Shown here piece after piece: positions 1 through 64,000 of a stretch of DNA of 64,000 nucleotides; the stretch's first letter is position 1; the number at the start of each line of letters is the position of its first letter. Source of the DNA: Thecamonas trahens ATCC 50062 (lineage: Eukaryota > Protista > Apusomonadida); assembly GCF_000142905.1 (NCBI RefSeq), contig NW_013657674.1:218709-282708 (forward strand). Direction: 5' to 3'. The position numbers and the translations under genes are program-made. Under the pieces are notes generated by a model. It saw nothing but the letters and a program-made list of their open reading frames with translations. It was not told where the DNA came from and did not search any database.

Positions 1-396
1 CGGTCGCCAAATGGCCCACAAACAGAGCGCCAGCCAGCTCGGCCTGATACGGCTCCAACTCGTTGTCAGGCGTGAGCAACAGTGCGACCTTGGTCTTCGC
101 AGCCTCTTCCCCATGCGCAGCCACCGCAGCATCGAGCGGCGACAAGCGCGGCTTCAGCAAGCCGTCACAGGGCGCAGTGTCTGACATATCTGTCCGCAAG
201 ACAAGTGTGCGTGCGCGTGTACGCGTGCCCACAAAGGGTCAAGCCTATGGCAGGTGCCAGCCAAGTCAGGTGCCTCCGGCAACACCAGCACCAGCCAGGG
301 TGGTGGGGCATTGCTCGGCGACAGGCCACCACACCCGTCCCTCCCCCCCCCCCCATACATACTTCCTCCCTCTCTAACTACACAGAATCTCGACTT

Positions 397-1569
397 ATGG
401 CAGACCTGGGCATGGGCATGTCGTCGCTCTCGCCGTCGTCGCAAGACGTCCATGGTCTGGCGCCTCCGCCGCTGGAGCGACTCGACGGACTGACTGATGA
501 TGATGACAATGATCATGCTGATGCCTTTGATGCAGATGGCAGCTTAGGTGATGGACGCTATGGCGAGTATGCTGCTGGACCGAGAAGGTCGGGAGCGCGG
601 GCGGAAGCTGGCTGGGACAACAGTGGTGATGATGATCCGCCTGTGCTGCCACCGCGGAGGCAGTATCCCGGGTTTGATCATGGTGGCGAGTCTTCGGATG
701 GCGATGAGGTTGGGGGTCATTCGATGGCGTACGGTGTGGCCGCCCCGAGGCGGCATGCAAGAGTTGCTGAACATGAGCTGCGGCGGGTGGTGCGGATGCC
801 GGCGCTGCAGCCGAGCACGCTGCCAGCGGTCGGGGCTGGCGTGCTGGTGGCGACTGTGGGCGCGACGTTTGTGCTCTCGTTTGGCTACGGTCACAGCTCG
901 ACTTCAGGTGGCCTGCCGCCGATCTCGGCCACCGGTGTGGCGGCGCCCGAGTCGGGCATCTTTTCGGCAGGCATGACGGTGCTGGCGGTCCTGCTGGGCT
1001 TGGCGGCGTACGTGCTGCATCAGTACATTGCTGCCGCTCACGGCCAGCTCATTGCTGCCGGGCGTGGGCTGCGACTGGTAGGCTTTTCGACGCTCACAAG
1101 CTGGAACACTTGCCTGCTCGCCGTCTCGTACGCCTCGGTCGTCTTTCTGGCAGTGCTGGGCAACGTCTCGCTCCGCGACGCGTTCTGGGTCCACCAGGCA
1201 GCCGCCGCGCTGTTCTTCTACACCGCCTTTGCGCAGGCGTGGATCTCGACGTACCTGCTGCACAAGCTCAACCCGCGCCCGCTCCGGTCTGCGCACGCCA
1301 AGTGGTGGCTGGCGTTCAAGAAGAACATGGTCATTGCCATCGGCGTCACCATGGTACCGCTCCGCGTCGCCGGCGCCATCGCCATCTCGACCATGGCCTC
1401 AAAAGCGTCACAGCAAGCCGCGCTTACCACCTTTGGCTCGCTCACCCAGTACCTTCTTGTCTCCTTGCTTGCTGCCTTTGTCTACTCGTTCCGCCACGAG
1501 TTTGCTTCAGTCTCGGCCGTCCTCACCATCTCGACCGCAGCCTACACCGCCCCGCCGATCTCGCCCTAG
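397..1569 (+). CDS. DRAM/Frag1/Sfk1 (TMEM150-like) multipass membrane protein with acidic disordered N-terminus
   Basis: 'LPPISATGVAAPESGIFS' matches the family PxISxxGxxxPExxxF motif; 'FWVHQAAAALFF' has the conserved His; about 6 TM segments. CTAAC branch point and CACAG acceptor at 374-385 suggest an upstream intron, so the start is uncertain. Confidence 0.8.
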   Translation: MADLGMGMSSLSPSSQDVHGLAPPPLERLDGLTDDDDNDHADAFDADGSLGDGRYGEYAAGPRRSGARAEAGWDNSGDDDPPVLPPRRQYPGFDHGGESSDGDEVGGHSMAYGVAAPRRHARVAEHELRRVVRMPALQPSTLPAVGAGVLVATVGATFVLSFGYGHSSTSGGLPPISATGVAAPESGIFSAGMTVLAVLLGLAAYVLHQYIAAAHGQLIAAGRGLRLVGFSTLTSWNTCLLAVSYASVVFLAVLGNVSLRDAFWVHQAAAALFFYTAFAQAWISTYLLHKLNPRPLRSAHAKWWLAFKKNMVIAIGVTMVPLRVAGAIAISTMASKASQQAALTTFGSLTQYLLVSLLAAFVYSFRHEFASVSAVLTISTAAYTAPPISP

Positions 1570-1716
1570 CTACGCACACTAAACGTACCTGAATCGTTGC
1601 ACCGCACAACATCGCAGCCATTTCTATCCCCAAGCCGTGCACGGGCGTCGCCTTTTCCTCCATAAACGCCGTGGAATCGTCCATCATGCCCATCGGCCCG
1701 CCGGTCGTTCGACCCG

Positions 1717-2838
1717 ATGTCCACCGAACACCGCCAGACCTCGCTCCACCTGTGGTCGACCATGTCATCGTCGTCAACCAAGGGAGTGCGCCAACGGCGC
1801 AAGACGGTCGAGAAGACATCCAAGGAGCCGACAGAGGAGACCAAGGTGGGTGAGAGTGAGCCCGAGTCGCCAACGTCCTCGGTGCTGCCGTCGTCGCATG
1901 CCCCCGCCGACATCCAGGCCGAGGTGGTGGCCGAGCTCCGCGGCAAGATCCTGTTCCGGCACGAGCTTGTCTTTGTCCTCTCGTGCATCAATGTCTTTGC
2001 CACGGCGTTTATCCTGGGGCGATGGCCGGTAGAGTACTACAAGTGGCACAGCATCAAGGCTGTTGTGCTGATGACTACGCGGACGTACACGTTCTTCAAG
2101 CAAAACTACCACATGTACCTCCTTGATCTTTGCTACTTTGTCAACGTCCTCGTCATGGTCTACGTCTGGATTCTCCCGCATAATGCTATGCTCTTTCGCA
2201 TCATCTTTGCCCTCTCCGGCACGCTCACCGCCTCGATCGCCCTCTTCCGCAACTCGCTGGTCCTCCACTCGCACGCCTTTATGACCTCGCTCTGGTTGCA
2301 TCTCTCACCGCCGCTCATGGCCTGGGGTATCCGATGGCACGCCACCAACGGCGAGCCGTTCACCTATTGCATCACCGACGCGTGCTCGGTCTCGGCCTTT
2401 GCTGCCGAGCACGGCTATTGGGGCATCTTTGGGCCGGTCTTTGCCTTTTACGCCTTCTGGATTATCGTCCACTACTCAATCGTGTTTGTCATCAAGGAGA
2501 AAGCTGTCCGCGAGCAGGGGCTAGCCACTCTCTACGCCTCGTCATCGCTGCGTCCGCTTGTCGCCCTCGGCGGCGACGCCGAGTGGAGGCGCCGCGCCGT
2601 CTACTTTGGAGGCCACGCTGTCTTTGCCGCCATCTCGTGCATTGGCGCCATGATCATGTGGTCACACTACTGGATCCACACCCTCTACCTCTGCGCCGTC
2701 ATGATCTGCTCCGCCTGGAATGGTGCCACTTTTATGTTCCACGTCTTCTCCGCCCGGTATCAGGACGAGCTCAAGGCCAAGGCCGAGGCCAAGGCTCAGA
2801 TATCATTCGACGGCGATGCGCCGCCTACCATCCTCTGA
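1717..2838 (+). CDS. GPC1: Glycerophosphocholine acyltransferase (GPC1/DUF2838)
   Basis: Motifs 'HMYLLDLCYFVN', 'FRNSLVLHS...TSLWLHLSP' and 'SAWNGATFMFHVFS' are typical of Gpc1/GPCAT; multiple TM helices. Start at 1717 or 1762. Confidence 0.88.
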   Translation: MSTEHRQTSLHLWSTMSSSSTKGVRQRRKTVEKTSKEPTEETKVGESEPESPTSSVLPSSHAPADIQAEVVAELRGKILFRHELVFVLSCINVFATAFILGRWPVEYYKWHSIKAVVLMTTRTYTFFKQNYHMYLLDLCYFVNVLVMVYVWILPHNAMLFRIIFALSGTLTASIALFRNSLVLHSHAFMTSLWLHLSPPLMAWGIRWHATNGEPFTYCITDACSVSAFAAEHGYWGIFGPVFAFYAFWIIVHYSIVFVIKEKAVREQGLATLYASSSLRPLVALGGDAEWRRRAVYFGGHAVFAAISCIGAMIMWSHYWIHTLYLCAVMICSAWNGATFMFHVFSARYQDELKAKAEAKAQISFDGDAPPTIL

Positions 2839-3196
2839 TGTTTGCCCATGCAAGCAGATGAAGCCTTCCACCCGTGACACTTGCCATGACGCGCGTGCTC
2901 TACATCGCTTTCGCAGGCTTCGCAGTCCGTACTTGCCTCTCCTCCCGCTGTACCACTGGCCCCACACATACCGCGCCCAGCCGATCCTACTCAATCAACC
3001 TACCCAATGGCCAACCACCCAACACCTCCCTTTGCTACCCATTGCTACCCTTTGCTACCCCCTCTGTCCGCATTAAGATCAGATTGAGATCCCCACTACT
3101 ACCCCCCTCCGCGGACGGCTTGGCCCTGGGCTCGGCCTTGGACTCGGGACCCGGCGCCCAGAACTGACGGCCACCTCTCCCTGCTCACACCCTTGA

Positions 3197-4540
3197 ATGT
3201 TCTCCCTCGCCCGGACGACCCTCACCGCCTCTGGCGCGGTCATGCGGCCTGTGCTCGCCACCGCTGTACGTCCCTACCCTGCACCTCCCCCCCCCCCCCT
3301 TCTGCCCCCCATGACTGTCACTGCTACAGATGGCGGCACCGGCGCGGTCGCTCAACCTCCACGAGTACCAGTCGAAGGAGCTGATGCAGAAGGCTGGGCT
3401 CTACATTCAGCAGTTTGGCGTGGCAGAGACGCCCGAGGAGGCCGAGAAGGTGGCGGCCAACATGGTGTTCGACGAGGGCTCCGAGTTTGTCATCAAGGCC
3501 ATGGTCCACGCAGGTGGGCGCGGCAAGGGTGTGTTCACCAACGGATTCAAGGGCGGTGTCCACCTCGCCAAGACGCCCGAGGAGGTCCGCGAGCTGGGCC
3601 TCAACATGCTCGGCCACTCGCTGGTGACCAAGCAGACGCCGGCTGAGGGCGTGCACGTCGGCAAAATCATGGTGGCCGAGGCGCTGGACATTGACGAGGA
3701 GAAGTACTTTGCCATCCTCATGGACCGCGAGTACAACGGCCCGGTCCTCATCGCGTCGCCGCAGGGCGGCATGGACATCGAGGCAGTGGCCGAGGAGACT
3801 CCGGACGCCATCATGTACGAGCCGGTCAACATCAACACCGGGCTCACCGACGAGCAGCTGCAGCGCGTGGTCAAGTTCCTCAAGTTCAAGACCGAGACTC
3901 ACGAAGAGTCCGCCAAGGAGCAGATCGCCAAGCTCTACGACATGTTCCTCGACGTCGACGCCACCCAGATCGAGATCAACCCGCTCGGGACGCTCGAGAC
4001 TGGGCGTGTGCTCTGCTTTGACGCCAAGGTCAACTTTGACCCCAACGCCGAGTTCCGCCAGAAGGACGTCTTTACCATGCACGACACGTCCGAGGACGAC
4101 CCGCGTGAGGTCGAGGCCGCCAAGTACGACCTCAACTACATCGGCATGGACGGCAACATTGGTGCCTTGTCAACGGCGCCGGTCTCGCCATGGCCACCAT
4201 GGACCAGATCGCGCTCGAGGGCGCCACGCCGGCCAACTTCCTTGACGTCGGCGGCGGCGCGACCGAGGAGCAGGTCGAGGCTGCGCTGCGCATCATCTCG
4301 TCGGACACCCAGGTCAAGGCCATCCTCGTCAACATCTTTGGCGGCATCATGCGGTGCTCGACCATCGCCAAGGGCCTCACCTCGGCCCTCGAGTCGCTCA
4401 ACCTCGACATCCCGCTCGTTGTCCGCCTCGAGGGCACCGAGGTCGAGGAGGGCAACCGCATCCTCAAGGAGTCCGGCTTTGCCATCACCACCGCCACCGA
4501 CCTCGAGGACGCCGCCAAGAAGGCCGTCGCTACCCTCTAG
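3197..4540 (+). CDS. SUCLG2: Mitochondrial succinyl-CoA ligase beta subunit (closer to GDP-forming type); exon 1 3197-3265, intron 3266-3329, single-base frameshift at ~4163
   Basis: Presequence MFSLARTT... splices in phase 0 (GTACGT..CTACAG) to 'LNLHEYQSK', 'AGGRGKG', 'DAKVNFD'. GNIG|[12 protein letters not shown] needs one extra base; the C-terminal 'ANFLDVGGG', '[10 protein letters not shown]' lie in ORF 4190-4540. Confidence 0.93.
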
Positions 4541-4643
4541 CTCCCACCATGGCGCCATCTTTTATCGTCAACGACGAGAGACAGTAACACACTGCCCGCA
4601 CCCCACACCACAGTTCGGCTCTTTCAATCACTTTCTCTGCTCT

Positions 4644-7623
4644 CTACATGAGGCCGATAGCGTCGCCGATGGCCATGCCGTTCGACGCGCCGGCTGTGTC
4701 GTCGTCGCCAGTGTACACGTCCTGGTCGTAGATGGCCGGCCGCGTCGGGAGGCCCGGCATGAGCGAGACCGAGCCGGCAATGGGCACCACAAAGCCGGCG
4801 CCGATGGCCGACTTGACGTCAGAAATCTCAAAGGTGTACCCGCTCGGCTTGCCGCCCTTGTCGGCCGGCCGGTGCGAAAAGGCGTACTGCGTCTTGGCAA
4901 TGCACACTGGAAGCTTGCCAAACCCGAGCCGCTCGTAGTCACGGAGCCGCGCCGTGGCCTTGGTCGAGTACTTGACGCCGTCGGCGCCGTAAATCTCACG
5001 GGCGATGACCTCGATTTTGTCCTTGAGCGGCAGGTCGAGCTCGTAGAGGTGCTTAAAGTCGGACGGCTCCTGGGTGGCGGCGATGACGGCGTTGGCAAGA
5101 TCAACCGCGCCGGCGCCGCCCTTGCCGTGGTGCTCCGAGCAAACAGCATCGACTGCGCCGGCGGCAATAGCGGCATCGCGGACAAGCGCAACCTCGGCGT
5201 CGGTGTCGGTGGAAAACTTGTTGATGGCGACCACAACCGGGACGCCGTACTTGGTCAGGTTGCCAATGTGGTCGCGGAGGTTGGTCAGGCCGGCCTCGAG
5301 CAGGTCGAGCGCCTCTGATGTGTATGCGTCGTCGAGCGGGCGGCCCGGCGAGACAGGCGGCCCGCCGCCGTGGACCTTGAGCGCGCGGACAGTGGCAACA
5401 AGAACCACCGCTGACGGCTGAAGGCCCGAGACCCGGCACTTGATGTTGAAGAACTTCTCGGCGCCGATGGCCTCCGAAAAGCCGGCCTCGGTGACGACAA
5501 AGCCGTCGTTACCGACGAGCTTGAGGGCGACCTGGTCGGCGATGACCGCCGAGTTGCCGACAGAGATGTTGGCAAAGCACGAGCCCGACACAAGTACGGG
5601 CGTGCCCTCGATGGTCTGCATCAGGTTCGGCTTGACCGTGTCGCGCATGATGAGGGTGGCAGCACCAGTGACACCGAGATCGTCGACGGTCACGGCGTCG
5701 CCCGACCGCGAGAACGCCACCACAGTGTTGCCGATCTTCTCCTTGAGGTCGCCCAGCGAGGTGCAGAGGACCTGCGCCGAGCACAGCTCCGACGCCGAGG
5801 TCACTGCAAACTCGGCCTCGCGAATGCGGCCCTTCTCGGTCGGGCTCTGGTTGATGGTGATCTTGCGGAGCGAACGGTCGTTAACGTCGAGCACGCGCAT
5901 AAACGAAATGGTGTGGGGGTCGATGTCGAGCCGGACAAACTTGCGGATCTCCTCAGGCGTGAGCTCGTCGGGCTCGGTCTTGTCGATGCCGAGCTTGGCG
6001 AGGCGCTTGAGCATGATGGGCGCAAAGGTGCGGACGCCCTTGACGGTCGGCACAAGGCGCCGATAGAGCGCGGCGTCCGACTGGGTCGACTCGTGGTACA
6101 TGCGGGTGTCAAGCTGTGCTGCAATGAGGTTCGTTGCCAGCGACGCGTAGTGCGAGTCCGGCAGGCCGAGGTTGAACACGTCCATAGGCACAATCTGGGC
6201 GTAGCCGCCGCCGGCCGCGCCGCCCTTGATGCCAAAGGTGGTGGACATGGCCGGGACCCGCGCGGTGCAGACAACGTTGCGATCCAGATGCGCACCCAGC
6301 GCTTGCGAGAGCCCGATAGCCGTCGTCGACTTGCCCTCTCCCAGCGGCGTCGGGTTGATGCCCGTGATGAGCACGTACTTGCCCTGAGGCGCATCCGGAC
6401 CCAGCCGCTCTAGCACCGCCGCCGCGTCGACCTTGCCTGCGTAGTGACCCACCGGGATGTACTCGTCATCCACCAGTCCCAGCTTCTCGGCCATGACGTG
6501 GCCTTTGGCCGGCTTGACCGACTGCGAGCTGTGTACGAGCAAGGGAGGGAAAAGGGGGGGGGGGGGGGGGGAGTGGGTGACGTGGCCGAAGGGGAGGGGG
6601 GGGGGGGAGGGGAAGGGGAAGGGCGGAGGGGAAGGGGAAGGGCGAGGGGGGGGGCGGTACATCNNNNNNNNNNNNNNNNNNNNNNNNNNNNNNNNNNNNN
6701 NNNNNNNNNNNNNNNNNNNNNNNNNNNNNNNNNNNNNNNNNNNNNNNNNNNNNNNNNNNNNNNTAGCATCAGTAACAGCGCTCTTCTTACGACAGGCACG
6801 GGTTTCTCTCATCATGTGTGTATCGTCAAGTTCAAGGTTCGGGCGGCGCGCAACCTGCCTGTCATGGGCGAGGCGACTGGGCCTGCCGACGCCTATGTAG
6901 AGGTCAAGCTCGGCGATCAGCAGTTCGGAGAGACGGACATTGCGCGAAAGCCGTTGTCTTCATTTTTGGCAAAGTGAACTACTTTCGGCAGGAGGTGTCG
7001 GACGATGGTGATGTGCAGGACTCGCCACTGGAGCTCAAGTTTTGGGACCATGATCTTAATGATTTACACGTCATAGGCTCGGGCCGCATCGATCGGGAAG
7101 GGGAAGGGCGGAGGGGAAGGGGAAGGGCAGGGGGGGGGGCGTACATCTCAATGTCGGACGGGGTGGGTGTGGCCACCTCGAGTGGGGGCGTCGACTTGAC
7201 AAACAGAGGCGCAGCAGACGACATGAAGGAGGCAGCAGCGGTGAAGAAAGGTGCTGTCAACAACCGTGTCTGTCGGCTGACGGTGGCGGTGGCGGTGGCG
7301 GTGGAGGCAGCGGTGGAGGCAGCGGCAGAGGTAGTGGCCAAGGTGGCCAGGGTGCTGGTAGAAGTGGTCAGATGGCCTATCACTGTGCGAGGTGGATAAA
7401 GGGTGTGGTAGAGGTGGGTGGACGCCGGCTGCGTGGAGGCGATGCGCCTGGGGCCGGATGCTATGCCTCGCTGTGTGCTCCTGGTGGTGGTCAGCGGCTG
7501 CAGCGGCAAAGACGACGAGTGACGCGCAGCGGGGCGGCCGGAGGAGAAGGCCAGACCGACTGCCCTTCGCCCGGCAGTCCACACAAGGACTGCGGCACGA
7601 GCCATGCTACCTCCACGCATCAT
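4644..7623 (-). CDS. MTHFD1L: Formate-tetrahydrofolate ligase (monofunctional, MTHFD1L-like, probable mitochondrial presequence); exons 7623-7145 and 6528-4644
   Basis: 'ITGINPTPLGEGKSTT', 'FGIKGGAAGGGY', 'VVTEAGF', 'MPGLPTRP'. Phase-2 splice GAG AT|GTAC..TACACAG|C TCG restores 'PSDIEISQSVKP'. The intron spans an assembly gap. Confidence 0.85.
6664..6763. other. Assembly gap (100 N)
   Basis: Run of N. Confidence 1.
6814..7094 (+). pseudogene. C2CD5: Frameshifted N-terminal C2-domain fragment of a C2CD5-like gene, probably chimeric sequence
   Basis: 'KVRAARNLPVM...DAYVEVKLG...YFRQEVSDDGDVQDSPLELKFWDHD...IGSGRID' resembles the C2CD5 N-terminus. It is split over two frames and ends abruptly at GATC 7091-7094. 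Confidence 0.65.
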
Positions 7624-7735
7624 CTTGCTTCCGCTCGTTTGCCTGCGAGTGCTGTGCCTCTCCTCCCCCTCCACCCCACCCCCACCCCGGTTCAACTCCT
7701 CTGCTTGCCCTCGGGCTCTCAACCCGCTACCGACC

Positions 7736-7764
7736 CGACTCGACTCGACTCGACTCGACTCGAC
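7736..7764 (+). repeat. (CGACT)n pentanucleotide microsatellite in a divergent intergenic region
   Basis: About 5-6 perfect CGACT units. Confidence 0.85.
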
Positions 7765-8171
7765 GGGGGGTTCACCGATACGGTTCGACTCAGCACCATT
7801 GCCCCGATCGAGGTACTACAGGAGCTAGCAGTGGTCGGGGGGGGGGGGGGGGGGGGAGGGGGGAGGGTGTTTGATGCTTGCGAGATACACCGGATGCCAT
7901 GATCGGATGCCAGATGCGTGTCGACAGCCTTGGCCTGGCCTCAGCGATGGGGTGTGGGGGAGCACATCATCGCAGCAGTCGATGATAATAACGGCCATAA
8001 ACTGGGTGCTTGGGTCGGGATGGGGCTGCTGCTCGGTGGTAGGCCGGCCGAAGGGGCAACCAGCAGCTGGTGAAGAAGGGACGTTCGCGGGGAACAGTGG
8101 CGGCAGCAGTGGCGGCAGCAGGCACAGGAGAGGGGATGCCGGAGGGTACCTGACTCGAGAAGAGGTCGACC

Positions 8172-9380
8172 ATGGCGCAGGTGCCCATACAGGGCGCACA
8201 TGGTGTGCAGGGTGGTGGGACAGGAGGTGAGAGCCTCTCGGGTGCCTCCGCCCTTGACGCCCTCGACGCCCTCCTGGCCCAGCCGCTCCCCACCGTGACC
8301 GAGGACGATCTGTCGTCCCTGGCCCTGCCTCCACTCTCCGCCACTCCTGCTGCGCCTGCCTTGTTTGATCCGCCCACCTCGCCCGCCATGTCCAAAGAGC
8401 CCGTCATCCCTGCATTGTCTGCATCGCCGGTGGCTGCAGCCGGATCCGTCACATCCGCCACCACGGCGTCATCGCCCCTCATATCGTCCCTCTTTGCTGC
8501 ACCGATTGCTGAACCGTCTGGGCCCCGGGCCATGGCTGCTGCACCCTCCAGCCCTCTTCTGACGGCTGCCGCTCCCGATGCGGGCTTTGCTGTCCCGCTC
8601 GAGTGGCCAGCGTTCCAGACACAGCCCAAGGCCCAACCCCAGGCCGCGGTCTCCACTCTGGCGCCGCAACTGCCACCGGCACGGGTTCTGGTTGAGCTCA
8701 TCGGGCACGGCAATGTGCTTGATGTTGTGGTGCCCGACGTGCCGGACCACGTGGCGATGCGCCCGTCGGCAAAGGGCGTTCGCTTTGCCCAAGTCATCGA
8801 GTACTCGGACGGCGCTGTGGCCGACCTTCAGACCAAGGAGGACGAGCGACTGGCGCTCAAGCTCCAGCAGCAGCTCAACGGCCCGCCGATGTCTGACCGC
8901 GAGGCCCGCCGTGCCCGTCGCAAGGAGAAGAAGCGTGCTCGCGCCGCCGCAGCCGCAGCCACCGGCGCAATGCCTGCAGCGTCGGCTTCGCCAGCTCCGC
9001 CCGTTGCTGCTGCCGCTGATCTCTCTTCGGCCTCGTTTGAAGAGCTGAGCATCATTCTTGACACCTCGGCTGACATTGCCATCCTCGAAGCCGCCGCCCG
9101 CGAACTGGCGCGTCGCTCCGACGCTGCTGCCACTGCTGCCGCTGCGGCACCTACGGCTGCAGCACCTGTTTCCGGCATCCCTGTCGCCATGCCCGCCGCC
9201 ACTGGCGCCGCATCGCAGCCCTCTCACGTCGCCCCATCGCCGCCTACCCCATCGACCACCTTGTCGCCATCTGGTGTCCACCTCCCTGAGTTCTGGGAAG
9301 AGCGGACCGCGCCTGATGGCCGCATTTACTACCTCAATCACAAGGATCGCTCCACCCATTGGAAGCCACCATCCGCATAA
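8172..9380 (+). CDS. Ala/Pro-rich protein with C-terminal WW domain
   Basis: 'LPEFWEERTAPDGRIYYLNHKDRSTHWKPP' is a canonical WW domain; UIM-like 'EDERLALKLQQQ'. Confidence 0.8.
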   Translation: MAQVPIQGAHGVQGGGTGGESLSGASALDALDALLAQPLPTVTEDDLSSLALPPLSATPAAPALFDPPTSPAMSKEPVIPALSASPVAAAGSVTSATTASSPLISSLFAAPIAEPSGPRAMAAAPSSPLLTAAAPDAGFAVPLEWPAFQTQPKAQPQAAVSTLAPQLPPARVLVELIGHGNVLDVVVPDVPDHVAMRPSAKGVRFAQVIEYSDGAVADLQTKEDERLALKLQQQLNGPPMSDREARRARRKEKKRARAAAAAATGAMPAASASPAPPVAAAADLSSASFEELSIILDTSADIAILEAAARELARRSDAAATAAAAAPTAAAPVSGIPVAMPAATGAASQPSHVAPSPPTPSTTLSPSGVHLPEFWEERTAPDGRIYYLNHKDRSTHWKPPSA

Positions 9381-9577
9381 GCGATAAACCGTTCTCCCAC
9401 CACGTCGCCCGAGTTGTCTCTCGGAACTGCCGTGACTGAAAGGATGACAGCCAAATTGAGTGCGATCCCTCGTCGCTGACCGCTCTGCTCAACTTCGGCA
9501 GGCACTCGTGGCGACCGGAGGGAACGCCACAGTTATGGGCTAGACCACCTTACTCACGGTTGCCCAAGGCATAGAGC

Positions 9578-10801
9578 ATGGCGTCGCCTCCGTCTGAAGC
9601 TGGGCTGGTGCCCCCAACACCAGCGGTGGTCATTGCCCCGCCCGAGAGCTCGGCTGCGCCGCCCGAGAGCTACGCCGCTCGCGCCGCCAAGGACATTGTC
9701 GCCGGGAGCATAGGCGGCTGCTGTGTACGGCGACGTGGATCGAGGGGGGGGGGGGGGGGGGGGGGGGTAGGGTAAGGGAGGCGGAGGCAGGATGGCGGGA
9801 ACTCACAGGACGAGAGGCTGTGCGTGGTGATGATGGACGTGATGCTGATGATCGACATGACAATGGACACGGTGCTGGGCATGATGATGGCGACAACATC
9901 GTCCTCGACTCGTACATCTACACCTGCGCATGCACTTGCTCCTCCTCGGGTTGCGGGCATGTGGCTGGGCATGGGCGATGTGAGAGGGTAGCTGACGGTC
10001 ACGGGCTACCCGTTTGATCTGGTCAAGGTGCGGACGCAGGCGGCCGGGCCGGGCGCAGGCGGGACCTGGAGTATGCTGCGGCAGACGGTGGCGACCGAGG
10101 GCTTCCGCGGACTGTACAAGGGCATGGCATCGCCGCTGACGGGCATGCTCTCCATGAACGCACTCTGCTTCCTCACCTACGGCCAGGCCAAGTACGCGCT
10201 CAGGCCTGAGGGCTTTGACGAGGACAAGGACGAGCTGCCGCTGGCGTCGATCGCCATCGCCGGCGCCACCGTCGGTGCCATCCTCTCCTTTGTTGAGGGT
10301 CCCATCGACCTGGTCAAGACCAAGGTCATGCTCGAGGGCATGGGCAAGAAGACCTCGATCGGCTCGGGCGCCATGGCGCAGCGGATCTGGAAGGCCCACG
10401 GAGTCCGCGGCCTCTTCCAGGGTCTCACCGCCACGCTTCTTCGCAATACTCCGGCCAACTCGATGTATTTTGTCGCCTACGAGATCGTCCGCCGTGCCAT
10501 GATCGAGCCCGGCGCCCCTGTCCCGGTCCATGTCTCCATCCTAGCCGGCGGTACCGCAGGCATCGCCTACACTGGCGCCCTCGGCTTTGACGTCATCAAG
10601 TCGAACATCATGTCTGACACCCTGCGCGGCGACAAGTACTCGGGCATCATCGACTGCGCCCGCAAGCTGTACGCCGCAGAAGGCGCCGGCGTCTTTGTCA
10701 AGGGCTGGGCCCCGTGCCTGCTGCGCGCCTTTCCGGGCAATGCCGCCCTCTTTGTCGGTCTCAACCTCACCTACAACTTGTTCGACATAGTCGGCTGGTG
10801 A
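9578..10801 (+). CDS. Mitochondrial carrier (SLC25, carnitine/ornithine-type); exons 9578-9724 and 9992-10801
   Basis: PxDxxKxR signatures 'PFDLVKVR', 'PIDLVKTK', 'GFDVIKSN'; 'GLYKGMASP', 'LLRAFPGNA'. Phase-0 intron GTACGG..GGTAG. Confidence 0.88.
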
Positions 10802-10947
10802 TGAGCATCACTGCTGCCATCTTTACCCGTCTCTTCTCCCCCCTCTCACTCTGACTGCCGATGCACCAGCTCGGAGGCGGCTGCAGTAAAGACCAGCGCA
10901 TCTGCACAAATCGCAGAGCATGACGCGATGGACCCCCTCACCAAGAG

Positions 10948-11322
10948 CTAGCTCTTGTCCGTTGCAGGCACAGCGCCCGATGCGACGAGCTGCTCGGCAA
11001 GTTTGGGTGAGAGGGTGACCCTGATCGGACCGGCGATGTCACCGCCCAGGTTGAGCTTCTTGTGCGCGCCATCGCAGAGCGGATACGTGGCCGATGCCCA
11101 GCACCGACACAGCGAGAGCCGCTTGCCCTTGCCGATGTGTTCTTCCGTCAGCTGCACCTCATCGATCGCAGCCCTGACCCGCCTGCTGCCGTCCTCGCCC
11201 TTGCCTACGCTCTCGTTGTTGCCGCCCGCCGTGCTCGTCCTCGCCCGCACCGCCGCGGCGCCCATCACACGCTGCATCCCTGCTGCTCCCGTCTTGGCAA
11301 CCTGCATTGCTCTCCGCAGCAT
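10948..11322 (-). CDS. CDGSH iron-sulfur domain protein (NEET family) with presequence-like N-terminus
   Basis: 'LCRCWASATYPLCDGAH' is the CxCx2(S)x3PxCDG(S/A)H 2Fe-2S motif; Arg-rich, acid-poor N-terminus MLRRAMQVAK. Confidence 0.88.
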   Translation of the reverse strand: MLRRAMQVAKTGAAGMQRVMGAAAVRARTSTAGGNNESVGKGEDGSRRVRAAIDEVQLTEEHIGKGKRLSLCRCWASATYPLCDGAHKKLNLGGDIAGPIRVTLSPKLAEQLVASGAVPATDKS

Positions 11323-12160
11323 GTTTGAGGTATGTCTGCCACTAGACGGGTGAGGGACTGACTCTGTCTCTGTCTCTGACCGATTGTTTCTTGGTGTCGC
11401 GTCGCCCCTCTGCCCGGCAAGCCCCACGTCGGCCAGCCATCCCCACGATTCAAGCACGTCTCTCCATGCTCGTCATGCTTGCCTCTGCCTTTGAGTGCTG
11501 CGTTTTAACAGGCGGACGACTGGGCGGTCTCGGGTAGCCGATCTGAGCAGGGTGCGATGGCGATGGAACCAGGTTAGTCGGTGGCGGGCGATGGGGCCAG
11601 TTCAGTCCGTGATGGGCGAAGACAGATGCTGGCATAGCGTGGCTTGGCAGCAGCGACTACTCGGCGGTGGCAGCGAGCCGAGCTGCGATGCAGTAGAGAT
11701 CGTACTTGCCGGTGGCATCTGTGCCGTAGACAGCGAGGCAGGGCGAGCCGGCCTGCGCCACAAACACATCGGCGGTCGAGTCTTCGGCATGCTTGGCCTC
11801 CAACGTCTCGCCTGCCTCGAGCTGGGCGACGGCGAAGTCGGTGGGTGCCTTGCGGTGGAAGCACGCGTTGCAGGTGTCGGTCACTTTCGGCAGGCGCGCA
11901 GGGACGGGATGGGGACGGGGACGGGGACAGGATAGGATGAGTGGTACATGTGGTGTGAGAAGAGGAGGGGAGGAAGAGATGGGCGCAATTGTACGTACTT
12001 TGTGTAAAGTAAAGTGCTGCATATGGTGTCCGCTGTTCACGTGCGGGTGTGTTCGGCATCCATGTGGTGGCGACCCAAGGCAATGACGCCGACTCGCCGC
12101 ACATGTCGTCATCCGATTGGGTGACGTAAGAGGGACACCTTCATTGGGCGATTACGGCAC

Positions 12161-14027
12161 TCATCCTGCAACCCGCATGAGTCCTGAGGCGAGGTTGGCA
12201 CGGTTGCGCAGCTTGATCGACCGCTGCTTGAACTCGTGGGCCTCGAGGTATTCCTCGCGCTCGGCGGCCGAGTACTTTGCGCTCTCCTCGACCATAACCT
12301 TGGCCAGGAGATCGTCGTAGAAAGCCTTGACCTTGGCGAGGCGCGGGTTAGCCGCAGCGTATGCGTGGAGTCTCTTGAGTTGCTCCACAGAGATGACATT
12401 GTTTTCGGCCTCACAGTCCATGAGCTGGTCAGTTGCCAGCATCATGGGCGACTTGGCCGCGTCTTCTGGCGACTCGACAAACGGCTCGGGCTCGGCCGGC
12501 TTGGCCGGCTCGGCTGGCTCAGCCGGCTCGCTGGACGGCAAAGGAACTCCTGGGGCGGATGCAGGTTTGGTGGATGCAGGCTTGGCGGGTGCAGGCTTAG
12601 CCGACGCAGGCTTGGCCGGCGCGGGCTTGGCCGGCGCAGGCTTGGGCGACTTGGCGGGTGCAGGCTTGGCCGGCGCAGGCTTGGCCGACGCAGGCTTGGC
12701 GGGTGCAGGCTTGGCCGGCGCAGGCTTGGGCGACTTGGCGGGTGCAGGCTTGGCTGGCGCAGGCTTGGGCGACTTGGCGGGCGCGGGCGGGAGCGGATCG
12801 TCCGGCTTGGCCTCTGCCTCTGCCTCTGCCTCTGCCTCTGCCTCAGCCGCAGCCTCTGCCTCAGCCGCAGCCGCAGCCTCAGCTTCCGCCTCAGCCTCAG
12901 CCTTGGCCTCGGCCTCAGCCTTGGCCTCAGCCTTGGCCTTGGCCTCGGCCTTGGCCTCGGCCTCAGCCTTGGCCTTGGCCTCGGCCTCAGCCTTGGCCTT
13001 GGCCTCGGCCTCAGCCTTGGCCTTGGCCTCGGCCTCTTCGGCAGCGCGGATGACTTCGAGTGCGGCCGGGTTGGCCTTACGCTCGCGTCGCGACGGACGG
13101 CGCCGACCCTTGCGCGAGGCGGCCGCTGACGTCTTTTCCTTCGAGGCCGAGAGATCCAGGTCGCGCGGCTGGGCAGACTTGTTGGCCAACGACGGCGGCG
13201 GACTACCCATCATGCCGGGAATGCCCATGGGCGGGCCACCACCCATCGGCCCGCCCATCGGAATGTTGAGGCCGGCAACCCGGTCGGCGACAGACTTGCG
13301 GCGGCCGGCGCGTGCGTGTCCACCGGGGACTCCGAGGCCGCCAGCCGGCGGCGAGCTGCCAGGCGGGCCCATCATCGGCAGGTTGAGGCCAGCAACCCGG
13401 TCAAGGACCGAGCCGCGGCGACCCTTGCGCGGACCCGGCTTGGGCGAGCTATCCTCGGCCGACGCAGCCGCAGCAGGCTCGGGCGTCGCCTCGCGCGATG
13501 GCGTCGGGCTCTTCCGCCGCGGTGGCGCGCCACCCGGTACCATCATCGGAATGCCACCCGGCGGCACACGCGACGAGATATCCTGCGAGCTCGGCCGCGA
13601 GCCAGGCTTGCCCGGCTTGGCCGGCTTGGGTCCACCTGGCGACGGCTTGGCCGGCTTGGCCCCGGTTGGCGGCGGCTTGGCCCCGGCCGGCGGCGGCTTG
13701 GCTGGCTTTGGCCCGGCCGGCGACGGCTTCCCGGTCTTGGTCGGCTTGGTGGGCTTGGCCCCAGCCGGAGGCGGCTTGGCCGGCTTGGCCCCGGGCTTTC
13801 CGGGCTTCGGCGGAGGCGACCCTACCGCAGCCACGCAGGGCCAGACAAACGCCACACTCGGGTGAGTCGCACAACGCACCCAGGAGCACACATTGGTCAA
13901 GGAAGGCATGCTTGCGAGTCTTGACAGCATGTGCACGGCCTTGGCAGCGAGCCAGGGGCGGTGCGGACCAAGGCCAAAAAATGGCCCAACAGCCAGCGCA
14001 CGCACAGGGAACAGGCGACATGGGCAT
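12161..14027 (-). CDS. Low-complexity Pro/Lys/Ala-rich protein (PAKPA and AEAKAK repeats); exons 14027-14006 and 13821-12161, possibly a further exon at ~11884-11657
   Basis: Phase-1 splice T|GTGCGT..GGTAG|GG gives MPMSPVPWSPPP; long ORF with coding-like codon bias; duplicated 'RRxSVxDRVAGLNxPM' motif. Confidence 0.7.
12580..13035 (-). repeat. Coding tandem repeats: ~15-bp PAKPA units and 12-24-bp AEAKAK units
   Basis: Repeated gcaggcttggccggc and ccttggcctcggcctcag units. Confidence 0.85.
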
Positions 14028-14496
14028 GGTCTGGCGGGAGGACGAGGATGACTCTCAGCCAGAATTACGGACGGAAAAAGGGGGGGAAGGGGGTCACTGA
14101 GGGACCATCACAAGTGCAGACCAGGAACAGACAACATCACCAACCACCTCATCTCTGCCTAACCTACCCGACATGTGAAGGAGAGGACTGCCACCCGCTC
14201 GCCCTGGCAAGCCCAAACAGCGTGCCCGTCGTCAGTTCCTGCCGTTCTTCGAGCGAATTGAGCGAATTGGAATGGCCCAATAATGGGGTTCCCCCCCCCC
14301 CCTCCGCCACACAGGTGCCACCCGCCGCCGACCAACCGTCACCCGCCGACCGCCCCCCCCCCCCCCTCCTTTCCCCAAACTCTCTAATCATCTCCACATC
14401 ACCTTCACCTCCCCCCCCTCCCCCCTCCCTCTCCCCCTCCCTTCAGTTGCCACCGACACCCTCACCTAGCCACACCCGACTTGAAGGACCACCACC

Positions 14497-16589
14497 ATGG
14501 CACCCAAGCTCCGTAACAAGAAGGTACGCTCTAGCCTTGCCCTCCACTCCCTCCCCTCTCAGATGGCACCCTTTCCAGCTGCCAACTAGCCTTCACCCTT
14601 GGGTTGCCGGCGGAGGATGGAGCCATCCTGGGCCATCCACCGAGGCGGCGAGCAAAGTGGAGCGGGAGAGACGGGATACTCACAGGCGGAGGGCAAACTG
14701 GGACGGAGGGATAGGGCGACACGTTCGCTCGCAAGTACTTTACGCGGACCAAGGCGATGCGCAAGCTCGGGCTGTCTGTGGGCAACTTCCGGCGGCTCTG
14801 CATCCTCAAGGGCGTCTTTCCGCGGGCGCCCAAGGGCTCGGGCTCGTCGAGCCAGGTCTACTACCTGGCCAAGGACATCAAGTTCCTGGCCCACGATCCC
14901 CTGCTGCAGTCATTCCAGAAGGAGCACCGGCATTTCAAGCAGATGAAGTCTGCGCTCGGAGTGCGCGACTTTAAGAAGCTCAACGAGCTCGTGGCACGGC
15001 GGCCGTCGATCTCGGTCTCGCACATCATCCGCGAGCGGTACCCGACGTTTGTGGACGCCATCCGCGACCTGGACGACGCGCTCTCGCTCATGTTCCTCTT
15101 TGCCTCGGTCGAGCGGCTGCACTACCGCTACCAGCCTGCGCTCCTCTCGTCGATCGAGTTCAGCACCCTGCACTTTCTCAACTACGTCGTCAAGACCTCG
15201 TCACTGAAGAAGGTCTTCATCTCCATCAAGGGCATCTACTACCAGGCCGCCATCATGGGCCAGAACGTGACGTGGATTGTGCCGCACCGCGCCAAGGTCG
15301 ACACCGAGCTCATTGTCAACCACACCATTCTGCACTCGTTTGTTCAGTTCTACGACACCCTGCTCAAGTTTGTCAACTTTAAGCTCTACGCCACGAAGGA
15401 AATGCCGTACCCGCCCGAGGTCTCCGAGACGCTCCGCGCCGGCGATGCTATGCTTGACATCTTCAACGTCGAGGCGGCAGCAGCCGACGATGGTGGCATG
15501 TCTCCGGCTGAGAACGCTGTGTCCGAGGAGGCAGCGGCGTCCGAGGCCCCGATCACCGACGACGACATGCGGTCGCGCATCGACTCGCTCCGCGCCACCA
15601 TCGAGTCGCGTGCCGAGGAGGAGAGCGCGCTGGTGGCGGCAACCGGCGGCAAGGACGACGAGAACGAGCTCGACGAGTTTGAGGAGGACGATGAGGACGA
15701 GGAGGCGCGCGTGAAGCGGCTCGCCGCCCGCCAGGCCAAGAAGGCGCGCCAGCGCAAGAAGTGCCTCTTTGCCGGCCTCAACATCTGGCTCAACCGCGAG
15801 ACGCCCGTCGACTCGCTCCAGTTTGTGGTCAAGGCGCTCAAGGGCGAGGTGGCGTGGGAGACGCACCCCGCGCCGGCCTTTGCCCTCGACTCGCCGCGCA
15901 TCACCCACCACATCATCGACCGTCCGATGGCGGGCAAGACCATCGCCGGTCGCGTTTACGTCCAGCCGCAGTGGGTCTACGACTCGGTCAACGCCGGCTT
16001 CCTCCTCCCCACCGAGTGGTACGCGCCCGGTGCCGCCCTTCCGCCGCATCTCTCGCCGTTTGAGGAGTACGCCGAGGGCGACCACGTGCCCGACCAGTAC
16101 AAGGTCATCACCGACCTCAAGAACGAGCTCTTTGCCTCGGAGGAGGTCAAGGCCAAGCTGGCCGCCAAGGCCAAGGCCAAGGCCCTCGAGGAGGCCCGCG
16201 CCACCGGCATTCTCTCGCTCGATGATGCCCAGCGCGAGCAGGTCTATTCGGAAGAGCTCCTTGCCGAGCAGCTCGGCATCCCCTATACCCGCTGGGCCAA
16301 GATGTCCGAGGAGGAGCGCGAGGCCGTCGTCAAGAACGCGGCCGAGCCCATCGGCCCGAGTCACTCGGACGATGACGCTGCGCCCGCCGGCGACAAGACC
16401 AAGGCCAAGCGCAAGCGCGTGTCCAAGCAGCAGACCCGCTCCGTCGATGACAACCTCGACACCATCATGCTCTCCAAGAATAAGCGCCGCAAGTACAACT
16501 CAGTCATCAACAAGCGTGAGTCGCGGAAGCGCAAGGCCGACATGCTCGCCTCCCGCAAGGCTGCGCTGGAGGCCAAGGCCAACAAGTAA
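14497..16589 (+). CDS. PES1: Pescadillo homolog (60S biogenesis, BRCT domain); exons 14497-14523 and 14715-16589
   Basis: 'FRRLCILKGVFP', 'HIIRERYPTFVDAIRDLDD', BRCT 'ITHHIIDRP...YVQPQWVYDSVN', 'LPPHLSPF'. Phase-0 intron GTACGC..GATAG gives MAPKLRNKKGDTFARKYFTRTKA. Confidence 0.95.
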
Positions 16590-16633
16590 AACAAGCTCCT
16601 GAAATCCGTTCTCATCACCCGCCTCTCACTTTA

Positions 16634-18319
16634 CTACAACGGTGGAGCGGCCTCGATCTCGTTGCGAACAGGGTCGAAGAACGGCGAGGCCAGCGCCTGG
16701 GTCGCCGTCCACCGCGACTCGTGGTCGCAGGTGAGGAGGCCGGCGACAAGCTCAAAGCCGGCTGGGTCCGCCATGTGTGCGTTCTTGGGCGTGACGCGGT
16801 CCTCCCACGCCACCGCAGGGTGCCCACGGAGGAGCTCGAGCTCTTCCTCAAGCAGGTGCACGCCCATGCGGTACTTGTCGAGGTAGGCAAACATGACGTC
16901 CGACGACACAACTTCGGTGATGGCCACCAACTGGTTGAGCCACGAGCCGCGCGCCCGGATGAACGGGTTCCGCCCGTCCGACGGGAGGAAGAGCATGGCG
17001 GCGAGCGTGCACCCGATGGCCCAGATGTCGACCGGCGGGCCGTAGAGGTCGTACCGAAGACAGAGCTCCGGTGCCTTGTAGCAACGCGTGCCGAGCGGAC
17101 CATAGTTGGGCACGCCCGGCTGCCACCGCGCGGCAAGACCCCAGTCGGCGAGCCGAAACTGCGTAGTCTGCGGGTTGTACAGGACGTTCGACGGCTTAAT
17201 GTCGAGGTGGAGGATGTTGAGCGAGTGCGTGTACTCGACAGCCTTGAGCAGCTTGTACATGTAGACGCGCGCCGTACGCAAGTCGATCTGCGCAAACAGA
17301 TCGCGGTGCGAAATCGACGACACAAACTCAAACACCATGGCGTCGTCGCGGTACTCCTCGTCCTCGATCACCGCCGTGCAGAGCAGCCGCACAATGTTCG
17401 GCCCCGACCGGACCGCCATCAGCATCTCCACCTCGCGCGCAATCTTGCGCTCCAAATCGCGCGTCTTCTTGAGCATCTTGAGAACAACCTCGGACGAGTC
17501 ACGGGTGTCGACCGCCTTGAACACTGCCCCAAACTTGCCCTCGCCCACCTTGTCGCCACACACGTAGTGGTCACCGTTCTCCCACACGAGCTCAAATGGC
17601 TCTGGTGGGTCAAGCTTGCCGGCAAGCAGCAGGCCGACTCCATCCTTGACCCGCACAAGCGTCCGCACCTCGAACATGGCCAGCTCGTGCGGCTCAAACT
17701 CGGTGGCAATAAAGTTGTCCCACGAGCTCGTCGGCCCGGCCTTGTGGATGCCGTTGATGCCGATGCCGAACCGCGGAAACTCGGTCGACTCCAGGCACCG
17801 GTAAAGGTCCGGCAGGCCTGGGTGCGACGCCGTCCCCGACTGGTACGACCGGTACTTGCCGATCGTGACGCGCAAGTCAGGGTACAGCACCAGCAGCTCG
17901 CCGGGCGATGAGGCCGTGAGCTCAAGCACAGTCTTGAGCACGTGACCCGACGAGACCAGGTACGCCGTCGGCGACACAAGCACAATCTCGGCCTTGACAG
18001 ACACCGTCTCGCCGGCCTTGCCCGCCGGCGACGAGAACTTGAGCTTTTTGCGGCCCACCCGCGCGAGCACCCCAGTCTTGCAGCCTCCGGCCCTCTGGCT
18101 TCCCTTCCTCTTCCGCTTGCCGCTGCCCTCCCCATTGTCGCATTCCTCATCGCACGCCTTGGGCGTTGCGCTCATCCGCATCTCTGCCGTCCCAGCTGCC
18201 TTGGCGTCAAAAGCCGCCGCCAGTGCCTTGGCCTTTGGCGTGGCAAACGTCTCCGCCGCCCAACCGAGACCGGCCTCGGTTGCCAGGTCGTGCAGCTCAA
18301 TGTTCCACGCAGACGCCAT
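16634..18319 (-). CDS. Casein kinase 2 alpha-like Ser/Thr kinase with long N-terminal extension
   Basis: 'GEGKFGAVF', 'KIAREVEML', 'GPNIVRL', 'HLDIKPSN', the CK2-specific 'DWGLA', 'NQLVAITEV', 'HESRWTATQAL'. Confidence 0.82.
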   Translation of the reverse strand: MASAWNIELHDLATEAGLGWAAETFATPKAKALAAAFDAKAAGTAEMRMSATPKACDEECDNGEGSGKRKRKGSQRAGGCKTGVLARVGRKKLKFSSPAGKAGETVSVKAEIVLVSPTAYLVSSGHVLKTVLELTASSPGELLVLYPDLRVTIGKYRSYQSGTASHPGLPDLYRCLESTEFPRFGIGINGIHKAGPTSSWDNFIATEFEPHELAMFEVRTLVRVKDGVGLLLAGKLDPPEPFELVWENGDHYVCGDKVGEGKFGAVFKAVDTRDSSEVVLKMLKKTRDLERKIAREVEMLMAVRSGPNIVRLLCTAVIEDEEYRDDAMVFEFVSSISHRDLFAQIDLRTARVYMYKLLKAVEYTHSLNILHLDIKPSNVLYNPQTTQFRLADWGLAARWQPGVPNYGPLGTRCYKAPELCLRYDLYGPPVDIWAIGCTLAAMLFLPSDGRNPFIRARGSWLNQLVAITEVVSSDVMFAYLDKYRMGVHLLEEELELLRGHPAVAWEDRVTPKNAHMADPAGFELVAGLLTCDHESRWTATQALASPFFDPVRNEIEAAPPL

Positions 18320-18865
18320 GTACTCCAAACATGATCTTCCCACATTGCGCCGGTCGCCCAGTGTGCCTCGTGGGTCGCCCAGTCCCACCACCTGCCCCAG
18401 CCCATGGTTCCTCACCCGTACGTGAGTCGTCGCTGCTGTCCCTCTCCGCCCTGCCGACTTGGCCACTCTCTCCCCCCCCCCCCCACGGCCCCTCCCGCCC
18501 CCTCCCCCTTCCCCTCCCCTCCCCACCCCTTCCTTCCCCCCCTCTCCACCTACCAGCAGTCTGCGGGTCTTGCGCGTCCCCGACGACATCCTTGTTCCCC
18601 TTCCACGAGCGGTGTACTTGTCCGTCTCCCCTTCCACCGCGCGCCTTGTTTGCTAAGCCGTCGTGGCGGTGACGACCACCGGCCAAATGACAACCAATAG
18701 CAATCGATGGCAATGCCGTGACTGTTGCAACGTCCCAACCAAATCGCCTTTCACCCAGCCACGCAGCAGTCACCCGCTGGCCAGCTGGTCTCCACCAACG
18801 CCACCGGGAGGAGGACGGTCCCTGAACGAGACGAGACGGACAGACACTCAACTGTTTGTCACATC

Positions 18866-19589
18866 ATGGACTCGTTCAAGTCGTTTGTGGAGGGCCTTGT
18901 GTCCAAGCCGAACATGGTTCCTGCTCGCCAGGCTGCTATCCAGGTACGTGCCCTGCATTGGCTGTGCCACCCCCCTCCCGAGATGGCCGCCTCTCACCAC
19001 CGCCGCGCCGTCCCTTCCAATGGCCAAAAATATTGTCCCGCCCCTCCCCCTCCCCGCCTGCCCTTCTCCAGTCCGTCCTGCCTGCAGGCTCGCCCTCTGC
19101 ACCTTGACCTGCAGAGGAGTTCTTCTTCTGTTTATCCTGCAGTACTTTCCCGCTTCTCCTTTCATCCCCTCCCCCTCCCTCCCCCCATCCTTGCGTCCGC
19201 GACTGCCGCGCTGATCACGATCGCTCGCGCGACCAGCCGAAGGCCAGCCAGCTGGCCAAAGTCAACCGGCCCCGACTCTGCCCGTCTCCGCCTGACTTTG
19301 TCCTGCCCCTACCCTTGGCTGGACTGCCTTGGCCGCCCGCCCGTCCTACCCTCTTTGCTCCTCTTGCCACCTTCCCCCCCCCCCCCCCCACACACTCCGC
19401 CCTTGCGTACTCAACTCACCCACCCCCCCTCCCCCCTTCCCCACCCCACAGGCCGCTCATGTCCCGACGTACATGAAGGGCTCGGGTGCGCGCGTCATCT
19501 CGACCTCGATGGGCCTCGCTGCCCTCGGCGGCATCGTCGTCTCGGTCGGCATGCTCAACCTCGCGTTCGGCAAGGGCAAGAAGGAGTAA
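18866..19589 (+). CDS. COX7A: Cytochrome c oxidase subunit VIIa-like small membrane protein (71 aa); exons 18866-18943 and 19452-19589
   Basis: Phase-0 intron GTACGT..CCACAG joins 'NMVPARQAAIQ' to 'AAHVPTYMKG' plus one TM helix, matching the COX7a N-x-V-x-x-x-Q...P-x-Y-L-K-G pattern. Confidence 0.72.
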
Positions 19590-19695
19590 GAAGCCTGCAG
19601 ACGGATAAACGCTGTTCCACCCCCCCCCCCACCCCACCACCCCCCCCAACCACACACACACACACACATCCTTGGTGCGACGTTTCATCCTCCTG

Positions 19696-20724
19696 CTACT
19701 CATCGCTGTCGCTGCCATCCATATCGCCGTCGCGGCTGGTGTCGATAACCGAGAGCGCGGCGTGGATCGAGTCCTCGTCGGCGGCGGCGGCGGTGAGGAA
19801 CGGCTCCATCGACAGACCCGAGGCCTCGAGTGCCGCCTGGGTCTCGGCAAGCCGCTGGTTGAGAGCCTCGTCAAAGTCCTTGTCGCGGACGTTGAGCGCC
19901 GACGCGATGGTGCGGGCGCGGAGCAAATGCTCGGCGGCCGAGTCCCACTGGTCGGTAGACATCTCGCAGATGGCGGCAAGGAACCAGGCCTCGACCGAAG
20001 CCTGGTCGATTTCCAGCGCCGAGGCCAGAACCTGCAGTGCCTTGTCGTACGATTTGAGCTCCATGTACAGCTGTGCGGCAGCGATCTGCAGCTCGGACGA
20101 CGGCTTCTCGTCGATCGGCAGCGCCGACCAGAGGTTGGCCGAGGCATCGAGCGCGGCCTCGGCATCGTCGTTGCGGCACTGCGAAATGCGCATCGACGCT
20201 ACCGACTGCAGCGCCTCGTAGTTGGTCTCGTCGGTCTCGACTGCAAGCTGCAGCAGGCGCTCGCACTCGGACTCGGCGTTGTCCTCCTCGCACGCATCGG
20301 TGAGGTAAATGTCAGCCATCGAGACAAAGGCGTTGGAGATCTGTCGCCGAAGCTCGCCAGCCTCGACCTCGTTGCCGGCAGCCTCGACCGCCGCAAGCTC
20401 CTGCTGCATGATGGCCACCCCGCGCGAGTAGTAGCTCACAGCATCGGAGCCTGCCGAAAGCTGACCCATGTACATGAACCGCGCCGGCGAGCCGCCTTCG
20501 GGCGCCACCTCGATCGCCCGCTTGAAGGCCTCGATGGCGTTTGTGGCGTCGCCAACCTCGAGCATGACCTCGCCCAGCAGCTCCAAAACGGCCACCGAGT
20601 CGGGCGCCTCGTCACGGGCACGCAGCACAAACTTGAGTGCCGCATCCGGCTTCATTCCAGCCATACATGCCTCTGCATGCCCCAATAGCTTGGCCACATT
20701 GGCACTGACCTCATCTGCGGCCAT
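19696..20724 (-). CDS. ACL4: TPR protein, assembly chaperone of Rpl4
   Basis: TPR repeats plus 'RFMYMGQL', 'SMADIYLTDACEEDNAESECE', 'EALQSVASMRISQ'. Confidence 0.87.
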   Translation of the reverse strand: MAADEVSANVAKLLGHAEACMAGMKPDAALKFVLRARDEAPDSVAVLELLGEVMLEVGDATNAIEAFKRAIEVAPEGGSPARFMYMGQLSAGSDAVSYYSRGVAIMQQELAAVEAAGNEVEAGELRRQISNAFVSMADIYLTDACEEDNAESECERLLQLAVETDETNYEALQSVASMRISQCRNDDAEAALDASANLWSALPIDEKPSSELQIAAAQLYMELKSYDKALQVLASALEIDQASVEAWFLAAICEMSTDQWDSAAEHLLRARTIASALNVRDKDFDEALNQRLAETQAALEASGLSMEPFLTAAAADEDSIHAALSVIDTSRDGDMDGSDSDE

Positions 20725-21314
20725 GGCTGTCGCACAACCAACTCGCGTAGTCCGGAGATGGATGCCAATTGGATCCGTGCCGAGTCTTCCTGGCGCGGAC
20801 AAAGGGGCGGTTGGCCAAGGGGATGGACAACAGGTGGCTCACGTGTAGTAAGCACAAACAAGAGAGTGAAGAGAGAGAGCAGCCGGTGGTTGTGGTGCTT
20901 CCTTCCCTGCCTTTGGATGCGGCGGATGTAGTTGAGTGGTACCCGCCCCCTCCTTCTCCCCCTCCCCCCCCCCCCCCCTTCCCCCACACGCCTAGTCCTG
21001 CTGATGACTGACCTCCATGTTAGCTACAACACCAGCTACCACGTTCGATATGCTGCGACTTTGGACAGTATCTTCTTCTTCTGCTGCTGCTGCTACTTCT
21101 GCTGCTAATGTCATCCCATCGTGTTCACATCATCCAGCCCTGGTAATCGAGCATCAGCTCATGCTGTGGCTCTTGCCTGACCACCTCTGGCTCGACTGGC
21201 TCAGCCTCACCTCATCTCACCTCACCTCACACTGACAAACACACTCTCACACACTCACACTCACACACACCGCACTGTGTATACTCTCTCTTCACCACCT
21301 CCGACACACTACAC

Positions 21315-22583
21315 ATGGCTGCACCGTCAGCCGTGGCGGCGGCACAGGCAGCGCTGGACTCGCTCGGCAGCACAGCGACGACCACGCTGGTGGTGGACAA
21401 TGGCGGTGGGAGCATCAAGGCAGGACTGGTTGGAGCGGATGGCACGCCGGTGATGGTGCCCAACGTGGCGGCCAAGCCGCATGCTGTCCGCAGGTCATAC
21501 GTCGGCGCTGAGGTTGCCGAGGCCACCAATCGCAATCGCCTCTACCTCCGCCGCCCCGTCGATCGCGGCTACGTGACCAACTGGAACTTGGAGACCCGCA
21601 TCTGGTCGCATGTACTCCGCGATACAGGCGCCGATCCGAGCGCGTCGACCTTGCTCATGCTCATGCCCATGTTTGCCCCGCCGTCAATCGCCGTCGATGC
21701 CGTCGAGACGCTGTTCGAGGATCTCGGCTTTGCCGCCCTCGCCCTCTCCACCCCGCCAGCCATGGTGGGCCGCGACTATATGGCCCGGACTGGCGAGCCC
21801 GGATGCCTTGTTCTCGATGCCGGCTTCTCGTTCACCCACGCTCTGCCGTTCTTTGGAGGCACACCGGTCACGTCGGCCGTCCGCCGCCTCGATCTCGGTG
21901 GGAAGGCCCTGTCCAACCATCTTGCGGCGCTGCTGTCGTACCGGACCGTCGACCTCCGCCGCGACCCCATGCTGGTCACCCACATCAAGGAGACTTGCTG
22001 CACCGTTGCCTCTGACTACTTGAGTGTCGTCAAGGGCCTCTCTGGCGACGGGCCGGCCTCACCCGGCGAGCTCCGCAACTCGCTCACCGCCCGCTACCTC
22101 TTGCCCAACTACACGACCGTGAGAGAAGGGCGGATGCTGGCCGACTCTGAAGACGATCCGGAAAACATGCAGGTTCTGCGCTTTGCCCTCGAGCGCCTCT
22201 CGGTCCCCGAGCTGCTCTTCCACCCGTCCGATGCCGGCCTTGACGAGTGCGGCGTCCACGAGCTGATCGCGGACGCCGTCGCCGCTACCCCGCAGCTCAT
22301 GCGTATCCCGCTCTACAACAACATCATCGCCGTCGGCGGCTCGACTCTCTTTCCAGGCTTTCTCCCGCGCCTCGAAGCCGACCTCCGCCCGCTTGTCGAA
22401 GCCTCGTATGACCTTACCCTCCATCGCCCGCCGCCTCAAGAGTCTGCCATCGATCACGCCTGGCACGCCGCCTCACGCTTCGCCGCCTCGCCAGCCTTCA
22501 GCGACCACATCGTCACACAGGCCCAGTTTGCCGAAGAGGGCTTTTCTCGCATCGAGTCGTTCTTCCTCGATCTCGCGCTGTAG
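21315..22583 (+). CDS. ACTR6: Actin-related protein 6 (SWR1/SRCAP)
   Basis: 'LVVDNGGGSIKAG', 'RRPVDRGY', 'LDAGFSFTHALP', 'DLGGKALSNHL', 'ERLSVPELLFHPSD'. Confidence 0.92.
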   Translation: MAAPSAVAAAQAALDSLGSTATTTLVVDNGGGSIKAGLVGADGTPVMVPNVAAKPHAVRRSYVGAEVAEATNRNRLYLRRPVDRGYVTNWNLETRIWSHVLRDTGADPSASTLLMLMPMFAPPSIAVDAVETLFEDLGFAALALSTPPAMVGRDYMARTGEPGCLVLDAGFSFTHALPFFGGTPVTSAVRRLDLGGKALSNHLAALLSYRTVDLRRDPMLVTHIKETCCTVASDYLSVVKGLSGDGPASPGELRNSLTARYLLPNYTTVREGRMLADSEDDPENMQVLRFALERLSVPELLFHPSDAGLDECGVHELIADAVAATPQLMRIPLYNNIIAVGGSTLFPGFLPRLEADLRPLVEASYDLTLHRPPPQESAIDHAWHAASRFAASPAFSDHIVTQAQFAEEGFSRIESFFLDLAL

Positions 22584-22714
22584 CCATCCATCCATTGCAC
22601 CTCCGCGCCCGCACCCGCACTCCAGCCGGCCGCAGCTACTCACACCCGCCCCACTTCATATCACCCAACTACCCCCCTCCCCCACACACACCACACACAC
22701 ATACACACCAGATT

Positions 22715-23369
22715 ATGTTCCACTCCTACCACGCCGCCTTTCTCGTCGAGGCACCGTACGCCCCCCTCCGTCCCCTACCCTGCTCCCCGGCGTCTCGGCC
22801 ATCGTCAGCCACTCACCCACCGCACACCACATCACGGCATCGGCATGGACAGTAAGACCAAGGTGGCCAAGGCGCTGGCTCGGATCGCAGAGGATACGCC
22901 TGGAGCTGTCTATCGCGGCATTGCCAAGCCCAAGCCTGAGCACGTTGTCAGCGTCTCGTTCTACACCCGATGCTGCAAGTGGCTTGATGAGGCGAGCTTC
23001 ACTGTTGTGCCGGTCGAGCATGACCGGGGCTCCTCGTACATCATGGCCTACGCCGAGTCGACCAACTTTTGCTGCTCGTGGTGTCCCTCGTGCATCCGAT
23101 CATGCTTTGCCTGCTGCGACTTTGATGACTGGGGCAAGAACGAGGCCCACATCCGCGCCATCGTCGATGGTCTCAAGTACGCCACTACAGAGCTCCACGC
23201 CGAGCGCGGCGGCGACGCTGACGATCTCCGTGCCCTCTTCGATCGCTCCTCCAAGGCTGCCTATACATATCGCGGCATCAGTGACAACACCACCACTGCT
23301 ACCGCCACTACCTCGGCTTCGGCCACGGCATCAGCCGCTTCAAACTCCTCGTTGTCATCGTCCTCCTGA
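22715..23369 (+). CDS. Cys-rich uncharacterised protein, paralog A (weakly DUF1499-like); exons 22715-22755 and 22853-23369
   Basis: Phase-2 intron GTACGC..GACAG; shares 'FYTxxCKWLD' and 'YAESTNFCCSWCPSCIRSCFACCxFDDWGKNEAHI' with paralog B. Confidence 0.8.
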
Positions 23370-23645
23370 TCGTCCTGCACTATCCACAGGATCCAGTAGA
23401 GCACGTCATAGCGCATAACCGTGGATTAATGGCCCCATAATTGCATCACAGCCTTCTCCTGCCGCTGCCTCTGCCCGTGTCACCGTTCACGATGCTTTGA
23501 CTTCACCGCTGACCGGACTTGCAGCAGATATGATGACGTGCTCATGGCGCAAGCACGCGCAGGCACTGACCAGCAATACAGCGCATGGCACACTCCCTCA
23601 CCCGGACACAGAGTCTGTTGTTGCACCCACACTCGACTCCCAATC

Positions 23646-24244
23646 ATGTTCCACTCATATCGTGCCGTGTACCAGGTCGCCGCTCCGTATGTTGAGCCAC
23701 AGAGCGGGCGGGAGAGTGAGCTTGGAGGCGGCCGGCGGACGAGGTGATAGCGACTCACGACCAGCTCGACCGCAGGAAGGAGACGGTGGCAAGCGTGATC
23801 AACTCGAACATAGAGAGCATTCCCAAGGTAGTTAATGATGGTATGACAGAAGACCGGAGCCGAAACTCGATCATCGTCAATGCTCGGTTCTACACGGCCT
23901 CGTGCAAGTGGCTCGACACCGGACGGTTCGAGATGGTGGACACTCGAGGCGGAGAGACCCTCATCCTGGCCTACGCAGAGTCGACCAACTTTTGCTGCTC
24001 GTGGTGTCCCTCGTGCATCCGATCTTGCTTTGCCTGCTGCAACTTTGACGACTGGGGCAAGAACGAAGCCCACATCGATGACACCGTTGCTCTGCTCGCC
24101 CAACAAGGTGGTGCAACTAAGCTGATGGGCGCCCGTGGCGGCGATCTGGACGACCTCCTGTCGGCCGTCTCCTCCTCAGATGGTGTCTACACCTTTTCCG
24201 ACAGCAGCGATGCCGTGCCCGACTATGGCTCGACATCGCAATAG
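23646..24244 (+). CDS. Cys-rich uncharacterised protein, paralog B; exons 23646-23686 and 23776-24244
   Basis: Same MFHSY start and same intron position and phase (GTATGT..CGCAG) as paralog A. Confidence 0.8.
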
Positions 24245-24565
24245 TCGCATCGCAAGCCACCTGCTGACGCCTAGCCAAGTAGACCGGCATGTTGCCATCG
24301 TCGTCTTTGCCACCTGGCCAGTTTGTCAATATCAACCATCAATGTAGCACCATGTTTGGTATTTCCTATACATGACTCGAACTCTCCGTCATCGCCCTCT
24401 GGATGCCCGCATCCATCAAACCGCAGACGTCACGTGTCCACGTCAAGTGGCAGCAGCCATCTTCCACCCCACCCCCACCCCCCACCTCACCCCACCCCCA
24501 CCGCCACCCGGGCCCACTGCCTACGAGCCCTTCCCTCCACATCCACTGTGAGAGACCTCGTCCTG

Positions 24566-25956
24566 ATGCTGACACCAGCGTCGACGTCGTCACGGTCGCC
24601 TGCACCCTCGCTGGCTGAGCGTGTGCTCATGCGACTTGGTGCTCGCCTTGTCTCGCACCCTCGCTACGCCTGCCTCTGCCTGGCTCTTGTCCTGGCCACC
24701 CTCTTCTACTTTGGCGCAAACTCGTCCACTCGTACGGCCTGATCCTTTCCCCTCCTTTCCTCCTCCCCCTCCCTCCCTCGCTGCACTCATGCTCCTGCTC
24801 ACTCGCCGATGACTGCACAGGCGGCTTTGACGGACCGCCCAAGCGCAGGCAGGAAATCGTCTCGCACACGTCGGCGTCCATGCCGGATTCGACCGACGCA
24901 GGCTCTACATCAAGTGGGACCGGTTCCGGGACTGACAAGCCTGATAGAGCCCACGGCCGCAAGCCCGAAAGGCAACATGGCGGATCGCACAAGCGGGACA
25001 TCCGATACGGACCGGTGGCAAAGTGCGCACGAGCTTGGGCCAGGGCACATAACGACGAGATGGCGGCAGTGAACAAGATGCTGGAGGCCGAGGGCGTCGA
25101 TGGCTCACAGGGCTGTGTCCGCACCATGCCCGCCTCGCTTGTCGACAGCTACACTCAGGACGGCAAGCTGGGCGTCGACTCGTGGTACAAGTGCCAGCCG
25201 TTCCAGGGCCACACCGAGACGGTGTACACGACCCAGCAGATCGACGACAATCTTCTCCGGATTGCGCTGGGCAAGAAGCTGTACTACAAATACGCCGCTT
25301 TGTTTATGTACAAGGCTGCGGCGGCCTTTCCCTGGGCCGGCAAGGACGTGGCCATCATGGGCTCACAGCGGCCCAACTTTGAGTCGATCTGCATCTACTA
25401 CAACGCCTCAACATGCACCACTATTGACTACCACAAGCCCATCTCCAAGGACAGCCGGCTGCAGACCATGACCATCGACGAGTGGGATGCCGCGCCGCGC
25501 CGCTTCGACGCTGCCATCTCGGTCTCCTCGTTTGAGCACGACGGCCTCGGCCGCTACGGCGACCCGCTCAATCCCGACGGCGACCTTGGCGCCGTAGCCA
25601 AGATGTCATGCGTTCTCAAGCCGGGCGGCATCCTCTATCTCTCTGTCCCGGTTGCCAAGGACAAGATCGTGTGGAACATGCACCGGGTCTACGGCCGCCT
25701 CCGTCTGCCCAAGCTCCTGGCCCCGTTCACGCTGCTGGACGTGATCGGTGACAACCAGCTCAAGGAGCGCCTCAACGGGTGCGACTCGGGCGCCCACGGT
25801 GACTACCAGCCCATCTTTGTCCTCCGCAACGCCCCGCAGCCGCATCCCTACTTTAACGCGGAGCGTCTCGACGAGCTGTTTGGCGCCTCAGAGCCACTCT
25901 TGGCCGACGACTCGGCCCCGCAGTGCTCGTCAACTCCCACTCTGCGTCCTACTTAA
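24566..25956 (+). CDS. DUF268-family SAM-dependent methyltransferase-like type II membrane protein; exons 24566-24731 and 24821-25956
   Basis: 'VAIMGSQRP', 'SSFEHDGLGRYGDPLNPDGDL', 'WNMHRVYGRLRLP'. N-terminal TM anchor on exon 1; phase-1 intron GTACGG..GCACAG. Confidence 0.85.
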
Positions 25957-26161
25957 ACGCTCTCACACCCGTGCTCCATCCCATCCCGCTCTCGTTCTCA
26001 TCTACTTGTGCTTGCCCGGCCCGGCCTGTCACTCTAGGCGCCATCACTTGGCAAACTGTCAGGCGAAGCCACACTCCTCCCGACCCCCCCCCTCCCCAAC
26101 CCCTTCCACCCTCACCCCTTCCACCCCCCTTCCACCCCCTCACCCATTCCCCTCCTTTTAC

Positions 26162-29100
26162 ATGAGTACTGACCGCCGCCGAGGCCGGGTGGTGCGGCAG
26201 TCGCGCAAGTCGCGGTCCATGGTCTGGGTCGTCAAGTCGCCAGCATGCCTCACGTGCCGGGTACCCCTCGGCCTCCGCCACCGCAAGCACCACTGCTACG
26301 TCTGCGGTGAGCTCTTCTGCGCTTCTTGTGTGGCATACACTGTCCATGACTCTGGCAATGATGGCGTGCGCACAAAAGCTCGCCAAGCCTGTGCCGTCTG
26401 CTGGCTAACAGATGCCCGCCAGGAAGCCATTGTCCTCCGCGACCGCCTCCATGCCGCCGCCGCCGCATTTGCGTCGTCCATGGCCTTCCCTCCCTGGCCG
26501 GACGAGATCGATGTCGAGGCGCATGCCTTGGCGGATGATGCGGATGGCAACAGCGCCGAAGCCGATGTCAAAGCCGCGGATGGGCCCGCCGATGTTGGGG
26601 CCGATGCACAGGCCGCTGCCCGCGCCGCACGTGCCACCTACAAGGCCAAGCGCTCGTCGCGGCTCTCGGTTTCAACCACGTCGCTCAACGTGCCACCTGG
26701 CCCGGGCACGCCATGCCTTCCAATCGAGCACCTGGCGCTGCCGGGTGCGTCGATCGCCATCGAGGACGCCGGCTCGGACCTCGGCTCGCTCTCCGACTCG
26801 GACGACGGCTCGGTGGCGGCATCGCGGCCGCCATCGTGGGGCGCCTCGTCATCGTCCTCGATTAGCATGATCGGTGATACCGAGCCTGGGCCGTCGGGCG
26901 AAGAGCCGCCCGCCAGTGGAGACGAGCCATTGCCGCCGGCAGCCGCCAGCGTCGAGGATGGCTCTGCCAGCCAACCCAGGTCTGAGTTTCTGCAGCGGAT
27001 CTTCTTCACCCTCTCGGTCTCGGAGCTCCACTTTCCCCGTCACCGCATACCGGATTCTATGCCATGATCATGTACTCCAAGCCATGGAACTCGACCGGGC
27101 CGTCGACTCGGTATGTCGAGGCTGCGCGGACCGAGGTCATCTCGCGGGCTGGCCACGTCAACTCGGGCTCGTTTGCGACCTTGCTGTCTCTGCACAGGCC
27201 CAGAGCCGAGGAGCCGTTTGACCTCTCCCCACTCAAGTTTGCGGTGTACATGTCGTCGGGCGACAACCTCAAGCTGCCGTCCGAAGAGGATCTCGTGGGC
27301 GCCATCCGGGTCTCGGGCACCATGCAGCCGGGCCAGCACGCGACGACGGCGCTCAAGACCCGCCGCGGAGTCGAAGTCGGCCAGCTGAACATCCGCGCCG
27401 AAGGCGTTGCACCGCCGTTTGACTCGCCATCTCTTGTCGACCACCGGTACAAGTGGGGCGGACTGTATGTTCACGAGACGCTCGAGGCGTCGTCGTTTGC
27501 GTTTACAACCGCCCAGGCTGCGCTCATTCTTGCTGGTCAGCGGCACGTGCTTGACCTGCGAGTTGCGCTCAAGGCTGCTGAGGCGACGCTTCGTGAGGTG
27601 CAGGCGGAGGCCGCCGAGTTTGACGAGGCTTGCGCCGCTGGGCGTGCCAAGGCCAAAGACCGGCCGCGGTCGCTCTCGGCGCGGGTCCGGGACGCGCTTC
27701 TTGATGGGGTCCGCATCTTTGAGCACTTGTACTCGATCCGGATTGGGCTCGCAGCAGCTGAAGCTGGAGCGGTGGACAGCAAGCCGTTCAAGCCATCGAC
27801 AGCCAAGTCCGACGTCAGTCTCCGGTTTGTGGCCACCAACCTCCACGTGCAGCGCATGTCCGTGGGCACGACGCTGGGTCGGCCGCTGCGGACATACTGC
27901 ACGGTGACGGTGGGCGCGCCGGCAGATCACGCGTCTGGCTTCAAAGACGGCGGCGGGATCCGCCAGCTGGAGGCCAAACTCATGGACGCCATCCGGGCGT
28001 CAGCGTCGGGGCCAGCTGACGTCGATCTTCAGGAGCTGCAGTGGCGGTTGCTGGCCCGGCGCGACGCTGCACAGGCGCAAGCACTCGCAGCGCTTGTCAC
28101 CGCCTTTGTCGCCAACTTTAACAACGCAGTCCGGGAATTGCTCTACCCGGGCTCGCCAGAGGCCAGGCTGGCTGCCGAAGCTAGCCTCGACCTCCTTGCC
28201 CGGTTTGGTTTTGTCTTTGAGCTCGAGTCGCTGCTATCGACTGCTGGCTCAGAGCTGGGCATGCTGGGCGATGCCGAGGCGGCGATGAGATCGCTTCGCT
28301 CCGTCCGCATCTTTCTCTACCGGTGGGAGGATGCGCACAAAGCCGGCGAGACGGTACCGGTGCCCAGCGATGCTGCCGAGGTTGATCTGCTCGGCTCGGA
28401 CACCGAATGGATTGGCATTGTGCCGTGCCTTGTCGACGTCCGGCACTCAGACCTGAGCCGGTCGGCGGCCGAGGTTCGCCTCTGGCTCTCAATGCCTCCC
28501 GGCGTAGAAGAACAGCCCGAGTACCCAGATGCGCTGCGGCGGGTACTGAATGCGGCGACGAGTGGTGGAATTGAGGTCTTCCCGATTGTCTTTACGCAGG
28601 GTATCAACGAGAAGCAGTCGATGGCCAACTTTGGCACAGCGCACCCGATGCTCTCGTCGCTCTTTGGCAGCTCTGTGGCGCAGAGCGAGATCAACAACGA
28701 AAACCTGGCGCAGCTGGCGTCAGTGTATGCCAAGGTGCGCTCGGCGCTCGAGGCGCGGGTTGCCGACGGCGACTTGCTTGTCGCGCCGCTCGACGAGCTC
28801 GACGCCCGCCTGGCGCAGATCAGCGAGACTGTGGCGCTGGCGGCGGTCGGCGGAAAGAAGAACGTCTCGGTTCTCACCCAGACTTCGCGTTTTGTGCGGA
28901 GGCTCGGAGGCGGGCGGGCGACGTGTTGCAAGTCAGCTAAGGACCGAACGTCGATGGCGGTGACGCTCGAGCAGGCCTCCCTCCTCGCCGACAATCATGG
29001 GCTAGAGACCGAAATCCATGCAATGTGTACGGTGATGCGTGCGCTCGGCGTGCGTCGCGAAAACGCGTTTGTCAACGCCGGCCGGCGCAAGTACGCGTTC

Positions 29101-29175
29101 AACGCCTTCCAGGCCATGCTCCTCCCGTCGGCGTACAAGCCGCCGGCCGGCGCCGGCGGTTCGGTCGTCTCGTAA
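26162..29175 (+). CDS. INPP4: FYVE + C2-like + inositol polyphosphate 4-phosphatase; split into two frames at ~27050-27064
   Basis: FYVE 'RKHHCYVCGELFCASC'; INPP4 motifs 'FKPSTAK', 'FVATNLHVQ', 'TVGAPADH', 'ESLLSTAGSELGML', 'TQGINEKQ'; catalytic 'CKSAKDRTSM'. Confidence 0.88.
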
Positions 29176-29181
29176 GGTGCT

Positions 29182-31175
29182 TTACTCGGGAGTGTACGCC
29201 GCTGCGAGCGAGTCCCAGACCGCCACGATCTGGCGCGAGAGCTCGGCCTCGAGTGGCGAGAGGCAAGTAAAGAGCGAGGCCATGCGATCAGCGAGTTTTG
29301 CGCGGAAGTGGGCAACCTCGTCGAGGATGCACTTGCGGACAAAGGCGCACCACATGATGCGGTACTCCAGCTTTTCCTTGTGGTGGGCAACGAGGGCCTC
29401 TTGCTTGGTGATGTCCTTGGCGTTGCCTTTGGCAACCAGCTGGGCAAGCTTGGCCTCGGCCTCGGCGGTCTTCTTGACGGATCCGGCGTGCTTCTCAAAT
29501 GGCAGCGCGGCTGCAGCGTAGATCTCGAGCAGCGAGTCAGCGTTGCCCAGCACGTCGCGGAGAACGTCACCAAAGTGCAGCTGCTCCTCGCCGTACTGGT
29601 TGCGCGCGGTGTCGGCAAGGCGCGAGGCGGCGACAGTCAGCTCGCCAACCACGTCGCTGACCGGATGGTTGTCGGGCGCCCACAGGAGAGGGACGCCCTG
29701 CGGAGTGGCCCACGCGCCAAAGGCGTCGGTAAAGCCGGCCCACTCGGTGGCAAGCTCAGAGCGCTTGGAAGCGAGGCCGTCGGCGGCGATGACCACCGGT
29801 TCGATGCGGGTGCGGAAGACGGCCAGCTGCTCCTCGATGGCAGCAACCTGCTTCTCCGAGCTAAGCGGAAGCTTCTCGACGGCGTGCTTGGCGGCGGGGT
29901 TGAAGACTAGCTCCTGGTCAAGCTTCTCGAGCTTTTCCTTCTTGAGCTTGGCGAAAGCCTTGGCATCGGTACAGGTGAGGAAGCCCTCGAGATGCTCCCA
30001 GCGGAAAACGTCTGACCGCTCGAGGAGGAGGCGCAGGAACTTTTCGAGGCCGCGCATCCTATTCTGGATGAAGAGCTCCTCAAAGCGGCCAGCAAACTGC
30101 TTGGTAGGGAGCTGCGGGACGAGGCGATACGGGTAGAGGGTGACCAGCCGCTCGCGGAGCCAGACAAAGTCTGAATAGCGACGGTGGACTGAGACGTCTG
30201 GCGGCTTCGTGGTTACCAGGTACTCGGTATGTTTGCGGACCTTGCCCTTGGTCACGGGTGCCGAGATAGTAACGACTCGGGCAGCCTTGGACGGCTTGGA
30301 GCTCGATGCGGTGGCAGTGGTGGCCTTGGACGCCGAACGCGACGGAAGGGTGGCCATCGGCGGCGCAGTAGAGGTCGGAGAGGTCGAGCCAAAGTCGGCC
30401 TCGGAGCCAGAAGCAGACAGCATGCCCTCCGTGTCGTCAAACATCGAGTCGCGGATGCCGCCCTGCGGCACAGCAGGTGCGTCGGGCACGTTGGACGGCG
30501 CAATGACCAACTCCTCAGGAGGAACAAAGGGGTTGCCGTCGGCGGCGGCGGCAGCCTCGTCGAGGGCGGTAAAGTAGGCGACGACTTCGTCCTCGTCAAA
30601 CTCGGGCCACTCGACGCCGTCGAAGACCGGCGGCTGGAGCACGACAGTGTTTGCCGGAGGGTCAGAGTGCCAACCCGGTGGGATCGAGGTCATCACACCT
30701 TCACCGCGCTGGATGAGGGCAATGAGCTTGAGCGCGGTGAGAACCTGGTCGTGGTCGAGGGCGCCCGTGAGTGCAGTATCGACGCGGTCCCAAACTTGGG
30801 CAAGAATCGGGCGCGGCAGCGACGACATGACAAACTTGGCCACCGCCGCACGGCCGCCTACCGTCTCTTCTTCATCCATGACCCAGTCTGCAAGGTAGTC
30901 GTAGATGGCACGGACCTGGAAGACCGACTCAATCGACTTGAGCGACGACAGCTCGGCGTCGACCGCCAGCGTCCGGCAGCGGTCCTCTTCCGACGGAGCC
31001 ATGGCCGCGTGGATGGTTTGAAAAGCGGTGTCGGGCGCCGATGTGTCGGGCGCCGATGTGTCGGGTGTCTCGGCCTCTGCCGGCTCCGGGTCCGAGTCAG
31101 CACGTGCCGGCGGAATCGGCGGGTTGGCACGGCGTGGCGGAGGGGAAGGGCATTCCTGCTTGGGCTCGGGCTGGA

Positions 31176-31215
<40 letters not shown>

Positions 31216-31518
31216 GGGCTCGGGCTCGGGTTCGGGCTGGGGCTCGTCGTCGTCGTCGGAAGAGCTCACGTCCGACTCGACCGACAGATGGTCATCGGGA
31301 GCAGCAGGGGCAGGGATGTCGGCCAGCACGTCGGCATCGGCCACGGTAGTAGCAGCAGGCTCGGCAACGGCATCGGTAGCGGTATCGGTCGTAGCAGGCT
31401 CAGCAATGGCGTCGGCAACGGAATCGGCAACGGGTGCAGCAGGCTCGGTCTCGAGCTCTGTCGGGGGACGCGGACGCGGCGGAGGGCGCGGGCGAGGAGG
31501 GGGGGACGGACGCTCCAT
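29182..31518 (-). CDS. EH-like + PX + BAR sorting nexin (SNX8/Mvp1-like)
   Basis: EH-like 'SLPRPILAQVWDRVD...ALKLIALIQ'; PX 'VHRRYSDFVWLRERL..YPYRLVPQLPTK...RMRGLEKFL'; helical BAR C-terminus. Confidence 0.85.
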
Positions 31519-31796
31519 AGGCCGTGAGGGGAGTCTCACACGGAAGAGAGAGGTGTGGGCGGATGGTGTAGTTGGGTGGGTGGGTGGGGTGGGGGGGGGG
31601 GGAGGCAGAGGTAGGTGCCTCGAGAAACCTCTGGCATTTGGCCACGTTGCCACACGTGCGACAGGGGGGGGGGGGGGGCATCGGTCTCCGCAGCAGTCCA
31701 GCATGGTCGATGAGGCAATGAAGGGGGTGGGCGGGGAGGGGATACGGATTCATTGTGTGGGTGGGTGCGCTCGAGATCAGCAGCGGGTAGAGGGCG

Positions 31797-32591
31797 TCAT
31801 GGCTTGGTGATGATGACATGGAGGGCCTTAACCCAGGTGCGACGCAGGGCGTCGGTCGGCAGGCCAAAGACAAAGACCTTGTTGCCTCGGCGGAGCTCAA
31901 AGGTGTGAGTGTGGCGAGAGACAGGGAGGGTATCGGGCCGGTCGCCACCGCGTGCACGGCGGCGGGATCGGCGAGGGCGGTGGCGGGCAGAGGCGTGCGG
32001 TGTGGTAGACGCCATGGCCGCGTTCATCCGCTCCATCTCAGCCTTACGAGACGCCTCGTCCTCGGCAACGGCGGCACCCTCCATGCAGTCGGCATACTCC
32101 TTGTCAATCGAGCCTGGAGCGTCCTCCAGCAGCTCGCACTCGCGGAGCGGGAGGATGATCTTGGCGGCGCGCTTGAGTGACTGCTTGGCGTAGTAGTCAG
32201 CCAGATCGCGAAGAACAAAGAGATGCTCCTTGACGACGGCGACCCAGCGGAGCTTGGGCTTCTTGAGCGCACCTGCTACCAGTCCGCAGGCCTTGTCCTT
32301 GACCTTCGCCACCGTCACCACCATCCAGGCGTCCGACACGGTGGCCAGCGGCCGGGCGACGACTGACGGAGCCCGAGCGCCACGTATAAAGCCAGTCCGT
32401 GCCACCACCGGTCGCCCATCCTCCCATCCGGGAAGCATACCCGGTCCGATGACCACATCCACCGCCTGAGCAGCCACCACAGCGTTCTCGGTCGACGGGG
32501 CAGCCACAGGTCGTGGCCCGCTCGGCACCTGTGTCTCCCCCAGCTCAGTCCGGAAGGCAGCCACCAGCACAGCCGGTCCCTCGTCGCTCAT
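31797..32591 (-). CDS. PH-domain protein
   Basis: 'KKPKLRWVAV', 'HTFELRRGNKVFVFG...RRTWVKALH' mark PH strands and the terminal helix. Confidence 0.7.
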   Translation of the reverse strand: MSDEGPAVLVAAFRTELGETQVPSGPRPVAAPSTENAVVAAQAVDVVIGPGMLPGWEDGRPVVARTGFIRGARAPSVVARPLATVSDAWMVVTVAKVKDKACGLVAGALKKPKLRWVAVVKEHLFVLRDLADYYAKQSLKRAAKIILPLRECELLEDAPGSIDKEYADCMEGAAVAEDEASRKAEMERMNAAMASTTPHASARHRPRRSRRRARGGDRPDTLPVSRHTHTFELRRGNKVFVFGLPTDALRRTWVKALHVIITKP

Positions 32592-32724
32592 AGTGCAACA
32601 AAGGGGGAGGAGAGGAGAGGAGGGTTATGTGTGTGTGTGTGGGGGGGGGGGGGGGGAGGGTAGGGGAGGGGAGGGGAAGGGGGAGGGGGGAGGGAGGGGG
32701 GAGGTTCTTCGAATCGCCTGCCGG

Positions 32725-32800
32725 GTGACCGGTGACCGGTGGCTGGTGGCTGGTGGCCGGTGGCCGGTGGCTGGTGACCGGTGGCCGGTGGCCGGTGGCT
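32725..32800 (+). repeat. 7-bp tandem repeat (GTGRCYG) in a divergent intergenic region
   Basis: About 10 units of gtgaccg/gtggccg/gtggctg. Confidence 0.85.
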
Positions 32801-33066
32801 TGGAAGTGACGGATGGACGACATTGGCGTGCGGCGTGAGCCGCCGTGTTCCTCTCTGCGGGACATGACCACATACTGTTGCACACACATCTCACCACACA
32901 TACACACATACACACATACACGTGCGTATACCTACGGGGTTCATAAGGATATACTCGCTTGCTACAACAACGACTGCGAGTGGTGACGTCGCGCGACTGA
33001 CGGCAAAGACGACGACAACGGCAGACCAAAGGCAGTCGAGGAGATTCTGGCTGGGGCGAGGGCACG

Positions 33067-33774
33067 ATGGAGAACGGAATCAGATGGATGGCGGTGATGG
33101 TGATGTTATTGGCGATGATGGTGGTGTGTGTGGAACGTACCGTCGGACAGACAGACTGTGGGACGCTGACCGAGTGCGGCAGCTGCGCCGAGAACACCGG
33201 CGGCATCGTCTGCGGTTGGTGTAACGGGACCATGAACGCGTGCTTGCCCGTGGTGGCCGAGGGCAATGGCTATCGTGGCAACTGCACCACCGGTAACAAC
33301 CTTATCATCCAGGCCCCGTTCTGTGACCCAGACTACGAGCCGGTTGACCCACCGTCAAAGTCGACCGCCGATCAGATCCGCGACTGGTTCGACGACAACC
33401 TGCTCTACGTCATTGCTGGTATCATCATCATTATCTTTCTTTGCTGCCTCTGCTGCATCATCATGTGCATCCGCTCCAGATCGGCGGACAAGAAAAAAGA
33501 AAAGAAGCAAAACGCTGCTGTCGCCGCTGTCGCGGGCAAGGGCAAGGGCAAGGATAAGCAGTCCAAGGAGGACAAGACCAAGGCCAAGCAAAAGGCCGCC
33601 CTGGCCGCCATCGCAGGCACAAGCGCGGGCGCTTCGGCTGCGGGAGGCGCAGGCGCCGCAAAGGCTTCGCCAGCACCCGCATCAGCCTCGCTCGACGACG
33701 TCAAGCTCGACGACCTCGCCGCCGAGGACATGGTCGACGACATGCTCGGCCAGGACGACAACATGTTCCTTTAG
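33067..33774 (+). CDS. Type I membrane protein: signal peptide, PSI domain, TM, Cys-rich juxtamembrane (PTTG1IP-like)
   Basis: 'CGTLTECGSCAE...CGWC...C' PSI pattern; TM followed by CCLCC. Confidence 0.75.
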   Translation: MENGIRWMAVMVMLLAMMVVCVERTVGQTDCGTLTECGSCAENTGGIVCGWCNGTMNACLPVVAEGNGYRGNCTTGNNLIIQAPFCDPDYEPVDPPSKSTADQIRDWFDDNLLYVIAGIIIIIFLCCLCCIIMCIRSRSADKKKEKKQNAAVAAVAGKGKGKDKQSKEDKTKAKQKAALAAIAGTSAGASAAGGAGAAKASPAPASASLDDVKLDDLAAEDMVDDMLGQDDNMFL

Positions 33775-34874
33775 GTCGACGACGAAGATGACATCTGCGT
33801 GTCTGTTGATGAGACTGAGCTCGCAAAGCTGTTGTCCGTTGCAGATGCAGACGCTGCTGCCGCCGACGCTGACCACGAGCCGACGCCCCGGCGCGTTTGC
33901 GCCGTCCGAGCCTCGACAACGTGAGCATGCATCGGAATGATCTCGAACCTTACTTGTCCAAGCTCAGCCTCCTTCGAAAGCCAGTGGCCAGCAACGCCTG
34001 CGGCCATGACAAACTCGCCGAACGGCGCGACCCATGTCCGTGAGTCGCGCCCATTGATGGCGCGGTTGACGGCAATCGCCACCGCGAGGATGGCTGCTCC
34101 GAGGGCAGACGTGGCAAGCGCAAGTAGCCGGACCCGATACACCACCATCGGTGACCTCAGCCAATGAAGCCATGCACATAGCCGCCGCCACGAGCCCCGG
34201 CTTCCGGGGCCCGGTGCAGTGTTGAGTCCCAACGCCATTCGCAGCCGCCACATCCGTACATCCTCCACTTGGTACCAGATCGAGCCGGCAAACATCATAG
34301 CTGCGCCTGTCGAGTGTGGAATCTGCATGTGGATTTCCTGGAACGAGGCAACGAGGACAAAGCCGACAACAACGCCAATCGCTGCGATCTTGGACCGCCG
34401 GTTACAGGCCACAAAGGTGGCCAGCTGCGCCAGCCCCCTCTCCGAGGCGTACGGCAGTGCCAGTGCCACCCGCCGGGTGGCATCAAACGCTACCGCCGGA
34501 AACCCGATCATCATCGCACCAGCAAGCACCACCAGGCCGCAGGTGAAGAACGTCGACTGCGGCGGATAGTCGCCGGTCTCTGAAATGTACGACACGTCGC
34601 GCTGATCGTAGCCATCATCGTAGGCAAAGAACAAGGCGTAGACAACCACAAAGCAGAGAAAGCAGAACAGCAGCGAGCCTCCTGCCAGCCCGCCCAGCTT
34701 GATCACCGTCTTGCCCTCCTCCTCTACACCCATCGCCTGTCCGCTCTCGGCTTCGCCACTCGCCGACCATTCGGACGGCGACGAGACGGAGCTGCCGCTG
34801 CCACCACTGCCGGCACTGCCGCCTGCGGAAGGCCTTGTCCTCGCACTCTCTCCTGCCGAGCTGGTACTGCTCAT
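33771..34874 (-). CDS. Second DRAM/Frag1/Sfk1 membrane protein
   Basis: 'SYISETGDYPPQSTFF' and 'LVASFQEIHMQIPHSTGA' are DRAM hallmarks. Confidence 0.85.
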   Translation of the reverse strand: MSSTSSAGESARTRPSAGGSAGSGGSGSSVSSPSEWSASGEAESGQAMGVEEEGKTVIKLGGLAGGSLLFCFLCFVVVYALFFAYDDGYDQRDVSYISETGDYPPQSTFFTCGLVVLAGAMMIGFPAVAFDATRRVALALPYASERGLAQLATFVACNRRSKIAAIGVVVGFVLVASFQEIHMQIPHSTGAAMMFAGSIWYQVEDVRMWRLRMALGLNTAPGPGSRGSWRRLCAWLHWLRSPMVVYRVRLLALATSALGAAILAVAIAVNRAINGRDSRTWVAPFGEFVMAAGVAGHWLSKEAELGQVRFEIIPMHAHVVEARTAQTRRGVGSWSASAAAASASATDNSFASSVSSTDTQMSSSSST

Positions 34875-35002
34875 GGCTGCCGGTCGCCGTGCTTTCTACT
34901 TGTGGCGATTGGTCGTCAAGTGTGTGCCTGGCTGACGAGGGGGGAGGGTGGGCTCGGTCGCTGTCTTCAATACGGGCGCAAGTAACCTGACGCGTCCAGT
35001 CT

Positions 35003-36454
35003 TCAGCCAATGGTGTGCAGCTCGAGGGCACCGGCGACAGAGCCGAGGACGGCGGGAGGCAAGCGGCCGGGGAGTCGCAGCAGGGCGCTAAAGTGAAGCG
35101 ATGGTGGAGCTGATACGGACGCCTTTGGCGATCGGCTTGCGAGCTCGGTGAGCGGGACGAGGCCGACCGCGTCGACAACGGCCTTGACCCGCGAGACAAT
35201 GCGGACGTGCATGGTTAGCTCGGCGGCTTGTGCCGGCGTCACCATGTCGGCAAGCGGGAGGCGCGGCGCCTGCCATTGCGAAGATCGTGCGTCGGTGACC
35301 GAGAGCAGCGTCGCCTCAAACCAGGCAAAGCCGGTCTCGTCGCGGACGCACGCCACGCCACCATCAACGTACGCCGCGAGCAGGCCAAACTGCAAACGGC
35401 ACTTGCCCGGCAGAGTGTCTTCCAGAACGGCCACAACGCTCGGCGGAGACGGCACGATGGTCAGCCGCGAGCGGCAGTGTGGCGAGAGCCGGGCCGGAAG
35501 CGCCGCTTTCTTGGCGTTGCGGATGATGGCGAGAGCCTCCTCCAGCGACAGTTGCTGTTCAGAGACCGGCGCCAGGTGGCCAGCTCGCGGCGGCGTGCTA
35601 TGCGCCGGCGGCATGCTCGCCACCGAGACCGAGTCATGCTGGACCGACCGCTCAAAGACGCCGTCGGCATCCGAGATGTCCGAGTCGGTATCCTCGCTTC
35701 GGCGCGCGGCGCGATGCCGCACCAACTCGACAGACCGCTCAAAAACAATCGACGCCGGGTCGTCAAGGTCGTCATCGTCGCCGACCCATGACGACTCGAC
35801 TGAGCGCTCAAAGACGAGCTCGCGGCTGGCGCCGGCCGACCGAGGCGACCGCGGCGTACGCGGCGCCGACCGCGGCGACGACCGTGCTGACCTAGGTGAC
35901 CGCGGCGTCCGCATGGCTGAGACCACAGTGAGCACTCCGGGATCGTCATCGGCCTCGGCCTCGACCGTTCGCTCAAAGATCATGGCAGGTGTCGACGAGC
36001 CAAGCCGCCCGCAGCTCGACGTGCCACCGTCCACGGCATCGTCATACACGCGCGTCCGCTCCGACAGCGTCGCCACCGTCGAGCTGAAATCAATCGAACC
36101 GTGATGCGCCATACTCGACGAGCAGCCGGCTGACGTCGCTCTCCCGCGTCCTGCGCCGGTCGATGCCTGCGAGGCCTGAGAGTCATTGAGCGGGATGTTG
36201 CCGCTGCCCTTCCCCCACCGCTGCTGCGCCTGGTTTGGCGCCTGCACAAACTCAATCTCCGCCACAGAGAGCTCGTCGGAGTCCAGCACTGACGAGTACT
36301 CGGCGAGGCCGTGGGGCCTGCTGCCTGGCCCACTCTCGGCTCCACTCTGTGCTTCCCCAGCTCCGGCCGCCTCTGGCCCCCCGACAGCTCCCTCGCTCCT
36401 GCCCTCCTCGTCCTCGGCCTGGGCCTCGGGAGGCGGACGCCGGCAGCACCACAT
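35003..36454 (-). CDS. Uncharacterised protein with N-terminal MWCC and four FER(S/T)V repeats
   Basis: Open frame from ATG 36454 (MWCCRRPP); repeats IFERTVE/VFERSVE/VFERSVE/VFERSVQ; globular-looking C-terminus. Confidence 0.6.
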   Translation of the reverse strand: MWCCRRPPPEAQAEDEEGRSEGAVGGPEAAGAGEAQSGAESGPGSRPHGLAEYSSVLDSDELSVAEIEFVQAPNQAQQRWGKGSGNIPLNDSQASQASTGAGRGRATSAGCSSSMAHHGSIDFSSTVATLSERTRVYDDAVDGGTSSCGRLGSSTPAMIFERTVEAEADDDPGVLTVVSAMRTPRSPRSARSSPRSAPRTPRSPRSAGASRELVFERSVESSWVGDDDDLDDPASIVFERSVELVRHRAARRSEDTDSDISDADGVFERSVQHDSVSVASMPPAHSTPPRAGHLAPVSEQQLSLEEALAIIRNAKKAALPARLSPHCRSRLTIVPSPPSVVAVLEDTLPGKCRLQFGLLAAYVDGGVACVRDETGFAWFEATLLSVTDARSSQWQAPRLPLADMVTPAQAAELTMHVRIVSRVKAVVDAVGLVPLTELASRSPKASVSAPPSLHFSALLRLPGRLPPAVLGSVAGALELHTIG

Positions 36455-36626
36455 AGTGTATGCTCGGGGAGTGAGTGAGTGGGAGAGAGAAACTGTGTCG
36501 ACAAGTCCTTGCTTCCCACCTGCAGCTCCTTGGAAGGCTCCGTACGGGTGGTTGTCGCGCTGCGGTAGGTGACGCAGCGCGTGGCGGGACGGGCCAAACC
36601 CCGTCAGCAACAACAGAGGTGGGAGT

Positions 36627-37796
36627 TCATTGCCGGGCGACGCCTCGCCCGTCGGGGATGAGAGCGACGAGCTCGTCAAAGTTAGCCTTCCAAGCCGCAG
36701 CGTTGGCCTCGGCGGCTGCGTCCTGGGCTGCAACGCGCTCGAGAAGCGCCTCGTTGTTGGCGAGGAGCGCAGCGTGGGCCTCCTTAAGCATGGCGGTGGC
36801 GGCGTGCATGTCGTCGCGGGCGACGGCAGCGCGCTCGAGCTCGGTAGTGAGCGCGGCAATCTGACGATTGAGCGCCTCGACCGTGGCTGAGAGCTGGGCC
36901 GAGTGCGCCTTTTCACGCGCCGCTGCAGCCTGGAGATGGTCGATCTCGGCGCAGAGCGCTTCGGCGTTGGCGGCCGGTGGCGCCGAGGCCATCGCTGACG
37001 GGGGCGGCTGGCCGAGCGAGTCGATGTGGCAGAGGAGTGCCGACTTAAACTGGGCACGAAGCGCCGAGGCCGACTGTGGACCATTGGCGAGGACGTCCAT
37101 GAGGGCATCGACGACATCGTCGACCGGCTCCCGCGGCACAGGCCCGGTCCGCCGCGGCGACGGCACGAACACCAATGCCCGCTGGGTCGACGACGGCGCC
37201 GGCGGCAGCGCCTGTCGCGGTGCAGGCGTTGGCGACTCGATCAGCGCCGAAAGAAGGGACGGCGACGGTGGCGGGTGTGGGCGCGAGATGCGCGAGGTGC
37301 GCGAGGCTGTCGCTGTCCGCGTCTGCAGTGGTGGGGAGACAGGCGCCGGCGTCGGCGGCGCCAGCCGGGCGGCGGCACGGCGCTCCGACTCGCGCACGTC
37401 ACGCTCGTCGAGGCGGGTGAGGTTTGGAAAGGCGGCAATGACCCGCAGCCGATACGACGGTGCAACCTTGGAGACCGGGTTGAGCCGGAGGTCGAGCTCG
37501 CGGAGGGCCGGGAGCGCAGCGAGCGGAGCGAGCGCGTCGAGATCCGGAAGCCGGTTGTAGTACAGATTGAGCTTGCGAAGGTGCGGAAAGGAGGACGAGG
37601 CGAGCGGGTCGATCGAGGTCAGAGCGTTGCGGGAGAGATCCAGGACTTCGATGCCGGTAAAGGCGTCCAGGGCGTCGCCGAGCTCGGTCACCTTTTCATC
37701 GTGGATGCCCGGCAAGACCAGTGAGCGGATCTGGCTGGTATCTGCCGAGTCCGGCAAGAGGATGCGGGAACAGACCCATGCGTGGTCAATGCGCAT
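36627..37796 (-). CDS. CEP72: Centrosomal protein CEP72/LRRC36-like (LRR + LRRcap + C-terminal coiled coil)
   Basis: 'LDLSRNAL', 'LNLYYNRL', 'LDLRLNPVSKVAPSYRLRVIAAFPNLTRLDERDVRESERRAA' closely follow the CEP72 N-terminus; coiled coil 'LKEAHAALLANNEAL'. Confidence 0.8.
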   Translation of the reverse strand: MRIDHAWVCSRILLPDSADTSQIRSLVLPGIHDEKVTELGDALDAFTGIEVLDLSRNALTSIDPLASSSFPHLRKLNLYYNRLPDLDALAPLAALPALRELDLRLNPVSKVAPSYRLRVIAAFPNLTRLDERDVRESERRAAARLAPPTPAPVSPPLQTRTATASRTSRISRPHPPPSPSLLSALIESPTPAPRQALPPAPSSTQRALVFVPSPRRTGPVPREPVDDVVDALMDVLANGPQSASALRAQFKSALLCHIDSLGQPPPSAMASAPPAANAEALCAEIDHLQAAAAREKAHSAQLSATVEALNRQIAALTTELERAAVARDDMHAATAMLKEAHAALLANNEALLERVAAQDAAAEANAAAWKANFDELVALIPDGRGVARQ

Positions 37797-37998
37797 GGTT
37801 GCTGCTGCTCGAGTTGGGCGCGGCGTTCTCCTGGCTCGGTGTGTCGGGCAGGGCGGCAAACTTGGTCCTCAGCTCGGCGGCAGCGGTCTGGAAAGCCTCA
37901 ACCTGTGCGTCGGCTTCGGCAAGCAAGCGGGCAACCTGTTTCTCACAGGCCTCCTTTAGGTACTCCTCCACCGTAGTAGCCTTGGGTTGGCCAGACAT
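37786..37998 (-). CDS. 70-aa helix-only Survivin/Bir1/BORI-like chromosomal passenger complex subunit candidate
   Basis: 'TTVEEYLKEACEKQVARLLAEADAQVEAFQTAAAELRTKFAAL' matches the (M/T)T(V/L)E(E/Q)(W/Y)...E..I..F pattern of the C-terminal helix of fungal Bir1 and plant BORI; coding-like codons. Confidence 0.6.
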   Translation of the reverse strand: MSGQPKATTVEEYLKEACEKQVARLLAEADAQVEAFQTAAAELRTKFAALPDTPSQENAAPNSSSSNHAH

Positions 37999-38019
37999 TC
38001 ACCGTGTGGCGCCAAGTGT

Positions 38020-38210
38020 ACCCCCTCTACACACACACACCGTCTCCCCTTGCTGCTTCCCGCCTCCCAGGAAAAGGTCGTGAACTTGAAACCCGCCTTG
38101 GCGCCAAACCAGCCCGATCGATCGCGCGCGCGCAAATGGCCGACAAGCTACGGCACACGCCGCCTCGCCACAGGCAGCGTCACAAGTCTTCTTGCAACCG
38201 TTGTCTCGCA
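38020..38210. promoter_or_regulatory. Bidirectional promoter with E2F-like and MYB/MSA-like sites
   Basis: TGGCGCCAA 38027-35, TTCCCGCC 38057-64, TTGAA 38086-90, TTGGCGCCAAA 38098-108, GCGCGCAAA 38127-35, CAACCGTTG 38195-203. Confidence 0.45.
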
Positions 38211-38286
38211 GGAGACGTCCACTCTCTCTCTCTCTCTCTGGAGACTTCCCATCACCCAAAGGTCTAAAATAACTGCGCCTTGCGCC

Positions 38287-40610
38287 ATGGAGCGAAGGCT
38301 GACCCAGGTCCGGAGGGACGAGATCCTGCGCCGGTTGGAAGACGAGCGCAAGGCCCGCCGGGCAAGGAAGGAGACAGGCGACAGCGCGTCGAGCGAGGAC
38401 CAACCGGCCAAGACAAGCACACCCCGTAGCAGTGAGGCGGCTCCGCGTGATGCTCGGAGGGATGCGCTTGTTCAGCGCCGAGCCAAGAAAGCTGCTGCCG
38501 CCGCTGCCGCCGCTGCCGCCGCCGCCACTGACCAAGCCGGCCAAGCCGGCCTGAACGCCGACCTGGGCGCCAAGCCTCAGTCCTCATCCGCATGAGCCCA
38601 CCGCACCGCCGTCACGTCCACTTTGATGACGACGCTGGCGGCGATGGTAGTGATGGCAGCAGCTCCGGCGGCGCAGGCGCGGAGAACGGCTACTTTGCGT
38701 TCTCGTCGCTCTCGGGTGCAGGGTCGGGCAACGGCGAGTCCGATGCTGACGGGCGACTGGACGAGCCGGCACCGCTGCCGCCACACATGATGACGATGAC
38801 GCAGCCGTGGCTTTCACCGATGGCGGGCAAAAGAGCAAGTCCAATGCACGGGCCGCCGGCCAACACGGCAGCGCGGCGGTCGCGGCACTCCAAAGACAAG
38901 GTGCGGCTCGAGGTCGAGGCTGAGTTTGAGGAGCAGCACACGTTCCGGCCGCAACTCTCGACGTCATCGAAGCGAATTGATACAGCGAGCAGGGAGGAGC
39001 GGCTGGCGCGGCTGGCCGAGGACAAGTCCAAGTTGTACGTCGAGCGCGAGAAGCTGCGGCTGCAGCGCGAGCAGGACGAGGCGAAGCGGTTGGCTGCCGA
39101 GCGGAAGCGGCGATCGTCGGCGCGGCGTGCCGGCGTGCAAAAGTCGCTCAAAGGCCGGCGATCGTCCAGCTCCGAGCCGGTGCAGGAGCGGCTGTATCGT
39201 GCCGGTGTCGAGGCTGCCGAAAGCCGACGGGAGCGGCTTGTGGCCGCGCAGTCTGAGCTCCCGCAGCAGTGCACGTTCAAGCCGCGGGTGAGCAAGAAGA
39301 AGGCAAGCAGGGACTCGTCGCGGGTCCCACTGTACAAGCGAGTGACTCAAGTCCAACGGTCGAAGAACGCGCGGCTACACAAGCTGCGGATGGAGGTGAT
39401 GGAAGGCGACAGCAATCTCACGTTCAAGCCGCAGACCAACAGCAAGCGGCGGACAACAAGCAATCGCAAGGCACCAGTCTTTGACCGGCTCGCCAACGCG
39501 GCGCAGGTTGCCGAGGCACGCAAGAAGAAGCTCGAGCAGGATCTGGAGCAAGAGCGGGCAGAGCAGTACACGTTCAAGCCGAAGATCTCGGCGCGATCCA
39601 AGGCGCTCGTGGCCACGTCGACGGAGCTTGGCGGCGACGCGTTTCTGGAGCGCCAGAAGCGTTACGAAGAGAGGTCGCGGCGTATGAAGGCTGAGGCGCA
39701 GGCCGAGGCTGAGGCCCAGCTCGCCGAAGCTTTCCAGCCGGAAATCAATGCGCTTCCGAGCGAGGTCCGCCGTAGCCGCGAGGAGCCATCTGATCCTGGT
39801 GAGAGCTTCCTGGAGCGGTGCGAGCGGATGGCGGTGAAGGACTCGGCGCGTGCGCAGCTGTTGCGGGCGAACGCCGAGGAGGAGTACTACTCGCAGTTTA
39901 CCTTTCAGCCCAAGATCAATCCTGCGTCCCGGGCGCTGGCCAAGGACCGCTCGTTTGCGCAGCTGGCCGAATCGACAGCGCCCAAGGCAGCGGCGGCCGG
40001 CGACGCGGTCGAAGCGGCATTTTCCGAGGCTCATCCCTTCAAGCCCAAGCTCAATTCCACGTCGGCGCGGGCCAAGTCATACTTGCGTGACACGTCGAAC
40101 CTCATGGCCCGCATCGAGGCGGACCGACGGGCCAAGGAAAAGGCGCTCGCAGCCGCACGCCTCGAGCGTGAGGCTGCCGAGATGGAAGAGTGCTCGTTTG
40201 CACCGGCGCGTGTGACAGCGTCAACCTCGCCAGAGGCAAACCGGGCCAGGCCCGTCCAGGTCAAGGGTCTTGATAGATTCATGGAGCTGCAGCGGATGCG
40301 AGAGGCCAAGGAGGCCGAAAAGCGCGAGCTCGAGCGGCGGGCGTTCTCTGTCTCACACGCCGCACTTGTCGGGCGTCCGCCGACTGCCGATCGCTCGCCA
40401 CCGGTCGGCAGCCATGCCGATGTCATCTATGCCGCGCGTGCGCCGGCGCCCTCGGTCCACGCCCAGCACAAGCCCAAGCCGCGGCCGCGGTCTGCGTACG
40501 TGCCGACCACCAACGCATCGCGACAGCGCGAGCTCATTCGCAAGATTCTTGCCGACGAGGATCTAGTCCCCATCGGCGACGACGACGCGTTTATGTTTGA
40601 CGAAGAGTAA
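38287..40610 (+). CDS. Basic coiled-coil protein with about 8 (T/P)FxP(x)I/L repeats, putative microtubule-associated; frame break at ~38591
   Basis: HTFRPQL, CTFKPRV, LTFKPQT, YTFKPKI, AFQPEI, FTFQPKI, HPFKPKL, CSFAP. The upstream ORF 38287-38595 (MERRLTQVRRDEILRRL) overlaps ORF 38592-40610 at ATGA. Confidence 0.72.
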
Positions 40611-40707
40611 AACCGAGGCAGAGTCAGCTGGTTTGGGGGAGTCACCTGGGGCCGGCTGCTGGCGGTGGTCGATCCGCCGGACACACGTCGCCGACGGGCA
40701 AAGGGGC

Positions 40708-41925
40708 ATGAGCACGGAAAAGGCGGGAGCATTCAGCATTACGGCGCGTAGCGCATGTGGTGCACGGTGTGGTATTGTTGCGGTGTGCGGCGGAAGCGGG
40801 GCGCTGGCGACGCCGTCGTGCGTGGTTCCGACCTTCCGCGGGGTCGTCCCCTTTCTGCCGCCGGATGTGGTGGGCCAGGTGGTGGCGCCGCTGGCGGGAC
40901 GGGCGGGCACGGGGCCACCTGCAGCACTGCTTGTCCAGGGAGATGCCATCAAGGTGGTTCCGGCCGGCTTTGACCAGGGCTTTGCAGCCTTTGCAGCCCT
41001 CGATGGTCCGGTCATGGCGGTGGTGGCAGATCCGGCCCGCTACAACATGTCCGGCTCGCGGTCCAAGTCGTCAGTGACGGTAGAGACGCCCGCGGGGCGG
41101 ACGAGTCTGGACATCGCCGGCTACAAGGCGCTGCTGGCTGGGCTAAAGGCGGACATTGTTGAGCTGCTGGTTGACGTCCCGCAGCCTGGCGCCGGCACTC
41201 GCCGATGCGCCAAAGCGCTTGACAACACGACGGCCATGTGGGAGGCGCTGGCGGCGGCGGACGACCGATCAGCCCAGGGTGCCCTGGTTCTGGCGCGGGT
41301 GACTGGCGGCGACGCCGGCTCGGTTGTCCAGCAGTCTGTGGCACTGGTACGCAAAATGGCCGGCGCCGAGGTCCTCGGTGGCGTGGTCGGCGGTGTGGTC
41401 GTCCCTGACCTGCGCTCGGTCGCTGCCGACTCGGTGACGGCAGAGGGCGGGTACGCATCGGGCGAGGCTGCGCTGGCGGCGGTCGCTGCTGAGCTGCCTG
41501 ACTCGCTCCTTCGTGTGTATGAGGGTGTGGAGCAGCCGCACGAGATTGTGGCGGCCGTCCGCGACGGCAAGGGCGATGTCTTCTACGGCACTTACCCGAC
41601 GGCGGCCGCCGATCTTGGCTATGCACTCGAGCTCTCGCTGGCGCACGGGCAGAAGCAGCATGTCAATCTACGCGACGTGAGCTTTGCCGAGTCGCAGGCA
41701 CCGTTGGTCGCAGGCTGCCCGTGCTACGCGTGCGAGAAGCACACCCGTGGCTATATTCACCACCTGCTTGTTGTCCACGAGATGGTCGGCACCGAGCTGC
41801 TCATGATCCACAACCACTACGTCTTCCAGGCTTTCTTTGCTGACATCCGCGAGGCCATTGCGGCCGAGGCGGCCGGCGGAGCGCCGTTTGCCGACATCGC
41901 TGCGGCGTTTATGGCGGCGTCGTAG
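40708..41925 (+). CDS. QTRT2: Queuine tRNA-ribosyltransferase accessory subunit
   Basis: 'TPSCVVPTFRGVVPFLPPD'; Zn site 'CPCYACEKHTRGYIHHLLVVHEM...LLMIHN'; lacks the catalytic DSGGFQ of QTRT1. Confidence 0.88.
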   Translation: MSTEKAGAFSITARSACGARCGIVAVCGGSGALATPSCVVPTFRGVVPFLPPDVVGQVVAPLAGRAGTGPPAALLVQGDAIKVVPAGFDQGFAAFAALDGPVMAVVADPARYNMSGSRSKSSVTVETPAGRTSLDIAGYKALLAGLKADIVELLVDVPQPGAGTRRCAKALDNTTAMWEALAAADDRSAQGALVLARVTGGDAGSVVQQSVALVRKMAGAEVLGGVVGGVVVPDLRSVAADSVTAEGGYASGEAALAAVAAELPDSLLRVYEGVEQPHEIVAAVRDGKGDVFYGTYPTAAADLGYALELSLAHGQKQHVNLRDVSFAESQAPLVAGCPCYACEKHTRGYIHHLLVVHEMVGTELLMIHNHYVFQAFFADIREAIAAEAAGGAPFADIAAAFMAAS

Positions 41926-41944
41926 TGTAAGAGCTATCGCGCGA

Positions 41945-42628
41945 CTACTCGGGCGCGAGATGCAGGAGAAGGCCTGGCCGCGGCCCGCCGCCGACGCCGC
42001 GTGTGTCCAGCAGAACATTGGCCCAGAGCCACAGCGCCCAGGCAAGGACGTAGTGGAAGATGTTGACGCGGTAGATGCCGCGGAGCTCGCCGCTGACGCC
42101 CACAGCGGCCGCCACCACGATGCACGCCGCACCGGCGACCGCCGTGTAGCCGAGCAGCGGATCGACATGGTCCTCGGCCCGGATGCCGGCGCCGGCAGCA
42201 GCAAGTACCGCCACCAGCGGCAGCACGGCGCCATAGCCCGGAACTCGCGAGCCGAGGATAATATGGCCGGCAATGACGGCAGCGACGGCAGAGGCCCACA
42301 TCGAAGGCGGGAGCACCGCGCCGAGTGCGCGCGGAGCCAGGGTAAAGGCCACATCGGCAGCAATGAGTACAATTCCAACGTTTGACGCCGCAGAGGCAAG
42401 CTGAGCATGGATCATGCCCAGCATGGAGGCCTTGCCTGCCCCCAAGGCGAACCGCAGCGTGCCGACTGCCGCTGCGGCGGCAACCACGCCCAGACCCAGG
42501 GCGCCTGCAGGGACCATGTCGGCAGCAAGCGGAGCAGCAGCGGTGGCCAGGGCGATGGCACGGGCAAAGAAGCCTGCAGTGGCTGCAAGCACAAGGTCGG
42601 AGAGGGCCATGGTCAGTTGGACAGGCAT
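41945..42628 (-). CDS. Uncharacterised multipass membrane protein (DUF6962-like)
   Basis: About 7 hydrophobic segments; 'TMALSDLVLA', 'AAVGTLRF', 'NIFHYVLA'. Confidence 0.6.
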   Translation of the reverse strand: MPVQLTMALSDLVLAATAGFFARAIALATAAAPLAADMVPAGALGLGVVAAAAAVGTLRFALGAGKASMLGMIHAQLASAASNVGIVLIAADVAFTLAPRALGAVLPPSMWASAVAAVIAGHIILGSRVPGYGAVLPLVAVLAAAGAGIRAEDHVDPLLGYTAVAGAACIVVAAAVGVSGELRGIYRVNIFHYVLAWALWLWANVLLDTRGVGGGPRPGLLLHLAPE

Positions 42629-43134
42629 GGTGGGCTCGACAGCGACAGGAGTACGGGCCAAGGTCAGGTGGGTTGTGCAGGAGGGGGGGGGGGGAGGGGG
42701 GAGGGGCGGAGGAGGCGAAGACCAGTCATGGCCGCCATCAGCCCGTCAGCTGTTTGAGGAGGACTCGGATGGCGATGCAGCTGCGCCTAGCAACTGATGC
42801 GGATGGGTCTGTTTGGCACACCGCGTACGTGGATCGTGGCTCACAAGAGCGCCATGATCATTCTGTTGGGAGGGGGGAGCGCATCAGAGGAGACGTGACC
42901 CCCCACACACACACACACACATCGATACACCTGCCAGGGTTGCTCATGGTACGGGTGCACCGTCCTCGATTCTGCCAATGGACTCTGAACCGAACAACTG
43001 TGGTACAGCAGAGGCCCGGTGCGGTGATGAAAATGGCTTCCACGCCTTCTTCAGCTTCTCTACAGGCCTTCCACTTCGATCGGCAGACCTTCGATAAGAG
43101 GCAGGGACTGCGTGGACGCAGCACTACGGCGTAT

Positions 43135-43166
<32 letters not shown>

Positions 43167-43190
43167 AGCAAACACGCCTCCCTTCCCATC

Positions 43191-44183
43191 ATGCCGTCTT
43201 CGCCAACGCAAGCACAAATCAAAGTCGGCAAGGCCAAGGCGTTTGTCAAGAGAGTGGCCGATGTCGTTGTCGCTGCTGGTGGCCTTGTTGATGCTCAGGT
43301 GATTACGGCCTCGGGCGACGCTCTGGCGGAGTATGTGCAGTCACCCACCAGGGATGCGCTCAACGCAGTAGTGGCTGCAGAGCGGCGCAAGGCCGAGCAA
43401 TTGGTGGCTGCGCCAGAGGCGTCGCATCTTACTGCAGCCGTCATCACGCCGCCGCCTGAGCTGTGGGAGCCAATCAACGCCATCCGCGCTGAGCTCGAGC
43501 CAAGGCATGTCGACATCTGGCCGCCGCACATCACGCTCTTCTATCCGTTCTGGCCCGTCTCAAGCTGGTCCAATGCCATCGATCCGCTCGCCGCTGCTCT
43601 CGCGGGCATGGATCCGTTCACCGTTGTTCTGTCCGAGTTCGGAACGTTTTCCCAAGGCCGACGCGGCAAGCTGACGTACCTCAAGCCCGATGATGACTCG
43701 ACTGTGTCGCTGCGGGCGCTACGGACCAGCATGCGCGATGATATCTTCCCCGATCTCAGGGCCCGGTTCTCGCAGCCGCACATGACGGTCGGCCGCGGTC
43801 AGCACGAGGAACAAGCCAGTCGGCTACAGGGCGACTGGCAGCCGATCGCTTTTGAGGCTCAAAGTGTGACCCTGCTCGCGCGCCCGATCATGGGCGAGCC
43901 GCTCGAGGTGCTCGCCGAGCTCCCCATCGGGCCGGGCGGATCGGTCTCTCGCGCAGCGCTCGACGCACATCTCGATGCCTCTGCGAGCACGAGCAGCGAC
44001 GCTGCGGTGCACTCACTGCAAAATCAAACTGCAGGCTCTGATGCAATGGCTGCGCTTGCGACATGGGCAGAACGCGCCTCGATCCCGCTTGATGTCATGG
44101 ATGTGGTGTGGGCCGAGGTCGATGCCGCTCTGCCGCGTCTTGCTGGTGATGCCGCGGCCACCGCTAGCGATAGCTCTGCCTAA
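43191..44183 (+). CDS. 2H phosphoesterase (2'-5' RNA ligase superfamily, LENG9-like)
   Basis: Two HxT motifs 'WPPHITLFYPF' and 'QPHMTVG'. Confidence 0.85.
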   Translation: MPSSPTQAQIKVGKAKAFVKRVADVVVAAGGLVDAQVITASGDALAEYVQSPTRDALNAVVAAERRKAEQLVAAPEASHLTAAVITPPPELWEPINAIRAELEPRHVDIWPPHITLFYPFWPVSSWSNAIDPLAAALAGMDPFTVVLSEFGTFSQGRRGKLTYLKPDDDSTVSLRALRTSMRDDIFPDLRARFSQPHMTVGRGQHEEQASRLQGDWQPIAFEAQSVTLLARPIMGEPLEVLAELPIGPGGSVSRAALDAHLDASASTSSDAAVHSLQNQTAGSDAMAALATWAERASIPLDVMDVVWAEVDAALPRLAGDAAATASDSSA

Positions 44184-44407
44184 AAGCCACACCGCTCCCT
44201 CCCAGCCCTTGCGATCCTTCCCTTTTCGTTGAGCTGGGCCGATGTGGCGCGTCAGAGACAGGTCAGTCAGCCGTCGAGTCGCGGCTCACCGGCCATCGAG
44301 CCACCACCGCAGCGAGGGGAGGACGGGCCCGTGCCACCCCGGGACCGGGACACCCCACCCAAAGCCCCGGCAGGTCGTCGAACCTTTCGATATCTTGCAA
44401 ACGGTGC

Positions 44408-45298
44408 ATGCTTCGGAGTGGGTTCGTGGCCCAACAGGTGTGTAGAGCAGGCGGTCGCGCAAGCAGCATGGCGGCTCGGACGGTGGTGAGTGGAAACAGC
44501 GTCGGTGCCACCGGCGACGGCAGAGACGGCAAGGATGGTGGGGAGGCCCAAGCCGGGTCGCAAGCTAGTGAGCAGACAGCCGATCGAGTGGTGTTGGCTC
44601 TGGAGGGATCGATTGGTTCGGGCAAGTCGACGCTGCTGCGTGTGGTGAGCGAGGCCATGGGCGGGCCCGAGGCGGTGCAGACCCTGGCCGAGCCGGTGGA
44701 GCGATGGAAGGATGTGCGCGGGCACAATTTGCTCGGCGAGTTCTACAAGGATCCATCGCGATGGGCGTACACCTTTCAGTCGTATGCCTTTGTCACCCGG
44801 CTGATGCTGGCCGCCGAGGCATCGGGCGATGCGCCGGTAACGGTCATGGAGCGCTCGCCTTTCTCGGACAAGCACGTCTTTGCCACCAACGCCCACGAGT
44901 CAGGGCTCATCACCGGACCCGAGTGGGCGGTCTACAACGAGCTGTGGGACTTTTACACCGCATCGGCGCGCGGGGCGCCCCATGCCTTTGTCTACCTCCG
45001 CACGTCGGCGCAAACGTGCTTTGATCGGATGCGCAAGCGTGCCCGCGCCGAGGAAGATGCCGTTCCGATGACGTACCTTGACGCCATCCACACCCGCCAC
45101 GAGGCCTGGTTCCACACCAACACCGTGCTCGACGCAGAGCTCGGCGTGTACGCCACCGACGACGGCATCCCCTTCATCGTTGTCGAGGGTGAGGGTGACT
45201 TTGAGGCCGACTCGACTCGTGCCACGGAAATCGTGAGCGCCTTTGACGCTCTCGTCGCCTGGCTCCGCCATCGCCGGACCAATGCTAACTCCGAATGA
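44408..45298 (+). CDS. Deoxynucleoside kinase (dCK/dGK/TK2 family), probable mitochondrial presequence
   Basis: 'EGSIGSGKST', 'EPVERW', 'FYKDPSRWAYTFQ', 'MERS', 'RMRKRARAEE'. Confidence 0.92.
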   Translation: MLRSGFVAQQVCRAGGRASSMAARTVVSGNSVGATGDGRDGKDGGEAQAGSQASEQTADRVVLALEGSIGSGKSTLLRVVSEAMGGPEAVQTLAEPVERWKDVRGHNLLGEFYKDPSRWAYTFQSYAFVTRLMLAAEASGDAPVTVMERSPFSDKHVFATNAHESGLITGPEWAVYNELWDFYTASARGAPHAFVYLRTSAQTCFDRMRKRARAEEDAVPMTYLDAIHTRHEAWFHTNTVLDAELGVYATDDGIPFIVVEGEGDFEADSTRATEIVSAFDALVAWLRHRRTNANSE

Positions 45299-45324
45299 CC
45301 AGCCGGCCCCGGCGCCAGCCGTAC

Positions 45325-46083
45325 TCATGTCGCCTCGAGCACGTCACGAAAGGTAAGCGAGACTCGCCACGGCTCATCCGGAAGCAGCTCGGGCGCCCGT
45401 CGGAAGCGCTTGTACAGCCGTGCCTTGCGAGTGATGCCATGCCGCCAGCCAAACCGCGCTTCGCCGGACAGCACATACACTGATCCGGGCGCCATGACGA
45501 CTGAGACCCGCTCTTCGGGCTCGGCCACGGACTTGAGGGTAAACTTGGTCGGCACGACGAGGTTGACGCCGATGATGACGTCGCCAAAGAGGTCAATCCG
45601 GTCGACGTGATACCCAATGCCGTTGCCGGGCATGTACTTGTTGGCCAGGACTTGGTTCGGTGGCGTGGCAACGAGGCCGTCGGCCACAAACCGCTCCGCC
45701 AGCACCTCGAGAAGCAGCGCCGGCGCCGGCGGCGCAGCCTCGCCGCCTACAATCTGGCCGCACTCGTACACAAAGGCCCAGCCCCAGTGCTTCTGCAGCC
45801 GCGTCTCAAACGCATCGCTCCAGTCCACGCTCGTATCGCCTTCGATTGCTGCGAGCACGGCAGACTGCTCCTCGGCCGAGAGGTAGTGCGGGAGATAGAG
45901 GAAGCCCGGGACGCCGGCGTCGGTCACTCCGGCGAGCCGTGGTCTGTCGACCGCCGACGGCAGGGCGGCGACGGTGCGGCGACTCGCGGCTATGGTCTCG
46001 GCTGGCACGTCGACCTCGTAGCGGACGCATTCTTTGACCTCGCGGCGTGCTCGACCAGGCGCCATCTCGTTACTGTCGGCCAT
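45325..46083 (-). CDS. AlkB-family 2OG-Fe(II) dioxygenase
   Basis: 'NQVLANKYMPGNGIGYHVD', 'GEARFGWRHGI', 'RVSLTFR' give HxD...H...RxxxxxR. Confidence 0.9.
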   Translation of the reverse strand: MADSNEMAPGRARREVKECVRYEVDVPAETIAASRRTVAALPSAVDRPRLAGVTDAGVPGFLYLPHYLSAEEQSAVLAAIEGDTSVDWSDAFETRLQKHWGWAFVYECGQIVGGEAAPPAPALLLEVLAERFVADGLVATPPNQVLANKYMPGNGIGYHVDRIDLFGDVIIGVNLVVPTKFTLKSVAEPEERVSVVMAPGSVYVLSGEARFGWRHGITRKARLYKRFRRAPELLPDEPWRVSLTFRDVLEAT

Positions 46084-46242
46084 CTTCCCCCCTTCCTTCC
46101 AAACCCTCGCGAGTGTGTGACTGAGTCGAGTTGGGATTTGTGCCGGCGAGCTATTGCTGCTGTTGTTGTGCATGTTTGTTATTTTCGTTTGGTATGTCGA
46201 GAGTCGTAAGTATGTGCAGCAGAGAGAGAAGGGCTCGGCTGC

Positions 46243-49200
46243 TTAGATCTCTTCGGCGTCATCATCATCATCATCGTCGTCGTCCTCGATGATGAGATCG
46301 TCGCCCTCCTTGCCCTTCTTCTTCTTCTTCTTCTTCTTCTTCTTCTTCTTCTTCTTGTCCTTGGACTTCTTCTCACCAGCATCCTCGGCGTCCTCGGCGT
46401 CCTCGGCGGCAGCAGCCTCCGGCTCGGCTGCAGCCTCCGGCTCGGCAGCAGCCTCCGGCTCGGCAGCGGCCTCCGGCTCGGCAGCGGCCTCCGGCTCGGC
46501 AGCGGCCTCCGGCTCGGCGGCGGCCTCCGGCTCGGCGGCGGCCTCCGGCTCGGCAGCGGCCTCCGGCTCAGCGGCGGCCTCCGGCTCGGCAGCAGCCTCC
46601 GGCTCGGCGGCAGCCTCCGGCTCGGCGGCAGCCTCCGGCTCAGCGGCGGCCTCCGGCTCAGCGGCGGCCTCCGGCTCAGCGGCGGCCTCCGGCTCGGCGG
46701 CGTCGGCCTCATCAGCATCCTTGCCCTTCTTCTTCTTCTTCTTCTTGTCCTTCTTCTTCTTGTCCTTCTTCTTGCCGGCGGCGGCCTCGGGCTCGGCAGC
46801 AGCCTCGGGCTCGGCCGCAGCCTCGGGCTCGGCCGCAGCCTCGGGCTCGGCGGTAGCCTCAGGCTCGGCGGCGGCAGCCGTGCCCGGCATGGGCGGCGGC
46901 GGAGGAGGAAGCGAAGAGGTGGAAGCAGAAGCAGCGAGCGAGGCATCGGTGGACTCGCCATCATCGTCAGCACCAGCATCCTTGCCCTTCTTCTTCTTCT
47001 TCTTCTTGTCCTTCTTCTTCTTGTCCTTCTTCTTGCCGGCAGCGGCCTCGGGCTCGGCAGCAGCCTCAGGCTCGGCCGCAGCCTCAGGCTCGGCGGCGGA
47101 AGCCTCGGGCTCGGCGGCCTCGGCGGCGGCAAGCTCCTCCTCGGCAAGAGCAGCCTCAGCAGCGGCCTCGGCAGCTTCGGCCGCAGCCTGAGCGGCTGCC
47201 AGCTTCTCGGCGATGGCCTCCTTGCGGGCTGCACGCTCCTCGGCGGTCGCCTCCATGATGGTGGTGAGGGCGTCGACAAAGGCGTCGCGCAGGCCGATCT
47301 GCTTGGTGTAGAGCGTGATCGGAATGTCGTCCTCGTCGATGAGGGTGAGGGTGATGGCGTAGGCATTGTCCGAGTCGAGGTTGAGCAGCGAGGTCTCAAT
47401 CTCGTCAATGTCGGCGCCCTCGATGACCTCGACGGCAGGCTTGTTGCCCATAAAGTTCTTGACCTTGTTCCACTGAGCGAGGGTGTTGTCGACGACAACG
47501 CACCACCGCTCAGGCCACTTCTTGAACGCGCCCTTCTTCTTGGAGCGGAGCGTGCCCTGGATGAGGATGTCGTGGCCCTCGCGCGCCTGCTGCTCGGCAG
47601 AGAGGAACTTGAAGATCGGCTTGAGGCCACCCTTGGCCGTCTTGGCCGGCGGGTACTCGAGCGGGTTGCCCTCGACCGGTAGCTGCTGCAGTGTGTCGGT
47701 CAGCTGGAGCAGCGAGAGCGGAAGCGCGTTGATACGGTTGCCGCGGATGTCGAGCGTCTTGAGCACGTCGAGTGCACCGAGCTCCGGAAGGACCGAAATG
47801 CGGTTGGCGGTGACAAAGAGGCCGTCAAGCTCCACAAGGGCGTTGATACACGCCGGCAGCTTGTTGATCTTGTTGAACGAGACGTCGAGGACCTTGAGCC
47901 CGGTCAGCTGCGAAACGGCCTCCGGCAAGCTCTCCATCTGGTTCCGCGCAAGCCCCAGGAGCTTGAGCGACGGGAGACCCACAATCTCGGTCGGGAACTG
48001 CTCAAACAGGTTCGACTTGAGGTCCAGCCCGCGCAGCGCTGTCAGCGCCGAGATCTCTGCCGGAACTGACGAAATCTGGTTGCCCTCCATGTTCAGGACC
48101 TCAAGCGAGGTGAGGGCACACAGAAACGCCGGAAACTCGGTGAGTGCGTTGGCCTTGACTGAGAACCACTTGAGCCGCACCAGGTTCGACAGCGTGTCCG
48201 GCAGCTCGGTGAGCGAGTTCGACTCGAGGTTGAGCATCTCAAGCCCGACAAACGAGCCAACCCGTGTGGGGAGCTCCGTCATCTTCTTGCCCGAGAGGTT
48301 CATCTTGGTGATCTGCATCGCCTGCTCGCGCGAAACCTTAGACGGCTGCGCAGGCTCGGCAGGCGCAGCCTCGTCCTCAGCCTCAGCCTCAGCCTCAGCC
48401 TCCGGCTCGGCCGCCGCCGGCGCAGCGCTGTCCGATGCGCCGTTGCTACCCGCAACCGCCACACCAGCCCCAGCCACCGCCGCAGACGACGAAGCGCCAG
48501 ACTCGGAGACGTCGCCGTCGGTCTCGGCATTGGTCTCCTTGCCCTTCTTCTTCTTCTTGTCCTTCTTCTTCTTGTCCTTCTTCTTCTTGTCCTTCTTCTT
48601 GCCGGCGTCAACCTCGGCAGCTTCGATCTCGGCGTCACCGTCAGCCTCCGGCTTGGCTGCCGCCTCGGCCTCAGCAGGTGCGGCCTCGGCCTCAGCCGCA
48701 GCCTCGGTGCCGGGCTCGGCAACGTCGGCAGCCTCAGCATCCTTGCCCTTCTTCTTCTTCTTCTTCTTGTCCTTCTTCTTCTTGTCCTTCTTCTTGCCGC
48801 CGGCATTGTCGTCGACAACAATGGCTGCATCGTCGTCGGCGAGCTGAGCGTCAGCCGCCGACGCGTTGTCGCCTCCGGCAGCTGGCACCGGGAGCGGAGC
48901 CGGCGGCGGCGGAAGCGACGCCGGGGCCGCAGCCTCGGCCTCCGCAGCAGCCTCGGGCTCGGCGGCGGCCTCCGGCTCAACGGCAACCTCGGGCTCGGCA
49001 ACAGCCTCAGCCTCGGCGGCGTCGGCCTCGTCAGCATCCTTGCCCTTCTTCTTCTTCTTCTTCTTGTCCTTCTTCTTCTTCTTCTTGTCCTTCTTGTCGC
49101 CATTCTCGTCATCGGCGGCGTCGGCATCGTCGGCGGCGGCAGCAGCCTCGGGCTCAGCAGCAGCCTCCGGCTCAGCAGCAGCCTCGGGCTCAGCGGCAGC

Positions 49201-49539
49201 CTCCGGCTCAGCAGCAGCCTCGGGCTCAGCGGCAGCCTCGGGCTCAGCAGCAGCCTCGGGCTCCGCAGCAGCCTCGGGCTCAGCAGCAGCCTCGGGCTCA
49301 GCAGCAGCCTCGGGCTCAGCAGCAGCCTCGGGCTCAGCAGCATCGGCCGAGCCTTCGTCCGAGTCGTCGGCGATATTCAGCTGGTCACCCTCCTTTCCCT
49401 TCTTCTTCTTCTTCTTCTTCTTCTTCTTCTTCTTCTTCTTCTTCTTCTTCTACTTCTCCTTGCCAGCCTCGGCCTCGCCGGCCTCGACCACCTCGTCAAC
49501 CGAGTCGCCTACGACAACATCCTCGTTATCGTCCGCCAT
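46243..49539 (-). CDS. LRR + PH-domain protein flanked by alternating poly-Lys and (AAAEPE)n blocks; in-frame TAG at codon 30 (49452-49450)
   Basis: About 9 LRRs (LNLESNSLTELP...), LRR cap 'GNPLEYPP', PH 'QGTLRSKKKGAFKKWPERWCVV'. ATG 49539 is in frame with ORF 48888-46243. Confidence 0.82.
46410..46880 (-). repeat. 18-bp coding tandem repeat encoding AAAEPE
   Basis: More than 15 units of gcagcggcctccggctcg variants. Confidence 0.9.
49140..49450 (-). repeat. 18-bp AAAEPE repeat followed by (CTT)n trinucleotide tract
   Basis: About 11 units of agcagcctcgggctcagc; long CTT run at ~49400-49450. Confidence 0.9.
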
Positions 49540-50989
49540 TGTCACTACCTCTCCATTCCAACAAGTAGTACGCGTGAGTTAATGTTCCCCCTTCGCTTCC
49601 GCACTTTGCTCCAGCCCAACACCTCGCCCGCTTGCCTCCCGTCTGCTCGCCGCTGATGCGCACCCTCGCAAACACAACACGAGTCGGTCGCTCGCTCGCC
49701 AGCGACCACTCGCCATTCACACGCCAGGATCACGCCCGTTGGCGCCGGGCGGTACCAGGCGGGGAGGCGTTGCAACGGCTCGAAATCAGAACAAGGCCCG
49801 CAACGAGGACACCATGCCTTCACCCACACGCCCTCTGCCATCTACACCATGGAACGCTCGCATACCGGCCCCTACACGCGGCACCTTGGCTCGCCCGCCG
49901 TTGAAAAAACAATGTAACGACCAAGGACGACAAAAAAATAGCAAAGACCGTCGGCGCGGGGGGGAGGGGGAGACGGACCCAACCCCCGACAACGGCCACC
50001 GAGAGACCAAGACGACGTGTTGGAGTCACAAGCACCAGACTAAGAAGCAAGCACCTCATTCTTGCCGGCTATCAAGGTCGGCGTCTCGCCCATGCAACTC
50101 TCGACACACCAACCGTCCTCCTCGTCGGTACCTACCTGCGTGCGAACCGCGTCAGATGTACGTCGAGAACAAGGTATGGTCTCGAGTTGGAATTCGAATG
50201 AACACGCGCCCAAGGGCGGGGCGAGCACGGTACCTTCCCTCAACTCACCGCTGACACCATCAATCAATTTGTCATCAATGTCCGTTGTCCATTGTTCGTG
50301 GATGAGAAATTTTGCCGACTCTTGCCGCACACCCACCGCCTTCCTTGCCCGGGGGGACGCCTTCCCAAAACGGGGGGACACGAGTGCGATGATGGCTTGG
50401 CCTTGCCTTCTACCTTGGCCTATATCTGCTGCCACATCTTGACAAGGGTAGCGCCTTGTCTCGGTTGGACGTCGCTGGCTTGTCGTGCAGGCACACGCAT
50501 GCCAGCCACAACTGTCACGCTGGCTGCCGGGCACTCCATGGGGCACCCCGTTGGACAAGGATCGAAATGGGCACCTCCCCCCCACGCCATCCCCCGACTC
50601 CGACTCACCTCGTCCCGCCTCGAGATCACCAGCTAATATAGAGTGGCCAGAGCCTGTTGATCAGCATCGTCTGCTACCGTGGTCTCTGCATCGATAATCT
50701 CGTCGGCAACAACCATCCCCTCGCCATCACCCAAGACGATGTCATCCCGTATCCTGGGCCACATACGAACCCAGCCAAGCAAACCGCACATCACGCATGA
50801 ATGGTGGTATCACGTTTCATCACAGGATTCGACGATCTGCTAACCATCGTGGCAGGAGCCATACCCAGCGCCTTGGGCGCCCAGCCCGGCATTTGCCGTC
50901 GCTTCCCGTCGTCGCCGTCTTGCGACCCAGGGTGAGCACGGAGAGCAAGGCACACTCGACACCAAAGCAGCTTCCGACCCGAGGGACAG

Positions 50990-51808
50990 ATGCTGCGGTG
51001 CGTGGGAGGAGCTGGACAGCGGCTTCGTGCGTTGAGCGCTACTTGGGGCGCGCAAGCCCCCGGGCGGTGGGCGAGCAGCGAGAGTGCGGCTGATGCCGGG
51101 GATGGACAGAGCAAGGCGGGCGAGGAGGCGGGTGAGGCCGGCATGACGCCGTTTGGCGTCCGCAAGGTCGACGACGGGCTGTATGAGATGGACGAAGAGG
51201 CTTTCCATGAGTTGCTGCACTCGCCGACGGGTGAGTTCTCGCTTGTCGCCTCCTCAATTGGCGGCGGGGCCCCGGGCAAGGGAGGCGACGACGACGCGAC
51301 AGCGAGCGACGTCGCTGCCTTTGTGGCCCGCGTCCACGAGGAGTACGCCAAGCACGCCGCAGAGCACGGCAGCAATGCCACGGCCGCGGCTGAGAGCCGC
51401 GCTGTCGAGATTACCTCTCGCGAGACGCTGGGTCCCGGGCCGGACGGGCTGTTCGGCGGCTCGGCCCGCGGCGACGCAAAGGTCGTCCTTAAGGCTCGCC
51501 CGGCCGCAGACTGGGGCCTCGACAAGACGCAGGTTTATGAGCTGGGCGTCATCGCCGGCCCGCGCTACGCGGCAACCAAGGACATCCTCACTCTCACCGT
51601 CGACGAGCACCTTTCGGTTGCCGCCAACCGCGCCGTCGCCCTCGAGCAGCTCGACGCCATCTACGGCGCCGTCAAGCTCGACGACAGCGAGAGCATCGCC
51701 GCCGCTATCACTGCAGCCGCAAGCGACTTTGAGCTTGCGGACAGCCCCGACTTTGGCGTCAAGGACGTCTCCAATGTGGAGGACCGGGCCGAGTGGGTCG
51801 CCAAGTAA
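50990..51808 (+). CDS. MRPS35: Mitochondrial small-subunit ribosomal protein mS35 (Rsm24)-like
   Basis: Presequence MLRCVGG...; 'AKVVLK...L...IAGPRY....DILTLTVDEHLSVAANR' matches the mS35 core. Confidence 0.75.
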   Translation: MLRCVGGAGQRLRALSATWGAQAPGRWASSESAADAGDGQSKAGEEAGEAGMTPFGVRKVDDGLYEMDEEAFHELLHSPTGEFSLVASSIGGGAPGKGGDDDATASDVAAFVARVHEEYAKHAAEHGSNATAAAESRAVEITSRETLGPGPDGLFGGSARGDAKVVLKARPAADWGLDKTQVYELGVIAGPRYAATKDILTLTVDEHLSVAANRAVALEQLDAIYGAVKLDDSESIAAAITAAASDFELADSPDFGVKDVSNVEDRAEWVAK

Positions 51809-51826
51809 AACTACGCTCGCCTTGCC

Positions 51827-52639
51827 TCATCCGTGGAGCAGGTTCGGCGTCGCGCACATTGCGCAATTGTCCGCGTTCCCCGCGTTCACCGTATCGCATG
51901 CCACACACGTCCATCCCGCCGCCTCGGCGTAGCCGCAGAGCGGACACTCCACGGCGCCGGCATCCGGATCCTCGTACCCACACGCCAGGCACCCGGTGGC
52001 CAAGCCGCCGCCCGGCCGTACAAACGGCACATACTCGGACTCGTACGGCCTGTCGTCGCTGCTATCGTGCAATCCACCGCTGCAGCCATACTCGCCGTCG
52101 TCATCGCCCGGTGCCAGAAGCGAGTAGCCGGCAAGCACCGGATCGAGCGAGCTCGACGTGCCGCACACCCCGCACTGCCGCGCCTCGGCACCATTCATCA
52201 TCTCGCACACCTCGCACTCCCATTGTGCCGCCGCTGGCTGCCGGCGGCCCGAAGGACCTGCAATGCACTCGTCATCGTCACCATCATCGACACCGCTGCC
52301 GACCTCCGCGCCGGCAGGGCCGCAAGCCTCGGCGTCCGATGAGTTACCCGATGACGCCGCCGACGACGCCGCCGAGAACGACGCTAACCGCAGGCCGCAA
52401 GCCCGGCACTGAAAGGCCAGCTCGGTGTTGATCAGCGTGCATGCCGGGCAGGGAGCAGGGAGCGGCGCCGCACAGGCAGCACAGGCCGTCGCCGGAGGCG
52501 GCGTCTTGAGCGTGCATGACCGGCATGTGTATCCCTCGAACTCGCCGCCGCCTCCAGACTCTTCCACCCGCGGCACTGCAGCCATCGCAGCAGCAGCAGC
52601 AGCAGCAGCAGCAGCCGTAGCCGCTGCTGTGGCAGCCAT
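51827..52639 (-). CDS. Multiple RanBP2/NZF-type zinc-finger protein
   Basis: YTCRSCT..CAAC, CPACTLIN..CRAC, WECEVCEMMN..CGVC, WTCVACDTVN..CAMC. Confidence 0.82.
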   Translation of the reverse strand: MAATAAATAAAAAAAAAAMAAVPRVEESGGGGEFEGYTCRSCTLKTPPPATACAACAAPLPAPCPACTLINTELAFQCRACGLRLASFSAASSAASSGNSSDAEACGPAGAEVGSGVDDGDDDECIAGPSGRRQPAAAQWECEVCEMMNGAEARQCGVCGTSSSLDPVLAGYSLLAPGDDDGEYGCSGGLHDSSDDRPYESEYVPFVRPGGGLATGCLACGYEDPDAGAVECPLCGYAEAAGWTCVACDTVNAGNADNCAMCATPNLLHG

Positions 52640-52842
52640 GGTTTCCTTTGCCCGCGTTGAGACGGGTGGTGCAAACAATGTCTGTGCCCATCGCCCATTG
52701 CCCTTGGCCCTTGTCATCGGCAATTGACACCAATGGAAAAACGAGTCGGCTGAAGCTGTGTGACCACCGCCGCATCACAACCCACCGCTGCCGCCTGCAG
52801 TCACCACAACCGATCACGACTACAGCAGGTCGCTGTTGCGAA

Positions 52843-53047
52843 CATCGATCTGCTGTGGTTGTGTTTGGTAGTCATCCACCTGCTGTAGTCGTCATCGATC
52901 TGTTGTGGTCGTCATCGATCTGTTGTGGTTGTGTTAGGTAGTCATCCATCTGCTGTAGTAGTCATCGATCTGTTGTGGTTGTGTTAGGTAGTCATCCATC
53001 TGCTATGGTAGTCATCCATCTGCTATGGTAGTCATCCATCTGCTGTG
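52843..53047 (+). repeat. Minisatellite of 20-bp units (GTCATCSATCTGYTRTRGTH) with 10-bp GTGTTWGGTA spacers
   Basis: About 9 units directly visible, with a higher-order 50-bp period. Confidence 0.9.
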
Positions 53048-53188
53048 ATTGTCTCGACTACCCCTGCCCCCCCCCCTCCGCCCCCCTCCGATCTCCACCA
53101 CTCACACCACACACGCCCCACTCCAACAGCGGCCACACACTCCTCTGCCACTCCCCCCTCCACCCCCTTAATAGGAACACAGGTGACC

Positions 53189-54122
53189 ATGAAGCCTGAC
53201 ACCATTCTCCAGTGTATGGACCGTGCCTCCCTCCCCCCCCCCCCCCCCCACCCCCTTGCCCCATCCCCTCCCTCCCCTCTCACCCTCACCCTGATCGAAC
53301 ACCCCCCTTGCCTGCCCAGTTGATGTCGGAGGGACGCTGTTCAAGGCCCGGTGGTCGCTGTTTGGCAACTCGCCGGCTGTTGCGGCGCTCTTCCCCAAGC
53401 CGAAGAAGTCATTGTGTGTCTTCCTGGACTGGGATGCAGACTCGTTTGCCAGGGTTCTCTCGTTGCTCCGCTATCGCTCGCTGGCGGCCGTGCCGGCCAA
53501 CGCTCTCGCGCCCGACGAGACATGGCGCCTGGTGCGGGATCTCGAGCGTCTAGGCTTGTGGGCCGACGGCGCTCCGGCCGAGGGCATTGATGCAGAGACT
53601 GCTGCCACCCTCGAGCCGCTGGTGGCGCTGCTGACCGACCACCCGCTCGCCACCGCCGAGACCGCCGCCAACGCCGCCGACGCGTCCGACTCCGCCCCCA
53701 AGACCAAGTACGGTTGCGGCCGCGTCGGCCTCGGCTCGGAGCTCCTGTTCGACAAGACCGTTGACGTCGAGCGCGCCGTCAAGTACAACATCCATTGCGG
53801 GACTGCGGCGTTCAAGCTCTCCGAGGTCATCACCAACGACGACGGCGACGTCGATGTCGTTCCGCGCCTCATCACCCTCAACCGCATCAAGGCCAAGCTG
53901 CAGGAGCCCAATGGCCGTGCCCTGCGCAAGGCGCCGTACACCCATGACGCCATCCATGTCAAGATTGACCCCACCGTCCACGCCCCCACCCAGTTCTCGC
54001 TCACTCTCCGCGATCAGCACTTTACCATCGAGTGCCCCACCCATGCCGAGGCCCTCATCGCTGCGCTCTCCATTCGTCGCTTTAAGGAGAAGTTCATGGT
54101 GGTCACTCGCCTCGAGACATAA
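53189..54122 (+). CDS. KCTD-type BTB/POZ protein with PH-like C-terminus; exons 53189-53213 and 53320-54122
   Basis: Phase-1 splice gives 'ILQFDVGGTLFKA...FLDWDADSFARVLSLLR', the T1-BTB pattern. Confidence 0.75.
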
Positions 54123-54129
54123 CATCCTC

Positions 54130-54802
54130 TCATGCTGCAGATCCCGACACCGATCCGCCTGCGCTCCCAAACAGAGGCCTCTTGCCCCCGATCGGAAGCA
54201 GCGAAAAGAGCACAAGCACACAGCCCCACAGCAGCATGAGGATCGTTACAATGAGCCCCAGTCCGCCCGTGCTGATGATGAGCACGCCGAGGAAGATGAA
54301 CCAAAAGCCCATGCCCCAGAACTTGCCCAGCATCGCCACGTTCTCCATGAGCGGCCCAGGCGCCACCAGTTCCACAGCGATGATGACGCAAACGAAAAAT
54401 CTACCCTCGTCAAGCCGCTCGAGATGAGTTGTGCACGATCGATCCCCACACCCCCCCCCAACCGCGTGGCGGGCAGCGCCACAGATGCTGACGGGACACA
54501 AAAGCAGTGCGACGTACATGAGGAAGCAGCCAATAATAACCGATTTGGCCGAGCCAAAGGGGATGATCAAGGCGATAAAGACATAGACGCCATACAAGCC
54601 AGCTACAAAGAGAGTATCACGATCGTGCCCATAAGCATACGCCCAAGCCAAGTGAGTGAGTGTGTTGTGCCCGCTCTGTCTACCGATGACGCCTGAACGG
54701 CTCATCAGCGTCCACGCTTCCACGCAACTGGAGCCTCGCGTCCGTACCCAAGAACATGGTGATGAGTGCCACAACGGCATTGAACAGGCCTTCGGAACCC
54801 AT
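54130..54802 (-). CDS. TVP15: COPI-associated Golgi membrane protein (TVP15-like); exons 54802-54748, 54602-54518, 54400-54130
   Basis: Two GTACG..TAG introns yield a 4-TM protein with 'IIAVEL...MLGKFWGMGFWFIFLGVL'. Confidence 0.68.
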
Positions 54803-55201
54803 ACGAGAATGATATGTGTAACCTGACCAGAGAGTGAATGAGTGCGGGCTACTGTACGTCCTTCGCGGCAGATAACGGCTCGCTTTTTGTTCACTGCCAA
54901 GGCACAGGTGACGCCAGGGTGACGACACTCGGATAGCGGAGGCTGGCAGAGCCAATCAAGTCGAGGCTTTGGGAAGGTTGAAGACGGGCAAAGGGTTTTG
55001 ATGGACGGAGATGGTGGTCATGCTACTGGTTTTATCCGTTGATGGCACGGAGAGGACAGATATGTCCACGTGTTCCAGCACACGACATCAACGCCCAGCC
55101 TCCTGGTACTCCCCCCACACACATGTTGATGACAAGTTTGCCGAGTATTGCTTGCATGTACCAGTTCAATTCTTCCTGCTGTGCCACACCAGAAACCACA
55201 G

Positions 55202-64000: not shown

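Follow-up and report, generated by a model that had tools for sequence, protein, structure and literature searches.

Here, we provide evidence that a 70-codon ORF at the start of the CEP72 gene of the apusomonad Thecamonas trahens is an overlooked gene, and that its product very probably belongs to the Survivin family as a protein consisting of little else than the family helix. We further propose that this ORF and CEP72 are carried on a shared mRNA that is read by leaky scanning, a reading to which we assign a rough probability of 0.55. Positions given below are those of the window, i.e., the whole 64,000-nucleotide stretch of T. trahens ATCC 50062 DNA that was analysed.

The small ORF and its locus

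The ORF map confirms the arrangement that a preliminary description of this DNA had read from the letters, with the TGA of the small ORF located 10 nt past the CEP72 ATG and in another frame (Table 1). The CEP72 frame is shifted by one base relative to the small ORF. Immediately 5' of the small ORF ATG stands a TGA in the same frame, and no upstream extension of the ORF is therefore possible. The divergent spacer presumably holds the promoter and the 5' leader of the pair. It contains a single site of the E2F-like motif TTTSSCGC, which was not enriched in a scan of the window.

Table 1. Positions of the small ORF, CEP72 and associated elements in the window
Feature	Position	Strand	Remarks
Small ORF, 70 codons + TGA	37786..37998	-	Product very probably a helix-only Survivin/BORI-type protein; no entry in the public proteome
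Ends of the small ORF	ATG 37998-37996, TGA 37788-37786	-	From the ORF map
Conserved amphipathic helix, codons 10-49 of the small ORF	37852..37971	-	Aligns with the Survivin C-terminal helix
CEP72 orthologue, 389 codons	36627..37796 (ATG 37796-37794)	-	N-terminal LRR domain and C-terminal coiled coil
Overlap of 11 nt, small ORF end / CEP72 start	37786..37796	-	Different frames; same in contig L002
Start context of the small ORF, CGGTGA ATG T	37995..38004	-	Among the region's weakest
Start context of CEP72, GCAACC ATG C	37793..37802	-	Close to consensus
Spacer of 288 bp, common to the divergently oriented gene	37999..38286	.	Sole non-coding DNA upstream of the pair
TTTGGCGC (E2F-like) site	38101-38108		Single copy in the upstream spacer

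The overlap is not a product of the assembly. A metagenome contig (L002, ENA ERZ27245236) matches the small ORF and the overlap base for base. It derives from a different strain, which departs from the window by 4 nt in a (GA)n tract, by a SNP and, in the neighbouring gene, by three indels (13, 18 and 15 nt). The earlier reservation that one base fewer in the raw reads would fuse the two ORFs falls away with the unchanged junction in this independent assembly, and the identical junction rules out an assembly frameshift that splits a single ORF.

Codon usage in the frame of the small ORF scores 0.28 bits per codon, the best value of the six frames, with the other five at or below zero. Real coding windows average 0.37 bits per codon, and the small ORF falls at their 34th percentile. 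Synteny in relatives, to which the preliminary description had looked for support, was found as well. Contig L001, from a distant relative, encodes a homologous ORF of 86 codons on the same strand and directly upstream of its CEP72. The matching part is the N-terminal end of that ORF, at 48% identity over about 44-48 residues (BLASTP E 3e-14). The syntenic homologue in a distant relative and the coding-like codon usage show that the small ORF is a genuine T. trahens gene that annotation has passed over. Gene finders did miss it, as had been anticipated, and the NCBI model AMSG_01553 begins at the CEP72 ATG. The 70-aa protein is listed from metagenome sources only and is absent from NCBI and EukProt sources, which means that the reference proteome lacks it.

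Identification of the downstream ORF as a CEP72 orthologue, also proposed previously, is borne out by its Pfam matches and its best named relatives. LRR_4, LRR_9 and LRR_8 were matched at residues 33-144, with weak coiled-coil-type matches at residues 276-376, and vertebrate CEP72 is the closest named protein (E 1e-26). Clustered at 90% identity, the downstream protein falls together with XP_013761603.1 / KNC54703.1 (AMSG_01553 of T. trahens ATCC 50062). This 858-aa model joins the 389-codon ORF to the next downstream ORF via a predicted GT-AG intron.

In the distant relative, the CEP72 orthologue (P0003) is 38% identical to that of T. trahens and occurs on L001 and L004-L007, which are marine metagenome contigs from Tara Oceans and other samples. 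The CEP72 N-termini of T. trahens and L001 align from residues 16 and 17, respectively. T. trahens has an inter-ORF distance of -11 nt, and L001, L004, L005, L006 and L007 share one of +38 nt; the L001 pair does not overlap, as its small ORF ends in TAA and is followed by 38 nt before CEP72. The divergent neighbour gene and the dNK gene are likewise syntenic between T. trahens and L001. Linkage of the helix gene to CEP72 was found in these two lineages only. Scans of metagenomes with the helix alignment and with the CEP72 alignment yielded no further loci, and outside these lineages the helix gene and CEP72 are not neighbours.

Membership in the Survivin/BORI helix family

Searches that started from one or two sequences were uninformative. 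With the single 70-aa sequence, phmmer against PDB gave no match, Pfam returned noise only, with neither a BIR nor an FHA domain, and the ESM Atlas returned generic single helices only. A word-indexed protein search retrieved only the query itself and, with a two-sequence alignment, only the L001 species. Survivin was not reached by a two-sequence profile searched against PDB. An FHA domain would not fit into the 70-aa protein, which is too small for one and is enclosed by the in-frame stop upstream and CEP72 downstream.

The family became apparent with a profile (A3) built from the T. trahens and L001 helices and searched against 1.84 billion representative proteins. It matched about 15 short proteins (59-116 aa) along almost the full length of the helix (E 4.5e-6 to 1e-3), including one from the glaucophyte Cyanophora paradoxa. 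The members share the pattern (M/T)-T-V-E-E-Y-L, then C-E-x-Q-V, L, H, I-x-x-F and A-x-x-V-R-x-x-L. The same profile found protein P0019 at E 8.7e-6, which aligns with the T. trahens protein over 44 aa at 45% identity (BLASTP E 5e-11). P0019 is the final ORF piece of a gene on metagenomic locus L015; two BIR domains (55 and 53 bits) are encoded in the pieces upstream of it, and the gene is of the Bir1/Survivin type. L015 is not close to T. trahens, given that the ERO1 proteins of the two share only 31% identity, and this over a short stretch.

A second profile (A7), composed of 16 helix-only members with P0019 excluded, was searched against 177,635 PDB sequences. Human and mouse Survivin accounted for the top 11 matches at E 1.6e-4 to 3e-3, and the next match followed at E 0.03. 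The alignment to Survivin residues 86-141, the C-terminal helix, is gapless. A 17-member profile gave the same outcome against PDB. The match to Survivin is significant only with the 16-17-member family profile, and sequence identity to human Survivin is low.

The family-wide conservation pattern agrees with this assignment. The conserved helix positions are V10, E11, Y13, L14, C18, L25, F36, A40 and R44. Conservation across the family stands at 88-94% for V10, Y13 and L14, whose counterparts in human Survivin are L98, F101 and L102; this part of Survivin is described as the surface where Borealin docks (PMC2568024). From the family alignment, AlphaFold2 predicts that residues 10-49 form a single helix (pLDDT 96-98) between disordered ends, and the hydrophobic periodicity and moment of the helix peak at 100 degrees. 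Taken together, the A3 and A7 profile matches, the link through P0019 and the AlphaFold helix support the earlier reading of the small protein as a helix-only Survivin/BORI member without BIR or FHA.

The preliminary description had additionally likened the 'QENAAP' tail to a KEN-type degron, which did not hold up. KEN and RxxL are absent from both the T. trahens and the L001 protein and their tails do not align; with the motifs absent and the tail not conserved, a KEN-box or D-box APC/C degron in the small protein was rejected.

Putative passenger-complex partners and known Survivins

The T. trahens genome encodes both INCENP and Borealin. INCENP, located at L013:1213-5607, is 1464 aa long and has an IN-box that scores 45.9-51.8 bits. 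Borealin, located at L014:1599-3296, is 565 aa long, and its residues 192-245 match Nbl1_Borealin_N with 54.1-59.6 bits. A BIR domain (PF00653) was found neither in the small ORF nor in a six-frame, exon-by-exon search of the genome, the latter a weak negative with prokaryote control genomes. A six-frame search likewise gave no further helix-profile match elsewhere in the genome. With INCENP and Borealin encoded, no BIR and no other copy of the helix found, the small ORF is the sole candidate to take the place of Survivin in the T. trahens passenger complex. The six-frame, exon-by-exon search for Haspin returned generic kinase-level matches only. LHC and RbcS genes were not found in the genome, which fits a heterotrophic flagellate.

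The small protein would represent a minimal Survivin, i.e., a 40-residue amphipathic helix with short disordered flanks and no BIR or FHA reader. Its helix would bundle with the N-terminal helices of T. trahens Borealin and INCENP and form the scaffold of the passenger complex. By homology to the Survivin C-terminal helix, such bundling of the 70-aa protein with Borealin and INCENP is most likely.

Among the known family members, human Survivin (BIRC5; PDB 1E31, 2QFA) matches the T-V-E-E-Y-L start of the T. trahens helix with T97-L98-G99-E100-F101-L102, and its F124, A128 and R132 match F36, A40 and R44. Unlike human Survivin, the T. trahens protein lacks a BIR domain and hence the known phospho-H3T3 reader. 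The fungal-type Bir1 of locus L015 is similar in its terminal helix, at the identity given above, but has its two BIR domains upstream of the helix, whereas none was found in the T. trahens gene or in the six-frame genome. Arabidopsis BORI1/2 and the helix+FHA forms of stramenopiles and haptophytes belong to the same helix family (Komaki et al. 2022, PMC9680938), yet these proteins carry an FHA domain N- or C-terminal to the helix and the T. trahens protein carries none.

The closest counterparts are the helix-only Survivins, and here the novelty suggested by the preliminary description has to be reduced. It had treated a helix-only Survivin as unusual, but such proteins have already been described in several supergroups, and it is the helix, not the BIR domain, that defines the Survivin/BORI family (Komaki et al. 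2022, PNAS, PMC9680938). The text of that study makes no mention of Thecamonas or apusomonads. Like the helix-only proteins described there, the T. trahens protein is short, has the conserved helix (about 47 residues) as its sole recognisable element, is detected by helix profiles and is encoded in the same genome as INCENP and Borealin. It differs from them in that its gene is unannotated and physically coupled to CEP72. What is new in T. trahens is an unannotated member of an already described helix-only Survivin family.

Apusomonads are the sister group of opisthokonts. The T. trahens lineage is informative because it is sister to the BIR-bearing opisthokonts. A reader-less Survivin in apusomonads would support the proposal of Komaki et al. 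that the ancestral Survivin consisted of the helix only, and would narrow the addition of the BIR domain to the opisthokont stem, unless apusomonads lost BIR.

One transcript or two

Start contexts were scored with a matrix derived from 31 window genes, applied to 1854 ATG triplets, and with a second, independent matrix, built on 55 genes from a separate 200-kb part of the contig and applied to 5344 ATGs. The start of the small ORF scores -4.97 bits with the first matrix (rank 6/1854 from the bottom) and -3.63 bits with the second, where it is lower than 55/55 gene starts and within the lowest 0.3% of the 5344 ATGs. The CEP72 start, in contrast, scores +3.38 bits (rank 1848/1854, about sixth from the top) and +1.74 bits (96th percentile of ATGs), respectively. 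The corresponding contexts in L001, -1.15 for the small ORF versus +0.24 for CEP72, point in the same direction but are milder. Between the two starts there is no AUG in any frame, neither in T. trahens nor in L001, although this depletion is not significant under a protein-preserving null (P of zero = 0.49 and 0.13). The inter-ORF distances of -11 nt and +38 nt both lie below any other credible same-strand gap in the window, the smallest of which are 69-97 nt.

According to the model that we propose, a single mRNA with its promoter in the divergent spacer would carry the small ORF and CEP72. Most scanning ribosomes would pass over the poor AUG of the small ORF and initiate at the strong AUG of CEP72. 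Leaky scanning would thereby keep Survivin output at a fixed low level compared with CEP72 and place two mitotic proteins under common control. We favour a shared mRNA with leaky scanning because of the weak and strong start contexts and the conserved tight spacing; the lack of an AUG between the two starts, though not significant, fits it as well. The adjacency of the two genes as such lends it weak support, as the surrounding gene order is conserved too and is perhaps inherited rather than selected.

The RNA fold of leader and small ORF is not unusual (z = 0.21) and gave no IRES-like structure. A search for poly(A)-signal motifs downstream of 31 stops yielded as enriched words only the reverse complements of neighbours' stop codons. 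In a scan for tight ORF pairs over 264 kb spurious ORFs dominate, and the many 'ATGA' gaps of -4 are artefactual, since any ATGA start makes an overlapping-frame TGA stop.

A tenable, if doubtful, alternative keeps the helix-only Survivin but assumes two separate, overlapping transcripts, with CEP72 transcription beginning within the small ORF and the transcript of the small gene ending within the CEP72 coding region. The tight spacing would then reflect mere genome compaction and inherited gene order. The genome is indeed compact, with the stops of one convergent pair only 6 nt apart and same-strand gaps down to the lower values given above, so that overlapping separate transcripts would be normal in T. 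trahens. The conserved order of the neighbouring genes, the non-significant AUG depletion and the occurrence of the helix gene on its own in other contexts outside this lineage are also in line with two transcripts. However, two transcripts leave the contrast between a very weak small-ORF and a very strong CEP72 start context without explanation, and both inter-ORF distances are smaller than the other credible same-strand gaps in the window.

Inhibitory uORFs often overlap the main start. The small ORF occupies such a 5'-leader position, and it could in principle be mainly a regulatory uORF that throttles CEP72 translation and encodes a peptide without function of its own. This is quite improbable, as the small peptide is more conserved than CEP72 (48% vs 38%), members of its family are encoded by genes standing alone or at the C-terminal end of a BIR gene, and it supplies the sole Survivin-type helix in a genome with INCENP and Borealin. 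Its very weak start would, moreover, make it a poor repressor.

A single fusion protein of Survivin helix and CEP72, made by splicing or ribosomal frameshifting, is unlikely, and we give it very little credence. Introns do occur in T. trahens (NCBI model), and removal of a 119-nt GT...AG interval (3789-3907) from L001 would bring its two ORFs into one frame. This interval has no counterpart in T. trahens, where there is no GT from codon 52 to the stop of the small ORF; no intron can therefore retain the helix and reach the CEP72 frame, and a model of the small ORF as exon 1 followed by an intron was rejected for want of a usable GT in this stretch. The frame offset is +1 in T. trahens versus +2 in L001, which leaves no common frameshift mechanism. 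In addition, the CEP72 N-termini align from residues 16/17, matching the beginning of vertebrate CEP72, and the public gene model opens at the CEP72 ATG. Finally, spurious ORFs of this size are abundant in GC-rich genomes, but a chance ORF in GC-rich non-coding DNA is effectively refuted by sequence comparison, as the protein is conserved in the syntenic ORF of a distant relative, the profile matches extend across a family and the codon usage is coding-like.

The shared, leaky-scanned mRNA has its nearest parallel in green algae, in which leaky scanning at nuclear bicistronic loci has been demonstrated (Gallaher 2021, PMC7896298; PNAS 2025, PMC11892635). As in those bicistrons (PMC7896298, PMC11892635), a small upstream ORF is separated from the second ORF by a very short distance and lies in a different frame, the context of ORF1 is weak and that of ORF2 strong, no AUG precedes ORF2, and colinearity is conserved between species. 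The T. trahens locus differs in that it belongs to another supergroup, as that of an apusomonad, and in the 11-nt overlap of its ORFs, and its single transcript is a proposal from sequence.

It is tempting to extend this model, albeit tentatively, to apusomonads in general, which would then carry Survivin and CEP72 on an obligately bicistronic, leaky-scanned mRNA with the context strengths setting their ratio, the fusion of BIR and helix having taken place after the split of apusomonads and opisthokonts. If true, Survivin/CEP72 would be the first such nuclear bicistron in the lineage that is sister to animals and fungi, and start-context strength would determine how much of a chromosomal-passenger subunit is made relative to a centrosomal protein. 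The missing BIR, and possibly a missing Haspin, would in that case date the BIR-helix fusion to after the apusomonad/opisthokont split. The small ORF/CEP72 locus offers a testable candidate for a leaky-scanning bicistron outside the green algae, and it illustrates how what protist gene models treat as "5' UTRs" can conceal small functional ORFs.

Gene model of CEP72

The NCBI model AMSG_01553 fuses CEP72 to a downstream orphan ORF through a predicted GT-AG intron of ~200 nt (roughly 36434-36640). This fusion appears doubtful from sequence comparison, because the CEP72 orthologue on L001, a marine metagenome contig of a distant relative, terminates where the unspliced stop sits and is followed there by a different neighbour.

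Features discussed in the text (window coordinates unless a contig is named)
Feature	Position	Strand	Remarks
NCBI model AMSG_01553	35003-37796	-	858 aa
Orphan ORF downstream of CEP72	35003-36454	-	second part of AMSG_01553
Palindromic E2F-like site	38101-38108	-	TTTGGCGC(CAA); divergent spacer
Divergent neighbour, two ORFs	38287-38595 and 38592-40610	+	102 and 672 codons; ATGA overlap
FYVE-domain ORF and second ORF	26162-27067 and 27064-29175	+	301 aa and 703 codons; ATGA overlap
Two very long ORFs	G000 (T. trahens genome) C6:117879-130681	-	2481 and 1786 codons; ATGA overlap
Bir1-type gene	L015:2121-3546	+	two BIR domains and terminal helix; metagenomic or SRA contig, Logan SRR26909564

Divergent neighbour and other overlapping ORF pairs

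The divergently oriented neighbour of the small ORF encodes a coiled-coil protein with TFxP-type repeats. Its L001 version is a single unbroken ORF (710 aa, 52% identical), as is that of a slightly different T. trahens strain (metagenome contig L002). Compared with the latter, a 13-nt deletion bordered by CGC microhomology shifts the frame in the window, so that the 102-codon ORF terminates where it overlaps the 672-codon ORF by ATGA. The deletion is either a genuine strain difference or an assembly error. The E2F-like site falls in the spacer between the divergent genes, upstream of the small ORF and ~100 nt from its ATG; over the whole window this motif shows no enrichment.

Any start that reads ATGA automatically yields a -4 nt overlap. 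The FYVE-domain pair may be explained by a split gene, by an intron or as a tight pair. The two very long ORFs on C6, the contig of the window, have GC3 values of 0.84 and 0.87 and are probably one giant gene interrupted by a frameshift or intron.

Haspin and BIR domains

Neither a convincing Haspin kinase (the top PF12330 match, to a generic kinase segment, scores 24.5 bits) nor a BIR domain was found in the whole genome of T. trahens. If these absences are real, the species may be without the entire H3T3ph pathway for centromere targeting. The Bir1-type gene on L015 is spread across several frames, presumably broken by short introns, and its terminal helix is 45% identical to that of T. trahens.
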